Numbered from the stretch's first letter, positions 1 to 64,000 are shown. The stretch is 64,000 nt of DNA from Epithemia pelagica (GCA_946965045.2 OX337233.1:2418001-2482000), one strand, 5' to 3'. The notes: a model not told the origin generated them from the sequence alone. Made by a program: numbers and translations.

Positions 1-1216
1 CACCTCAATGGCTAGTGGCTGTTGCTGTTGTTGTTGCGTCGTCCACCCAAAAGGCCACACACACAGTTTCAGGCCATGCACATGAACTAACCAAAACCTA
101 CAGTGGTTCCCAGAACGGTGGCACCTCTTTTTGGATCCAACAGTCACTTTCAATTTGCAATGGTAAAGGTGCGTTTCAATCGAATAAGAGGTAGACCGTT
201 GATGATGACTGGGAGCAAGACACACGGAGGAGGAGAGCGTGCGGAGGAGATGGAGGAGTGCCCGTTTCTTCCCTGTTTCCTCGGCTGTGTAAACTGTTGG
301 TTCGTTTTTCTTGCCGAGTCCACCGACGCGAGAGAAAGAGGTGTTTGGCTCGTTCTTTCTCTACTACTACACACACACACACAAGAAGACCCCGAGTGTA
401 CTGTGTCGGTTCGTTTCACTCTTGTCTCTTGCAAAAAAGTTGGTGTGCTTTTTGGAGGGAGATTGCGCCGGCCGCCGCCATGGATAAAAAATGGGGCTGT
501 CGGTTGATGTCTCGGCGGGCGTTTCTGTCGGGTAAAGGCTGGCAACAGTTGAATTTTAAAAGAGCCTCCACAAAAATACTTACGGGCCATTGGCCGCGGC
601 GCACGAATGATTGCGCCAAATTTCCGAGACGGAGTGCGCCACACCATGGACATTCAACTACTTGTTCCTATGCTCGACGAGATACACAATGGCCCCCAAC
701 ACTATCTAGCTCTCTAGTGCCTAGTCTACCGCTGTCCTCATGGTGAGGACAAGTATACCCCAGTACATTTTCCTACGCAACGGAAAATCACTCAATTTTC
801 AAAGTGGTTTTCAAGGCTTGGGGTAAAAATTCTCTACAGGAAATCGAATATGAGGAATTTTTTGATATGTTCAGTGGTCGAATCGGCCAAACTTTTTAAA
901 GAAAAATTTATGTTCCAGATTTGAACTTCTGGTAGGCTTTCTACGTAGGGTACCCGGAGGTAGACTAGACACTAGAAAGAGAGAACACATCTCGGACTAA
1001 AGTGCGACAATGATTCTTTTTCCTGCGATTGAAAGACGACTTCATCACAACAACGAGACTTGACGTCATTTTTCAAATTTTCAAAAAGTACGTAAGCGAA
1101 AAGCCACATGGACATGGCCTTCATTTTGTTCTGCCAAAGACTTTTGCCAGAATTATTGGAGAGACAAGCATGGAGAAGCAATCCATACTGTCAGGATGAA
1201 CTCAGCACCTACCAAC

Positions 1217-1849
1217 ATGTTCGTACTTCTTCTTCTTGTTGTTGCGGCAATCGATCCATTTTGGTCCAGAGTCGCAGTGAATGGATTTCCAGTTCAACCA
1301 ACCACGACGACGAGTCGATCCACGACCGACCTCCCATCGCCTTCATTGGCCCTCTCGATGCAGAACAATCATCTCGAGGAGGACAGCATCCAAGAAACAA
1401 CACCACACAGTCCGACATTCACGAGTCGGCGCGACGCCTTGGGATGGATGGCCGCAACGGCCGGCCTGATCGTGATGGGGGCACCTCAACCCTCGGCCGC
1501 CACGTACAGTGCCTACGCTCGTCGGGAACAGGATTGGGAGGCCCGACAAAAGAATGGCGAGGTCCAATACAGTTCGGCCCGCGAATTGCGTCAACAATTG
1601 CGCGAGATTGTCCCCCAAAATTCCGACAAGTCTCGCATCTTTTGTCCCAATGGACCCAGTGCGGCCGTGAGTCCCCTCATGGAAAACAAGTGTGGCGATC
1701 GCATGGCCACGCCCTCGGTCTATGGACGCTCGGACGATGCTGTGGGAAACTCGATTCCAGGATTTTCCAGTGAATATAAGTCCTCCTACATGATTGCCGA
1801 TAGTGTCGGAGGCTTTCCAACCTATCAGGGAACGCAGGGCAAACCGTAA
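1217..1849 (+). CDS. Nuclear-encoded thylakoid-lumen protein of unknown function (tripartite presequence)
   Basis: Signal peptide [12 protein letters not shown]...VAVNG|F (F at +1), S/T-rich transit peptide, then twin-Arg TAT motif [17 protein letters not shown] and an A-x-A cleavage site (PSAA). Start taken at the second Met of ORF 1196..1849. Confidence 0.75.
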
Positions 1850-2150
1850 ACTTGAGAGTCTTTGTGTCCTTACTATACATGGAAAGGAAGGGACTGGTCC
1901 GTCGGGACGCCGTGGAGAACGTGGGATAGGATCGAACGAATCAGGTATACCTGCACAATGTAGTTCGTCGGTGGGAAACCTTGCCTCTGCCTCCAATCAC
2001 GTGTGGTTTCACCAGTCTACTCCATCCACTGTTGTGTGGTTCTGCCCCTGATGACCCTTGCGACACAAATGAATCCCCGCAAGGCAGAAACTACCTAGAA
2101 TGTTTTGTTTTATCCAATTTTGTAGAAACTCGTACGACCCTAAGAGCGTT

Positions 2151-3200
2151 TTATCGTGGTAGGGCATGGACCCCCCGTCGATCAATCCAAAAGTCAACCT
2201 GCAATCGCCCTCCACCACCATACCGAGAGGAGTGACGGAGGATCAGAGTTCGGGGTCGTTGAGGTGGTGGTTGTGAGGACGACACTGCCGACTTGGAGGA
2301 CGACGACGGTTGTGGTCCTGGCCCGTCCTCATGGTTGGGATGGTTTTCGGATTGGCACGGCACGGGTGGTACCACCACCGCCCGAGTAGATGATAGGGTC
2401 GTGGCAAAGCAGGTCGTGCAACAATGCGCCCACGCCAAGCCCAATGCGGGTTGTTCGTGACTGCCCGACACTTGATTCAAGACCAAGACGGTGAGATCAT
2501 GTTCATGGGCCAGTTGATGCAGTCGTTGTGCCACGTAGCACAAAGTGGCGGCACGGTCGACCACACTACTGGTGGTGGTGGACGAAACACACCGAAACAA
2601 ATCGGCCAAGGCATCCACCACCACCAAACGAATCCTACTACTGGTACGAGGAGTGCCATTCGAATCAGGACTGGTCGACGATTGTTGTTGTTGTTGTTGT
2701 TCCAGTAACTGGGGCAGTTGCACATTCAGTACATCCTGCAACCAGTCGTCTTGGTTCAAGACACAGCGAGTTGCAATCCGATTCAAGAGAGTGGGATTTT
2801 CCGAGCTCATTTGGGACAGTCGTTGCAATATCTTGTTGCGTTTGGCACTGCCACCCAAGGAAAAGTACACGGCGCGGTACGATGGAGCCGTGTCTCGGAC
2901 CGAAGCCGTGCATGACGGGTGTGGATTGTGGGGGATGGAAGTATTATTTGTGGTGCCCCCGTCATCATTGGCTTGGGCTTGTCGAAGGCAGAGGTGAAGG
3001 GCGATTTGCGTCTTGCCACTTCCCGCGGGTCCGGCCAGTTCGTAGACACCTCCTGGATACAAGCGCAAAAAGTCGTGGTTGGATCCTTCAATCAGACGCA
3101 ACAGGGATGACTCTTGGTTCCGTTCCTGTTGAAGCAGATCCCAGGCAGTTTGAGGAGATGGAGCAGCAGCATGTCGTCTGTTGGACGAGAGGAGGGTCAT
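2151..3200 (-). CDS. RAD51 paralog (XRCC3-like RecA-fold ATPase)
   Basis: Walker A GPAGSGKT, Walker B RLVVVD, VLVLNQV and PALGLAWAH, typical of XRCC3/RAD51B. ATG at 3200 (MTLLSSNRR); the ORF extension to 3485 begins at a non-ATG codon. Confidence 0.8.
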   Translation of the reverse strand: MTLLSSNRRHAAAPSPQTAWDLLQQERNQESSLLRLIEGSNHDFLRLYPGGVYELAGPAGSGKTQIALHLCLRQAQANDDGGTTNNTSIPHNPHPSCTASVRDTAPSYRAVYFSLGGSAKRNKILQRLSQMSSENPTLLNRIATRCVLNQDDWLQDVLNVQLPQLLEQQQQQQSSTSPDSNGTPRTSSRIRLVVVDALADLFRCVSSTTTSSVVDRAATLCYVAQRLHQLAHEHDLTVLVLNQVSGSHEQPALGLAWAHCCTTCFATTLSSTRAVVVPPVPCQSENHPNHEDGPGPQPSSSSKSAVSSSQPPPQRPRTLILRHSSRYGGGGRLQVDFWIDRRGVHALPR

Positions 3201-3520
3201 GGTTGGTTTGGATGGATGGAACACCGACCACCAAGAACCAAGATGGACCTTCGAACTTCGAACCCCTCGTCCAAAAAGTGCAGTCCGACTGGCGCGCACC
3301 AATCTGAGATCATGGCGCGGGACCAAGACCAACAAAAGTGTTCGGGAATCCCACGAATCGCCCGATGCGCGAAGCTGTTCTACAGTTCTCCAAGCTCCTC
3401 CAAGTTCGAAGTTCCAAAGCGAGTAACATGACTGAATCTCGGTTGCTGCTTCATTCATGCCCTTTAAGCCAACAGTAACAGTCACCCATTTCTCGTCTTG
3501 TGTTGGCTTTACACTATACT

Positions 3521-4999
3521 ATGATTTCACTATTTTGTGATTTTGTGCTTGCGATATGCTGGTTCCAAGTCGTTTCCACGACGGCCGCCAACGAGGTGGG
3601 CCATGAGTCCGATCCGCCCTCCCCCCATTGGATTCTTCAACGAAAGTCGTTCTACACGGATCCAATCCAGCTCCGACGAGGCCAGGTGGCCAACCGGATC
3701 CGAAATTTCACCATCCCCTCGAAACAGATTGCCATTCACAGCTTTGAAATTGACATTGTCGAACGATCCTCTAACGCGCATGATGGTGCGTATGTTCCAG
3801 TGCCACTTTCGGATGGATACCTCCACCACTTGGTGCTCATTCCCAAGACCTATCGTGACGGATTCCGTATCGAAAGTGGAGCGGAATCGCGTGGCACACA
3901 CTATCGGTTTTCGTATCCTCATGGAATGGTAACACAAGAGGGGGAAGACGAATTGTTGGCTTACATTCATATCATGAACAATCGAGGATACAGCCAACCA
4001 GGAGCATTCCATTGCTTGGAATGTCCTTGTGGTGAAAGCGACTACGATAAGGACGGAATCCTAAAACTGGATGAGAACTCGGAGGATGTCTTGCCGTCCT
4101 GGGGATTGTGCAATCAAGCCTTGCTGTCCAATGGGAACACTGCCTGTAGCAATACAACGTACTTGGGAGGCATGAGATGTTGCACAGACCAGAGATTCTG
4201 TATCGAGAACAATGAGGGTAGCGACGAAAGCGATGAGTACATTCTTCGAGTGACACTGGAATACACCACTGTCGACGACGACAGCCAAGACGACCTGGTC
4301 CCCGTAAAGTTTGCCACTTGCTGTGATGCGACAGGAAGCATCGAGAAACATAGTGGCAACTTTGAGTACGATATTCCTCAGTTGTGCGAGCCTAATGATT
4401 CGCTCACGGAGGACTGCATTCATGAACTCACGACGGTTCAATTTCTCAACGAGCTTGGGGAGGATGGAGAAACGGACCATACCGATGATCGATGGATTGA
4501 CCTTGTCTATATGGCAGGTCATTTGCACGTGGGTGGTTTGGAAATTTCCTTTTACCATCATGAAACCGACGAACTGCTCTGTACCAGCCAGCCCCGTTAT
4601 GGCACTGGGATGCCAACGGATATTGGAAACGAGGCTGGTTATCTTGTGGGAATGACGTCGTGCGATTTGTCCCATCGAATGAAAAACAATGCCTTGATTC
4701 GTATCGTGAGTCGATACGATGCTCGACAAGCTCATACAGGCGTCATGGGCTTGGGTCTCATTTTCTTTGCCGAAGTGGAAGATGACAAACAAGAGGAAAT
4801 TGTTGAGGACGTTCTCGGAGGCTTGTTGAGCATTGTCGTGGGCGTATTGCTCCTGATTGGGGTCCCCGCACTCATGCTACGGAGTTTCTTTTCGGAAACT
4901 CAGTACAAAGAAGTACATCTTGATACCGATACCGAGGAAGAAGAATCCGACGTCAATAGGAACATTGAAGAATCGGATGTCACTGTGAGCATTACCTAG
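3521..4999 (+). CDS. SURNod19-like secreted/type I membrane protein with copper-monooxygenase-like His/Met ligands
   Basis: Signal peptide; YLHH, AGHLHVGG, RYGTG...GNEAGYLVGMTSC and HTGVMGL match the plant stress up-regulated Nod19 family; C-terminal TM helix and acidic tail. Confidence 0.7.
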   Translation: MISLFCDFVLAICWFQVVSTTAANEVGHESDPPSPHWILQRKSFYTDPIQLRRGQVANRIRNFTIPSKQIAIHSFEIDIVERSSNAHDGAYVPVPLSDGYLHHLVLIPKTYRDGFRIESGAESRGTHYRFSYPHGMVTQEGEDELLAYIHIMNNRGYSQPGAFHCLECPCGESDYDKDGILKLDENSEDVLPSWGLCNQALLSNGNTACSNTTYLGGMRCCTDQRFCIENNEGSDESDEYILRVTLEYTTVDDDSQDDLVPVKFATCCDATGSIEKHSGNFEYDIPQLCEPNDSLTEDCIHELTTVQFLNELGEDGETDHTDDRWIDLVYMAGHLHVGGLEISFYHHETDELLCTSQPRYGTGMPTDIGNEAGYLVGMTSCDLSHRMKNNALIRIVSRYDARQAHTGVMGLGLIFFAEVEDDKQEEIVEDVLGGLLSIVVGVLLLIGVPALMLRSFFSETQYKEVHLDTDTEEEESDVNRNIEESDVTVSIT

Positions 5000-5445
5000 C
5001 AGATTGCTTGGAGAAGAATTTGTTTGTAGATGCCCACACTCGCACAGAGTTAATCGAGGGTTTCTTGTTCCAGTTCACTTCTTTTCCAGTCGGTTGACCA
5101 ACATGTCGAGGTTGCATATTTCGTTTCAAAAGGGAAAGAAAGTTCATAGGGGATCGTGATCGTCGAATGCCAAAGACGATATTCTTAAAAATAAGAGATT
5201 GTCTCTCTTGTTTACTCCTAGAAGCTAGCTAGCGGTTGTTGTGGTGTTACATTTTCCAACCCTCAAAAAATGAGGAGCATAACACCACTGTCAGTTTCAA
5301 TGTTTCAGCATTCCTGTACTTCAAAATGGACAAGTCTAGGCCTCCACCACTTGTCCTTAACTGAGATTTGTTTCGAAAGACACTCCATCAGATCTTCTGT
5401 GTTTGTCATGTCTTTGTTGGAACCACGGCACAGCAGTCCGCGTTC

Positions 5446-7491
5446 CTACGATTCTCCCATCCATCCCGGAGCAACAATGTTCATGATTCCCACAAATATT
5501 GCATATCCCATGGACAGGAACAAGACTGACAAAAAGACTCCTCCTCCCACTGCAGATTTTCCTTTGGATGCCAGTTCCGCCAAATCATCTTTGGTGTGAG
5601 GCAACCATCCAACAAACAAGATACCAGACATTTGAATTGCCGTAGTAAGGTACGTCAATTTCGCTACATACAACAACAACCAACATGAGCAACATGGCAC
5701 ACCGACTACCCATACGGTACCCACCGGGCACCGGAATGGACTCCATCTAACACTTACTCAGACCGGACAAATGTCCTTCTGCAAGAGTTTTTCGGTCGGC
5801 ATCCCAAATCTTTAACAGCACTGTCGCCAAGGCCGTATTCACGGCCAGAGCGCAATTGTTCATGGTCGTAAACATGGCATAGGATGCTCCCTGGGAATGG
5901 GCCATACGTCAAAAGAATGATGGATGTCAGAGCCAACCCTTGAGACACGCAAAACAAGAATCAATCGGCCGAACATACCTCGCTCCCATCGGGACAAAGA
6001 TGCACCATCATAATAGTGGTTGGAAGAAACTGTACTCCTCCAACAAATTCGGCAAACACATCATCGCCTATGGCAAACCAAAAATTGGAGAGACCAAAGG
6101 TAATGCCGTAGATCAGCAAAACTTGTAAGGCACTGAAAAACCCGTTTAAAAGGGTTGTCCAAACATAGACCGATCGCCATGAGTATCGAATGAAGTAATG
6201 TTTGTACGCCAAGATACCCAGAAAGAGCAAGACATATCCAACGTTGGAAAGGAGATTGAGCTGACACGAGGTAAATCCCAAAACAGTCCGCTGAAATTCT
6301 TTCCAAGCCGAGTTTCCCACTTGCAGGAGATTGTATACAAAGACAAATCCCATTGGTTGCCAAGCAGCCCGACTGCAAACAGCGTTCCAGATCTCTCTGC
6401 ATTGCTCCGGTGTCGATGCAATGGGTGCATCTACTACTTCTCTGAGGTTGTAAATTGCTGGAAGGATACAGAGGGGAAGAATCGCCAAGAGCAAAATGAC
6501 CGACGAGGGTCCATGGACGGAATAGAGATAGGTTGAAAATGGTGAGGCTATCATAGCACCACCAAATCGAAACGAATAACATGTAGATTGAATGGACCCA
6601 CGACTTTCGGGTGGTTCAAGTTTTGCCTTTTCCGCCACGATACTGTCTCCCATAACGTCTGCCTACGAGAAGAGAAACAACAAAGTTTGACCGTGGGTTG
6701 TCGAGTAGAAAAGGAAGTACCACCACAATTGTTGAACATGTACTCACCATCCAAAATCCGAACCCGAAAGTAAGCACCATGACTGCCAAGAATGGAATGC
6801 TTGGAGCATCGTCTGGTATGTTGTTGGGTACAGTCGTTGCATCATCGTCCTCGCTGGTATCGTCTGCAAAGCAGGCTTCTCCCCGTGTCGTCACGTCCAA
6901 GTTGGAAAATAAGAGAAGAGCAGCCATGGATAGAGACGCTAGGATCCAACCTGCGAACATGTAGGGCTTGCGACGATAGCCCATAATTGGATAATTGTCA
7001 CTCACAAAGCCAAAGAGAATTTTGAAAGAAGCTGGCAGACCTCGAATGGCTCCAAACGTTGTTTGTTGCGCTTCCGATGCGGCCAGGTCGAGGGGCAATA
7101 CACCAATAATGGGAGAAGACAAACCTTGCAACAATCCTACCAAAAGGTAACACCCGGGAACAGCAATATTTTCCGGTCGGAGCAACTGACATGACCTCGG
7201 CAAGTGAGGTGGAAACAAGGTGCGATCCCACCACTCTCGAGAGAAATAGTCGGTATGCAACTTGATTTCCTGGAGAGGTCCAATTTCACTAATGATTTCA
7301 ACCTCTTCATCTTCTTCTCCAACAGTGTACGCTCCCGTGTCGTTGTCAGTTGTCTTTTCTCGTAACGGTTGCATTTCAAATTCCGATTCTCGGTCGACAG
7401 CATTGGTATGCCGTCTCTTGTGGTGGTAATGCACCTCCGTATCACCACCACCACCTCCTCCATTGGATTTCTCCTCGTAGTCTTTCCCCAT
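5446..7491 (-). CDS. Folate-biopterin transporter (BT1/FBT family, MFS), 4 exons
   Basis: LPASFKILFGFVSDNYPIMGYRRKPY motif. Exons ~7491-6748, 6662-~5984, ~5891-5759 and 5663-5446 are joined by GT-AG introns, giving WM|ADVMGDSIVAEK, GSE|GASYAMFTT and SGL|TKLTYLTT. Confidence 0.9.
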
Positions 7492-7876
7492 CTTCGATCC
7501 TTTGAGCAGAACCAATGATATGGTTTTGTCTAGAGAGTCCGCAAATAGTTGTTCTTGCTCAAAGGTTATCTGGACGGATCGACCGTTTGCTCTTCTTCTC
7601 GTCTTTGGCTTGTTGTCGCGTCTTTGCGGTGCTTGTGTCGCGGTTGGGTGTTGGGTGCAATGATGGGGGCAACCCCAAAATTATGATCCCATTTTTTCTT
7701 TTCTCTTTTCCCGTTTTATCCACAATGTGGAGGGTGAAGAGGAGGGGGCATCAAGTTGACGTACGTGTAACTCATCATCAAATGCGACCCGAACTGACGA
7801 GGTATCGCATGGAACTCAACCAACCATCACACTCTCTCATTCCTTCGATTGTCTGACGACTACGACGACCACTGGC

Positions 7877-9443
7877 ATGACCATGCTATTCACGTTTACT
7901 TTAACTCTCTTGGTGGGAAGTACTGCGGCCTTTACGCCACGGAATATTGCGGGGCAGAGAAGTCCATCGACGTACCAGACGTCCGCCTTGGATGTTCTGC
8001 CTGGATCGAAAGGTACAGGAGAGGGATGGATCAGTGCGTCGGCGCCCGTCAATACGGAAGAATCTTTGAAGAAAACACTCGCTAAAAGCTTGGAAGGGTC
8101 CAATTTCAAAAAGCGATTAAGTCTTTTAGGTTCCACAGGTTCAATTGGAACTCAAACATTGCAAATCGTCGATGCGTGCCCCGACAACTTTGAAGTCGAC
8201 GCTTTGTCGGCTGGAACCAACGCTCGGTTGATGGCCGAACAAGTCATCAAGTATACGCCCCGTGTTGCATCGTTGGCCACACCAGAGGCTGCGGCCGAAT
8301 TGAAGGAAATTCTCGAAGCTACTCCCAATTTCAGTGACATGCCCGAAATTGTGCATGGAGAAGAGGGCATCTTGCAAGCTGCGACGGTCGATACGGCCGA
8401 CACGGTCGTGACAGGAATTGTCGGCGCGGCTGGATTGAAACCAACCATTGAAGCGATCAAGCTGAAAAAGGATATTGCGCTCGCCAATAAAGAAACGCTC
8501 ATTTCGGGTGGAGCCGTGATCAACCCACTTGTGGAAGAATACGGCGTCAACATGGTACATAAACAGCTGCTCAACCGTTGCTGTACAACAAACCCCTCTT
8601 CTAATGACGATTTGTTCTTGCTTGTTATTTTCTTTCATTTTCTCGTTATGAATTCAGCTACCAGCTGACAGTGAACACAGTGCCATCTTTCAGTGTCTTC
8701 AGGGAGTTCCACCAGGAGGGCTTCGACGCGTCATCTTGACGGCGTCGGGTGGTGCCTTCCGTGATTTATCAAAGGACGAGCTGTTCCGTATGTGCCAGGA
8801 GGATCCTCGCACCATCCAGGCCAAGGCAACCACACACCCAAACTGGGACATGGGTGCGAAAATTACACTGGACAGTGCTACAATGATGAACAAGGGATTG
8901 GAGGTCATCGAAGCTCATTATCTCTTCGGTGCTAGCTATGACGATATTGACGTTGTGATTCACCCTCAGTCCATCGTTCATTCCATGGTGGAAACCCAAG
9001 ATACGTCATGCATTGCTCAACTTGGCTGGGCTGACATGCGATTGCCTTTGGTTTATTCGATTTCGTGGCCGCACCGACTAAAAATGCCGTACAAACCGCT
9101 GGATCTTGCGGAACTCGCTACCCTCACATTCAAGGCACCTGACACTGAAAAGTACCCATGCATCCGATTGGCATACGAAGCAGGCCGGGCTGGTGGAACC
9201 ATGACGGCTGTTTTGAACGCCGCCAACGAAGCCGCAAATGAAATGTTCCGACAGGATGTAGGACTGGGATTTTTGGATATTCCCAAACTTATAGAAGGTG
9301 CCATGGAGGCACACAAGGATGACCACAAGACGACAGACATCACGTTGGATGATATTCTAAGTTGCGATGAGTGGGCACGAAACTATGTTGACCAGCAAAC
9401 CGAAGCTACCACGAAGAGCGTTCACTTGCTTACGACGCAATAG
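7877..9443 (+). CDS. DXR: 1-deoxy-D-xylulose 5-phosphate reductoisomerase (MEP pathway), plastid-targeted, 2 exons
   Basis: Bipartite presequence (GSTAA|FTP); [18 protein letters not shown] motif, [18 protein letters not shown] (after intron 8555-8657), [21 protein letters not shown]. Confidence 0.97.
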
Positions 9444-10402
9444 ATACCCACACGTTCAATCATTAAGTACAAAAAGCACAACTGTTCACCTACGAATACT
9501 CCTACATCTCGTGTGGCAACACTCTGTCAGAAGATTGTGCCTTCTCCTGTTTCTTTCATCTGTTAGTACGTTAGGGCCACTCGGTAAAGAGAAGTGGCAG
9601 TCTCGGGGTCTTCGAATGATTACCAAGGGAGTCTGAAGAAGTTAAAGTGTTCCCAGGAGTCATGCTATTTCTCGACTGTAGCTACTCCGTGAATCTAGAT
9701 TTATGGCTACAATTGGTCTTGTTTGAGCGATCAGTCCCTGCTACTCCATGTGTACAACTTGCTCATCAGTGTGAAGGATTGCTTGTGTCTTTGATACAAT
9801 CCTTTCTGTGTTCACACGAAACAAACAGTCAGCCCTGTTTGGGTCTTGTGGTTACACAGGATCTATGACCTTGCTCTTGAGAATTTGGAGAGAGGTTCAA
9901 GATGACGATGTATTGAAAGAGCATCAACCCCCATCACCATCGTCTTCCATACTGTACAAAATTTTCTTCTGTACATCGAATCCGTTGTAATGCCAAGCGT
10001 GACCATGAGACCCCAGTTGGTCCCGCTGCGAACATCTTCTGTCGCGCAGGAGGCATAACAATTTTGGCGTGATCCCGAGGCGGAGAGTCCTGCTCGGATC
10101 TTGTATGGTGGCCGAAATCAAATATATACGAGGCTTAAGTAAAATCTGATGAGCGCCGGGCATGGCCTCTATATACTTGCGAAGAAGCAGGCGTACTCGG
10201 TCGTTTGTCGGGACCGTCGAATCTGGCTCACCGACCGAATCACGAAAAATTTTCTTGACACGCTACCTACATTCTCACTTTATGCCCGCCCACCAATTTT
10301 GTAGAGCGTGGAACATCCGCCATTCCCATTAGAAGGGCTCATAATATCGGACGGCGAGGATACACGAGGTGATTCCTTCTACTTACGTTTCTTTCATCAA
10401 CT

Positions 10403-11902
10403 ATGCTTCGCCCAGGAAAGAATCCACAAGGTGACCTGCCGAACTACTACGCTGCAGCAGCAACCTCGACCGCCATTCCATCCGGTGGTGCTTACGGAGG
10501 AGGATACGGTCATATTTCAAGTGACGACTATCAATCAAAATCGAGCGGAAGAAGAAGCTTCAGTCGCCAGTACGACAATGCCTTCAAGGATAAACCTCGG
10601 AGATCAAACCAACCAGACTTTCTCGAAATTTTCAAGAGACATGCGAAAGAACCGTTTGCATGGGTGTCCCTTACAGCCGCTTTCTTCTTCTTGATGACTG
10701 TCCACTTCCGCGGTCAGAGGAATTGGATTCTACGCTCTGTCAGAGTTCCGAATGGTTACGAACTCGTCGAGTCGTTCCACAATGCCCAAAAGGACTTGGA
10801 AAACTGCCGCGATGAGTCAACAAGGAAACAAGCGTCAACATACGATCTGCAGGATCAATTGACGACCATGAGAAAGCAAGTCGAAAAACTCAAGCTTGAC
10901 AAGGCAGCAGCAGAGCAGAAACCAAAGGAGAAACTGTCCGAGAAGCACAAGGAACACATTGACACTCTAACCGCACGTGATTTTGCCTGGAAAGAGCAAG
11001 TTGAAATTCTTCAAAATGCCACTCAGCGAGAATCGAAGAGGTCGGCCTTGGAACTGTAAGTCAATGGGTGCCAACTTGTACGTAGTGACCACCGAACTAG
11101 GTAGTCTCACATATCCTTCAACAGGTTTGGCCCCGGCCCACATCACGTCAAGATTACAGTAATTTTTCCCGACGACGAGAAAGAGAAAGAGGAACATTTC
11201 ATTCTTGAAATGGCTCCTCTAGACGTAATGCCTCACTCGGTACATTTCTTTTTGCAGCAAGTTGTGCATGGTCTCTGGAACGACGCTTGGTTCTACTTGA
11301 ATGGACCTCATGTCTTGCAAGCTGGTCCAGAGGCGGGTGAGGAGGAAGAATATCTATGGAACCTGGCGCACCCGGAGGAGGACGAACGCGCTTACGCAAT
11401 GCACAAGTTTAAAGAAGCTTCCTTGGAGCATTTGTCGTTTCCAGAATATTCAGACCAATTCCCACATGAAAAGTGGACAGTTGGTTTCACAGGACGTCCC
11501 GGTGGTCCTGACTTTTACATCAACAAACTTGACAATACAAAACAACACGGCCCTGGCGGACAAGATCATCACGATCTTATTGAATACGCTGATCCGTGCT
11601 TCGCTAAAGTCGTGGACGGTTTTGACGTACTCAAGAGAATGTACAAGTTGTACACATATCCTGATGAGGACGAGTGGGTAAGTTTTTTTGTGGGTGACTC
11701 CGTTCCATGAATGCACTAGCCTGATCTTTTCCGTTTTTCAATAAAGGGGTGGTTCTACGAGGAGCCCGTTCATATTGTTAATGCCAAAATCATGGAGGAT
11801 CTCCCGTTGAAGATTGAGGTTGCTCCGGATACGGGTAAACATACTCGTAAGTCAGAGAAACCTCTCAAGAAATTCAAAATTGAGAATCAAGTGGACCCAT
11901 AG
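10403..11902 (+). CDS. Type II membrane protein with coiled coil and divergent cyclophilin-like domain, 3 exons
   Basis: Exons 10403-11055, 11125-11677 and 11747-11902 (GT-AG). TM helix FAWVSLTAAFFFLMTV, coiled coil, then MPHSVHFFLQQV...GFTGRPGGPDFYINKLDN...DPCFAKVVDG (cyclophilin-like fold). Confidence 0.7.
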
Positions 11903-12194
11903 TCACACCGATGGAGATTTAGTCAGCTCAATATCTAGTTTGGGCGGATTACGCAAAATCGCCAGAATGGACGATTTCGAATGCATTTCGAATGCAACTA
12001 TTAGTATAGAGTTTTTCACCACGACATGTAATGGGCTTGTGGAGCCCTACAAGGAGATTTGTCGCGTTTCTATTTAGGCTGATCCTCATGTGTTCAATAG
12101 CAGACTACAAGTTATCTTTAATTGTATGACAATTGATAATATGCCCTCCTCAAGCTACACTATTGGAGATACTGTGACACATGCCGAAAAACTT

Positions 12195-15100
12195 CTATTT
12201 TGTTTGCAGTGACCCTGCACTGCTTAGATCATGTGTGATAGGTCTTGCGAAAAGAAGATGACGTTCAGGTTGGTTCTTCTTGTTTGCGATAATTCGCGAT
12301 ATATCGGATGCCATCATCAGCACTACATCAACACCATCCACGGCAAGAAGACGATCCCCAGGTTTGACGGCATCGCTCAGGACACTAGATGATTTCACGT
12401 TCGTTACAATTGGGATCCCGTCGGTGTTTGTATCTAATATAAGACCGAGAACGCCAGGTGGTGCAAAGACCTCAAATTGCTCCCCCGCGACGTATTGGGC
12501 TTCCAATGTATCATCGTCTCTTGATACAAGTGGGTTTGATTTCATTGATACATCAGACTCTGAAACGCTCGAACAGGAGTATGCTTTGGGGTTCGGGGGC
12601 TTCTGGTAGTCATAGTCAAGACTGAAGGAATCGTTCGTCGATGTCTCCTGTGGTTCTTCCTCAGTTATAGAGCCCACAATTGGTGGGTCACCCAGAGTAC
12701 TGATTTCGTAACATGCCTCAAGTCCGATTTCAGAAATGGCTTCGTGGTCATGAAGATCTTGCACACGACTGTCGTCCACAAGACCTGGAATCCTGTTTCC
12801 TCCGTTATTGCGTCTTCCCACGATGCGTACAAAAACAAAAATCGCAGTCAGAATAGCACCAGCTGCTAGAGCAGCGACCAAACCCGCAACTAGCACAGCT
12901 CCTTGTGCTCCTGAGGTCTCACTGACAGCGGCGGGAGTCTGCAATTGCGAACTAGAGGGTGTCGCGAGCCTAAAGTCAGAAGCATTCATCCATAACGGGC
13001 ATTCACCTGATAGTCGAACGGCGGATAGGAATATTTCTTCTTCATCCTCAGAGTTGAAGCCCCCGGTGACGTATGCTTCCAGGTTGTGTTGCTGAACTGA
13101 GGATCTGAGTTTGACTTCGACGTCGAAGACATACAATAGAGTAGATTCGGATTCGAGGTATTCTTTTTTGGCATTTTGTATGAGAACCTCGAGCGACTCA
13201 ACGGGTACGACAGCATCACGAATTGCACCGTCAATTTTTCCTACCAAGAGGAAAAGGACGTACAAGTCACAGTCATTATCAATATCAACCAAGGATAATT
13301 GTCGAGAAGAACCATTTGCAGGGCTCGTTGCTCCAGTAATAGAAGCACGGTAGTTTGTACCGGTAAGGATTTGTTCCGGGTATTGGAACTGGGGAGTTGG
13401 CTCTACGGTCGGACTTCTGGTCGGTACTGCAGTGGGATCTTCTGAAGGAGCCGCAGTCGATCCACCATTTGACCAGTGAAATTCCTTAAGCGAGGGAGTT
13501 TGGGATGGAGCATTGGTTGCAGTTCCTCCTCGAGTACCAGGACTAGAGGTTGGGCTTGGAGGTGAAGCAGAAGTGGGTGATGAAGATGCCGTAATAACCG
13601 GAGCAGGAGTTGGACTGCGGGTTGGGGAAGATGATGGTGTGGATGTTGGATTCCTTGTCGGTGGAGGAGTTGGATTCCTTGTAGGCGGCGGAGTTGGATT
13701 CCTTGTTGGCGACGCAGATGGGGACCTGGTAGGACTAGCAGTAGGGGATGGCGATGGTCGTGGTGTCGGGGGAGGAGTTGGACTGTTCACGGGCGCCGCA
13801 GTCGGATTCCTTGTAGGCGACGAGGTCGGGAATGGCGTTGGGTTTGGAGTAGGATTCGGTGTTGGCTGTCGTGTCGGGTTTGGAGTGGGATTCGGCGTTG
13901 GCTGTCGTGTCGGGTTTGGCGTTGGCAGCGGGGTAGGATTCCGGGTAGGTGATGTGGACGGACTGGAAGAAGGACTGATCGTAGGCGCGGGTGAAGGTGG
14001 CGGGGACGGCGAAACAGTGGGGTTTGATGTCGTTGGAACTTCAACTTGAGATCCTGTTGGTGCTGAAGATGGTGGAGTTGTCGGAGAGCGTGTTGTTGGA
14101 CTTGCGGATGGACGTGCCGATGGTGAGCTTGTTGGAGAATGTGTAGGTCGGAAGGAAGGCGAACGAGATGGCACATCCGTAGGGCTGGATGTAGTTGGAC
14201 GACTGGTTGGATCTGGAGTTGGACTCCGTGTGGGTCCGGAAGATGGCGCATCCGATGGGATAGGCGTTGGCGGAACAGAGGGTGTTCTCGTCGGTGATCT
14301 GATGGGAGAAGCCGATGGAGTTGAACTGGGTGAAGACGTTGGGCGCATTGTTGGGCTTTGTGAAGGGGCATTGGTGGGAGGAGGAGTGGGCGGGAGTGTT
14401 GGCTGAGGGGTTGGGTTTCTGGAGGGAGATGTTGTTGGTCCAGGCGAAGGAGCCTGAGTAGGACCTGGAGTCGGGTTTCTGGAGGGAGATGTTGTTGGTC
14501 CAGGCGAAGGAGCTTGGGTAGGACCAGGAGTCGGTCGTCTCGTCGGTGTCAAAGATGGTGACACTGTTGGTGATGGGTTTGGAGCAATGGTTGGGTTTCG
14601 TGTTGGTGGTGGCGATGGCGCCACAGTTGGCAAAATTGGGCTGGGTGTTGGTTGCACCGTGGGAGATGGAGACGGGGGTGGTGTAGGACTCCTAGTAGGA
14701 GCGCTGGTGGGTGCGGGAAACGGAGCATTGGTCGGAGCATCTGTTGTATTTTTGAGTAGTCTTATGAACTGGAAGGAATATGCAATTCCATTTCCTGTAC
14801 TTCCCTCGTCACGTACTGTTTCCATAGAGGTCGCTTCAGGTTGACTTCCCCTTTTGGATGTGGACGCAGGTGCGAGGCCATGCTCAAGTGCCAGTGGAGC
14901 TAATTCCTCATTTAATGAAACGTGGCCTGATGATTGGGATTGTAACCTTTGCGTGGTTTGATGCTTTTGCAATGCTTGGAGATGTGGTGTTGGAGACCCT
15001 GGAAACTCGTCCAAGGAATGTCTTTGTTGGTGTTCCAATTGTTGTCCGTTGTGTACTTGGGAGAACCCAGCTTCGGAGCGCATCTTTGCTGAAACAGAGA

Positions 15101-15338
15101 GGGATAGCCAGCTCACAGTGACGAACAGAACATGGAGGGATAATCTGCGGGGATGATGACCACGTGGACTGCGTTTGGGGTGTTTGCCGGACCTGGCATG
15201 GAGAACATGGTGGGCCCTTTGCTCTTCAAAGTTGTCGTACTTTTCTTCAAGACAAGGATTCCCCATGTCCCAATGCATCGTTCTCGTGTGGTATCTGTCG
15301 AGGTGCTTTCCAACGGAGAGAGAGAGGGGCACACTCAA
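12195..15338 (-). CDS. Mucin-like Pro/Thr/Ser-repeat cell-surface protein with TM helix and C-terminal PDZ domain
   Basis: 1047-aa ORF: hydrophobic N-terminal segment, ~400 aa of PTxxPT repeats, a globular region, TM (AVLVAGLVAALAAGAILTAIFVFV), then PDZ (APPGVLGLILDT...GDRLLAVDGVDV). True start may be a downstream Met. Confidence 0.8.
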   Translation of the reverse strand: MSVPLSLSVGKHLDRYHTRTMHWDMGNPCLEEKYDNFEEQRAHHVLHARSGKHPKRSPRGHHPRRLSLHVLFVTVSWLSLSVSAKMRSEAGFSQVHNGQQLEHQQRHSLDEFPGSPTPHLQALQKHQTTQRLQSQSSGHVSLNEELAPLALEHGLAPASTSKRGSQPEATSMETVRDEGSTGNGIAYSFQFIRLLKNTTDAPTNAPFPAPTSAPTRSPTPPPSPSPTVQPTPSPILPTVAPSPPPTRNPTIAPNPSPTVSPSLTPTRRPTPGPTQAPSPGPTTSPSRNPTPGPTQAPSPGPTTSPSRNPTPQPTLPPTPPPTNAPSQSPTMRPTSSPSSTPSASPIRSPTRTPSVPPTPIPSDAPSSGPTRSPTPDPTSRPTTSSPTDVPSRSPSFRPTHSPTSSPSARPSASPTTRSPTTPPSSAPTGSQVEVPTTSNPTVSPSPPPSPAPTISPSSSPSTSPTRNPTPLPTPNPTRQPTPNPTPNPTRQPTPNPTPNPTPFPTSSPTRNPTAAPVNSPTPPPTPRPSPSPTASPTRSPSASPTRNPTPPPTRNPTPPPTRNPTSTPSSSPTRSPTPAPVITASSSPTSASPPSPTSSPGTRGGTATNAPSQTPSLKEFHWSNGGSTAAPSEDPTAVPTRSPTVEPTPQFQYPEQILTGTNYRASITGATSPANGSSRQLSLVDIDNDCDLYVLFLLVGKIDGAIRDAVVPVESLEVLIQNAKKEYLESESTLLYVFDVEVKLRSSVQQHNLEAYVTGGFNSEDEEEIFLSAVRLSGECPLWMNASDFRLATPSSSQLQTPAAVSETSGAQGAVLVAGLVAALAAGAILTAIFVFVRIVGRRNNGGNRIPGLVDDSRVQDLHDHEAISEIGLEACYEISTLGDPPIVGSITEEEPQETSTNDSFSLDYDYQKPPNPKAYSCSSVSESDVSMKSNPLVSRDDDTLEAQYVAGEQFEVFAPPGVLGLILDTNTDGIPIVTNVKSSSVLSDAVKPGDRLLAVDGVDVVLMMASDISRIIANKKNQPERHLLFARPITHDLSSAGSLQTK
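13510..14740. repeat. Coding tandem repeats (PTRNPT/PTxSPT), including two near-identical 60-bp units at ~14407-14526
   Basis: Directly visible direct repeats, e.g. gggtttctggagggagatgttgttggtccaggcgaaggagc twice. Confidence 0.85.
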
Positions 15339-16455
15339 TGATCGTTCCGAGTGGATTGTTCCTGGAAAACGAGTGAATGAATGTGGCTTTCCAAAGCCAG
15401 AACACTATAGTTATTGTCCAGTTCCGTGTTCCCTCGTTTCGCGCCTTGTTTATGATTGCACCGACCCTCTTTGTGTATCGTTGTCTTACGACTACCATAC
15501 ATCAAATAATGTACCCAAAGGCACCAACAAGCAACAGGCAAAAGACAAGAGCAACGCCCGCGTTCAGATTTGACTTTGGGTTTGCACATGTACGACTGCC
15601 ACCATCCATTAAATGATGTTAGTAAGAGTTGGGGGATCTGGGGTCTGGGGCGATGCTGGCTCGTTGCTCTATGTCACATGCCGAGTCGCCTGGCACGGCT
15701 GGTCCTATGTCTTCCTATGTGACAAAAAATTTGGTAGGACCAAAACTGGGTCACGGAAAAACCGCGATCTCACCCGTTCGCTTGAGATTCCAGGAACAAG
15801 AAGCACCACGCACCGTTGCTCCATGCAACCACGTGTCCATGTCCCCCAGGAGCAATGCGTTCTCATGGTGTGAGAGACGGAATTGGAAGGAGAGATGGAG
15901 GAGAACTTTACTCGGGTCCCATCAAGTTTGTCGGTACGTGAACAATGACAAGAATCGACATGCATGACATTGGATAAGGAAGCACAGTCGGAATGCCAAA
16001 AGGAACCTTGCGGCCGCTGACGAATGTCTATGGATGGATCATCAATCCATGGATGGAGCGCGACTGGACGGATGTGGACGCCTCGAAGCAAGAGACACGC
16101 TGTTTGCTCCATCATTGGTTTGCGGTCGAGTGGGCTATACCCACCTCATGAAGAACAAGCATGCTGCCAAACCTACGGTCGTAGCGAACAGGCTACGAAT
16201 GTGACGTGCTTCCGAACTTTTGGAATGGGGTACATATCCAGCGTCCTTGCATGATCTCTCTGCAGAACGGTTAGCTGTGCATGAAAACGTGCTGATATGT
16301 TTTTCTTTACGAGATGGATGCCCAATTTCATGACTTGGATGTGTCGCTGGGTTTCCAGTTCCCTTCCGTACAGCCTAGTTTCCCCGATCTAGAATTGCTC
16401 CCACCACCCTTGGCTGCTGCCTGCATTATTTGTTGCGCGATGGAAAAAGCGCAGT

Positions 16456-18783
16456 CTAGGTTCGGCAACAATCACACGTGACCTCTCGCGATGAATATGT
16501 GACTCGCATAAGTTTGGGGAGTTGACAGAGAACATTGATACTTCCCGTCTGCTCCGTGTCCACCATATTCACCGACACTGCAACCGCACACACAAGGAAT
16601 AATGAGAGCGGCACAACAACACGTGGTGAGAGACCAAGGGTTCGAGGACCAAACTGTCCAACAAGTGGCGCTTTGGCCATGACCCGTACCGAGTTTGGTG
16701 AGATTGGCAATTTGCAACGGCAGCGTTCCACTGATTTCGGTATTGGACTAAAGACACACACACACCAAAACGAGCAGTGTGAGAATGAAACCTAGACCAA
16801 CACACGACAGAAATGTTCCTGCCTCCAACAGGAGGATGAGGAGGATGATGCAACGTACAAATACCAAGTAGGTCATTTGGTTCAAGAGTCCAATTTCCGT
16901 GGGCAAGGTTCCGGAAATAGTGGTTTGTGCAAAAATCAAGTATTCGAGATTGGTCAAACGACCAATTTCGGTGGGAAGGGTCCCTCGAATTCCACTCCCA
17001 TAGAGACCCAAATGTTCTAGGTACACGGCACCATTCATTCATTCCAACAGTGTAGTGTGAGTCAGTGCGAGTGGTTGGATGTGGTCCGTACTTGCAGTAG
17101 TCGGATCCGTATAGTTCGACACGACGGTTTTGAGCACGTACCGAGTTTGGTCAATTGTCCAATGTGCGTGGACAATGTGGCATTTTGCAAGGCATTACTC
17201 CCAATCGACAAATATTCCAAATTGGTCAAGTCAAAGAGTTCGGGAGGAAAGGTTCCCGAAAGACTGGTCGATCCCAGTTCGATACGTTGGAGGGTGGGAG
17301 CCAGATTTTGGGCAATTTCCGGAGGAATGGTCCCGTCAAACGCATTGTTCGAGGCGGCCAATTGCACCAGGTTGGGCCACGATTCGGTGGCGAGTTGGAG
17401 CAAGGGTCCCGACAGGTTGGCATTGTTGCGAATCCGAAAATATCGAAGCTCTTTCAATTGGGCCAAGGCTTGCAGAGGCAAGGGTCCCGTCAATCGATTA
17501 TTGTCCACGATAAAGGACTGCAACTTGGTCAATGCCCCCACATGAGAGGTGAGGGGACCCCAAAACGAATTGGAATCGAGATTCAAGTATTCTGTCCACA
17601 GAACCAAAAACAACACGCTCCAAAACGCAAGTGAGACGAAGTGTTGGTGGAATTATGTTTCATGGCTCGTGTGTGACGTACCAAGATTGGTGAGTTTACC
17701 AAAAGTACTTTTCATGGGCAAGCTTCCTCGCAGATCGTTCCGGCCCAAATCCAAGACTTGCAAATGCGTCCAGAGTCCGACTTCGACGGGAACTTGTCCC
17801 AGCACATTTTGCCCATTCAAATCCAATTGGGTCAATTGACCTTGATCGTTGCACTGGCATCCCAAAAAGTTACACTCCGACACGGTCGTCCATTGCTCTT
17901 CGGGAGGTGGAGCACCAGTCGTCTCGGAGTCTTCGACTTGTTGTTCTTGTTGTTCCACGTCCAGTGTGAGCCATTCCGAACCGCCGCACTGATAATACAA
18001 GACCATGTACGCGTACCGTTGGGCCAATCGCATGGAAAAGACCGCCATTTCCTCGTCGTCGTTGTCATTGTCTGGAGCCTCTCGAGTCGCCGCCGGGGGA
18101 ATGGTCAAGGTGGTATCTTGAAAGACGAGCCATTGCAAGGCTTTGGATTGAGCCGAATTGGGATCGTAAAACAAGTAGGGTTTGGAAGAATTGCCCAATG
18201 CGGTCCGCAACACGACAAATCGATTTCGGTAATGGGCCAATTGCTGGGCCGTTTGTTGTTCCGACGAGTCTCGATTCGTATTCTTGGTCACGACGAGCGT
18301 CACGACCAAGACAAGGATGGACACCATCATGAAACCACCCAGGCCCACGAGGCAACGGCCTGGACGGTGTCCATGGTCCTGCCACGAACAAGCGGTGTGA
18401 CGGCGGCACAAGAGAGTCTGGCACAACCGGTCCACCACGGTCCTCTTGGGTTGGTGGGATCCTTGGGCCGGTTCCACCGCGGCCGATTCGGGTAGTGGTG
18501 GTGATGGTTGCTCGGACGGCGATGGCGACGACGACGACGACGACATGGCCGTCCCACCACCCGATAGCCACGAGGAAACCCACGAGACTAACCAGTTTCT
18601 TGTTGGTGGAGGGTCCAAGTCCAATACCGTGGGATGAGGACGATGGTGATCGGCCAGCGTCACGTCTTCGACCGTTCGAGTCACCTCTGCAAGGGGAACG
18701 TCTTGGTGTCCTTGTCCTTGTCGTTGTGGTAATGTCGCCGTTGCGGTGGAGGTGGAAGCAGCCTCAGTGTCGTCGCGGGACAT
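16456..18783 (-). CDS. Diatom-type membrane-anchored leucine-rich-repeat protein, 5 exons
   Basis: Exons 18783-17682, 17591-17142, 17016-~16857, 16747-16690 and 16577-16456. TM helix, SAQSKALQWL/QRYAYMVLYY cap, plant-type LRRs (LxLxxNxLxGxLP), C-terminal CDCC. Confidence 0.85.
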
Positions 18784-19870
18784 TTTTCGTACCAAAACAC
18801 ACACGAGGAGCCGTGCTGAACCGATGGATCCGCCGACTCCGAGACAATCAGAGACTAGAAAATAAAGCGGTTTTAAAGTGCACGAGAACAATCCACCAGT
18901 GTGTGTGTGTGTGTTTCCTCCGGCCTATCCTCTACCGAATGCTCCTTGGTTGTTTGTGTGTTTGGAGCATGGGACCCATCCTCCTACTCGTAGTTGCTAG
19001 TAGAGAGTGGTACAGGGTCTACAGAAGGAGGCGGTGAGAAGAGACTGTCAAAGCTTATTCTTGGGGATGTGTGTCTCTCATTGGAGTAGGTACCACAACG
19101 ACGAGAGCGAGTCTACGAATTACGACGGACGGGATTATGGCAGTGGAACGAATGGACGGCTTTTGATTGGTAGACTACAAGTTTTCGTTGTTGTGATTGG
19201 TCGAATAGATCGCCCCACGAATAATTTAGCTGTTCAAACTGTAGAGAGAGACAAGAAGCTGGGGTTTTGTGACGACCACATCACAAGCCAACGCCACCAC
19301 ACTGTGGCAACCATCAAACGACGACGACTCTTTGTGCAAGTACGAATAACGAATAGAGGGACACACACACACGCACACGAAACTCGTAGACATGCGACAA
19401 CACACAAACGCCTTTGTCTCCTTGCAAGACCACACGTGGCAACCACACAAGGACGCCGCCCTGGAGCGCTTCCTGGGTGGGTCGGCACGTATTGATCACG
19501 ACGGTCTCTCTTTCTTCCCTGGTGTGTGTGTTTGCACAGCGGTTGTGAGGTTGGTGGTGGTGTGGAGTCGAGAGGAGGAGGCGGCGGCGGCGGATCCCCG
19601 CACTATATATATACAACACACTCTGTGTGTCAAAGAGGCATGAATAAACGGAAACCAAGAAGGACTCTTTCGGCTACGAGTATACTATAGAGGGATACAG
19701 TATCGCAGTCCACCTGTTCCATGATTCTACGAGGGCGAACCGTTCCTGTGGACGTTGGACTCGAACCATGCACTCTACATAGTCTATATATATGGACCAA
19801 ACGACCTCCCAACAAACAATCGCTTGTCTGGAGGCTTTTTCGTTGTCGTTGGCTCTCGCCTCTACGATTA

Positions 19871-22800
19871 TTACAAGAATCGTCGTGTCCCGCGTTCAAC
19901 GGCCCATGTCAAGAGTGTGTCGAGCACCATGAGTCCGAAAATCAATCCGGATAATCCCGTCTGTTGTAGTACCACATTCCGGAGAAGCAGCAACCACCCG
20001 GTTCCATCCATTTCCCCAGGAGTAGTAGTAACAGCCATCCAAGGACGGTCGTCGTCGTCGTGTCCCGTCGTCTCGGCCAGTGTCGTCAATTGCATCAACT
20101 CATTCAGGGGTGGAACTAGTTGGAGGGCGCAACTGGTCAAGACGGCACCACACACTTGCAAACTGCGGTACAGCCAGGTATTGTGCTGTAGCTCTTGGAC
20201 AAAGGGACGACCTTGATAATTGACCCAAAAGGTATTCACCGTGGCCACACACGTGAGCAAAAAGGTGCAGGTATTCAAGACATTGGGATTAAAGGGACCA
20301 TCGGGAACCAAGGAAGGATCGTAGGGATCGACAAACAAACTACAAGCGTGCGTGGCTAGCCAGGTCGTCCCGGCATGGACCAAGAATTGCAAGGCAATGG
20401 AGGTCAATGCCTGGACACTCAACACGGACGATGGTGGTCGTTCCACCGACAAGGTGGGCAAGGGTTCTCCGCGAGTCACCAAGAAAAACAAGCTAGCCAC
20501 GACCATGCCCAAAATGGTCAATTGTCGATCGCCCTGTTTGACTCCGTGCAAAAACAAAGTGCTCAACACCATGGCATTGACCAAACAATTAATGCCCAAA
20601 ATTTTGTAAATCTGAAGCATGGTGACCAAGGTACAACGACCTTGTTGAATCACATCCTTGACGCATTGGATACTCACGGCTCGGGAGGTAAAGGGTGCCG
20701 CCACCGAGGCGTCTCCCAATTCCACCTGATCCAACTCTTGTTGAGCCTCTCGAAGCTGTTCCAACGAGCGCTGCAGGAGTTCGCGTTGTTCCTCTTTTTG
20801 GGGCAGGGTCGTGGAATCACCCTTGGCTTTCTTCTTCTTCTTCTTGTGTTTCGTTTTGGCGCGCGACAAGGTATCCGATGCCTCGCGTTGTTTGGCTTCC
20901 ACGTGGGGGGCACTAAGGATGGAAATACCCACGTGGGCACGTTTCAAGGCTCCCACATCGTTGGTCCCATCACCCACCATGAGGGTTCGAGAACCTCCAT
21001 GATTAAACGCGGCAATGACGGCTTCTTTTTGATGGGGGGCATGTCGGGCAAAGACGGACAAGAGGGGAACCAATTCACTCAAAAGGTCTTGCACGCAAGG
21101 ATGTAGCAAGAGTGCTTTCTCCATGGTCATGGACAACAAGTCCGTTGAAGGAGGAGAAGATCCCAGGACGGATTGCGCCAGTTGAATCAACACATCCCCC
21201 GAAATACTAAAGGCCGCAATTCCGTCGTGTCGCAGTCGTAGGAGCTTGGGAATCTCCTGGCGAGAAAATGGGAGGCGTTCATGGGATTCTCTCGATAGAG
21301 TCACGCATTCAAATTCCAATCGTCGTTGGTGGCTCCTCCGGTTGAATTGCTCCTTCTCGATTGTAGGACTGTGGGGTGACGGTGGTCGCTGTTGAATCTG
21401 GTACACAACCACCTGGTTATTATTAGTACTATTGGTGGTGGTGAACGGGTTGGAGGAGGGCACAATACCCACTTGACGAGCAACCTCCACCGCTGCTCGC
21501 GCCGAATAATAAAAAGAAGAAAGCAAAGTGAGTGTCGGTCCACCATTTTACTAGGAATGATGTTCCAGGAGTAAAAACCATAGAATTACCTGTCAATAGC
21601 GCATCTCCCGTGATCATGACACAATTGTGTTTTGACTTGATCAATTCGGAAATGACCGATTTGGAATCGGGCTTTAAAGGACAATCCAGGACCAGGAATC
21701 CCACAAACTCCAGGTTTCGTTCCACATGTTCCCGACCCTTTTGGACCAGTTGCGGAATAGAAGCGGGGCTGGATGATATCCCAAGCCGTCGAGAGGCCAT
21801 GGCCAGGACGCGTCGTCCGTGAGCCATGTGATGAAAGGCAATCGAGTCATAATTGTCGGGTATCGATTCCGTGGTCAAAAATTCCTTCATGGTTTCGGGG
21901 GCACCTTTGCTCAACGCCCACACACTGTGTTGTCCTTCTTCGGAAGCCAGGACCGTCATGCGTTTGAGTTTGGACGAAAAGGCAAATCGATGGAGAATGG
22001 TCACAGGTTTGCCACCATCATCCGCTGATATAGGAGCTACAACATTGCCTCCGAGTAAACAATACCCTGTCTTGTTCAGCACTGCCTGTTCCAATGGATC
22101 TCCCACAACTACCTGCTTGATCTTGCTGGTCGAACTTGACACTCGACGAGGTCTACCCGTAGGGGTCAGCGAATGGCAAGCAATCATGACACGAATCGTC
22201 TCACGCGGAATACCATCATCTTCCAAGGGTAGTTTGAGCAATGATTCTTCTGTCTGGTCGTTCTCGGTGCTGGGTAAACGGACTCCACGCAAGCGCATCT
22301 CATCACTCGTCAAGGTTCCCGTCTTATCAAAGCAACACACGTTCACTTCCCCTGCCCAGGGTATACGAAAGAGCTCCGAGCAATAGACTTTGCATCGGCG
22401 CACAAGCGCTGCTACACTGTTTGTGACGGCCAAACTGAGTTCCATGGGCAGTTCCGGTGGAACAACGGACGTGACAATGATAATGACATGGAGAAAGAGT
22501 TTGAAGCGATTCCGACGTTCGTCGTACCAGCCCTCCTTCAATACCATGGCTGCCGCTGCCAGTGCACAACAGACCAAAAGAAGAATAAAGACAAACGTGT
22601 CCCATGTATGAATGCTATCTGCCGTACGACTGGAATGTGCCATGGTACGCAACAAATTTCCTTGTGCGGTTTCAAATCCAGTCCGCAGAACCATTCCAGT
22701 CACCCCCCGAGCACCCGGCGGTGGCAAGTCTTCTTCTTCATTACTGGTAGAATCTGCCTCGTTTGCAGTGGCGACGAGAAGCTTCGTGCCACCAAACAAA

Positions 22801-24206
22801 ATGGATTCCTTGTGCAGATTGTCCTGTAGATCTAAACGTTTGGGACCGTTGTCGCCACCGCTTTCCGAAGAATCGGACGTGTCCAATGCTTGTTTCAACT
22901 GGGGTACCGACTCTCCGGTCAGAAGAGCTTCATCACAGACAGCTGAACCTCGGAGAACCACTATATCGGCAGGGACGGGCGTCCCTTCTACGGACCCCAC
23001 CGAAATCGAGACATAATCTCCTGGAACAAGTTCCGTTTTGGGTAAGAGTGTCCAACCATTACTTCGTTTCAATCCTACTGAGATTGACCGCCGAACCCAC
23101 ACTCTTTGGCCAGCGTTCGTATTTCCGGCATGATGCAGTCGTTGTAACGATTGCTGTCTATTGTACGCCAATGTTGACTCAAACATGAGCAATGCACAGA
23201 GAGTGAAGATTGCATAGTACCAATATTCGTCCAGTGACCACAGCAAGACACAGAAAACTTGAAACAGGAAGAAAGGGGCAATAAGTTGTTCCGAGAGCAG
23301 TTCCCAAAAAGATGGAAGTTGTATTAACGTTTCGTTGAGACCGTAGATTGATGAGGCTTTGGTTACATGGTCTATTGATGGATGACCATTCCAACAGGAA
23401 TAAAACTTTAAAGGAAGATTGATCGGGAAAAAGAGAGGACGGAACTTGCTTTGCGACTCATCTTCGACTTTCGTCCTTGTGATTGAGGGTGCGTTCTCAT
23501 CAGCATTCCACAGTGCAATATCCCCATCGGGAAGAAACTTGCGAGGACAATATCTAAATATGTGATCCTGAAAGTTCACATAAGCCCGTTTATCCCTTGT
23601 ATGTTGTACAGCTGCGATCCCACAACGCTCCCCACCACCTGAAGACGACATGGTCGATCGAATAGGCTCAACAAAACAATGCGTCCAGTTTAGTATCTCC
23701 TCTGAATTGAACTCATGTTCATCATTCTTGTCGCGTGTATATCGGTCCTTTTTTCGCCCAACAACACGAAAACCCACTGCAACTTTCAAGCAGACACTCC
23801 ACTGAGCTCCAATAACCAACATTACCTGACAAACAAGAGTCAATGCAAAAGCAGCCGTGACTACACTTTGAGCCATCGCAATATCCTGCTTCGTGATCTT
23901 GCCGGTATCAAGAAGCGCAGTTGCGTTGGTTGCCAGCAAATGATCCGAAAGTACAAAGAAGAAACTTAAGAGGGCAAAAGGACCCACATCGAGACGTCTG
24001 AACGGATCCACTTGAATCAAAGGTGTCAACCGAAAGGTCGAAGTGCTTTCCGGGTCATGATCTTGATCGGCTCTGGTAGTGGACCCTGATCGCTCTTCGA
24101 TGTGGGGTTCCTCGACTAGTGTTTGGGTATCTTCATGGTTCTCCTCGTTTGCTGCAGCTGAAGCAGAAGTGGCCTTAGCTTTGCGGTTTCGCAGGGACGG
24201 TCCCAT
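19871..24206 (-). CDS. ATP13A1: P5A-type P-ATPase (ATP13A1/Spf1 orthologue), 2 exons
   Basis: DEALLTGESVP, PPELPMELS (P5A signature), DKTGTLT phosphorylation site, MITGD, MVGDGTNDVGALK; intron 21589-21493. Confidence 0.93.
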
Positions 24207-24379
24207 GAACCCATACACAGCAATCGAGATCGAGAGTACACAGATGCCTTTGTTGTTGTCCACTGGCGATTGGCGATATGCGTCGGAATGTTGTTTTGTG
24301 TGTAACCGATGGAGAGTAAGGTTACCAATCAACCGTCTGTACTTCGTGCGCGCCCGTCGATAACCCGGTAGTCATCATG

Positions 24380-24500
24380 TACCCCCTAGCAGAGGTGAGT
24401 ACAAGTCGCACATGTGTCGTGTTTTTTGGTTATGAGATACGAAACACGCAAAATAAATCGACTCAAGTGCGACTATAAATCTCGCCCCTACTTGGGGGTA
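24380..24500. mobile_element. 121-bp non-autonomous MITE with AcademH-type TIRs
   Basis: Left end TACCCCCTAGCAGAGGTGAGTACAAGTCGCAC; right end (reverse complement) TACCCCCAAGTAGGGGCGAGATTTATAGTCGCAC. Both align to the termini of 53120-60884. Degenerate 10-bp TSD: agtcatcatg (24370-24379) / agtcaccatg (24508-24517). Confidence 0.75.
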
Positions 24501-24514
24501 AGTCACCAGTCACC

Positions 24515-26903
24515 ATGGCGTCCAAGAAGATCACTGTTGATGGCGAGGAATTGATACTCGCCAGTCAAGAGGAATACAAGGACTATTTGAAAGATGAGAA
24601 GGTAAAGTTCTTGAAAGATAGCAATGGGATAAGAATAGGCGGCTTTGCATCCCTTGAGAACAACGGCACGTACACATCGTGTCCACCCAGAATTCGACCG
24701 CCGCAGCAGCAGCAAGTAAGTTATGTTTGTGTTTGATGAATTGAATTGAATCGAATCAAATAGAATGATTTTTCATCAACGAGAGCCAGCAGCGATAAAG
24801 GATTCGAAAAGATACTAAGCAGCAGGTTCGTTTTGCGTTAAGCGACAACAACACGGTGATACAAGTAAGAAGCGAAAAGCGGCGGCATTTGATGTGAGGA
24901 AATACAATTTCGTGGACATTGTCAATTTTTCCATCAATAATAAAAAAGACAGGAAACTTTACGAGCGGGATAAAGTCCAAGAACAAGTTCTCAATGGTAC
25001 AAAGTGGATAGAAGGCAATGAAAAAGCACTCAGCGTAACACTGTGGTCTGGTAGGGGCAGTGGGAAAACTTCTTTGTTGCGACAAATTGCCCTCGAATCA
25101 GACGAGCTCAAGCCACAACGTGACAATGGGCGTATTATTATCGAGGATTGCAAGATTTTGGTTGGAATTATCGACGAGCTTCGGAATGATCACGATGCAA
25201 TGGAGCGAGTCATCCCTGTACTTGTGGTTTTCCACCTCTGCAAGCTATTTGGTGGTTCGACGGTAAATGGAATTTACTTTTCTAAAATGCCTCAGTTTCA
25301 GAAGTTGTGGTCTGGTGGGGAAGGCTTGTCATCATCTCTGAGAGAGTACTTGGAAATGAATTCTGTGGCCGCATACGACTTGTGGAAAAACTGTACCGTG
25401 TCGGTTTTTGGCAACAGCTGCACAGACGTGCGGCCAATAATTCTTTTGGACTCTGCTGAGGAACTCTGTGTTCCTAACAATACGCCACAATCGCCAAGTT
25501 ACGAGGAGCGTAACGATGGAGTTCCTCAAAACCTTCCACGATTACACGGAGACAATACAAGTGAAGTAGAAGAAAAAGATCAAGCCAAATACATTTTGTT
25601 GGAATGGCTCATGATGAAGGTCCCCTCTGGACATGCCTTGATTGCTTTTGGGACAGGAGCAACACGAAACTTCCCACGACCTAAAACATATCAGGCTCAT
25701 GTCATTCACTCACCTATCCAGCCCCTGCAAGCCTTATCAGAGATTTCGGTCAGGGAGCTTTTTTCCCAATACCGACAGAAACGAGAATCGGAGTTGTCAA
25801 AGAAGGATGAACGGGAAATTCGACTTATACTTGCAGTTACGGCGGGAGTTCCTCGTATGGTTGTGACGGCATTCTCCCAAAGTGGTTCTCAACTGCCAAG
25901 CACAAAGATTGAAACTTGGCAAAAAATGGTGGCCTCATTTTACAAGGAGACTTCTGATCTTACCAAAACGCCTAGATCAACACAATGTCTGGCAAAAGCA
26001 ATCCTTGTATGTGCAGTGTGTGACATTGCTTTAGTCAATGAGTCAGAGGATAGTGGTCAAACATGGGATTGCGCAACAATTCCTGGTGAAACTATGAAGT
26101 GGGAGGAGCTTCTTTGGGATTCCGTTCTGTTTATGTCTGGACCACAAGGCTATTTGCGAATTCCACGACTCTTGTGGAGCAGCAATTCAACCACACACAC
26201 CAGGTTGCAGGCTTGGGTCAAGACAAACTGTAAGTTTGAACTAGACGATCTCATGCCAACACCCAAGCAGCTGTATGAAGCAGCAGGTTCGGCTGCGGCC
26301 ACAAGTAGTGGAAAGGCATGGGAAAAGATGTTCGCAAGCATTCTCGTTGCACGGTTCTTTGTGTGCTGTTGGAAGGCCGATGAGGACCCCGCAAGTCATT
26401 TCATTTCGTTGAAAGAGTTGGTACCTCAGCACGAGGAGAATGTTGACAGTATTCTCGATACGGTCGAAGTTTGCCTGTCGAATGGCATTGTTGCCGGTGC
26501 GACAGAAGTTTTAGCGGATCCTTCATTGGTGGAGAAAGACTTCCAATGGAACGCAATCCATGGCAACTGGAACATTCATAATGCCCACCACGACTTGATC
26601 TTACCGGTAAGACAAAAAGGGTCCGAACAGAGCCAACAACTGTGGGCAATATCAGCTCGAAATGGACATCACAAGACAGCGAGTGATCTCGAGAAAACAC
26701 AGCAGCTCTTGGTGCGCAAGGAAAGGGACGCAGATGGTAATGTTGCAGAAGTTGATGTGCTGATTCAGGCTGTAAATCCACGATTGAAGTCGATCCAATG
26801 CCGTATGACTGGAAAATTTAGGAAAATGATGGATCAGAAGCGATACGCGGAAGTGAGTATCAAGGAGGGGCATTGTCACCACGTCCTAGGTTGCTTTGAT
26901 TAG
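24515..26903 (+). CDS. Crinkler/CR-effector-like protein: short N-terminal header + P-loop NTPase + REase-like C-terminus, 2 exons
   Basis: Exon 1 24515-24715 (GTAAGT donor); exon 2 probably from 24843. Walker A SGRGSGKT, Walker B IILLDSAEE, STAND-like TAGVPR, then GKAWEKMF...HHDLILP...WAISARNG (PD-(D/E)XK-like). Confidence 0.6.
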
Positions 26904-27890
26904 AGCGAAAAAAGCTAGATAAGTTAAAAAAACGACATAGCAATACTTTCAAAACGCCCAGATTTGCAAGGCTACTCGCAGTTCAGTGAATCCGGCAGTA
27001 ACTCTTGAGATGCTCCAACCAAGTCATGTTTTGTTATAGGACGTCCTTAGCAGAGCCTCCACAGCATTCAACACGAGTGATCGCGGTTCACCTTTTAGCA
27101 ACTCCACCTCCGTTTGCAATAAGATGCCATCGTTGACGAAGCTTTTTCGCACTTGGTACCTGCTAACCACTCTACCTACCCAACCCGTTCTGCTCCTTGG
27201 TCAACCTTTGACGTGATAAAGTGATACCACAATACGAACGCGAGAGAATAAAGACCCTTTTCTCTATCCTTACATACCCAATTGAGCAAGACAAGGCATG
27301 CAATAATCTTAGCACAATGATGGTGGACGTCGTGCATGATGTTCATCAAACGACATCAAACGACATCTACCAAATCCTCCGACATCCGTGACTCTGGATG
27401 TTTGCCTCATATCGAAAGAATCTGTATCTAGTATAATCATATCAGAGGTATTACTGTGTGATAATGAAGAAATGAAACCGGATGTTATATCGTGACGATA
27501 CTCTGAGTAGTAGAAAGATCACCTACGTTTTGAGTCCATCACCGGAAGTTGCTGTAGTACTACCTGCTCCTAGTTTCACAATGATTATCTACATTGAAGA
27601 AATTTGAGTAATGTGTCGTCATTTGTATGTTCCATCTTCTTTCCAATAAGCATATACGTCTACCTAGCCATGTCTGTGCCAGTATTAGCATCCATCTAGG
27701 GAAATGGGAGGAGGATCGGCATCAGAGCAAGAAAATTTTATGTTCAGTTTCAAAGAGGGTGAGTGAGAGTGAAGAGTCGGCCTTCCTTCAGAACGAAGGA
27801 TAATCACACATGTCATCTGTCTTGCGTGCAACGATATGGTACGGTGATGTGTCGGTCACTATCTCCGCACCACAAAGTAAGATGCAGGCC

Positions 27891-29729
27891 TTAAACTTTC
27901 TTAACCTCCACAGAGATTAAGAAGTTGCCGTGAGGAAGTCTTCTGCTTGGCTCAGTATCTGTCATGCCTTTAACTTCAACTGCTAACTTCCCTGGACCTT
28001 GAATATCATCATCTATTTCAGTCATGAAGGGCGTTGGCTTCTCGTCACCAAGAATGGGCGTGTATACATTTTGGTTGGACCGAAAGATCTTTTTGCTCTG
28101 ACCAATTAGCTTGCCTTGACATGTTACAGACACCATGGCAGCTGTAGTGGACCTTGTGTATATGCGTACCCTTGCGGTTTCTCCGGCTTTGAGTACATAG
28201 AGCATCTCCGCCTTTTTCATTTCGGTTTTCTTGACGTGCACCAATGTTGAGTAGAACTCGCGATTCTCCCCAGGTCTTCGGCAACGCTCACGGATGGAAA
28301 CATCAAGAGAAGGGCTTGTGCCTCCAAAGTCACTTGGAATTTCAGATGAGTCGACCAGCTCTGCGAGTCGTCGTCGACCTCTCTCAGAGCTGGCATACAC
28401 CTCAATCTTTCTGGATGTTCTGCTGTCAATGAAACCCTTGATGATCTGCCATGCCATGGCAAACCATGTTGGCGCATTCATTATTATCATGCAATGCAAT
28501 GTTTCAGGGAAAAACTCAACAATTTTTGAAACACCCCTCAAACACTCAACAGCTTCGCTTGTTAACTGGTTGCTGCTAACGCCCTTCAAGTCGACCACAT
28601 TGATGGATTCGCAGCGTACAAAGTCAGGATTCCGTTCCTTGGCAAAAATCATGTTTTCTCTGAATGTATAGTAAAATATATGCCAAAAGTAACGAGTGCT
28701 GACTTCCGGTGAAACCATCGCAAGCAAAGCTTCTGATTCTAATTTTCCAGCTTTGAAATAGTTCACAGGACAGCCATTCTTAGCGTTGCCATGATAGAAG
28801 TAAGGATAGTGTTGCAGAAACAGAACAAGAGGAACCCCCAGAGCTGAATCAATGTCTCGGTGGAAATCGTGGGCTTTCGCGTCTTCCCATTGATCCTGGA
28901 TGTTTTCCAAATGGTCCAACACTCTCTCTGCATCAAATTTGTGTGCACGCATGTAGCGGCATATTGTGTAAGGCTCTTGTTCTATTCCTTTCATGGAGTA
29001 CACAATATCATAGAGATTTCCTTTTCTTCTATGAATTTCGCGATAAAACAACATACACTGTGCCAGCTCTTCCTCTGTGAGTTGACCAGGGTACCCACGC
29101 TCTTTAACGTTGGTTGCAATCAAGTCATCCCCATCAATGTACGCGCCACGACGAAATATATTGAAGGCTCGTCGTGATGAATACCTCCAGGATAATCGCG
29201 TTCGAGGTTCCGTATCCGCAGAGAGTATCCGTGGAGGTGATAACGGGGGTGATTCCAGTATCACTCCGGACTCACTCAGACGACCATCCTCATCTATTCC
29301 TTCGCCCTCTGCAGGATTGGAGCGAGCATCTTCAAATAAGTCAGCATGCCACTCGTGCGCGTCTCGAAGCATCGTCTCTGGTTCTTGCAAGGAAACATTT
29401 TTAGATTTCGCCACGTAGGATGTTGTTATGACAGGGTATTGGTCCTCTTCCACTTGACTTTCCACCGCATCAAAGAAAACAAGGTCGATATCACCATGTT
29501 CCACTCTGATACCATTCTCCTTTTCATGAGAGTCATGAAATATTTGGGTGGATCTGCGAACGACTTCTTCTTGGACCTTGTGTAAGCCGTCTGGTTCATC
29601 ATCGTTCGGCATCAACGGTGAACATTCTGGAATCTCTCTACTTCGAACGCCAAATCCGAAGCAGGTGCAGCAAACAGCAACGGTTGTGTCGGGATGGTTA
29701 CCATTGCTCTTTGCTTGAATGTCCGTCAT
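27891..29729 (-). CDS. CRAL-TRIO (Sec14-like) lipid-binding protein
   Basis: ICRYMRAHKFD, HYPYFYHGNAKNGCPV, VVDLKGV, FPETLHCMIIMNAPTWFAMAWQIIKGFIDSRTSRKI. Start placed at MTDIQAK (29729). Confidence 0.88.
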   Translation of the reverse strand: MTDIQAKSNGNHPDTTVAVCCTCFGFGVRSREIPECSPLMPNDDEPDGLHKVQEEVVRRSTQIFHDSHEKENGIRVEHGDIDLVFFDAVESQVEEDQYPVITTSYVAKSKNVSLQEPETMLRDAHEWHADLFEDARSNPAEGEGIDEDGRLSESGVILESPPLSPPRILSADTEPRTRLSWRYSSRRAFNIFRRGAYIDGDDLIATNVKERGYPGQLTEEELAQCMLFYREIHRRKGNLYDIVYSMKGIEQEPYTICRYMRAHKFDAERVLDHLENIQDQWEDAKAHDFHRDIDSALGVPLVLFLQHYPYFYHGNAKNGCPVNYFKAGKLESEALLAMVSPEVSTRYFWHIFYYTFRENMIFAKERNPDFVRCESINVVDLKGVSSNQLTSEAVECLRGVSKIVEFFPETLHCMIIMNAPTWFAMAWQIIKGFIDSRTSRKIEVYASSERGRRRLAELVDSSEIPSDFGGTSPSLDVSIRERCRRPGENREFYSTLVHVKKTEMKKAEMLYVLKAGETARVRIYTRSTTAAMVSVTCQGKLIGQSKKIFRSNQNVYTPILGDEKPTPFMTEIDDDIQGPGKLAVEVKGMTDTEPSRRLPHGNFLISVEVKKV

Positions 29730-30723
29730 GGTGATTGTTCCAAGACGATGTGGTCTCCGGTACCAATTCCCAGGAGCCCAGAGGTTAAAACGAGCGGACA
29801 GGAGATGTTGCCCACTGAAAGCTCTATAGTGATACACAACTCATCGTGTTTGTACTATAAAGAGTATAGTGGATATTCCGCTTCCCATATGACGTTGTGC
29901 ATCCTGTCTCCTGTCCTTCGTTTCTGCACGCCACATGAAAAAAAACAACTGCCATCCGAAAAAGAAGAACAACACGGTTGTTGTGCCAACTCAAAAATCT
30001 GGTCTTTCTGTGGAGCCCTCCGCATTCACATTTTTCACATTCATTACATGTAAACGGTCGCACACACTCCATGGCGGTGCGCTGAGGGAGTGGCAACTGC
30101 CAATTGCCTGCTGCTCAAACAAAATGGGGGATCAACCGCAACAGCATCTTGTCTTGTTCATTTCGCGGCGATTTACGTACTCTGCACGGTGGAGCCCATC
30201 TGATCAAGTCCTGCTGCTTGTCTACATCTCATCTTCCCACTTTTGTGACGAAGCAACGAAAACTTCACTTGTCTGCTTCAATCCTTTTTTGATATTAGAT
30301 ATTAGACGTTAGATGTCCTGAAATACCGTCACTCCATCACCTATGACGTCTGTTTGATGCTGACTTTCGGCTTTCTCATCGGCATCTACCGGGCTCATGA
30401 ACGCGTTCATTGCTGAGCTCGTTTAGGTGACAACTTTATCTTGAAAGTTTTGTGTGCTCGTTCTCATCTTAGCTGCGGCCAACTCGGAACTAGAAGCGCT
30501 ATCAACTTACCAACACCATGGACAACCTACTCCCTGAGAAACAATGTTTCCGCCGTTTTCTAGATGCACAAACAAACGTGATTCACGAAACCTAGCTAGA
30601 GACGAAGAAAGGGACTTCATAGAAAAAGACGTCGCTACTAACACGCTACACGCACACACTACGACTCAAAGAAAAGACATTAGGAATGATCTTTCATGAA
30701 CAACAGTTCTCGGCATTTTGAGC

Positions 30724-31293
30724 TCATTCTTCGCCGCCGCGCTCCTCCATAGTTTCGGCGACGGCGGGATCAACAGTGTCGCCACGACGGATAGAGTCAA
30801 TGGCAGGGCAGTCAGGGGCAGGGGCACAGCAACCACATTTCGGGGCACAGGAGAGGCAGAACAAAGCACAAACACACTCATCCATGTACGCAGGAGTGTT
30901 GGGGCAAGATTCGACAGCAGTGTAGCAAAGACACTTCCTGTAACCAGCGCAAAAGGCTTTCCGTGCAAATAACAAACAAAAGTCAGTGGAACGATACTCG
31001 AAATCAAAAGCAACATCTCAACACTGCCATTGCCTCAATGCCTTCTTACCTCGAGGGGTTACAAGTCCGCAGTCACAGCAGAACAACCCGATCTTGCAGC
31101 ATTCCCCCTTTTCGGAATCTCCAACACAACCCACACCGCGGGGTTTGACACCCGTCGCAAGGCAACTGGAACTGCGGATGCAAAGACAATCACCTCCACC
31201 ATGACAAAGACAAGCAATATCTTGGAAATCACAGGCTTCGAAGCAACAAATGCATCCACCCATGACGCAGGGCTTTCCATTAGTAGACGACAT
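30724..31293 (-). CDS. Small cysteine-rich protein (158 aa, 28 Cys), 2 exons
   Basis: Exons 31293-31050 and 30956-30724 joined by GTAAGA...AG; CxCC/CC/CxC clusters throughout. Confidence 0.75.
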
Positions 31294-31344
31294 GTTCAGA
31301 CCTTGACAACGAGAAACGGCAGAAGGTGGGACAAAGAGATCTTT

Positions 31345-31475
31345 TTTATGACAAACGACGTGACAAGGGGAAGGGTTAAAGGGATAAGCCCGACCACTCG
31401 ACCAATAGCGCTACTGGTCGAGCGGTCGGGCTTATCCCTATGACCCTTCCCCTTTTCAAAAGATAACACTGGGGG
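31345..31475. repeat. ~130-bp palindromic unit, copy 1 (inverted copy at 33390-33500)
   Basis: Arm aaggggaagggttaaagggataagcccgaccactcgacca pairs with tggtcgagcggtcgggcttatccctatgacccttcccctt (3 mismatches in 40 bp). Confidence 0.85.
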
Positions 31476-31603
31476 GGCCACATTGGTGGACACTGCCCCA
31501 GGAAATCTCCGCCCCTCCTGGAAGGGACTCGCGCTAATTGGTTACCGATGTGGCCCCCTTAATGTGGTTCTTTGGCGCCGAATCTGCGATACCTCATGCT
31601 CTA

Positions 31604-33296
31604 CGAGCTCCATCAATCGATATGGGTAACCGTAGTGGCCCGTGCTTCACGTTTCCGATACTCGGTTGAACTTCCGGCCCTACGAGATTCACTACACCAT
31701 ACATTTTCCTAAAGTAAAATGAATTGCCCTCATACTCTTGCACATTTTGTTGCGAGATTCTTCTCACCAACTGCACCCACACCATCACCATGGTGAGGCG
31801 GCGCTAGCACAATAATCAACCCGCCTCCTCTACGAGTATGCATATAAACAGCTACTAGTACAGAACATCTATCTAGCTTAGTACATGCTTCTCTGTGTCG
31901 TAGGTCGTACAATAGGCAATCGTTTCGGTGTTGAGTATGGTGCTGCTGCCGTGCCGTGGTCGCCGAATGTTTTGCCGTTTGGCCGAAACGAGCAGTTGAT
32001 TGTTGAGTATGTCATTGTCGTCGGAAGTCGCTGTCGTCGCTTGTCGTTGTCGCCGCTTGTCGTTGTTGTCGCTTGCTGTCTTGTCGCATGCCGTTGTCGT
32101 CGCTTGTCGTTGTCACCGCTTGCTGTTGTTGAAGGGCACAGTCTCGGGCAGAGGGTTCGGTGACAGCGAATAGTTGATTGTTGCGTGGGGGTTGTTGTTG
32201 TTGCCGAGTGTTGTTTTTGTTGTTGTTTGTTCATCCGTTCGTTCGTTCGATCAGTGGCGGTGAGTAGTTGATTGTTGTGTTTGGATTTTTGTTGTCGCCG
32301 ATTGTTGTTGTTGTCGTTCATTCGTTCTTTCGTTCATTCGATCGATCAGCTGTGACATCGTCGCCGATTGTTTCGCCATTTGTAGTTGAGCCGCTTGTGG
32401 TTGTCGTTGTCGTCGCTTGTTACCACCAGTGGACGAGGCTTCGATTTGTTGGGTGAGGGCAACGAAAAGACGAGGAGTTGATTGTTTCGTCGCAAGGTAG
32501 AAGAAGGAGGACGACCACACCATCTTGTCGCCGAGTCTTGCCGCCGAGTGTCGTTGTCGAGTGTTGTTGCCGAGTGTTGTTGTTGTTCGTTCGGTGGCAG
32601 CGAGGAGTGAGTAGTTGATTGTTGTGTTTGGGTTTTGGGTTGTTGTTGTTGTTGCCGAGTGTTGTCGACTCGCAAGGCTCTTCGACCACCGCCCATCAGC
32701 TTCACGGCATCCCCTCCTTCTTCCACTCAAATTGTGCTGTGGGAATCAGCCGCACCACCGGCACCACCATCGTCTGTCGCAGTAGACGCAGTCCTTCCAC
32801 CCACGGTTCACGTTTGTTTTGTCTGGACAAATCAGCTTTTGTTGCGTTTGAGCCACCAACGGTCGAGGCTTTCCAATGTTGTGCTCGGTCTATAAAGTAA
32901 CGAGGAGTTGATTGCTGCATGCGGACGTATGATCGGTGACTTGCTGGATGCATTCTATCGGTTGTCGTCGTCTTCTTCTCAAGGTCACTTCCTCTGTTTC
33001 GGATGCCAAATAAGGAAGACTTCAAAACCTTGCCGTCGGTCCATAAAAAAAGCCAACTCATCCCTGCCCGCCCATTCCCTCACGGTACACTTGATTCTTA
33101 GGCATCCTTGATGGTCGCAAGAGAGCTGGCACCTTTCGTTGGAGGTGCACACCGGCTTGAGTGTGTCATGGTGGTGTTACGCAGTGCAAAATGACCGTAG
33201 TGGTGTCCCTACGAAGTTAGAATCACTGTAGAAAAAACAGTGGGGGTATGAAAAGCACGGGCCACTACGGTTACCCATATCGATTGATGGAGCTCG
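31604..33296. mobile_element. Non-autonomous TIR element, TA-flanked (Tc1/mariner-like), with low-complexity interior
   Basis: Perfect 44-bp TIRs CGAGCTCCATCAATCGATATGGGTAACCGTAGTGGCCCGTGCTT at 31604-31647 and 33253-33296; TA on both sides; no transposase ORF. Confidence 0.75.
31900..32700. repeat. Degenerate GTT/GTC-rich minisatellite
   Basis: Recurrent agttgattgtt and gttgttgttgccgagtgttgt units. Confidence 0.8.
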
Positions 33297-33389
33297 TACT
33301 GGCGTACTCTTAGGCTTTACAACGTCAGTCGCTACCAAACTCTACACACTCGCTACAAATTTGCTTTTCCACAGGGACTCGATCCTGTG

Positions 33390-33500
33390 ACCCCAGTGTT
33401 ATCTTTTGACAAGGGGAAGGTCTATAGGGATAAGCCCGACCACTCGACCAATAGCGCTGCTGGGGCTTATCCCTATAACCCTTCCTCTTGTCACGACGTA
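33390..33500. repeat. Palindromic unit, copy 2 (inverted, with small internal deletion)
   Basis: ccccagtgttatcttttga...cccttcctcttgtcacgacg is the reverse complement of 31345-31475. Confidence 0.85.
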
Positions 33501-33615
33501 TTCAAGTCAAGTTGCAGCAAAAGACCCACGGTGGTCGGTGTAACTTCGCACTTTGACTTTTTCTTTGTTCTTTGAAAGTGACAGCAATCTGTAATCTGTC
33601 GCTGGGTAGTATTAA

Positions 33616-33789
33616 TACTTCCCGGTGTTGAGTCCTTTCAAGGAGGGACCGCCCGGCGCGAAGGGTAGAATGACGAGGAGGGCAATGGTCGAGGAGGGCG
33701 CACGCCCGACAAGACAATTGCCCGTCGAGTCATTCTCCCGCCAAGCCGGGCGCGCCCGACGCGAGAGGACGGCCAGACACAGGGAAGTA
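33616..33789. other. GC-rich imperfect fold-back (~175 nt)
   Basis: Nested complementary pairs: tacttcccggtgt/acacagggaagta, gtcct/aggac, cccggc/gccggg, agaatgac/gtcattct, gggcaat/attgccc, gtcg/cgac, gggcg/cgccc. Confidence 0.7.
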
Positions 33790-33842
33790 GTAAACTTACT
33801 CCCTATCAAGCTGTGTAGGTAGTGAGAAATTCCTGGAAGCCA

Positions 33843-33882
33843 TGTCACAAAGTGTCACACAAGTGTCACACAAGTGTCACAC
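33843..33882. repeat. 11-bp tandem repeat (AAGTGTCACAC) x ~3.6
   Basis: Directly visible. Confidence 0.9.
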
Positions 33883-34698
33883 ACGAGAGGGAAACCGCGC
33901 GACTCGCACGAAACTACTTCCCGGTCGTACAAAAAATTCCTACTGTTGTATAAAAATGTGAGACGAACTACCTACACAGTCTGGTATGGAGTTAGTCAGT
34001 CCTTTCGCGCTCTCACTCGATGCCCGATAAGACAACACTCTCAAATCAACAATAACACATTAGTAATTATAACCGACTCTGGGGGGGGTTCGATCCCCCC
34101 ACCCATAATCCCAAAGGGAGGGATCCGGAATCGCTCCATGGTCGCGGAATACCGACATCCGCATACCATGTCCACCGCGTGCGAGTGTACCTCGAACCCA
34201 GGATCCTACCCCAAGCAGGCATTGCTCACAAAATTGGCAGTCACGAGTCACCCACGAGTCGCAATGGGCAATGGCAGCAACTACTCACAAAAACAAAGAA
34301 AGCAGAAAAGTTCGAAAACAGAAGAGTAGGACGTGTGTGATATACTACAACTCCTATGAGTAGGATGTCTCGCTAGAGGCTTCGTCTTTTGGTTCTCAGG
34401 TCTCCATCCTGCATAAGACTGGTTGCATCACATCATGTTTGAAATGCACGAGTGGATGTGTCCTCTTGCCTGCTTTATGGTTCGAAACGCAGTATGAATT
34501 CTTGCTAGGAGTAGCAGTCACCCGTCTAGAAATGCGATTAACTTTAGCTCTCTTTGACCTATTTAATGGCGAATGGGGTGTCTACATCACAATCATTATA
34601 GTTTACATATCTACGCTTCCGTAGTTTCCAGAGGTGGCCACAATGAGATTAAGGTGAGAAACAAATCCGGGGTAGCCGCCAAATGGGACGCGGTTTGA

Positions 34699-35496
34699 TC
34701 AAGCCATTTGGCCCCCTTTGTACTCCGTTTCAGAGAGCTCAACCGTTCTAGTCGGCCGTTCGACAGCACCACTCGGCACGTGTCGGTCTGCAAAGGCAGA
34801 AAAAAGCTTGACCCGCCGTTCGACACAACCACGGAGTTTGTGTGATTTCGCTGCACCCTTCTTTTGACCTACAAAGACTGCAAACATGGCAGTTCCAAGC
34901 GCGGCCATAGCCACAGCTCCCATTAGTGCAGTTACTTTTTGTTTCTCCAACGCGCTCACTCTTGTGGCGGAAGAGTTCCCACTTCCATTGCTGTTATTCA
35001 TTCCGTAATCGCCCTTCGTCGAGGCATACCCGCCGTTGGTCCCACCATTTGTTCCGTCATTCTCATTACCGCCTCCGCCGGTAATAGTATCTATCATCTT
35101 TTGCCACCACTTTTTCCCGTTGTTCCCTCCCGATGGATTGTAACTGTTGTCAGTAGAGTAGTCGGTTCCGTCGCCTCCATTGGAGCTACTTTCATGGTGA
35201 TGTCCGGGTTGGGGAGGTGGATGGTGATGATGGGGAGGGTGAGCCACTTTTCACATCAACGACGAATAGATTGTAAGATTACCCTTGACAATTAAGTTCC
35301 AAATCCGACATGAAAACTCACCTAGCACGGCAAGCAGCGATAAGAAGTCAGGCATTCGTCTGTGCTTTTGTTGCTCCAAAGTTGGTTTGCGGAGATTCAT
35401 TCTTGCAGAACCCTCGTCTGAGGCCTCTTGCTGAGCATCTGCAGACCATGCAAAAAGCGCTAGGCAAACGAAGAACAGAGTCGATAGTTTCATCAT
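34699..35496 (-). CDS. Small type I membrane protein (His/Pro- and Gly/Asn-rich ectodomain), 2 exons
   Basis: Exon 1 35496-35322 encodes signal peptide MMKLSTLFFVCLALFAWSADA; GTGAGT...AG intron; exon 2 35246-34699 with TM ALMGAVAMAALGTAMFAVFV. Confidence 0.75.
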
Positions 35497-36232
35497 GGTT
35501 GGTTTGCGTTCGTTGTTGCGTTTGTCGTGTATATTGATGATGACTTATGAAGAATGTTATCTACGATAGCCAAATCAGGACCCAATTCGAATGTCACATG
35601 CTCCAAAAGAGTACTCTGGAGTCGAACACCAACAACGTCCCGTCAACAATGGAGCGAAATCCGACTGCCAACGGCTCATTTTTTGGAATAGTATCCGGAA
35701 TATATTACTCGGAGATGAATAAATCATTACATGGCTTCCAACCGCACCGAAATTTATAATACAGTGAGAATCGTACAGAAATCCATACCCGTTCAACAAT
35801 TTTGAAAGCGGGCCCCGCCATTTCCAGTCTTGTAACGACCACGAGCGCAGATACTCCCACCAACACAACACTTTTTCCTTCACATCTTTTGCAGGTTTGG
35901 AGTAGGGAAAAGGAAAGTGCGGATCACGGATGGTAACTTGTCAGGAACTGTGGAATGTAGATGGAGCGGATTCCGTAGAACGATTCGAGTTCCTTTCGAA
36001 CGAAACAAAGAGTGAGAAATCTGGACATCCGGGAGCAGAAGTTTCGATTACCATTAATTATTCAGAGGCAGGGATTCGAGGTAGTAGGCAACAGAAGTCC
36101 TCTAGATCTAATGAGGACAATCGTGAATGTTAATAACTTCACTGAATGCTTGTTCATGGAACTTGGGCTTGCGCGATCGTTGGAATCACTAATCAATTGA
36201 ACAGCTGCACGCTGGTCAATTGTTTCGTTCAA

Positions 36233-37150
36233 CTAACCCGATATTTTGATAAAGAAGACGACAAGGGATTCGTCGGGGGACTTTTGGTTTTCCAAGGCAC
36301 TCGGGTAGTAAGCGAAAAAATTCCGATGAGCATTTACTTTCCTTCCATATTTCTGCTTCACGTACTTGATCGCATCGTCCACCCAATCTGCAAACTTGCC
36401 GTACTCACCAGAGTACACCTTGGACAACCATACTCCAGAGAGGCGCTCTATTTTGAAGCTTTTTGGTAAATTTTCGGCATCATTGACGCTGAAAAATAGC
36501 TTACACCGAAAGGGACGACCCAGATCTGTGAGAACAAGTCCTTCCGGATCCCACGATCCATTCTTTGCGATTTTACTGCGTTTGGATTTTATCAGTTTGT
36601 CCATGCGATCTTCTCGAATCGTTCCAAAAAATGTGCGCATGGAATCCACTGTAAATGGTTTCTTATTCCATGTATGCTCGATGTTGTCATAGTAGATTGG
36701 ATTGAACAATTGCATCTTGAATTTGGGTGCCAGCGAATCGGGCTCTGTTGTCCCTGATGATTCTGCGCCATTTTGATTGTAGAACAGTTCCTCGGCCTCA
36801 GCCACATCACGTTGTACCACTTTAACGTTGGCTCTGGAAGCTAGGAAATCACCGTACTGGCCTCGTACGACGGCCTTCTTCTCCTCAGGCTCCTCGACCG
36901 CCTCCTCCGCCGCGGTGGGATTTGTCTTGAGTAGAGACGTTGTAAGGTGCGCCCATGATGTGGAGTTCTCACGATAGTAGAGACGCCGTGAGTTCTTCAG
37001 ATGATTCAGGTGAAGATCGATTTTCTTTTCCGCGTTGAGGAGCACGGAATGCTCTTCGCCATCCTGAGCGTCAGATTCTTGGTTTGTTGGTTGCGTCGTG
37101 TCTTGAACAGAACCATCACCCGTGGCATTTCCGTCGTCTTCAGTCGACAT
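36233..37150 (-). CDS. Hypothetical protein; C-terminal half resembles a bacterial GyrI-like/'Bact_hydrolase' domain
   Basis: 305-aa intronless ORF; FNPIYYDNIEHTWNKKPF...LSGVWLSKVYSGEYGKFADW...FFAYYP recognised from memory only. Confidence 0.55.
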   Translation of the reverse strand: MSTEDDGNATGDGSVQDTTQPTNQESDAQDGEEHSVLLNAEKKIDLHLNHLKNSRRLYYRENSTSWAHLTTSLLKTNPTAAEEAVEEPEEKKAVVRGQYGDFLASRANVKVVQRDVAEAEELFYNQNGAESSGTTEPDSLAPKFKMQLFNPIYYDNIEHTWNKKPFTVDSMRTFFGTIREDRMDKLIKSKRSKIAKNGSWDPEGLVLTDLGRPFRCKLFFSVNDAENLPKSFKIERLSGVWLSKVYSGEYGKFADWVDDAIKYVKQKYGRKVNAHRNFFAYYPSALENQKSPDESLVVFFIKISG

Positions 37151-37649
37151 GGTCCTTGGGTTCCAGACAAACGCACGTGTTGTTGTTTACAAGAACGTAG
37201 CAGCTGAAAGAAGCTGTTCGACCATGTGCCAAGAACTCCTTGGACGTTCACGATCCACGAACAACGCGAAAGGCGGATTTCGGATTGTACTATTTGTTCT
37301 CCGCAAGAAGATCTGCAATCTGCATGCAAAACAACAATTACATTCCAGCGGTGGCTTCCATTCGAGACGCTAGAAATATGTTCCATATCGCTGTACATAA
37401 TAATTCGCGATCTAATAGTGACTAATAACAGCTTGGGTGTACTTCCTGTACTTCTTGGTAGTTGTCATGGTTTCTGGAAGAAGTTCGTAGACAGTACAAT
37501 GATCGGAGAAGTGACTGTGCTTTTACTTTGCTTCATGTTTCATGTATGATCTGGTCAGTGACGAATTCAACATCAGTTCTACTGGAGGAGACTGGAAGAC
37601 TCGAGCGCAACAGCTATTCTTACTCACTACTAGACTATCAAACCTGGGA

Positions 37650-38614
37650 TCAAAGCTGACTATCGGATTGTTTGTCGTAGTCAAGGACACGATCAATCAA
37701 TCCATATTCCACAGCTTCTTCAGCAGACATGAAATTGTCACGATCCAAATCACGTAAGATTGTATCCTGCGTTTGTCCAGTCATCATACTGTACATCTTG
37801 ACCAAGTTGTCCCGAATACGCATGACTTGAGCGGCCTCTGCTTTGATATCTTCGGCCTGACCCTGTGCTCCTCCCATGGGCTGATGAATCATGATTCGTG
37901 AAGATGGCAACGCCAGCCGTTTTCCCTTGGAACCAGCTCCCAAAATAAAAGACGCCATACTGGCAGCGAGGCCAAGGTTGATGGTGATCACTTCCGATTT
38001 GATGTGTTGCATACAGTCGTAAATGGCTAGTCCAGAGATGACTGATCCACCAGGACAGTTGATGTATAAGTAAATCGGTTTGGAACTATCTTCAGAGTCC
38101 AAATAAAGCATGACTCCGATGACCTGGTTCGCCAATTCGTCATCAATTTCACTAGCCAAAAAGATAATTCTCTCACGATACAAACGATTGTAGATATCCA
38201 CCCTGTTTGCAACATTTGTGAGCCACATACCGTGAGTACAAGGCGTATTTTCCTCATCTCTGAATCGTAAAACAAATTCACACGTACCAATCGGCTTGTT
38301 GTGATCCAGGAACACGGTAAGCAACCTTTGGAACCCCAATCGGCATCATTTTGATATCATTTCTTCTGCTAGAAGAACTGCGCCCAAACACTCGACTGGA
38401 AACAACATGCTTGGGCATTGGACTGACAACCCCATGTGATCTCGGAACAAACGACGAGGCTGTAATGCAACGAAGTGTAATGTGTCAGAACTAGCGACAA
38501 CACTTTTCGGTCTTCCTGCCATTCCTCCTGATGGAATTTGGCTCAATTTGTCGTACCATACGATGTTACTTGATGAATGTAGCTTAGAGCTACAACGAAC
38601 GGAAGCCACTTCAT
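37650..38614 (-). CDS. clpP: Plastid ATP-dependent Clp protease proteolytic subunit, 3 exons
   Basis: Spliced: [19 protein letters not shown]|ASSFVP...[20 protein letters not shown]|[15 protein letters not shown]. Catalytic Ser (AASMAS), His (IMIHQP) and Asp (RDNF) present. Confidence 0.93.
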
Positions 38615-38838
38615 GGTCAACGGGACGATCGGCAGAGGGCAGAGACAAAAAGTATGTCGAAGAGAAGATATGTTTGACCGCGTCACGTCGTGTGCGGCGA
38701 ATATGGATCTTCTTGCTGCGACCGGCTACCGGCTGCTTCCACTTGCTCGGATGACGTCAAAGAATCTAATATGTCAAAGTCAAACGTGTCTGGCCGACGA
38801 CTCCCTCACCCTCTCCACACTTCCATTTGACAACGACC

Positions 38839-40578
38839 ATGGCGGACCATCTTCCGGACGACCGCCGCCAAAGCAGAAAGCGTCAAAGAACAAATTCCAA
38901 TTCCAGTGAACGGTTTTCATTAGACGAACAGAAAACAACAGTGGAGGATGTGCCGAGAGACGATGATGCTGAGAATGATTTGAACGTTTTGGGGCTATTT
39001 GATGGCGATCAGTTTGTCGATCAAAAATCAAACGAAGAGAAACAAGTTGAGGAAATGAGAAGGCGCCGAAGAGAGCGATTATCCAAAATCAAAAAAGAGG
39101 AGGAAAATGAGCAGAATTTAGTAGAGAAACCTGTAACCAATCAAACCAGAGTGTCGGGTTCGGACGAGACAGAGCAAAGTTCTGGAAGGATCGAAACCAG
39201 ACCTACGGCAGAAGAAGAAAAAGGGAGCAGCTCAGGTGAGGGCTTCGATATGTTTAGCAGCTCGGTTTCACCTATATCTGTTGATGAAACCAAGAGAGGC
39301 GGATTAAATAGAATCATGTCTGATGGGCCACGAGGACAGACAGCAGCATCCAACAATAAACGCGGACATGAACAAAGCGACTGGGATGATTCCGAAGGAT
39401 ATTACAAAGCCGTGATTGGGGAATCGATTCAGTTACAGCAACATCAGGCTTCCGAAAATGCGACAAAAGAATTGTACACACCAAACAATTCCGGGCCTCT
39501 CAGCTTCAAGGTGGCGGGTGTAGTGGGTAAGGGTGTTTTCTCTACCGTCCTCAAGTGTTCCACGATCAACAACACAACTAGCATCGAGCTACCTCCGACG
39601 ATTGCCATGAAATGTGTTCGACACAATGAGACAATGGCAAAAGCAGCGGCTCATGAAATTAAGTTTCTTCAGCAATTGAAAGGCTCTAAGGGCGTTGTAC
39701 CGCTTCTCCTTCCTATGAAAGGCTCCATCGAGTATCGAGGCCATATGATATTGGTCTTCCCCTACATGGAGTACAACCTGCGAGATGTTCTCGTCAAATT
39801 CGGAAAGGGTGTTGGCTTGTCGCTTCAGGCGGTGCGGTCGTACTTTGGTCAACTCTTGTCCGCTGCCACGCACTTGAAGAAGCACGGAATCATTCACGCC
39901 GATCTCAAGCCTGATAATATCTTGGTGAGTGGCGATTTTTCCACAGTGCAACTTGCCGATTTTGGAAGCGCATTCGAGGCAACTGCACCGGAAAACCAAC
40001 CGACGCCTTACTTGGTGTCCCGTTTCTACCGTGCACCGGAAATTATTCTTGGTATCACTCCTACGATAGCAATCGATCTTTGGAGCCTCTCTGTAACCGT
40101 GGCGGAAATCTTTTTGGGCGACATTTTGTTTCGAGGAAAATCGAACAATGATATGCTCTACGTATTCATGCAGCACATGGGACCATTTAGCAACCGAATG
40201 ATTCGGCAACATTTGGTTCAGTCTCAAAAAATACCAAACTTAATTCCAAGGCAGTTCAAACAGGAGAGCACTTCGTACGTTTTTACACAGCAAACCGTCG
40301 ATCCAGTTTCTGGAGAAAATGTACATAAAATCCTTCCACTCGTCATGTCATATAATAATATACCAAGTGGAGGAACCAATGCAAAATTCCCATTGGCCAC
40401 TCCTCTTCACACCAAGGTGATAAAGGCGAAATCACCCAAGGATTCCAAGACTTCAGTCATGGATTTTAGTGATTTGCTCCAAAAGTGCCTCGTCCTCGAT
40501 CCTTCTCGCCGTCTTTCTGTCTCGGATGCTTTGCAACACAAGTTTTTCCATTCCGATAACTCTACGTCTACGGCGTAG
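38839..40578 (+). CDS. PRP4: Pre-mRNA splicing kinase PRP4
   Basis: WDDSEGYYK, GKGVFSTV, HADLKPDNIL, DFGSA, TPYLVSRFYRAPE, LFRGKSNNDML. Confidence 0.93.
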   Translation: MADHLPDDRRQSRKRQRTNSNSSERFSLDEQKTTVEDVPRDDDAENDLNVLGLFDGDQFVDQKSNEEKQVEEMRRRRRERLSKIKKEEENEQNLVEKPVTNQTRVSGSDETEQSSGRIETRPTAEEEKGSSSGEGFDMFSSSVSPISVDETKRGGLNRIMSDGPRGQTAASNNKRGHEQSDWDDSEGYYKAVIGESIQLQQHQASENATKELYTPNNSGPLSFKVAGVVGKGVFSTVLKCSTINNTTSIELPPTIAMKCVRHNETMAKAAAHEIKFLQQLKGSKGVVPLLLPMKGSIEYRGHMILVFPYMEYNLRDVLVKFGKGVGLSLQAVRSYFGQLLSAATHLKKHGIIHADLKPDNILVSGDFSTVQLADFGSAFEATAPENQPTPYLVSRFYRAPEIILGITPTIAIDLWSLSVTVAEIFLGDILFRGKSNNDMLYVFMQHMGPFSNRMIRQHLVQSQKIPNLIPRQFKQESTSYVFTQQTVDPVSGENVHKILPLVMSYNNIPSGGTNAKFPLATPLHTKVIKAKSPKDSKTSVMDFSDLLQKCLVLDPSRRLSVSDALQHKFFHSDNSTSTA

Positions 40579-40698
40579 ATACAAAACTTTTTCCGCCAAT
40601 TGCCATCATATCGTAGGAAGAGAAAATTGAATTATTGGTTTTGTTCTAGAGTATGCACTGTGATGCTCCGTATTTGTGTCCGTCCTTGCAGCATAAAT

Positions 40699-41195
40699 TC
40701 ATTCCTTCTTCTTTTTCATGAATCGAATCGCACAGTACTTGCAATAAACTACCTCACCGGGTCGCTCCAACGAAATATACTCCAAAGGATGCCCCATTGA
40801 TCCACCACCACCGTCGCATACTGCCATTTCACCGTCCACTTCCACAATGGGAATCCTGTGAACCAGCTCCAGCGCATTGGATCGGTGTTTTCCAAGCGCA
40901 TACTGCAAAAGGCCAGAAATAATCAATCACAAAAAGGGTCGGAAACTCATTGTCAGTTCACCACGTCATAGAATTCTTTCGCACTCCCTAGACCTAAATG
41001 AACACGTACTGGAGATTCTTCCATTGTGTGGTTGATCAGACGCTTCTCTTCCTTCGTGTAGTTTCCTGCTGTGACTTCGCCAACTTGAACAGCAGTTGGA
41101 GCCGGTACAGGAGGAGGAGGAGCGGACATATTACTGATGCAGCGGAAGCTGCTGGCCACGTTGACTCGCGGGCGGACTTGCCGCGCTGCCATCAT
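40699..41195 (-). CDS. NDUFS6: NADH dehydrogenase (complex I) Fe-S protein 6, zf-CHCC, 2 exons
   Basis: Mitochondrial presequence; intron 41009-40903; VCDGGGGSMGHP...CKYCAIRF. Confidence 0.88.
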
Positions 41196-41615
41196 GAAAA
41201 TCGTCGTCATGGTGGTTGATGTTCTGTATTGGATAATCTTTCCCACACAGCGGCGTTCAGCTATCCATTCGGCTCTGAGAGACCGTGATGTCGAAGTCGT
41301 TGTGGGTTGGATTGTTGTCTCGCTTCTGACGTTGGAATGGATTCTGTACAGTTTAATCTATAGTTATACTTTGGAAAATATATTCTACAATACGAGGATT
41401 TATGTCGGAGAGTACACTACCACAATGACTCTTTGTGTACTGAAGACCATTTCGACAAGGACCAATACGCGACTGCAGTCGAACGAAGACCGCAAGACAC
41501 CGTAGACCGGAGTCCTCAGGGTTGGTCTTATCGTGCGTGAAATTCCACACATTTCACCCAAAACCAGCTTCCAAATGTCACAGTTTTTAGGGTGTGAAAA
41601 ACTTGGGTCCAATCG

Positions 41616-43028
41616 ATGGCTACGAGTGTGAAATCGATTTCACACAGCCGTAGTCTTCCCCCAAGGGTCATTCATTTGCTTCCAACAACCAAACAAATAA
41701 GCATGATCTATTCAAAGTACCTAGAGGCAGAGGCAATGGAAGAAGAAAGTGACGAAGAAGACTTCCTCCACTTACTCAAGCTGATAGAATTTTATTCCCT
41801 TGCCAAGAAGCACCGAAGAAGCAGAAGCCCAATCCCTCGGTCCCAAACTCCTAAGGTTGAACGACTCAAGTGGTCGACCTTTGTGAGAGCCCAAATGGCA
41901 AGCGACCCAAAAGACTTTGAGAAGAGCATCAGAATGCCTTTAGAGGCTTTTGAAGCTCTTCATGAAATTCTTAAAGAGTCTCTGAACAAAAATGAAGAAA
42001 TGGGGGCTTTACGTGGTGGTGCAATCGCTTGGGAATTACGACTGTACTTGACAGTCCGATACCTTGGTGGTGGTGCAATGCATGACATTCGACGGATTTT
42101 TGATATAAAAAGGTCCACCTCCTACCATATAGTCCGCGACGTCTGCCGAGCCATACTCCAGTGTGATAAGTTGGGGTTTAGCTTCCCAAGAACAGAGGAG
42201 GATTGCCAAAAGGCTGCCCTTGGTTTTCGAAGCATCTCTTTCGATGAAGCAATCATCAACTGCGTTGCTGTTGTCGATGGATATTTACTTCACATTGAAC
42301 AACCTAGCAAGAGAATTGCAGGCAATCAACGTCAATATTATTCCGGTCACTACAAAAAATTTGGGATCAACGTACAAGCCGCGTGTGATCATAATTCACA
42401 ATTTACCTACTTTGCTCTTGCTGGACCTGGTAGCCAAAATGACAAGGTGGCCATTGACCAATGCTCATTGGGTCCCTTAATTGACACTTTACCCGAAGGA
42501 TATTGTGCTATTGGTGATGCCGCATATTATCCTACCGAACGGTTGGCACCTATCTACTATGGCGTCAACCGGGACGACCCTCTACACGACAACTTCAACT
42601 TTTTTGCCTCTCAGCTGCGAATCAGAATTGAGATGGCGTTTGGTCTCATGCAGATGAAATGGAGATTCCTACAGCAGGCACGCCAACCAACAAAGAATCT
42701 TCCTATGTATGTAATGGCCATAGCCCGGTTGCACAACTATGTTGTTAAGTACCGGTTGGAGCAAGGCAGCACACTTACTGAAATGATGAATGAAGATCAC
42801 GGACAAGATGGTGAGAGTGGACAAACACCCGTACTACCATCACAACCCGTGGATGATAATGGCAACCCTATGCTCTACGATGATATGGGCAATGTCGTAC
42901 GAAGGCCCTTGCCCAAGGGGCATTCCATGACAAGGCATTCGATGGCTGTTCGGATCCAGCAGAAAAACCTAGTCCGTCCTCTGCGCAACACCATTCAACG
43001 CGATGCCGAAGATCAAGAAGATGAATAG
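41616..43028 (+). CDS. PIF/Harbinger DDE transposase (HARBI1-like)
   Basis: AVVDGYLLHI (D), HYKKFGINVQAACD, GPGSQND, AIGDAAY (D), QLRIRIEMAFGLMQMKWRFL (E), LHNY. Confidence 0.92.
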   Translation: MATSVKSISHSRSLPPRVIHLLPTTKQISMIYSKYLEAEAMEEESDEEDFLHLLKLIEFYSLAKKHRRSRSPIPRSQTPKVERLKWSTFVRAQMASDPKDFEKSIRMPLEAFEALHEILKESLNKNEEMGALRGGAIAWELRLYLTVRYLGGGAMHDIRRIFDIKRSTSYHIVRDVCRAILQCDKLGFSFPRTEEDCQKAALGFRSISFDEAIINCVAVVDGYLLHIEQPSKRIAGNQRQYYSGHYKKFGINVQAACDHNSQFTYFALAGPGSQNDKVAIDQCSLGPLIDTLPEGYCAIGDAAYYPTERLAPIYYGVNRDDPLHDNFNFFASQLRIRIEMAFGLMQMKWRFLQQARQPTKNLPMYVMAIARLHNYVVKYRLEQGSTLTEMMNEDHGQDGESGQTPVLPSQPVDDNGNPMLYDDMGNVVRRPLPKGHSMTRHSMAVRIQQKNLVRPLRNTIQRDAEDQEDE

Positions 43029-43049
43029 AAAATCATTGTTATATAACTA

Positions 43050-44369
43050 TTATAGTCCTAGATCTTTGACAACTTCGTCGATCCTTGTTTGTAGTCTCAT
43101 TTTCATTTCCTCATTGTCTGTTTTGCTGAGAGCCACAGTGAGAGTACTGAATTCATTGAGTAATGCAGCTCTCTCCATACGAGTCTCGCGTTTCTTGGCA
43201 TTGTCAGCCATCACATCCGTAGCTGAAGATATGGCAGAGGCAATTTTATCGTCTGTTTGAGCTGTGGACATGGAGACAGGAGTTGTAGCTCGAGACGAAG
43301 CTTGAGATGAAGGTCGAGACCACACTTTACTGGAAGAAAGAGGAATATCTGCACTGTCTATAGTCAACGATGGGGCCAGAGCTGTCGTGAACTTGGTGGC
43401 AAACTCGGGAACTGCTTCACTTTTGGAAAAGAAGTAGAAGGCAACAAACTGTGTCATAGAGGGCCCTTTGACCTTTGACAGGGCCTGGCGTGTAAAGTCC
43501 CAGGGGTCGCTTGAGTGACTGCCACTTGCATTCATTGCCCTTTGGATGTTCTTTCGTACATTTAAGAGCGCCTTGAACAAGTCCGACACCTCTTTTTCAT
43601 TTACTTTGTAAGTATTCTTTATTGATGGGTCCACTCGGCTCAAGATGGCATCTAGCACGTGGTGGTTGTATGCAGCGTTCACTGCATCACTTTCATCGCG
43701 TTTTTCCAATTTGCCGTACTTGTCGGAAGACTCTATTGCTGCTTCTACTTCTTCGTCAATGATATCATCATTGTCATCGACGAGGCGTTGGGTGAATATC
43801 GATGTTGCCTCTACTGCCTTCTTTGCAGGAGAAGAATCAGCTCCATTGACCGCGTCCACGACTTCCTTCCAGAACCTTTGATACTGTGCACCACTGCCTG
43901 ATTCTTGCACATCCCGAGACCTGCTATCGTTGAAGGCCATGAAATCATCAATGAAGTCTCTGTGGAACAACACATTGATGATCCGACATTGTGTGGAAGG
44001 AATTTGTTCCAAAGTTTTGTTAATGCTTGACTGATTGCGACTTGCTTTGAGGATATGGAAGCGAATCTCTGTCTTTGTTAAACTGGCTTTGGTGATCCCA
44101 ATCTTCCGCCCTAGCCTCCTTAGTTGATAAGCTGAGAGATCCTTGTCCAGATGTGTCTCATTGTTGTCCTTGGCAATGGTACATGCCACTTCGACTTCTT
44201 CATCGTCACCCTCACTGTTCTTGATCATCTTCTTTTCTGTAGTCAGCGTATAGTCTTCCAGGTTCAGAGAGTCTAGTCCCTGTAAATACTCAGGTAATGG
44301 CTTCTCTACTCGCTTGGGCTTCTTCTTAGCAGGGCCATCCTCCTGAGGTGCGGTGGACAACGGCGTCAT
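43050..44369 (-). CDS. Harbinger accessory DNA-binding (Myb/SANT-like) protein
   Basis: Second ORF inside the TIRs; NLS KKKPKR, HeH/SAP-like LSAYQLRRLGRKIGI, RIINVLF...FWKEVVDAVN. Confidence 0.75.
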   Translation of the reverse strand: MTPLSTAPQEDGPAKKKPKRVEKPLPEYLQGLDSLNLEDYTLTTEKKMIKNSEGDDEEVEVACTIAKDNNETHLDKDLSAYQLRRLGRKIGITKASLTKTEIRFHILKASRNQSSINKTLEQIPSTQCRIINVLFHRDFIDDFMAFNDSRSRDVQESGSGAQYQRFWKEVVDAVNGADSSPAKKAVEATSIFTQRLVDDNDDIIDEEVEAAIESSDKYGKLEKRDESDAVNAAYNHHVLDAILSRVDPSIKNTYKVNEKEVSDLFKALLNVRKNIQRAMNASGSHSSDPWDFTRQALSKVKGPSMTQFVAFYFFSKSEAVPEFATKFTTALAPSLTIDSADIPLSSSKVWSRPSSQASSRATTPVSMSTAQTDDKIASAISSATDVMADNAKKRETRMERAALLNEFSTLTVALSKTDNEEMKMRLQTRIDEVVKDLGL

Positions 44370-44677
44370 GGTGGCAATAATTGTTTGATTGTTGCGGAGG
44401 GGCTAAGAACGTCTTCATGTACTGGGGGGAAATTACACCTAGTAACCACCTAGTAACCATAGACGAAGTGTGAAATTTTTGTGAAACTGCAATGGGGGGC
44501 CTCAAATTGCCTCGTGTGAATTTCACAAAAATTTCACACTCGGCCTGTGCAACGTCAGGACACGTAGGCCAAAAGTGTGAAATGTGTGAAATTTCACGCC
44601 GATAAGACCAACCCTCAATGACGAATCGAATGGGATGACCAAAAGACCTTTTACATCGTTGTATATCGTAATGCAAC

Positions 44678-45073
44678 ATGTTTGGAAGATCAAAAGAGAA
44701 GAATGACTACAGCAAGGTCTCATTAGATGATTTCAGTGACGACGAGGATGTGGAATCAACAAACAATGGTGCATCCGAAAAAGCGAGACATCAACAGCTC
44801 ATGAAAAAACAAGACGAAGGCCTGGAAATGTTGAGTCAGTCAGCCGAGCGATTGGGGAAAATGTCAATGCAGATTCACGAAGAACTTGGTGCTCAAAATC
44901 AAATACTGGACGAGATGGAGAGCGATCTCGATCTAGCGAATGATGATCTAGACATTGTGACGAAAAAGACAAAGGAGTTCATCGAATTTACAGGAGGGGA
45001 GAAAAACTGTGTGTTGATTTTGATTTTGGCGGGTATAGCACTGGTGCTATTCTTACTCATACTGTACACATAA
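44678..45073 (+). CDS. Small Qc-SNARE (syntaxin-6/8-like), tail-anchored
   Basis: QDEGLEMLSQSAERLGKMSMQIHEELGAQNQILDEM SNARE helix plus C-terminal TM. Confidence 0.88.
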   Translation: MFGRSKEKNDYSKVSLDDFSDDEDVESTNNGASEKARHQQLMKKQDEGLEMLSQSAERLGKMSMQIHEELGAQNQILDEMESDLDLANDDLDIVTKKTKEFIEFTGGEKNCVLILILAGIALVLFLLILYT

Positions 45074-45098
45074 TAAAATGCTCGTTGGAGCACGAGTG

Positions 45099-46103
45099 CT
45101 ACGATTTCTCAATATCAATCTCCATGGCTTCGCCATCGGCATCTTTGTTGGATGTGTCCTTGGCTTTTTCGCTATCGACATCATCTTTCGGTGTTTCTTT
45201 TGCTTTTTCCTTATCGTACTCTTCTTGAGCTTCCAATGCCGCCAATCTCCTCTCGTCCACGGACTCTCTTGCTTCTAAAACAAAGGTTGGTCGTTCTCCC
45301 GAGTTCTGTAGAAAGAATCCTGGATCCAACCCTTGCGATCTCCGATCTTCGTAGGCAGCCAGCACATCGGATGGTTGTAAAGCAGATTGTGTTGTGGATG
45401 GGTCACGGCCTGCTTTGGTGGCCAAACGAGCTGCCGCTTGTACCAATCGTTGGGCATAGATTTTGGCCAGGACTGCCACTACTGTTCGTATTTCACCGGC
45501 TTGTCCAACCGCCACCAAGTCTTCGAGAGGCCGTATAGAGGGGAGCAAATGCAAACGATCGGACAAACAAGCTCCAACCCAGTCCCCAACTGCATCCACT
45601 GGAAAACTAACGCGCTGAAAAGCCTCGAATCGAGACTGTTCCAATTTGGAAAAGGTGGAAAGCATTTGAGCCATCATTTGTCCATCGGATGTTGCAGTAC
45701 TATGAGATGATCATCAAGAAAAAGGGTAAGATACAGCCAAAGTAGGCAAAAGGCGATACCATCCATTAGATGTCGAAATGTGTGTGTGGATGAAACAACG
45801 TGGCGTACACACCTATCCAGCGAATTTTTCGGTTTCGTGGTTGAAGACGATGCAGTATTTCCTTCTGACGATGAGTATGAACGATTCCGTTTTGTCTTCT
45901 TGGTCTTGGACTTTGTTCCTTTGTTCTTCTTCTTGGGAGGGACTTTTCTCGCCAGCACATAATCGTTCAAGGCAATAATAGGTGGAAAGAAGTGAAATTA
46001 GAGACAGTCAAGCCAGGAACATAATCTGGTTCGGGCATAACCATCTCAACCACTCACCTTCTGTCGATGGAGTCGAGCTGCGTGGTCTCTTCCTTGCATC
46101 CAT
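45099..46103 (-). CDS. TAF11 (TAFII28)-like histone-fold protein; 5' exon structure uncertain
   Basis: LSTFSKLEQSRFEAFQRVSF...VAVLAKIYAQRLV...LQPSDV matches the TAF11 histone fold. Probable first exon MDARKRPRSSTPSTE|GTGAGT. Confidence 0.65.
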
Positions 46104-46264
46104 GGTTCTTCTTTGACAACGAGGGTCAAAAGACGAGAAACAAAACAAAAATGGACTGTGATGCGCTGGCAGATGACCCGGTCGCACATATTGGAGATGC
46201 TCCCTCCATCTCATCTTTCATAGCATACCCTTCTGCTACCATTGTATTGCATTTGTTGAAGAGC

Positions 46265-47612
46265 ATGCCAACCGCACAAGTAATCAAAAAGAGAAAGCGA
46301 GTGACAGAGAGAAAGTCTGCTGTCGATGATAGCTCCAAGAAACCAGAAAGTGATGGAGCCCGCAACTACACGGTTGGCCGTTGCGACGAAGTATCTGATC
46401 GTTATGAAAAGGTGGGGAGGCGATTGGGCGAAGGAACGTATGGAATTGTGTATCAAGCCAAGGATAAGGTTACAGGTCGCTATGTCGCCTTGAAGCGCTG
46501 CATTCCTCATGATCAAGCCAGTGATGGTTTTCCTGTCACGACTCTTCGAGAAATTCAATCCTTGCGACTTTGTTCCAGTCATCCAAACATTGTTCATCTG
46601 GAAAATGTTGCAGTGTCTCGGTCCGGTGTTTTTCTGGTCTTTGAATATTGGTGAGTGTTTGTCTGGTATCTGTTCGATAAATGTTTCCTGTCGCATGGCC
46701 ATGTAGTTCACCCCAACTCTGAGAAACACTGGTTGCTTGGTTTTCCTTCTTGTTTCTGCAATTTTGTTTGCATCAATCAACCAACAACCTGTTATTATTT
46801 GGGGGAATCTTTCTTGTACTTATCGAAATCATTGTCCTTATATTGTTTCGGATTCAATGATGCAACAATTTTCGCATAGTGATCACGACTTGTCAAACCT
46901 GATCGATGCGCATTATCGAACCTACCAAGAGAGCCCCTTTCAACAAGCACAGGTAAAACGATTGCTCCTACAGCTGTTGGGTGCAGTGAAACACGTTCAC
47001 AGACTCCATCTTATTCACCGAGATATCAAACTCAGCAACTTACTTTATACCAGCAAGGGTCTGCTGAAACTGGCGGATTTTGGGTTGTCACGTCCCTATG
47101 CCCATGATTTGCAATCTCAATTAACGCCCAAGGTCGCTTCCTTGTGGTATCGTCCGCCGGAACTCCTACTAGGCGCAACGTCGTATAGCAACTCGATTGA
47201 TTTGTGGGCCGTCGGATGTGTCTTTGGAGAACTGTTGACCGGCCAACCTCTCATGAAAGGAGTGAGCGAACTGGATCAAATTAGTCAAATCTTTGACTGT
47301 TTTGGAGTCCCACCACCACCATCATCGAGTTCTTGTCATCTTTCGTCGTCGTCGTCGTCATCATCGTTTTGGGCCCTGCCATTATTGGTCAACAAGGATG
47401 TTCGACCACCCACCAAAAGTCGTCGCACTGTATTGGATACTCTGGGAAACGTGTTGTCACGTGAGGGTCTTGAACTCGTTCATGGTCTTCTTCACTTTGA
47501 TCCCATGGTACGATGGACGGCCACCCAGGCACTTCAATCTCCCTACTTGGACAAGGAGGTCCCACGACCCACTCCAATCCATGAAATGCCCCAATTTCCT
47601 CGGTCGTTTTAG
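46265..47612 (+). CDS. Cyclin-dependent kinase, CDK10/11-like, 2 exons
   Basis: GEGTYGIVY, VALKR, DGFPVTTLREI, intron 46651-46879 (EY|CDHDL), HRDIKLSNLL, DFGLSR, SLWYRPPELLLG. Confidence 0.9.
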
Positions 47613-47904
47613 CATTGCTTAGATCCTTTACAATGTATGTTTTCCGCTAGGTTTAGATCACTGGACCCCAACGGTTTCCTTAAACTTGGTGTTCATGAGC
47701 CATACTCGCCTGCAGCGAGTACGAGGCCTTTGAACGTGTGCCCAAGTTGATGAGGAAGTGCTGGATCGTCCATCCAGTATGTCTTTTTGGGGGTCGTTTT
47801 CTGCGTTTGCAAAAGCATCTCACGCTTCTTGACCGTATGTCACGACAATAGGACATCAACGACTGGTATTACGAAACATGAATAACATAGCTGTAATAGT
47901 AACT

Positions 47905-50016
47905 TCAATGGGTACGTGCCTTTTTCCCCAACCGTTCTTCTTTAGCTTGTCGTTGTCGTCGTTTCCATTCCAACTTTTTGGCCATTTTCTTGGAGATTGC
48001 ATCACTTTTCTTCGATTGTCCTCCAGAGGCTTCTGAGGGTGTAGATTTCGATGATGGCAGCGCCAAGGGCTTCTGTTTTGGTTCATCCTTGGGTGGTTGC
48101 GACCCATGTCGGGAGCTCATGTCCAGTTGCGCTCGTCCTGGATACACTGGCAACGGATATCCACTAGTGAAAGAAGCACCCTTACCTGTGAGGTTGTCCT
48201 GCCCTGCATCACTGTTGCTCTTGGGTCGGATCTTTGTCTTCTTTTGGAAACAAGCTACAAAAAAGCCATTGGTTTCGTATTCCGGTCCATCGACGCGCAA
48301 CAAACAAGCCGATTCTGCAGCCGTTAAACCTTTGTACGACTTGCCTAGACAAGGCCATGTTTGCATGCATTTTGGTGCAATCAGCTCCCACTTGTGTCCT
48401 CCATCATGTGGGGCATCGTCACGATCCAACTCCAATGCCTTTGCTACCACACCTTCATTTTCTTGGACGTGAATCGAGCAAGTGGAATAGACAATGCGCT
48501 CTACGGCTGGAAATGCTGTCATGGCGTGTCGCAATGCCTGCAGTTGAAAGCTCGAAAGAGATTGTAAACGTTTCGCCGTTTTGCTATTGGTATTGCCGGA
48601 CGAGGGATCCAGTTCTCCGTGCTCGCTTGTAGGGGTAACTTTGTCATCCTCGTTGTTGTTTTGAGGATCTTGTTTACGATCCAGACTATTGAATATGCCC
48701 GATCCCGAACACGACGGATCCAACAGAATATCTGTGACATTCGCAAGATTCTTGTCCGTGTCCTTAGCAGGAGTTTGCAAGAAGTCTTGGCACTTGACCT
48801 CCACTCGAGGATGGTTCTTGTCTACAAGGGCAGGATCACTGGCAGATGTCGGAACCATTTCTGCTATTCTCCGTCGCAGAGTGTCACATCGTTCCTTGGA
48901 CCGATCCAATGCGTAAATGATGGCCGGTTTGTCTTTATTGCCCTTGTGTTCACGCCCTTTTCGTTTGGACACTTGTTTTTGGTGTTGTTCTTGCTGCTGA
49001 TGCACGAGAGCTGCCAAATGACTGGTTTTGTTACCCGGTGCCGCACAGGCATCTAAGTACACTCGACGCTCGGGTGCAAGGCTTTGGGGAGCAAATCCCT
49101 GAACCAAACAAAAGGCGGAAAAGCAAGACGACTTGTCTTGCAAGACAATTCGATGGGGTGACAAGTAGGTATTTTGTCGCAACCATTGGGTTGTCATTCG
49201 ACTGTTTTTGTTGTTTGTCTTACAGCTTGGTGCAAAACTGTCCGTAAATACGAGCAAATCGGGAATATGGGCATCTCGATACACACCACCAGCTGGAGCA
49301 CTGGCATCAGCGGCGGATTCGTCCCTTGTCGCAGCATTATTTGTGTCATCGGAAAAGGAAGAAGAGCCTTCCAATACGAAATGTGTGGAAATCTCGTTCC
49401 ACGTCGTACCAGGCCACAGTGTATTGATGCGAACATAGCGAGGAAATTCCACCACGGACGACCCAGTACGGGGAAACTTTGTGTCGGTCGTTTCGGCGGT
49501 CACAGCGTTTTGCAACACAGGTTCGAGTCGCATCAAGTGTCGTTTGAGAGCACCACCACCTTGAATCGATTGATGCGGCCCCAACAAGAGTTCAAACAGT
49601 AAAACGAACAAGAGACCCTCATTCTTGATCTCCATGGTGGTTGTTGATGATGTTTCTCCAGTCTTTGTGCCTTTCTCGACTTTGTCCTTCTTGTTGCTGT
49701 TTTGTGAACAAGAATCTTGTTCTTGTTGTTTTGTCTCTTTCAGTGCCTGCTTCCAGACACGATCCCACAAGGACTTGTGTTTCAATACCTCACATACTTG
49801 AGCGTAAGTTTGTTTGGAACATATCAGTTGCCCGGTATCCTTGTCGTACACAATGGATTTGAGACCCTTGCCATGATTCCAGACTTGATTCAAGATACGA
49901 GCCGCCGGTGCATAGGGAGAAGTGGAACCGGAGGACGACCGAGACGATGCAGTAGACTTTATCTTTTTGGCTTTACCAGAAGCAACTTTGGCATGACTCT
50001 TTGGCACCATGGCCAT
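47905..50016 (-). CDS. NSUN5: rRNA m5C methyltransferase NSUN5/Rcm1
   Basis: PRYVRINTL, LQDKSSCF, DACAAPGNKTSHLA, LLDPSCSGSG, VYSTCSIHVQENE, TNGFFVACF. Confidence 0.92.
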   Translation of the reverse strand: MAMVPKSHAKVASGKAKKIKSTASSRSSSGSTSPYAPAARILNQVWNHGKGLKSIVYDKDTGQLICSKQTYAQVCEVLKHKSLWDRVWKQALKETKQQEQDSCSQNSNKKDKVEKGTKTGETSSTTTMEIKNEGLLFVLLFELLLGPHQSIQGGGALKRHLMRLEPVLQNAVTAETTDTKFPRTGSSVVEFPRYVRINTLWPGTTWNEISTHFVLEGSSSFSDDTNNAATRDESAADASAPAGGVYRDAHIPDLLVFTDSFAPSCKTNNKNSRMTTQWLRQNTYLSPHRIVLQDKSSCFSAFCLVQGFAPQSLAPERRVYLDACAAPGNKTSHLAALVHQQQEQHQKQVSKRKGREHKGNKDKPAIIYALDRSKERCDTLRRRIAEMVPTSASDPALVDKNHPRVEVKCQDFLQTPAKDTDKNLANVTDILLDPSCSGSGIFNSLDRKQDPQNNNEDDKVTPTSEHGELDPSSGNTNSKTAKRLQSLSSFQLQALRHAMTAFPAVERIVYSTCSIHVQENEGVVAKALELDRDDAPHDGGHKWELIAPKCMQTWPCLGKSYKGLTAAESACLLRVDGPEYETNGFFVACFQKKTKIRPKSNSDAGQDNLTGKGASFTSGYPLPVYPGRAQLDMSSRHGSQPPKDEPKQKPLALPSSKSTPSEASGGQSKKSDAISKKMAKKLEWKRRQRQAKEERLGKKARTH

Positions 50017-50151
50017 AACGAGATGATGTAGAAAGACAAAACCTTCGGTGGTTGTGAGTATGCGTGGTCAGTGAAAAGTGGCAATGGCACGAAGTTTCGT
50101 GGTCGCGGATACGAAGATCCATTCGCGCACACAAAAGGAAGATTTTTTACC

Positions 50152-51020
50152 ATGGCGACCAACGGCAATCGTACTCCTAGCAACCAGGATGGCAGCAACG
50201 ACACCCATACACAAAAAAGAGGAGGGGAAGTACTATTTGCGTCTGCCAAAGCCCTGGATAGTTTTCAGGAGGATGTGAGCTACCTCTGGTGTTTTGGTGG
50301 TTCGTCCTCCATTCCGATCTACGACCATCCGCCCTCCACGGTGGATTTTTTGCGACAGCATGTGGCCATGAGTCGACCGTGTATCATTCGAAATGCCATT
50401 CCATCCTTTCCTCCAGTGACAGTCGAGGACTTGTTGGATCAGGCACCCTCCCATCTCATCATGCAGGTCGACGTGACACCCGATGGCCATGGAGATTGTT
50501 TGCGTCAAACCACCGTACAACATGCAAAAGAACAGAACACAGGAGGTGACAACCAGAACCACAACAACAACCCTGTGTTTGTCAAACCCATGCCAGTGAA
50601 AATGTCATTGGCCACCTTCGCCAAGCATTTACAACTACAACGACCAGCTGCAAAGCAACAGCACAACGAACCATACGACCAGAACGAGGAACCCTAAGAG
50701 TCGTTTCGTGATCGAATCTTTCCAGTGGTTGATCAAAGAGAGCACGTCCTTGTCGAGAAGGATGACGAAGACGACAGTGATACCGATCGACTCGAGTCCA
50801 TGTTGCAATCTTCCGTTTTGTACTATTCTCCACAAAACGATTGTTTGCGCCAGGAATTGGCCCCCTTGTGGAAGATATGGACCACGCAGTATGGTGTGCC
50901 CGCCTCCTTTCCGTGGGCACTGGGCACACGAGGCGTTTGGTGTCACAGAACCCGAGGTTGTGAATTTGTGGATTGGTAACGAACAGGCAGTTTCGTTTTG
51001 GCACAAGGATCACTACTGCA
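50152..51020 (+). pseudogene. JMJD7-like JmjC oxygenase pseudogene
   Basis: FLRQHVAMSRPCIIRNAI, VDVTPDGHGD, YSPQNDCLR, VNLWIG, HKDHY. In-frame TAA at 50695-50697; frameshifting tandem duplication tgggcac x2 (50914-50927); similarity ends right after HKDHY. Confidence 0.8.
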
Positions 51021-51076
51021 ATTCAAGACTTTCCATTCGCGGTTGTCATCAGAAGTGACCTACGATCTACCTATTC

Positions 51077-51343
51077 ATCGTTCAAGGCAATAGGAGGAAA
51101 GAAGCGGAATTAGAGATAGTCAAGCGAGGAACAGATTCTGGTTCGGGCATAACCATCTCAACCACTCCCCTTCTACCATCGCAGTTTTTGAAGAGCATAC
51201 CAACCGCAAAAGTAATCGAAAAGAGAAAGCGAGTAAGTCTCCTGTTAATGATTGCTCAAAGAAACCACAAAAGTGATTGAACACGCAACTATACGGTCGG
51301 CCGTTACGACGAAGTATCTGATCGTTATGAAAAGGTGAGGAGA
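51077..51343 (+). repeat. Diverged direct duplicate of 45962-46420 (TAF11 intron / CDK 5' end) with internal ~170-bp deletion
   Basis: Shared blocks atcgttcaaggcaata, tctggttcgggcataaccatctcaaccactc and cgacgaagtatctgatcgttatgaaaaggtg. Confidence 0.9.
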
Positions 51344-51510
51344 CGAAGCAATGTTGGCGATGAGTTGAGGAATCAGGGAACAGGGAGAATTTTCTTTGAG
51401 GAAAAGCAGATACAAAATGGAATGGGTTAGCCAATAGGTCGGCCGAGAACCGAGAAAGCGTATTGCTTTCAGTTTTTGATCGGGTTGTTGTGAACATAGA
51501 CAGGGCTTGT

Positions 51511-52935
51511 TTACCCTACCAACCTCCATGACTGCAGGGCATTTTGATAATTCCAAAGGAGACATTTCTCCAAAATCTCAGCAGCTTCCACTTCGTACAA
51601 GTTAGCAGAATTTGACCAGCATTCACTAAGGTCGTCGACACCAGGAATGGCTGTCACAAGGATAGTGTCCCCGTCCTCAGACTCCTCCGTTACGAGAGTA
51701 TTTTTGTTATTCTTGGGATAGAATATTTGAACATCAGCCCCCGATATCGTCCACCGATCGTTTGGGTATTTGTAGAGAGCCGCGCCTTTTTCAAGCTTGT
51801 TTAAAATAGCCTCTGCAATTTCATTCCTGTTAAATACCAACTCCAATGGGATAATGTAGTAATGGCATTCGTCAATGATACAGGTGGAAAATTCAGTGTT
51901 GGCATTTCGCAAAGGCCTAATCGCAAAGGACTGCACTGTTTTCCGTCGCTTTCCTCTTCCCCGTCCAGTTCCATCAAAGTTCAGATGGACATCTCTACTC
52001 AACGCAAGGCGGTTGAAGTCGGGTGTATCAAGCCATTCATACACTCCGTGACATTTGGCACTGGGGAAGATGTGAGCTGATTCCGCCTCAGCCAACGTGA
52101 AAGAAGCACTGTTCTCAATCCGTTGAAATCGAAAAGTGGTGTCTTTTCTTGATAGAAGGGTGACATCCATTGTGAAGTCGCTTGATCGAGTATCCAATAT
52201 CATGTCTACAAGAGGCGAACCCGGTTCCGCTTCTCCATTTCGTGGTTCGTAGTGAGTCTTTAGAACCATGTTTTCGACTGTCACTGGAAAGGGGTCAATT
52301 TCTGATAAGGTCAAGTCCCGCACGATGTTCTGTTGGTCGTCCACCAGCTGTAAATCCCCGTTGTTGCGAAGAATATAAGCCTTCAAGTTGTCCACAAAAT
52401 AGCCAGCCCGAAAAACCTTGCTAAACACCACAGAAAACTTAATGATCGAACGATTGAACGGGTCACTATCACTCGCCTCTGTGACAAAAGCCGTATTTGC
52501 ATCTAGATCTGGTGGATATAATCCTTTAAGAGAAGACGCCAATTTGAACAGCTCGTAACGGGCACCAGCGTGGGTTTTTGGTCGAGATATTGCCCCGGAG
52601 ACCTTGCGCCAGCGACTTGGTTGTTGCGAAAGCGGTTCTTGCTGCACGATCGCTGGTGCAACCACAATCAATGGCTTTCTGCTTGCTTTATCGGTGGGAA
52701 CAACATCCCTGGGATCTATGCAGTGGTTGTTGAGAATAGGCACATCAGTTCCCGTCGGGTAGACGTCAAGTTGATAATAAGCGCAGTGATTCAGCGCCAA
52801 TTGCGCTGTTTCCTTCACTTCACGTTTCAGATCATCGACATCATCTCCCGCGAAATCTTTGATTTTAAACAATTTCGGATCTTGATCCTCCTTGCCGATA
52901 TAAAGCTTGATCCAAATGCTCGTCATTGTCGTCAT
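51511..52935 (-). CDS. Crinkler (CRN)-type effector: Ubl-like N-terminal header + C-terminal HNH-type nuclease domain
   Basis: Header IWIKLY...FKIK..DDVDDLKREVK...LDVYP..T...IDP...VP...RKPLIVVAP; C-terminal ESAHIFP...FNRLALSRDVHLNFDG (HNH_2-like). Confidence 0.75.
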   Translation of the reverse strand: MTTMTSIWIKLYIGKEDQDPKLFKIKDFAGDDVDDLKREVKETAQLALNHCAYYQLDVYPTGTDVPILNNHCIDPRDVVPTDKASRKPLIVVAPAIVQQEPLSQQPSRWRKVSGAISRPKTHAGARYELFKLASSLKGLYPPDLDANTAFVTEASDSDPFNRSIIKFSVVFSKVFRAGYFVDNLKAYILRNNGDLQLVDDQQNIVRDLTLSEIDPFPVTVENMVLKTHYEPRNGEAEPGSPLVDMILDTRSSDFTMDVTLLSRKDTTFRFQRIENSASFTLAEAESAHIFPSAKCHGVYEWLDTPDFNRLALSRDVHLNFDGTGRGRGKRRKTVQSFAIRPLRNANTEFSTCIIDECHYYIIPLELVFNRNEIAEAILNKLEKGAALYKYPNDRWTISGADVQIFYPKNNKNTLVTEESEDGDTILVTAIPGVDDLSECWSNSANLYEVEAAEILEKCLLWNYQNALQSWRLVG

Positions 52936-53297
52936 TGTGATGAAGGTGGCATGAGAAGTATACCGATTACCGATCCAGAAAAAACCAAACCGCGCGGGCC
53001 GGGCCGCATTTGGTTTTGAAAAATTTTTCAGCTATACCTAGCAAAGTAGCTACCTAGTCAAGAAGCGCGCAAACAATCAAAATACGAGTAACAGTAGGGT
53101 AAAGAGTAGAGCGTAACCCTACCCCCAAGCGCCGGGTGAGTTATGAATCCCGCCTGAGTCGGAGAAAATGTGCATTCGTCTTCTCACCCCCACGGCGCGT
53201 CCTCCAAATTTGGCGATTTCTCGATCTTGATACAAAACCATTTTCACCTCCACGGTCTCAACACGGACCCAACCTTGTGTGACCAAGTGCACCAACC

Positions 53298-55477
53298 ATG
53301 GACCCTTCCACCCCAGTCCAAAGCTTTTCCCAGGAAACTAACACCATTGAAGAGCTATCTACGGCGTCGCTGGTGCCTACACCGAACCACTTGGTGTCCA
53401 CAGCCAACGTTCTATCTGCCCTCCGTCACCACAGCAACGAGGCCAGTGAAGCCCATGAAACAAACTCCCAAGACACCTCTATCCGCCCCATCCGACCCGC
53501 TTCCCCTTTTCCTATCAATAACCCTCATGCCTTACCCCTACTGGAGCAGGCCATATTGCTTTCCTTTACCGACTGGCATGGCAAAACAGCAAGGCCATGG
53601 CAAGTGAATGCTTGTGGAGAAGTGATCAAGCGGCACACTCTGCAACCTACCTTCCCTCCCATCCTACGTCCTCTGCTTATTGTTCGCGCCACCGGCGGTG
53701 GGAAGTCCGCTGTAGGAGACGTCGCTGGTTTCCTTTGTGGAGGGATTTCGATCACAATTGTCCCTTTGTTGAGCTTAGCGGCGGATCAGACGTCAAAGTT
53801 GACGCAACTGTCTCTCTCCCAAACCCTCCATCATCGCCTTCAAGTGTTCAACCTTGATGTAATCCGGTCTAAGAAGCTGAATACTGTTCTCCGCAACCAT
53901 CTTGAGCAAATGACAAACACAGATGCATCGAAAAAACGCGTCTTCTTGTTCTCCTCCCCACAAAAAATAACCAGCAACCCACAATGGCAGGAAACATTAT
54001 CGCGCTGTTGCGACAATGATCACTACGCTTGCTTGCGATCGACGAATGCCATCTCTATGCTAGCCATGGGATGGAGTTCAGAGCCGAATTTGGAGAGCTA
54101 CGCAAGTGTTTATTCAAAACGCTTACACGACAATCAAAAATCCCCATACCAGTGCTCTTCATGACAGCTACGGCCTCGCCTGCAATGGTTGACGACTTGC
54201 AAACGCTGACTGGATTGCGGTTTGATGTCAAGGAAGACCTGATATGGCCGCATCGACATTCTGGCGTGCATCGTCGTAACATTTTTCTCGACATATCGTT
54301 CAAGGATACTGCCCTTCGACGGATCAAGGCCGAACTTGTCAACACATGCAAATCCACAACCACCCACAAGTTGATTGTTTATTCCAACTCTCGGAAGGCA
54401 ATCCAGAACCTATACCACAAGTGTCGCGCGGAGCTCAATCGACTTGGAATCCAGAAAGACATACTCATGGTACACGGCACAATGTTTAGGGAACAAAAGT
54501 TCCACCACACGGACCTCTTTGTTGGGAAGCCATTGTTGGACGAGTCTCCTACGACGGGACGCACATTGCGCTTTGACCCTATTGCGCTGTTTGCCACTGC
54601 CGGAACTGCGAGTTCCGGCATTGACTGTGCGGATGTCCATAAAGTCATCTTCCATGGAATACCTACGAGCCTCCAGGACCTACTCCAATGTTCTGGCCGA
54701 TGTGGACGGAGTCCATTGGCTACTGCTTCCAATTCATCGTTTACCATCGTCTTCTCTTTAAACAGTCTCGTGTCCCTAATGACACGAATCTTCATCATAC
54801 CTAAATATGAAGAGATGCAACGGAACAAGACATCAAACACAAGTGGAACCAACAACGACGAAGAGAACAACAGTCTCAATTCCAAGCCAGCTGCTGACAA
54901 CTCCCTATCCTCCGAAGCACTCGCCACACGCCATTGGAATTATCTGTTGCCTGTTCTATCTCTGTTATGCTTGAACAACGGCCGCTGCATCCACTATCAA
55001 GTAGAGCAGGCAATGCTCCATCCATATCATGAGAAGGTCTGTGGTATGGCCATGTCATGCAATGGTGCATGTTGGCGGTGTACCCCACATCCTGTGTCAA
55101 CTCCTTTGGATGGTAGAGTCGACAGAGTTGTCTTGCAAGACTACTTTGTCCAGATATTTATCACACGAAAACTTTCACCAGCTCAACTCTCCCTTCACAA
55201 GGAATGCTTTCTCAACGGACTGCTGCAGTACGAAACAATTGGGCCCGATGGGAAAGGAATCAAAGTCTTTGCCAAAAGGGTATTCAGATTGAAGGATAAG
55301 CGAGCCGCCCGACAACGTGCCAAAGCCTTACTTCTGAAATGTTTTGCCTCGGAAATCCTAGAGCCAGATGTTGACGGTTTAAACCTCCGAGTGAAACTCG
55401 GTTATTATGCAAATGGAAACACCAGGATGAACTGTGACGGCGTTTGGTCTGGCTTCAACCTCTTCCCAACTACATAG
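53298..55477 (+). CDS. RecQ-like SF2 helicase of the AcademH element (single -1 frameshift at ~54017)
   Basis: RPWQ, ATGGGKS (motif I), IVPLLSLAADQ (Ia), AIDECH (II), FMTAT (III), SSGID (V), QCSGRCGR (VI). Adding one G at gacaatg^atca gives DNGSLRLLAIDECH. Confidence 0.85.
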
Positions 55478-55506
55478 TCTTTAATGTAAAGCTCTTCTAA
55501 ATAATA

Positions 55507-58500
55507 TTAGTTAACCGAATTCTTGAAACGTTCCAAAGCATCCAACGACCGATCGAGCATACTGTTGTCGCTGTTGTTGCCTGACATTGCATCCATCCAT
55601 CCCAAACTCTCTCGATCGTCCTCCATTTCTTCCAACCTCATATAAAGCTTGTACCGTAAAAAGTGATCCTCCCTCTCCTTTCGTTCTGCGTCTTTTGCTT
55701 TTGCCATGATAACATTTTTTTCCGCGATCGCTTCAAGAGCAAGTGCAACAACATCTTGTGACGCTGTTGCATTCATAGAGACAACCTTCATCCCTTTCAA
55801 AGACGCTTTTTCTCTCAGACCATCCGTATTCTTGTTTGTCACACTGTCCGAGGTTTCTCCCTCCTCGTTCCCTTCCTGAGATGCACAATCCTCATCCTCC
55901 TCTTCATCGCGTTGAGATGGACTATCGTCACCATCCAGCCTATCATCCATCAATTCAGCAGCCTCTTCCTCAATGATATCCTCAATTTGGGTCTCATTTA
56001 TCTCCTGTTCATCATCAGCTTGCAAATTGCCTTCCCGGTTATTCTCACATTCTTCCTCGTTCTCTCCACCTTCTTCGTTGTTGTCGGCGTCCTCTTCATT
56101 ATCTGACACCATCTCCACACTCGGCTGGGTTCCAAAAAGTGTTGTCTCGTCAATCACATCCACAACAACAGTTTCTTCGCCCTCACTGAAGTACGACCTA
56201 TCACCGACTGACTTCTCCCCGTCCTCTTCTTTCATGGCATCTTCGAGGTTAATTTCCTCATCCTCATCGTCCTTATCCACATCCATTGCATCTGCTTCTT
56301 CACGATCAATGGCTTCTTCGTCTACACTACGATCTTTGGCTTTGGAGAGAGGTCCCATCATTGCCTGTGCCTGGCATAACACATACTGATGTGTTGTGTC
56401 GGCCTCTGCCTTACCGTCGCCACCACAGCGTCGAAGCTTCTTCTGTACCTTCAATGTGACCATGTCCAATGCTCGCCAGAAATGGTCTCCATCCATAACA
56501 CGAGAACTGCCGCGAGGAACCTCGTGGCACTTCGTAAGGACAAGCAATTCCGTAACCAATACACGATTCAGTCGACTTCTCGGGTAAGTTGTTTTTTTGT
56601 TACGTTTGCCCGGATCAGCAACTTTTTCCTCATCCTGGCCTTGGCTGCCGTCTTCTCTCAATCGTTCCGCAAGTTCCGACTGGCCATCGGCACGACCACA
56701 AGTATAGAATTCCACAAAATGCTTGGCCCTTTGACAGGCCGTAAGCATTTGGGAAACTTTAATGAACAACGCTTCGGTTCCAAGATGGTTCATGCCCTTG
56801 AAAAAGGGCATGAGCCTTTCCATAATTTGGTCCAGCGCGCTTTCCTTTTGGAATACGGAAGGCACACTTCCAGCCCTTTGGCGTTTAGTCCTATTCAACC
56901 TGAGTTGTTGCAGGATTGAAATAGGTATGCCATGGTAGTACACGTCCATAAGGCGGATCTGTGTGTTGAAAGAATTGCGCTTCTTGGTGATATAGAAATA
57001 GGGCAGGTAATCTACCACCATGGCTTCCATAGCGATTGCATCACCGTGTTGCTCAGCCTCCAGGAATCGCATGTATTTCTTCGTCACCAACAGAAAGTTA
57101 CAGAGATAGCGCCGTAGCCAGTATGCACTTTCTCTAACTTCACGACTTAAGAAAGCCAAGTATGTTTTGGCTATGTGGACTGCCAGAGCTTCTGCACCGT
57201 TGTCTCCTTGTAATATATCATGAAGCTTTTCGGACTTGATACATTCGGAAATGAAGACATCCAGCATCAGCCGTTCTAACTCTTCATAAACTAGTGCAAC
57301 CAGTCGATGGCATAATCTGTAGCTGTTAGAAACGTCAACAGGGTCGAGTCGTTTCCACTTCAGCCTATGCTGGAAGCACTGAAGGAACCCACCGTAGAAG
57401 AGCCTGTAGATTGATTCTAACATATGGAATCGAACGTGGAGATCCCCCGTTATTGGAACAACTCTGTGGATGACCGTTGCTAGCGTAATGGCTTGTCGAT
57501 AGGCCTGCCTGAATGAAACCGTCTTTGAATCTGTTATAGCCATAACATCGTCAAAAAACTGAAAGATTCTGTCAATTGACAGACCGTCACCAACTACAAA
57601 TAGCCATTTCTTCTGCCATGATGCACCGGGTTTGTAAATATTGCTATTCTCATCCCAATCCAAAAGACCGTGAAGGGTCATAAAGTCAAGGACAACACCA
57701 GTTGCACCGACCTTTGTCGTCTCGTCAAGCACCGACACTGGTAACATTAATAATTCCGCGACAGGTGGAATGTGTCGCCAAGTCCGAACAACTCTAGACG
57801 GAAACTGGCGCGCCATGGTGAAGACATTCGTGTCACGGTTCTTCCGGAGTCTGTTCATGGTAGCACTGACAATGGCTCGTCGCGGACAGGTTGCAAATTG
57901 AACAGGCTGAAGGGTATAATCAACGTCGTGGCCAGCATGTCGTCGGATGGATAAGCAACGTTTTATCGTACGCAATTCTGCACACCAAGAGACCATTTGC
58001 ACGTAGCAACGGACACGGGTACCGGAACAATCGAAGGGGTTCCCATCGCGTTCAAGGTCCGACTTGTACGTGCCACGGAAAACAGAAGCTATGCTGTCAA
58101 CCAAAGACGCGTCGGTGTTCCGATCGCATTCAAAAGCCGGCATCTGGTACGGTGCCGGAATATCCTGTTGGAGGTATGTCAGAATTGGTCGAGCATGAAA
58201 GGAGTAGACCCATGATGGCATCTTTTCAAGGTACATGGCCATCACAAAACGGGCTGTAACTCTGGTGTAGATTGCACTCTGGCCAAATTGGAAAGATAGT
58301 CGCCTGCCATCTTGGAGGTTGTCAAAAACACATAGCAGATTGGTGACATTTCTTATGGATCGTTTGACTTTGTCGTCGTAGGAGCGAAGACATTCAGCAA
58401 CACGTCGTTCCATCGTCCTCTTCGAGACTGCTATTCCAAACCAGATTGGAATCTGGGTAGCCAGCATTCCGTGGCCACAAGCATATTGTGCCAAGGCAAA

Positions 58501-60711
58501 AATCATGCCGAACGGAACCAATAAATGGTTATTGTGTTTCCGAGCTCGTATCACAAATTGGAACAATGCATCGAGAGTGTATCGTTTCCGGAGGAAGCGT
58601 TTATGTTTCGATGGTGCGTCGTCTATCTTTTTCGTGTAGCCACTTATCCCCATGATAGCGTTGAATTGTTGAGGACATTGTTTTTCAAATTGTGTGGCCA
58701 ATTCGCGTAGCTCGTACTCGGAAAGAAATTTGTCGAAAATATTGTTGAATCGGCCAAAACAGTCATCCAAACGTTCGTTCAACCTTTCATCTAGGACTCG
58801 GCAAAACTTAGCTGCAACTTCGGACTCAATGATGGGGGGGAACACCAACGGTTGAGAGGCGGCTTTGTTCCTTTCTGCTGAAAGCTTTTCTTCGTACTCG
58901 GATTTTGTTGTCACTGCGTCCTGTTGGCTTTGGCATCGTTCCCAGACACTCTTTAAGTCTGCCATCATAAAGCGATCCCCTGGACTTTCTTGTATAATAC
59001 GATGGAATAATGTCAGGCGATCATCTCCCTTGGCTTTGAATTCTTTGAAGATAGTCAACCAACTCCGTTCGGGATGATAGTCAGCCTGAATGAAAACACC
59101 TTGTGGGTAGGTGTACAATTCAAACCAAGAGATCAGCTTCTGGATACAATCTTGCGGTGGAAAGGCTATATTGCAATTGATGGCGGAGAAAACAGGAAAC
59201 CGGAGGTATATGCCATTGTGATTGAACTCGGACATGGCTTCCCGAACTTGGTCGTAGGTTTTCACGCCCTCCTCAGTAATTTTCTTCTTTGTTGCTTGAT
59301 TGGTATGGACCCACCCAGTCAGTTGCTTATATCGTCGTCCCTGCAAAGATACAGCTGGTAAGAATTCGGACTGGAACGTTTCCCGCCAAAGAGTCAGCAA
59401 GCGCTTTCCGTAACGTGGAGGAAGGACTTCTTCGTCAAAAAACAATACCACCGGTGTTTCCTCCTTGATAAACCAGATATCCTCGATTAGTAAAGTACGC
59501 AATGCAAAGGATGTTACGACATGAATTTGATTGTTTTGTTGGTTTGCTGAGTTAGGCGAGGTGGTTTCATCTTCAATAGATTCGCCTCGCTTCCTTTTGT
59601 TGCTGGATTGTCGGTTGTAACGTCGCTGTTTATTCTTACCGGTGGTGGACCGAGAAACACCCGCGGTGAAGTTCTTGGCTTTTCGCATCAGTTGCGAACA
59701 ATGGTTTGAGACTAAGGACAGAGCTTGGGGGTTTTCAGCTGAAGGAGCAACAATAACCAAAGGTGGATGGAGCTTAGTCGATTGGCCGGGATTAAGGCAA
59801 GGGAGGGGTGGATGCCGACGTAGAGGAACGAGATATGTCCCTTCCGAAATTGCTTTTACCTTCACTTTCAAATTTGGGTATTGGGCTTGGGCTTGTGTAC
59901 CACGGGCACGTCCTTGCAGCAACGGTACTGACGGTCGGGCGGTGGACGTTGTGTTACTGTCGGCAGAAGGTTCGGAAGGAGGGGCAACAGCAGTAGCAAC
60001 AGTGTACGCAGTTACAAGGTCATTGTTGGGGTCGTTCGTTGAGGTTGGATTGTTGTTATTGTTGTTTGTTGTCGTAGTAGGAACATTAATGTGTGGGTGG
60101 TTGTTGTTTGGATGTTCCTCCTCAACCACTTGTGAGATATTCAATGCTTTGGCGGGCGACGATTGAGTTCCAAACTCGACTTGTCCCAAAGAGTGACGAC
60201 GGTGTAGAAGGTGGAAGGACAGGGAAGATGCACCTCTGTTGCTTGTTGGTTGGGCGCTGGAACCAACAGTAGAGGTAGGCCCACCTGGAGTAGCTTGGGA
60301 CGGCAGAGAATTGTAGGTGAATTGAAGTCGATGGGGCGCTGGTTGGGTGCGCTCTGACGGTATTGTTGATAAAGAACTTGCAGCGGCACTGTCAAGGAAG
60401 CCTGAGGGTTCCGACGCTTCTTCGTTTGGTTCGAGTTGACCTTGTGCTGTGGTATTCCTCGATAAAGGGGTTGCGTAGAAAGGAAGAGACGAGGTGGTGA
60501 CTTGGACCGATGAAGGAAATGGAAACGGATTGGATGGAGAAGGGGCCGGAGGATTCGGCTCTTGTGAAGATACGTTCCGAGTTTTGGCGATGCTGTTGTT
60601 TCTGCCTTCTTGCGTTGACGCTCGGGACGCTTCGGATGCTTCTTGCGCCGCGAAAGCCTCTCGGGCTTGCTTCTGAGAGAGACGGTGTTTTCGGTGGGAG
60701 GATGTTGACAT
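55507..60711 (-). CDS. Academ-type DDE transposase (DUF6589-like), 1734 aa
   Basis: LCVFDNLQ (D), VLDETTKVGATGVV, VVGDGLS (D), TGDLHVRFH, HGD, ALDQIMERL (E). Low-complexity N-terminus, acidic C-terminus, ORF intact. Confidence 0.78.
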   Translation of the reverse strand: MSTSSHRKHRLSQKQAREAFAAQEASEASRASTQEGRNNSIAKTRNVSSQEPNPPAPSPSNPFPFPSSVQVTTSSLPFYATPLSRNTTAQGQLEPNEEASEPSGFLDSAAASSLSTIPSERTQPAPHRLQFTYNSLPSQATPGGPTSTVGSSAQPTSNRGASSLSFHLLHRRHSLGQVEFGTQSSPAKALNISQVVEEEHPNNNHPHINVPTTTTNNNNNNPTSTNDPNNDLVTAYTVATAVAPPSEPSADSNTTSTARPSVPLLQGRARGTQAQAQYPNLKVKVKAISEGTYLVPLRRHPPLPCLNPGQSTKLHPPLVIVAPSAENPQALSLVSNHCSQLMRKAKNFTAGVSRSTTGKNKQRRYNRQSSNKRKRGESIEDETTSPNSANQQNNQIHVVTSFALRTLLIEDIWFIKEETPVVLFFDEEVLPPRYGKRLLTLWRETFQSEFLPAVSLQGRRYKQLTGWVHTNQATKKKITEEGVKTYDQVREAMSEFNHNGIYLRFPVFSAINCNIAFPPQDCIQKLISWFELYTYPQGVFIQADYHPERSWLTIFKEFKAKGDDRLTLFHRIIQESPGDRFMMADLKSVWERCQSQQDAVTTKSEYEEKLSAERNKAASQPLVFPPIIESEVAAKFCRVLDERLNERLDDCFGRFNNIFDKFLSEYELRELATQFEKQCPQQFNAIMGISGYTKKIDDAPSKHKRFLRKRYTLDALFQFVIRARKHNNHLLVPFGMIFALAQYACGHGMLATQIPIWFGIAVSKRTMERRVAECLRSYDDKVKRSIRNVTNLLCVFDNLQDGRRLSFQFGQSAIYTRVTARFVMAMYLEKMPSWVYSFHARPILTYLQQDIPAPYQMPAFECDRNTDASLVDSIASVFRGTYKSDLERDGNPFDCSGTRVRCYVQMVSWCAELRTIKRCLSIRRHAGHDVDYTLQPVQFATCPRRAIVSATMNRLRKNRDTNVFTMARQFPSRVVRTWRHIPPVAELLMLPVSVLDETTKVGATGVVLDFMTLHGLLDWDENSNIYKPGASWQKKWLFVVGDGLSIDRIFQFFDDVMAITDSKTVSFRQAYRQAITLATVIHRVVPITGDLHVRFHMLESIYRLFYGGFLQCFQHRLKWKRLDPVDVSNSYRLCHRLVALVYEELERLMLDVFISECIKSEKLHDILQGDNGAEALAVHIAKTYLAFLSREVRESAYWLRRYLCNFLLVTKKYMRFLEAEQHGDAIAMEAMVVDYLPYFYITKKRNSFNTQIRLMDVYYHGIPISILQQLRLNRTKRQRAGSVPSVFQKESALDQIMERLMPFFKGMNHLGTEALFIKVSQMLTACQRAKHFVEFYTCGRADGQSELAERLREDGSQGQDEEKVADPGKRNKKTTYPRSRLNRVLVTELLVLTKCHEVPRGSSRVMDGDHFWRALDMVTLKVQKKLRRCGGDGKAEADTTHQYVLCQAQAMMGPLSKAKDRSVDEEAIDREEADAMDVDKDDEDEEINLEDAMKEEDGEKSVGDRSYFSEGEETVVVDVIDETTLFGTQPSVEMVSDNEEDADNNEEGGENEEECENNREGNLQADDEQEINETQIEDIIEEEAAELMDDRLDGDDSPSQRDEEEDEDCASQEGNEEGETSDSVTNKNTDGLREKASLKGMKVVSMNATASQDVVALALEAIAEKNVIMAKAKDAERKEREDHFLRYKLYMRLEEMEDDRESLGWMDAMSGNNSDNSMLDRSLDALERFKNSVN

Positions 60712-60891
60712 TGAGAAGGTCGTTCACAGACACCTTACCTCTACCACCGTGATGAATGTGTGGAGGTAATATGTGTGTTTTGGGATTTTGTATCAAGATC
60801 GAGAGCTCCAGGACGCGCCGTGGGGGTGAGTATACGAAAGCCCTTTTTAAGTGCGACTCAATACTCGCCCGGCGCTTGGGGGTAAGCGTAA

Positions 60892-62295
60892 CCCTCGGTA
60901 TCAGTGTCCACTGCTTAGCTGTTTTTTGTCTGTGCCACCTTCATAGGTTCCCAAGTGGACACAGACAGAAAATTTCCTTTTTGACGCAAATGGAAATGAC
61001 TAAATTGCAAATTGGCACGCATACCCAGCTGGAGTTTTCACAGTTCATGAAACTGACGCATGCCCAGCAAGCGGCCCTGCGTGGATGACGGTTGCAGAAT
61101 GCGCCATCCAAATTCCAAATCCCCCATAAAATCACACAGAGGCCATCACCCACAGTGGCATGGCATGAATTGTCGCCTTTCATGCAGTTGAGGTAAGTTT
61201 GAACGTACAAAAATGTCTCCATGACAACAACAGCTCTTGAACTGTCATTCTAACTTCTCCCTCACACTTGTATTCGTTTTTCTCTTCTGATATTCAACAT
61301 TCGACAACTGTCTCTCTCTCTCTGTCCGCTTCATTGAGAGTGAATGTTTGTGCCTATGGAATGTCAATTCTCCATTCGAGCCTCGGCTTAAAATTGGAGA
61401 CCACATAGAGCTTCTTTCTTTGTATACTACTCCTAGGAGTTTCTATCAGAAGTTTATTTCTAATCTTTCATTGATTTTGTAAGATCGTGCGTGTTATTGC
61501 CGTGCTTTCAACCACCATGACACTCTGGTGAAGGTTTGGGGCCATCTTGAAGCAACTGATCGACTCTGTGATCTACGAAGACTAGTTTGAGTAGGCCTAG
61601 TGGCAACAAGCTGCCTTAGTTTGTTGTCATCTCTAGGTCTATGTACTTGAGTATCCGACACACAAAGAAAGGTTCTTGATCTGTGATCGACATGGAGATG
61701 GACTAGGCGAAGCACAATGATGAGAGTAAAAATCCATGCTACAAAGATAAGAACACAACCAACAATCAAGGAGCACTACGATTAGAGCAAGGAAAAGTTG
61801 TGGCAAACGGCCTACAATGACTTGTCCTCCGTTTGATTGCGACAAAATCAAAGGAGCACCAACCATCAGCATTAACAGGGACAAAGATTAATGAGATAAC
61901 GTGTGAGAAAACTACGCAGGACATGAAAAAAGCTAAGAGACAAACAACAAGCAACAAGAGAGAAAAACCAACCAAAATACTGCTTCAGGTCGCAAGGATT
62001 CATAAAGAGCTCGCTTCATGATCAATGTCGAATGTCGATGCTTTTGACACCGCGTGAGATTTTTGTGACGAGACAAGAGTCGTGTGAAAGGATTCCAAAT
62101 TTGAATCGTGGTCACGGTCACAGGAAGATGCTAACCGCCAACTGTCACTTGCACGCCGGCATTTCCACCAGCACGAGGAACTACATTGGTGAAAAGGACA
62201 GACAAAAAGTGAAATTTTCTGTCTGTGTCCACTTGGGAACCTATGAAGCTGGCACAGACAAAAAACAGCTAAGCAGAGGACACTGATACCGAGGG
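60892..62295. mobile_element. Non-autonomous piggyBac-like element (1.4 kb)
   Basis: ~85-bp TIRs CCCTCGGTATCAGTGTCC...CACAGACAGAAAATTTC with 2 mismatches; flanks GTAA (60888-60891) and TTAA (62296-62299); no transposase ORF. Confidence 0.8.
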
Positions 62296-62344
62296 TTAAA
62301 ACCGGAAATCAAAAATTGAACATGGAAATTAACGCCATTCGTAA

Positions 62345-62397
62345 TCGAGTAGTAAATACACTACTCCGGTAAAGTCGAGTAGTAAATACACTACTCC
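62345..62397. repeat. Two direct 23-bp repeats, each a hairpin (GAGTAGT-AAATAC-ACTACTC)
   Basis: tcgagtagtaaatacactactcc at 62345-62367 and 62375-62397. Confidence 0.9.
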
Positions 62398-63482
62398 CAT
62401 ATCTTCCTCTCTTTGTATGATACTCATTATTGACGTCATATCATTTTGAACCCTTTATTCTTGTAGATTTTGCCATTTGGAACATTTTGATATATGATAT
62501 TGTACACCGATTCCTTCGTTATCGCTCTCGTCGTCTCGTTTGAAAGTTCAACGATTGTCCTCATTTTTGTTGTCTGACTCCAAAGGTCCATGTTTGATTG
62601 CTGATTTCTTTCTCCCGAAGTACAATCTAGTGCCAACCTTCTCCATTCTGCTTCGTAACATTACAACGAACTGAAATACAAAAGGCCATGTCGTCAGCTC
62701 CTTCCGATTCCATTGAAGATACGCAAACGTCCACAAGCGCCTATTCGCAACCATTGCTTGACTCATCAACCCAAGACAACGAATCAAGCCAAGTGTCATC
62801 AGTGCCTGCTCCAGTCCCTACCTAGTAGAGATTCATCAATACACGCTCTAGAAGAGCCACAATTGATTACCAACTGATACCAAGGTTCTCCACGGGTCAG
62901 AGAACAAAGGAAACCCAAGGGTTCTATCGTAGGGATAGTCAGGACACTGAAGACGTGATGATATGGTAATGTTAATGATTGTGAGCTTTAGGACTACGGT
63001 GTGTGTGTGGGTGTGCAGGTCTGGTCAGGGTGCATGACTGATATATTCATGGCGCTGACAGGACTGGTATGGTTGGAGTAGACATGGATATTGTGTATTG
63101 GAAGTATATGCACTTGTATATCATATACCAATGCCAACAGCTCTTGCTTTGTCATGATATAGGTAGTTTCCTTGGCGCGTTGCTGTTTGCATTCTTTGAT
63201 TTGTGGGAATAGAGATATGGTCTCGCGTGATCGTGATTCGTGCTTCGGTTACTTAGGCCATTGGGCTAAGTCGTGGAGGTGCGTAGTCGGATGTTGATTG
63301 CGCGCGCTTGAGAATAATGGGCGCGCACGTGTTGGGCCATAATTAATATCCGATCGGTCGCTCATAACGCGTGCATTGCGAGCATGCCTTGGCCGAAATT
63401 AAAAGGTCTGCGAGCATGCCGTCATTCTTTTCTCACTTTTACGAAAATGTCATCGGATGCCATAAAATACTAGCATCAGTCG

Positions 63483-64000
63483 ATGAGTTGTAGATTCCAC
63501 CACAACCTAGTTGTTGGTGAGAATTCTGCCACTACCCAACGTTCACGACAACCACCACGACTCCGTTTCTCATATGCAAAGCGAAAGCTGTACGCACCGC
63601 ATACATTTTGGCTTGATCCAACGTACACCGACAGGTTTCAGCAGTCGTTCCCTTCTCGCGACATGAGAACTCCGTTGGTTCTCGAAGGGCAGATTATCGC
63701 TTGTCCCACAACCAAAAATGGCCATATGTACGTGGTTTCATGGGACCAGCGTAATTTCCCCACGCTAAATCCTCAATGGGTGCGCCGCCAGTTCACTTCG
63801 TCGCCTTATATCAAGGAGAAGCTCCAGCAATTTATTGTGGACTTCGACGAAGCAACACTTGCACGGAAAAATGAATCTCAGAGGAATAACGCAACCGCAC
63901 ATCCAGCGACAGTGACAAAGACAGCCACTGCACCTCAACAAGGAAGATAACCACAAGTCCCTCTATAAAGGACCTGATGGACTTCGACCTGGGGTCTCTG
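63483..64000 (+). other. Possible degraded ORF running off the window end
   Basis: 155-aa ORF with globular-looking core (LEGQIIACPTTKNGHMYVVSW); another frame stays open to the window end; no recognisable family. Confidence 0.3.

Follow-up and report, generated by a model that had tools for sequence, protein, structure and literature searches.

Academ is among the least studied of the eukaryotic DNA transposon superfamilies. A report by Kojima in 2020 (Mobile DNA 11:15) is said to define AcademH as a lineage of Academ that encodes a helicase, with animals as the hosts named in its title, and its abstract reportedly describes a form with a PHD finger in animals.

In one published account AcademH is characterized by target site duplications (TSDs) of 9-10 bp and a helicase, and its counterpart AcademX by TSDs of 3-4 bp and a nuclease, of the XPG type (PMC10045372). 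The transposases of the two are presumed to belong to the same superfamily. The fungal hosts listed for AcademH in a second source are Basidiomycota, Ascomycota and Mucoromycota (PMC10799480). Helicases of the RecQ type are also found in Kolobok, a group of elements with TTAA-specific 4-bp TSDs and 5'-RR...YY-3' termini; its RecQ-bearing lineages include the fungal KolobokH and the red-alga element Kolobok-1_CCri, in which the RecQ gene lies on the complementary strand, and Kolobok has also been recorded in the diatom Fragilariopsis (PMC9587614).

The DNA analysed here is a stretch of 64,000 nucleotides from Epithemia pelagica, referred to in its entirety as the window, and it contains an element with four of the features expected of AcademH: a transposase with a DDE core, a separate SF2 RecQ-like helicase, terminal inverted repeats (TIRs) that bound the unit, and a TSD of 10 bp, which is inside the published 9-10 bp. 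On the strength of this architecture, the length of the TSD and the taxa in which relatives occur, we consider it very probable that a DNA transposon with TIRs, belonging to the AcademH lineage, resides here in a pennate diatom, in agreement with the original prediction. The element extends from 53120 to 60884 with TA...TA termini, exactly the span that had been proposed, and the positions of its parts are given in Table 1. It further resembles AcademH in its modest copy number (dozens at most), its division into several subfamilies, and the presence of relatives in Basidiomycota, Mucoromycota, Cnidaria and Chordata. It differs in having a diatom host, in the frameshift that interrupts the helicase of the window copy, and in a convergent arrangement of the two genes, whose stop codons are only 19-29 bp apart in four of the loci (window, 29 bp; L003, 27 bp; L001, 23 bp; L005, 19 bp).

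Table 1. Positions of the component parts of the element, counted from the first nucleotide of the window.
Feature	Position	Strand	Remarks
Left TSD, AGCGTAACCC	53110..53119	.	Exact match to 60885-60894
Left TIR, TA..., 22 nt	53120..53141	+	Conserved subterminal motifs onward to ~53245
RecQ-like helicase, N-terminal part, frame 0	53298..54017	+	Walker A GGGKS at 53694-53708
Frameshift site	54017..54019	+	One G absent after 54017 by comparison with the 99% sister; TGA in downstream frame
RecQ-like helicase, C-terminal part, frame 2	54020..55477	+	Cys-rich C-terminal region
Motifs of the helicase C-terminal part	DECH 54041-54052; TATAS 54164-54178; GRCGR 54695-54709	+	
Spacer between the convergent stop codons, 29 bp	55478..55506	.	
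Transposase, 1734 aa, uninterrupted ORF	55507..60711	-	RNase H-like DDE core and alpha-helical insertion domain, within modelled residues 640-1420
Catalytic E1298 (LDQIMER)	56818..56820	-	Helix after the insertion domain; E in 36/36
Invariant H1092 (GDLH)	57436..57438	-	H in 47/47
Catalytic D1042 (VGDGLS)	57586..57588	-	Directly after strand beta-4; D in 47/47
Catalytic D797 (VFDNLQ)	58321..58323	-	Strand beta-1 of the model; D in 38/38
Right TIR, ...TA	60863..60884	-	Conserved subterminal motifs from ~60760
Right TSD, AGCGTAACCC	60885..60894	.	Exact copy of the left TSD

The TIRs, which had been predicted at about 22 bp with one mismatch, do indeed differ at a single position in 22 nucleotides, with the consensus TACCCCCAAGCGCCGGG[T/C]GAGT, and this pattern is matched twice in the window and zero times by expectation from 100 shuffles. 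Past the TIRs an inverted similarity with gaps extends to about 125 bp, and two subterminal motifs, CTCACCCCCA(C/T)GGCGCGTCCT and CTCGAT(C/G)TTGATACAAAA, are shared by both ends. The outer limits of the element are also evident from Logan read contigs that derive from two further insertions, in which the homology stops exactly at 53119/53120. The predicted TSD is present as an exact 10-bp repeat on both sides.

This element is a transposon, and further copies are found elsewhere in the genome. The window is 100% identical to contig ctg1284l of ENA ERZ21939226 over the 21.4 kb compared, and therefore apparently comes from the same assembly as two copies on other contigs, L002 and L003. L002 lies at an unrelated locus, matches the entire element with 99.07% identity, and is flanked by an exact 10-bp TSD of its own, AATTTCTCGG; its helicase gene has lost 10 bp and its transposase gene contains one additional A. 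Comparison with L002 shows that in the window copy GG has become G after 54017, which shifts the helicase frame, and these two young copies thus bear different disabling indels. L003 shares the termini of the window copy at an overall identity of only 75.6%, and has an exact 10-bp TSD, TGGAGCTCTC; it encodes a transposase of 1754 aa and a helicase of 729 aa, and because both open reading frames are intact it looks autonomous. Despite the low overall identity, the window and L003 subfamilies hardly differ in their terminal ~125 bp, a pattern of conserved ends and diverged interiors which fits the presence of conserved cis-acting sites and possible cross-mobilisation.

The window copy, L002 and L003 thus constitute three copies with common termini and three different exact 10-bp TSDs, and the further copies with TSDs of 9-10 bp that the original prediction had called for do exist. 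In the distant relative L005/L006 the TSD is 8 bp. The TSDs were read in the window, L002, L003 and L005; in L004 and L011 the element has no clear ends or runs off the contig. The 99.07% identical sister, the exact TSD and the near-perfect TIRs together show that the window copy was inserted recently. Recent activity, as originally proposed, is well supported for the family, but it is qualified for the window copy itself, in which the transposase is intact but the helicase is frameshifted and which is probably non-autonomous. No empty allelic site was found, with exact look-ups of two flanking proteins returning the window's own contig only, and the Logan contigs stop short of bridging the junction between the element and its flank.

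The larger of the two proteins is an RNase H-like DDE transposase of the Pfam family DUF6589. Its open reading frame is intact over 1734 aa, as predicted, and the D(FDN), D(GDG), H and E(DQIME) motifs pointed out in it are each invariant among the homologues that cover the respective alignment column (Table 1); unlike these four residues, D1090 is variable among homologues. DUF6589 is the sole match in a Pfam scan at E <= 0.1, with a score of 30.2 bits that is just above the cutoff of 27, and at this same threshold the models for KDZ, Plavaka, MULE, Transposase_mut, hAT and P gave no match to the transposase; KDZ and Plavaka were the groupings that the original prediction had set against its own. 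Among 1.84 billion representative sequences a profile built from nine sequences matched 883 proteins with E <= 0.001, and the best 150 relatives are mostly metagenome or protist-like sequences that are 20-40% identical. A word-indexed search with a profile of 47 sequences returned same-assembly copies only. No XPG domain, such as would link the family to AcademX, was found in the window element or in the seven long relatives scanned.

The fold of the catalytic region was examined in an AlphaFold (AF2) model of residues 640-1420, made from an alignment of 47 sequences and with a pLDDT of 88.4 and a pTM of 0.88, in which the insertion domain that precedes the E1298 helix is an alpha-helical segment of about 200 residues. 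A wide structural search of the PDB yielded 25 chains at Z >= 5, the majority of which are DDE transposases or integrases or otherwise have an RNase H fold, with structural alignments that reach from beta-1 to the helix bearing E1298. The top folds are those of Hermes (Z 7.8), the P element (7.1) and Tn5 (7.1), all of them middling scores below 8, and retroviral integrases, ISCth4, RAG1 and Sleeping Beauty are matched as well. A Foldseek comparison of the model with the PDB gave nothing significant, and a profile search of PDB sequences gave matches to tubulins that involve the acidic tail only and were discarded as spurious. Among predicted structures and language-model neighbours the closest belong to DUF6589 and come from Basidiomycota, Cnidaria, Mucoromycota and Chordata, including one PHD-finger protein and one C2H2 protein, and the Atlas neighbours also include bacterial Mutator-family and IS66 transposases with TM of about 0.5.

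The second gene had been predicted to be a convergent RecQ-type helicase with its stop codon 29 bp from that of the transposase. The gene is present, it is convergent, RecQ models match it best, and the spacing is as described (55477 versus 55507), but it is not a single open reading frame; a 1-bp deletion after 54017 splits it over two frames, the second of which opens just before the DExH box (LLAIDECH). The N-terminal part shares 83% amino acid identity with residues 1-240 of the intact L003 helicase. In Logan contigs from four runs of the same organism there is a variant of the element that does have a G at 54017; these contigs are without the private variants of the window copy and represent other copies or haplotypes, so that their G neither confirms nor refutes the deletion in the window.

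All four of the helicase motifs I (GGGKS), II (DECH), III (TATAS) and VI (GRCGR) are found. RecQ family models are the best match for the L003 protein and for both pieces in the window (TIGR00614, E 4e-23), and the best PDB matches are RECQ1, BLM and WRN (E 2e-11 for human RECQ1), so that profile scans of the two proteins gave both of the matches expected of them, DUF6589 and RecQ. The intact L003 helicase nonetheless scores 81.9 bits with TIGR00614, far below the curated cutoff of 219.8, and its Pfam matches are DEAD and Helicase_C only, with no match to RecQ_Zn_bind, RQC or HRDC; we therefore describe it as RecQ-like and not as a canonical RecQ. With cellular RecQs (RECQ1, BLM, WRN and bacterial RecQ) it has in common motifs I, II (DExH), III and VI (GRxGR) and a Cys-rich region after the core, but its gene is located inside a transposon and is co-inherited with it.

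The association of the two genes is an old one. A maximum-likelihood tree was made from 47 cores, and genomic context was fetched for distant homologues of the transposase from different parts of it. In this tree the eight sequences from this genome group as a single clade (support 100/100) containing at least four subfamilies, with the JGI metagenome contig L001 as sister to the Epithemia pelagica clade. An SF2 helicase is beside the transposase or fused to it in all nine lineages sampled, down to about 20% identity. It is convergent with the transposase in the window, L003, L001, L004, L005/6, L011/12 and L015, lies downstream on the same strand in L013/14, and is fused to the transposase in P0149 of L008. 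Three of the separate helicase genes match the diatom helicase over nearly their full length with E values of 1e-34 to 2e-55, and the fused helicase domain of P0149 matches it at 8e-17, compared to 2e-11 for solved RecQs. Between the window and L003 subfamilies the transposase has a dN/dS of 0.085 and the helicase one of 0.08-0.19. The linkage in nine of nine lineages, the similarity of the helicases to one another and the low dN/dS argue that the helicase has long been part of the element and under selection, and was not captured recently, and we are all but certain that this is a DDE transposon with an obligate RecQ-like helicase.

While the assignment to AcademH is well supported, the correspondence between DUF6589 and Academ is drawn from architecture, TSD length and taxa and not from an alignment or a tree. 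The supplements of PMC10799480 contain no DUF6589, PF20231 or Academ entry, and the single paper found to mention DUF6589 is uninformative. No paper tying DUF6589 to Academ was found in the literature, the best 150 relatives come mostly from metagenomes and protist-like sequences at low identity, and the TSD of L005/L006 falls at 8 bp. These last three observations could be accommodated by a separate and unnamed DUF6589 superfamily, or a deep branch parallel to Academ, in which a DDE transposase and a RecQ-like helicase came together independently. We regard this as unlikely, because a PHD-finger form from animals is among the neighbours of the transposase; because its neighbours in fold and sequence features come from animals and from phyla that PMC10799480 gives as AcademH hosts, Basidiomycota and Mucoromycota; and because a helicase combined with a 10-bp TSD is the published AcademH signature (PMC10045372). 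The helicase would also be compatible with a Kolobok element related to KolobokH or Kolobok-1_CCri, since RecQ-bearing Kolobok lineages are known, one of them with the gene on the opposite strand, and a Kolobok is present in Fragilariopsis (PMC9587614). However, the TSDs are 10 bp in three copies, none of which is flanked by TTAA, the termini are TA...TA and not RR...YY (PMC9587614), and the sole match of the transposase is to DUF6589, a different family from the Kolobok transposases, such that a Kolobok origin is scarcely credible.

MuDR elements typically have TIRs and TSDs of 9-10 bp, Hermes, the P element and the IS256-type ISCth4 are among the nearest solved folds, and the RNase H-like core has partial fold similarity to MuDR/MULE and IS256/IS66-type enzymes, with bacterial Mutator-family and IS66 transposases among the Atlas neighbours at TM ~0.5. 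That a Mutator-like (MuDR/MULE) or hAT/P-like element acquired a RecQ gene from its host is nevertheless very improbable, as the transposase has no match to the MULE, Transposase_mut, hAT or P Pfam models at E <= 0.1, no obligate helicase partner occurs in MuDR/MULE or IS256/IS66-type elements, and the helicase is present in each of the nine lineages to ~20% identity, in forms that are closer to one another than to cellular RecQs. As for the idea that the two open reading frames belong to the host, as ordinary or domesticated genes with repeats around them by coincidence, public gene calls do annotate both as plain genes, with DUF6589 and Helicase_C, which is how annotation pipelines had been predicted to handle them. 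But the 7.8-kb unit is found in its entirety at other loci with 99% and 76% identity, the copies share their termini while each is flanked by a different exact 10-bp duplication, and different disabling indels are found among them, leaving this explanation with a negligible probability.

The host of this AcademH-type element is a raphid pennate diatom, a stramenopile. A P5-type ATPase gene that flanks the element at 21429-24332 (-) has only diatoms as its best named relatives, with 65% identity to Epithemia clementina and about 45% to Nitzschia, Mayamaea and Cylindrotheca, followed by Odontella and Attheya. A search of the literature found no report linking Academ or AcademH to diatoms or other stramenopiles, although Repbase or Dfam may hold such entries; together with the diatom host indicated by the ATPase gene, this upholds the original suggestion of a stramenopile AcademH lineage for which no earlier report was known. 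Because the reported hosts of AcademH are animals and fungi, a diatom lies outside this range, but this is an extension of the range and not a defining molecular feature. The element is a new host record of AcademH and does not constitute a new kind.

We propose that the transposase would recognise the TA-ended 22-nt TIRs along with ~100 bp of conserved subterminal motifs, and that it would excise the element and insert it into target DNA cut with a 10-bp stagger, with repair of the resulting gaps generating the 10-bp duplication. The RecQ-like SF2 helicase would be a working part of this transposition machinery, given that it has been with the transposase since the deepest splits sampled and has been under purifying selection. 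Its role is probably to unwind or remodel DNA at the ends of the element, or to act in the repair of the donor or target gap. To move again, the window copy would need a helicase supplied in trans, for example from L003, in which both genes are intact and the ends are near-identical.

The presence of a young AcademH population with several subfamilies in a diatom indicates a host range wider than animals and fungi, and the pairing of transposase and helicase is conserved over a very deep divergence (9/9 lineages, ~20% identity). For genome annotation, pairs of DUF6589 and DEAD/Helicase_C genes in protists are to be read as transposon genes and not as host genes. A broader reading is that AcademH is an ancient pan-eukaryotic lineage with deep branches in protists, including diatoms and many of the marine eukaryotes represented in metagenomes, that the helicase has been obligate since its root, and that the family in this diatom is currently active, for which the apparently autonomous L003, the 99%-identical sister insertions and derived MITEs can be cited; we put this forward tentatively, at somewhat less than an even chance. 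Some of the copies described here are nonetheless candidate live elements for functional work, and if this reading is true and the species can be cultured, it would offer the first experimental system for a transposon-encoded RecQ helicase in DDE transposition.

The pairing of a DUF6589 transposase with a helicase is kept in the sampled lineages of the family while the order and orientation of the two genes differ. In one lineage the helicase is joined to the C-terminus of the transposase to form a single product of 1677 aa (P0149, at locus L008), and in another (locus L013) it lies 3′ of the transposase with both genes on the same strand. A distant family relative at L005 (L006 being the same locus) carries its transposase, P0161, with a convergent helicase of 806 aa, and is bounded by perfect TIRs of 25 nt beginning CACACTG. 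Its target-site duplication is 8 bp (ACTTACTC) rather than 9-10 bp; TSD length may differ between members of the wider family.

Public gene calls place the transposase start at internal ATGs, giving proteins of 1314 aa at the window's own locus (L009/L010) and 1558 aa in L003, a copy elsewhere in the same assembly, despite open ORFs of 1734 and 1754 aa respectively; the database proteins of this AcademH-type family are therefore often truncated at their N-termini.

Coordinates of features in the window and in related loci
Feature	Sequence	Coordinates
MITE-like element, 121 bp	window	24380-24500
DDE_Tnp_4 ORF	window	41616-43028
ORF at the insertion site	window	51511-52935
Reduced-depth stretch, ~460 bp	window	52631-53088
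Spacer between convergent stops	window	55478-55506
96-bp inverted repeat pair	window	60889-60983 and 62203-62298
Transposase-helicase fusion	L008	7979-13012
Same-strand transposase and helicase	L013	2178-7750
Distant relative	L005	9636-16998

Over ~460 bp left of the insertion, Logan contigs from the same organism fall to about one third of the depth of the adjoining flank, and other contigs diverge at window positions 52637 and 52660. The stretch holding the insertion, placed inside the 5′ part of an ORF, is thus haplotype-specific or structurally variable. On the right, the left arm of an inverted repeat pair (96.9% identical, ~1.2 kb between the arms) begins 4 bp inside the element's TSD. 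The AcademH-type element seems to have inserted right at the border of a different TIR element, a short one of ~1.4 kb. A Harbinger/PIF-type transposase ORF (DDE_Tnp_4) is one marker of a transposon-rich neighborhood. The window also contains a MITE-like element with termini TACCCCC.AG...GAG...AGTCGCAC, similar to the ends of the family; it is flanked by AGTCATCATG and AGTCACCAGT, which agree at only 7/10 positions, and an ATG lies directly downstream.

At all four loci measured (the window, L003, L005 and the metagenome contig L001) the convergent stop codons are 19-29 bp apart. With so short a gap, the helicase and transposase mRNAs would have to overlap at their 3′ ends or use a common bidirectional terminator, and this could yield antisense or double-stranded RNA.
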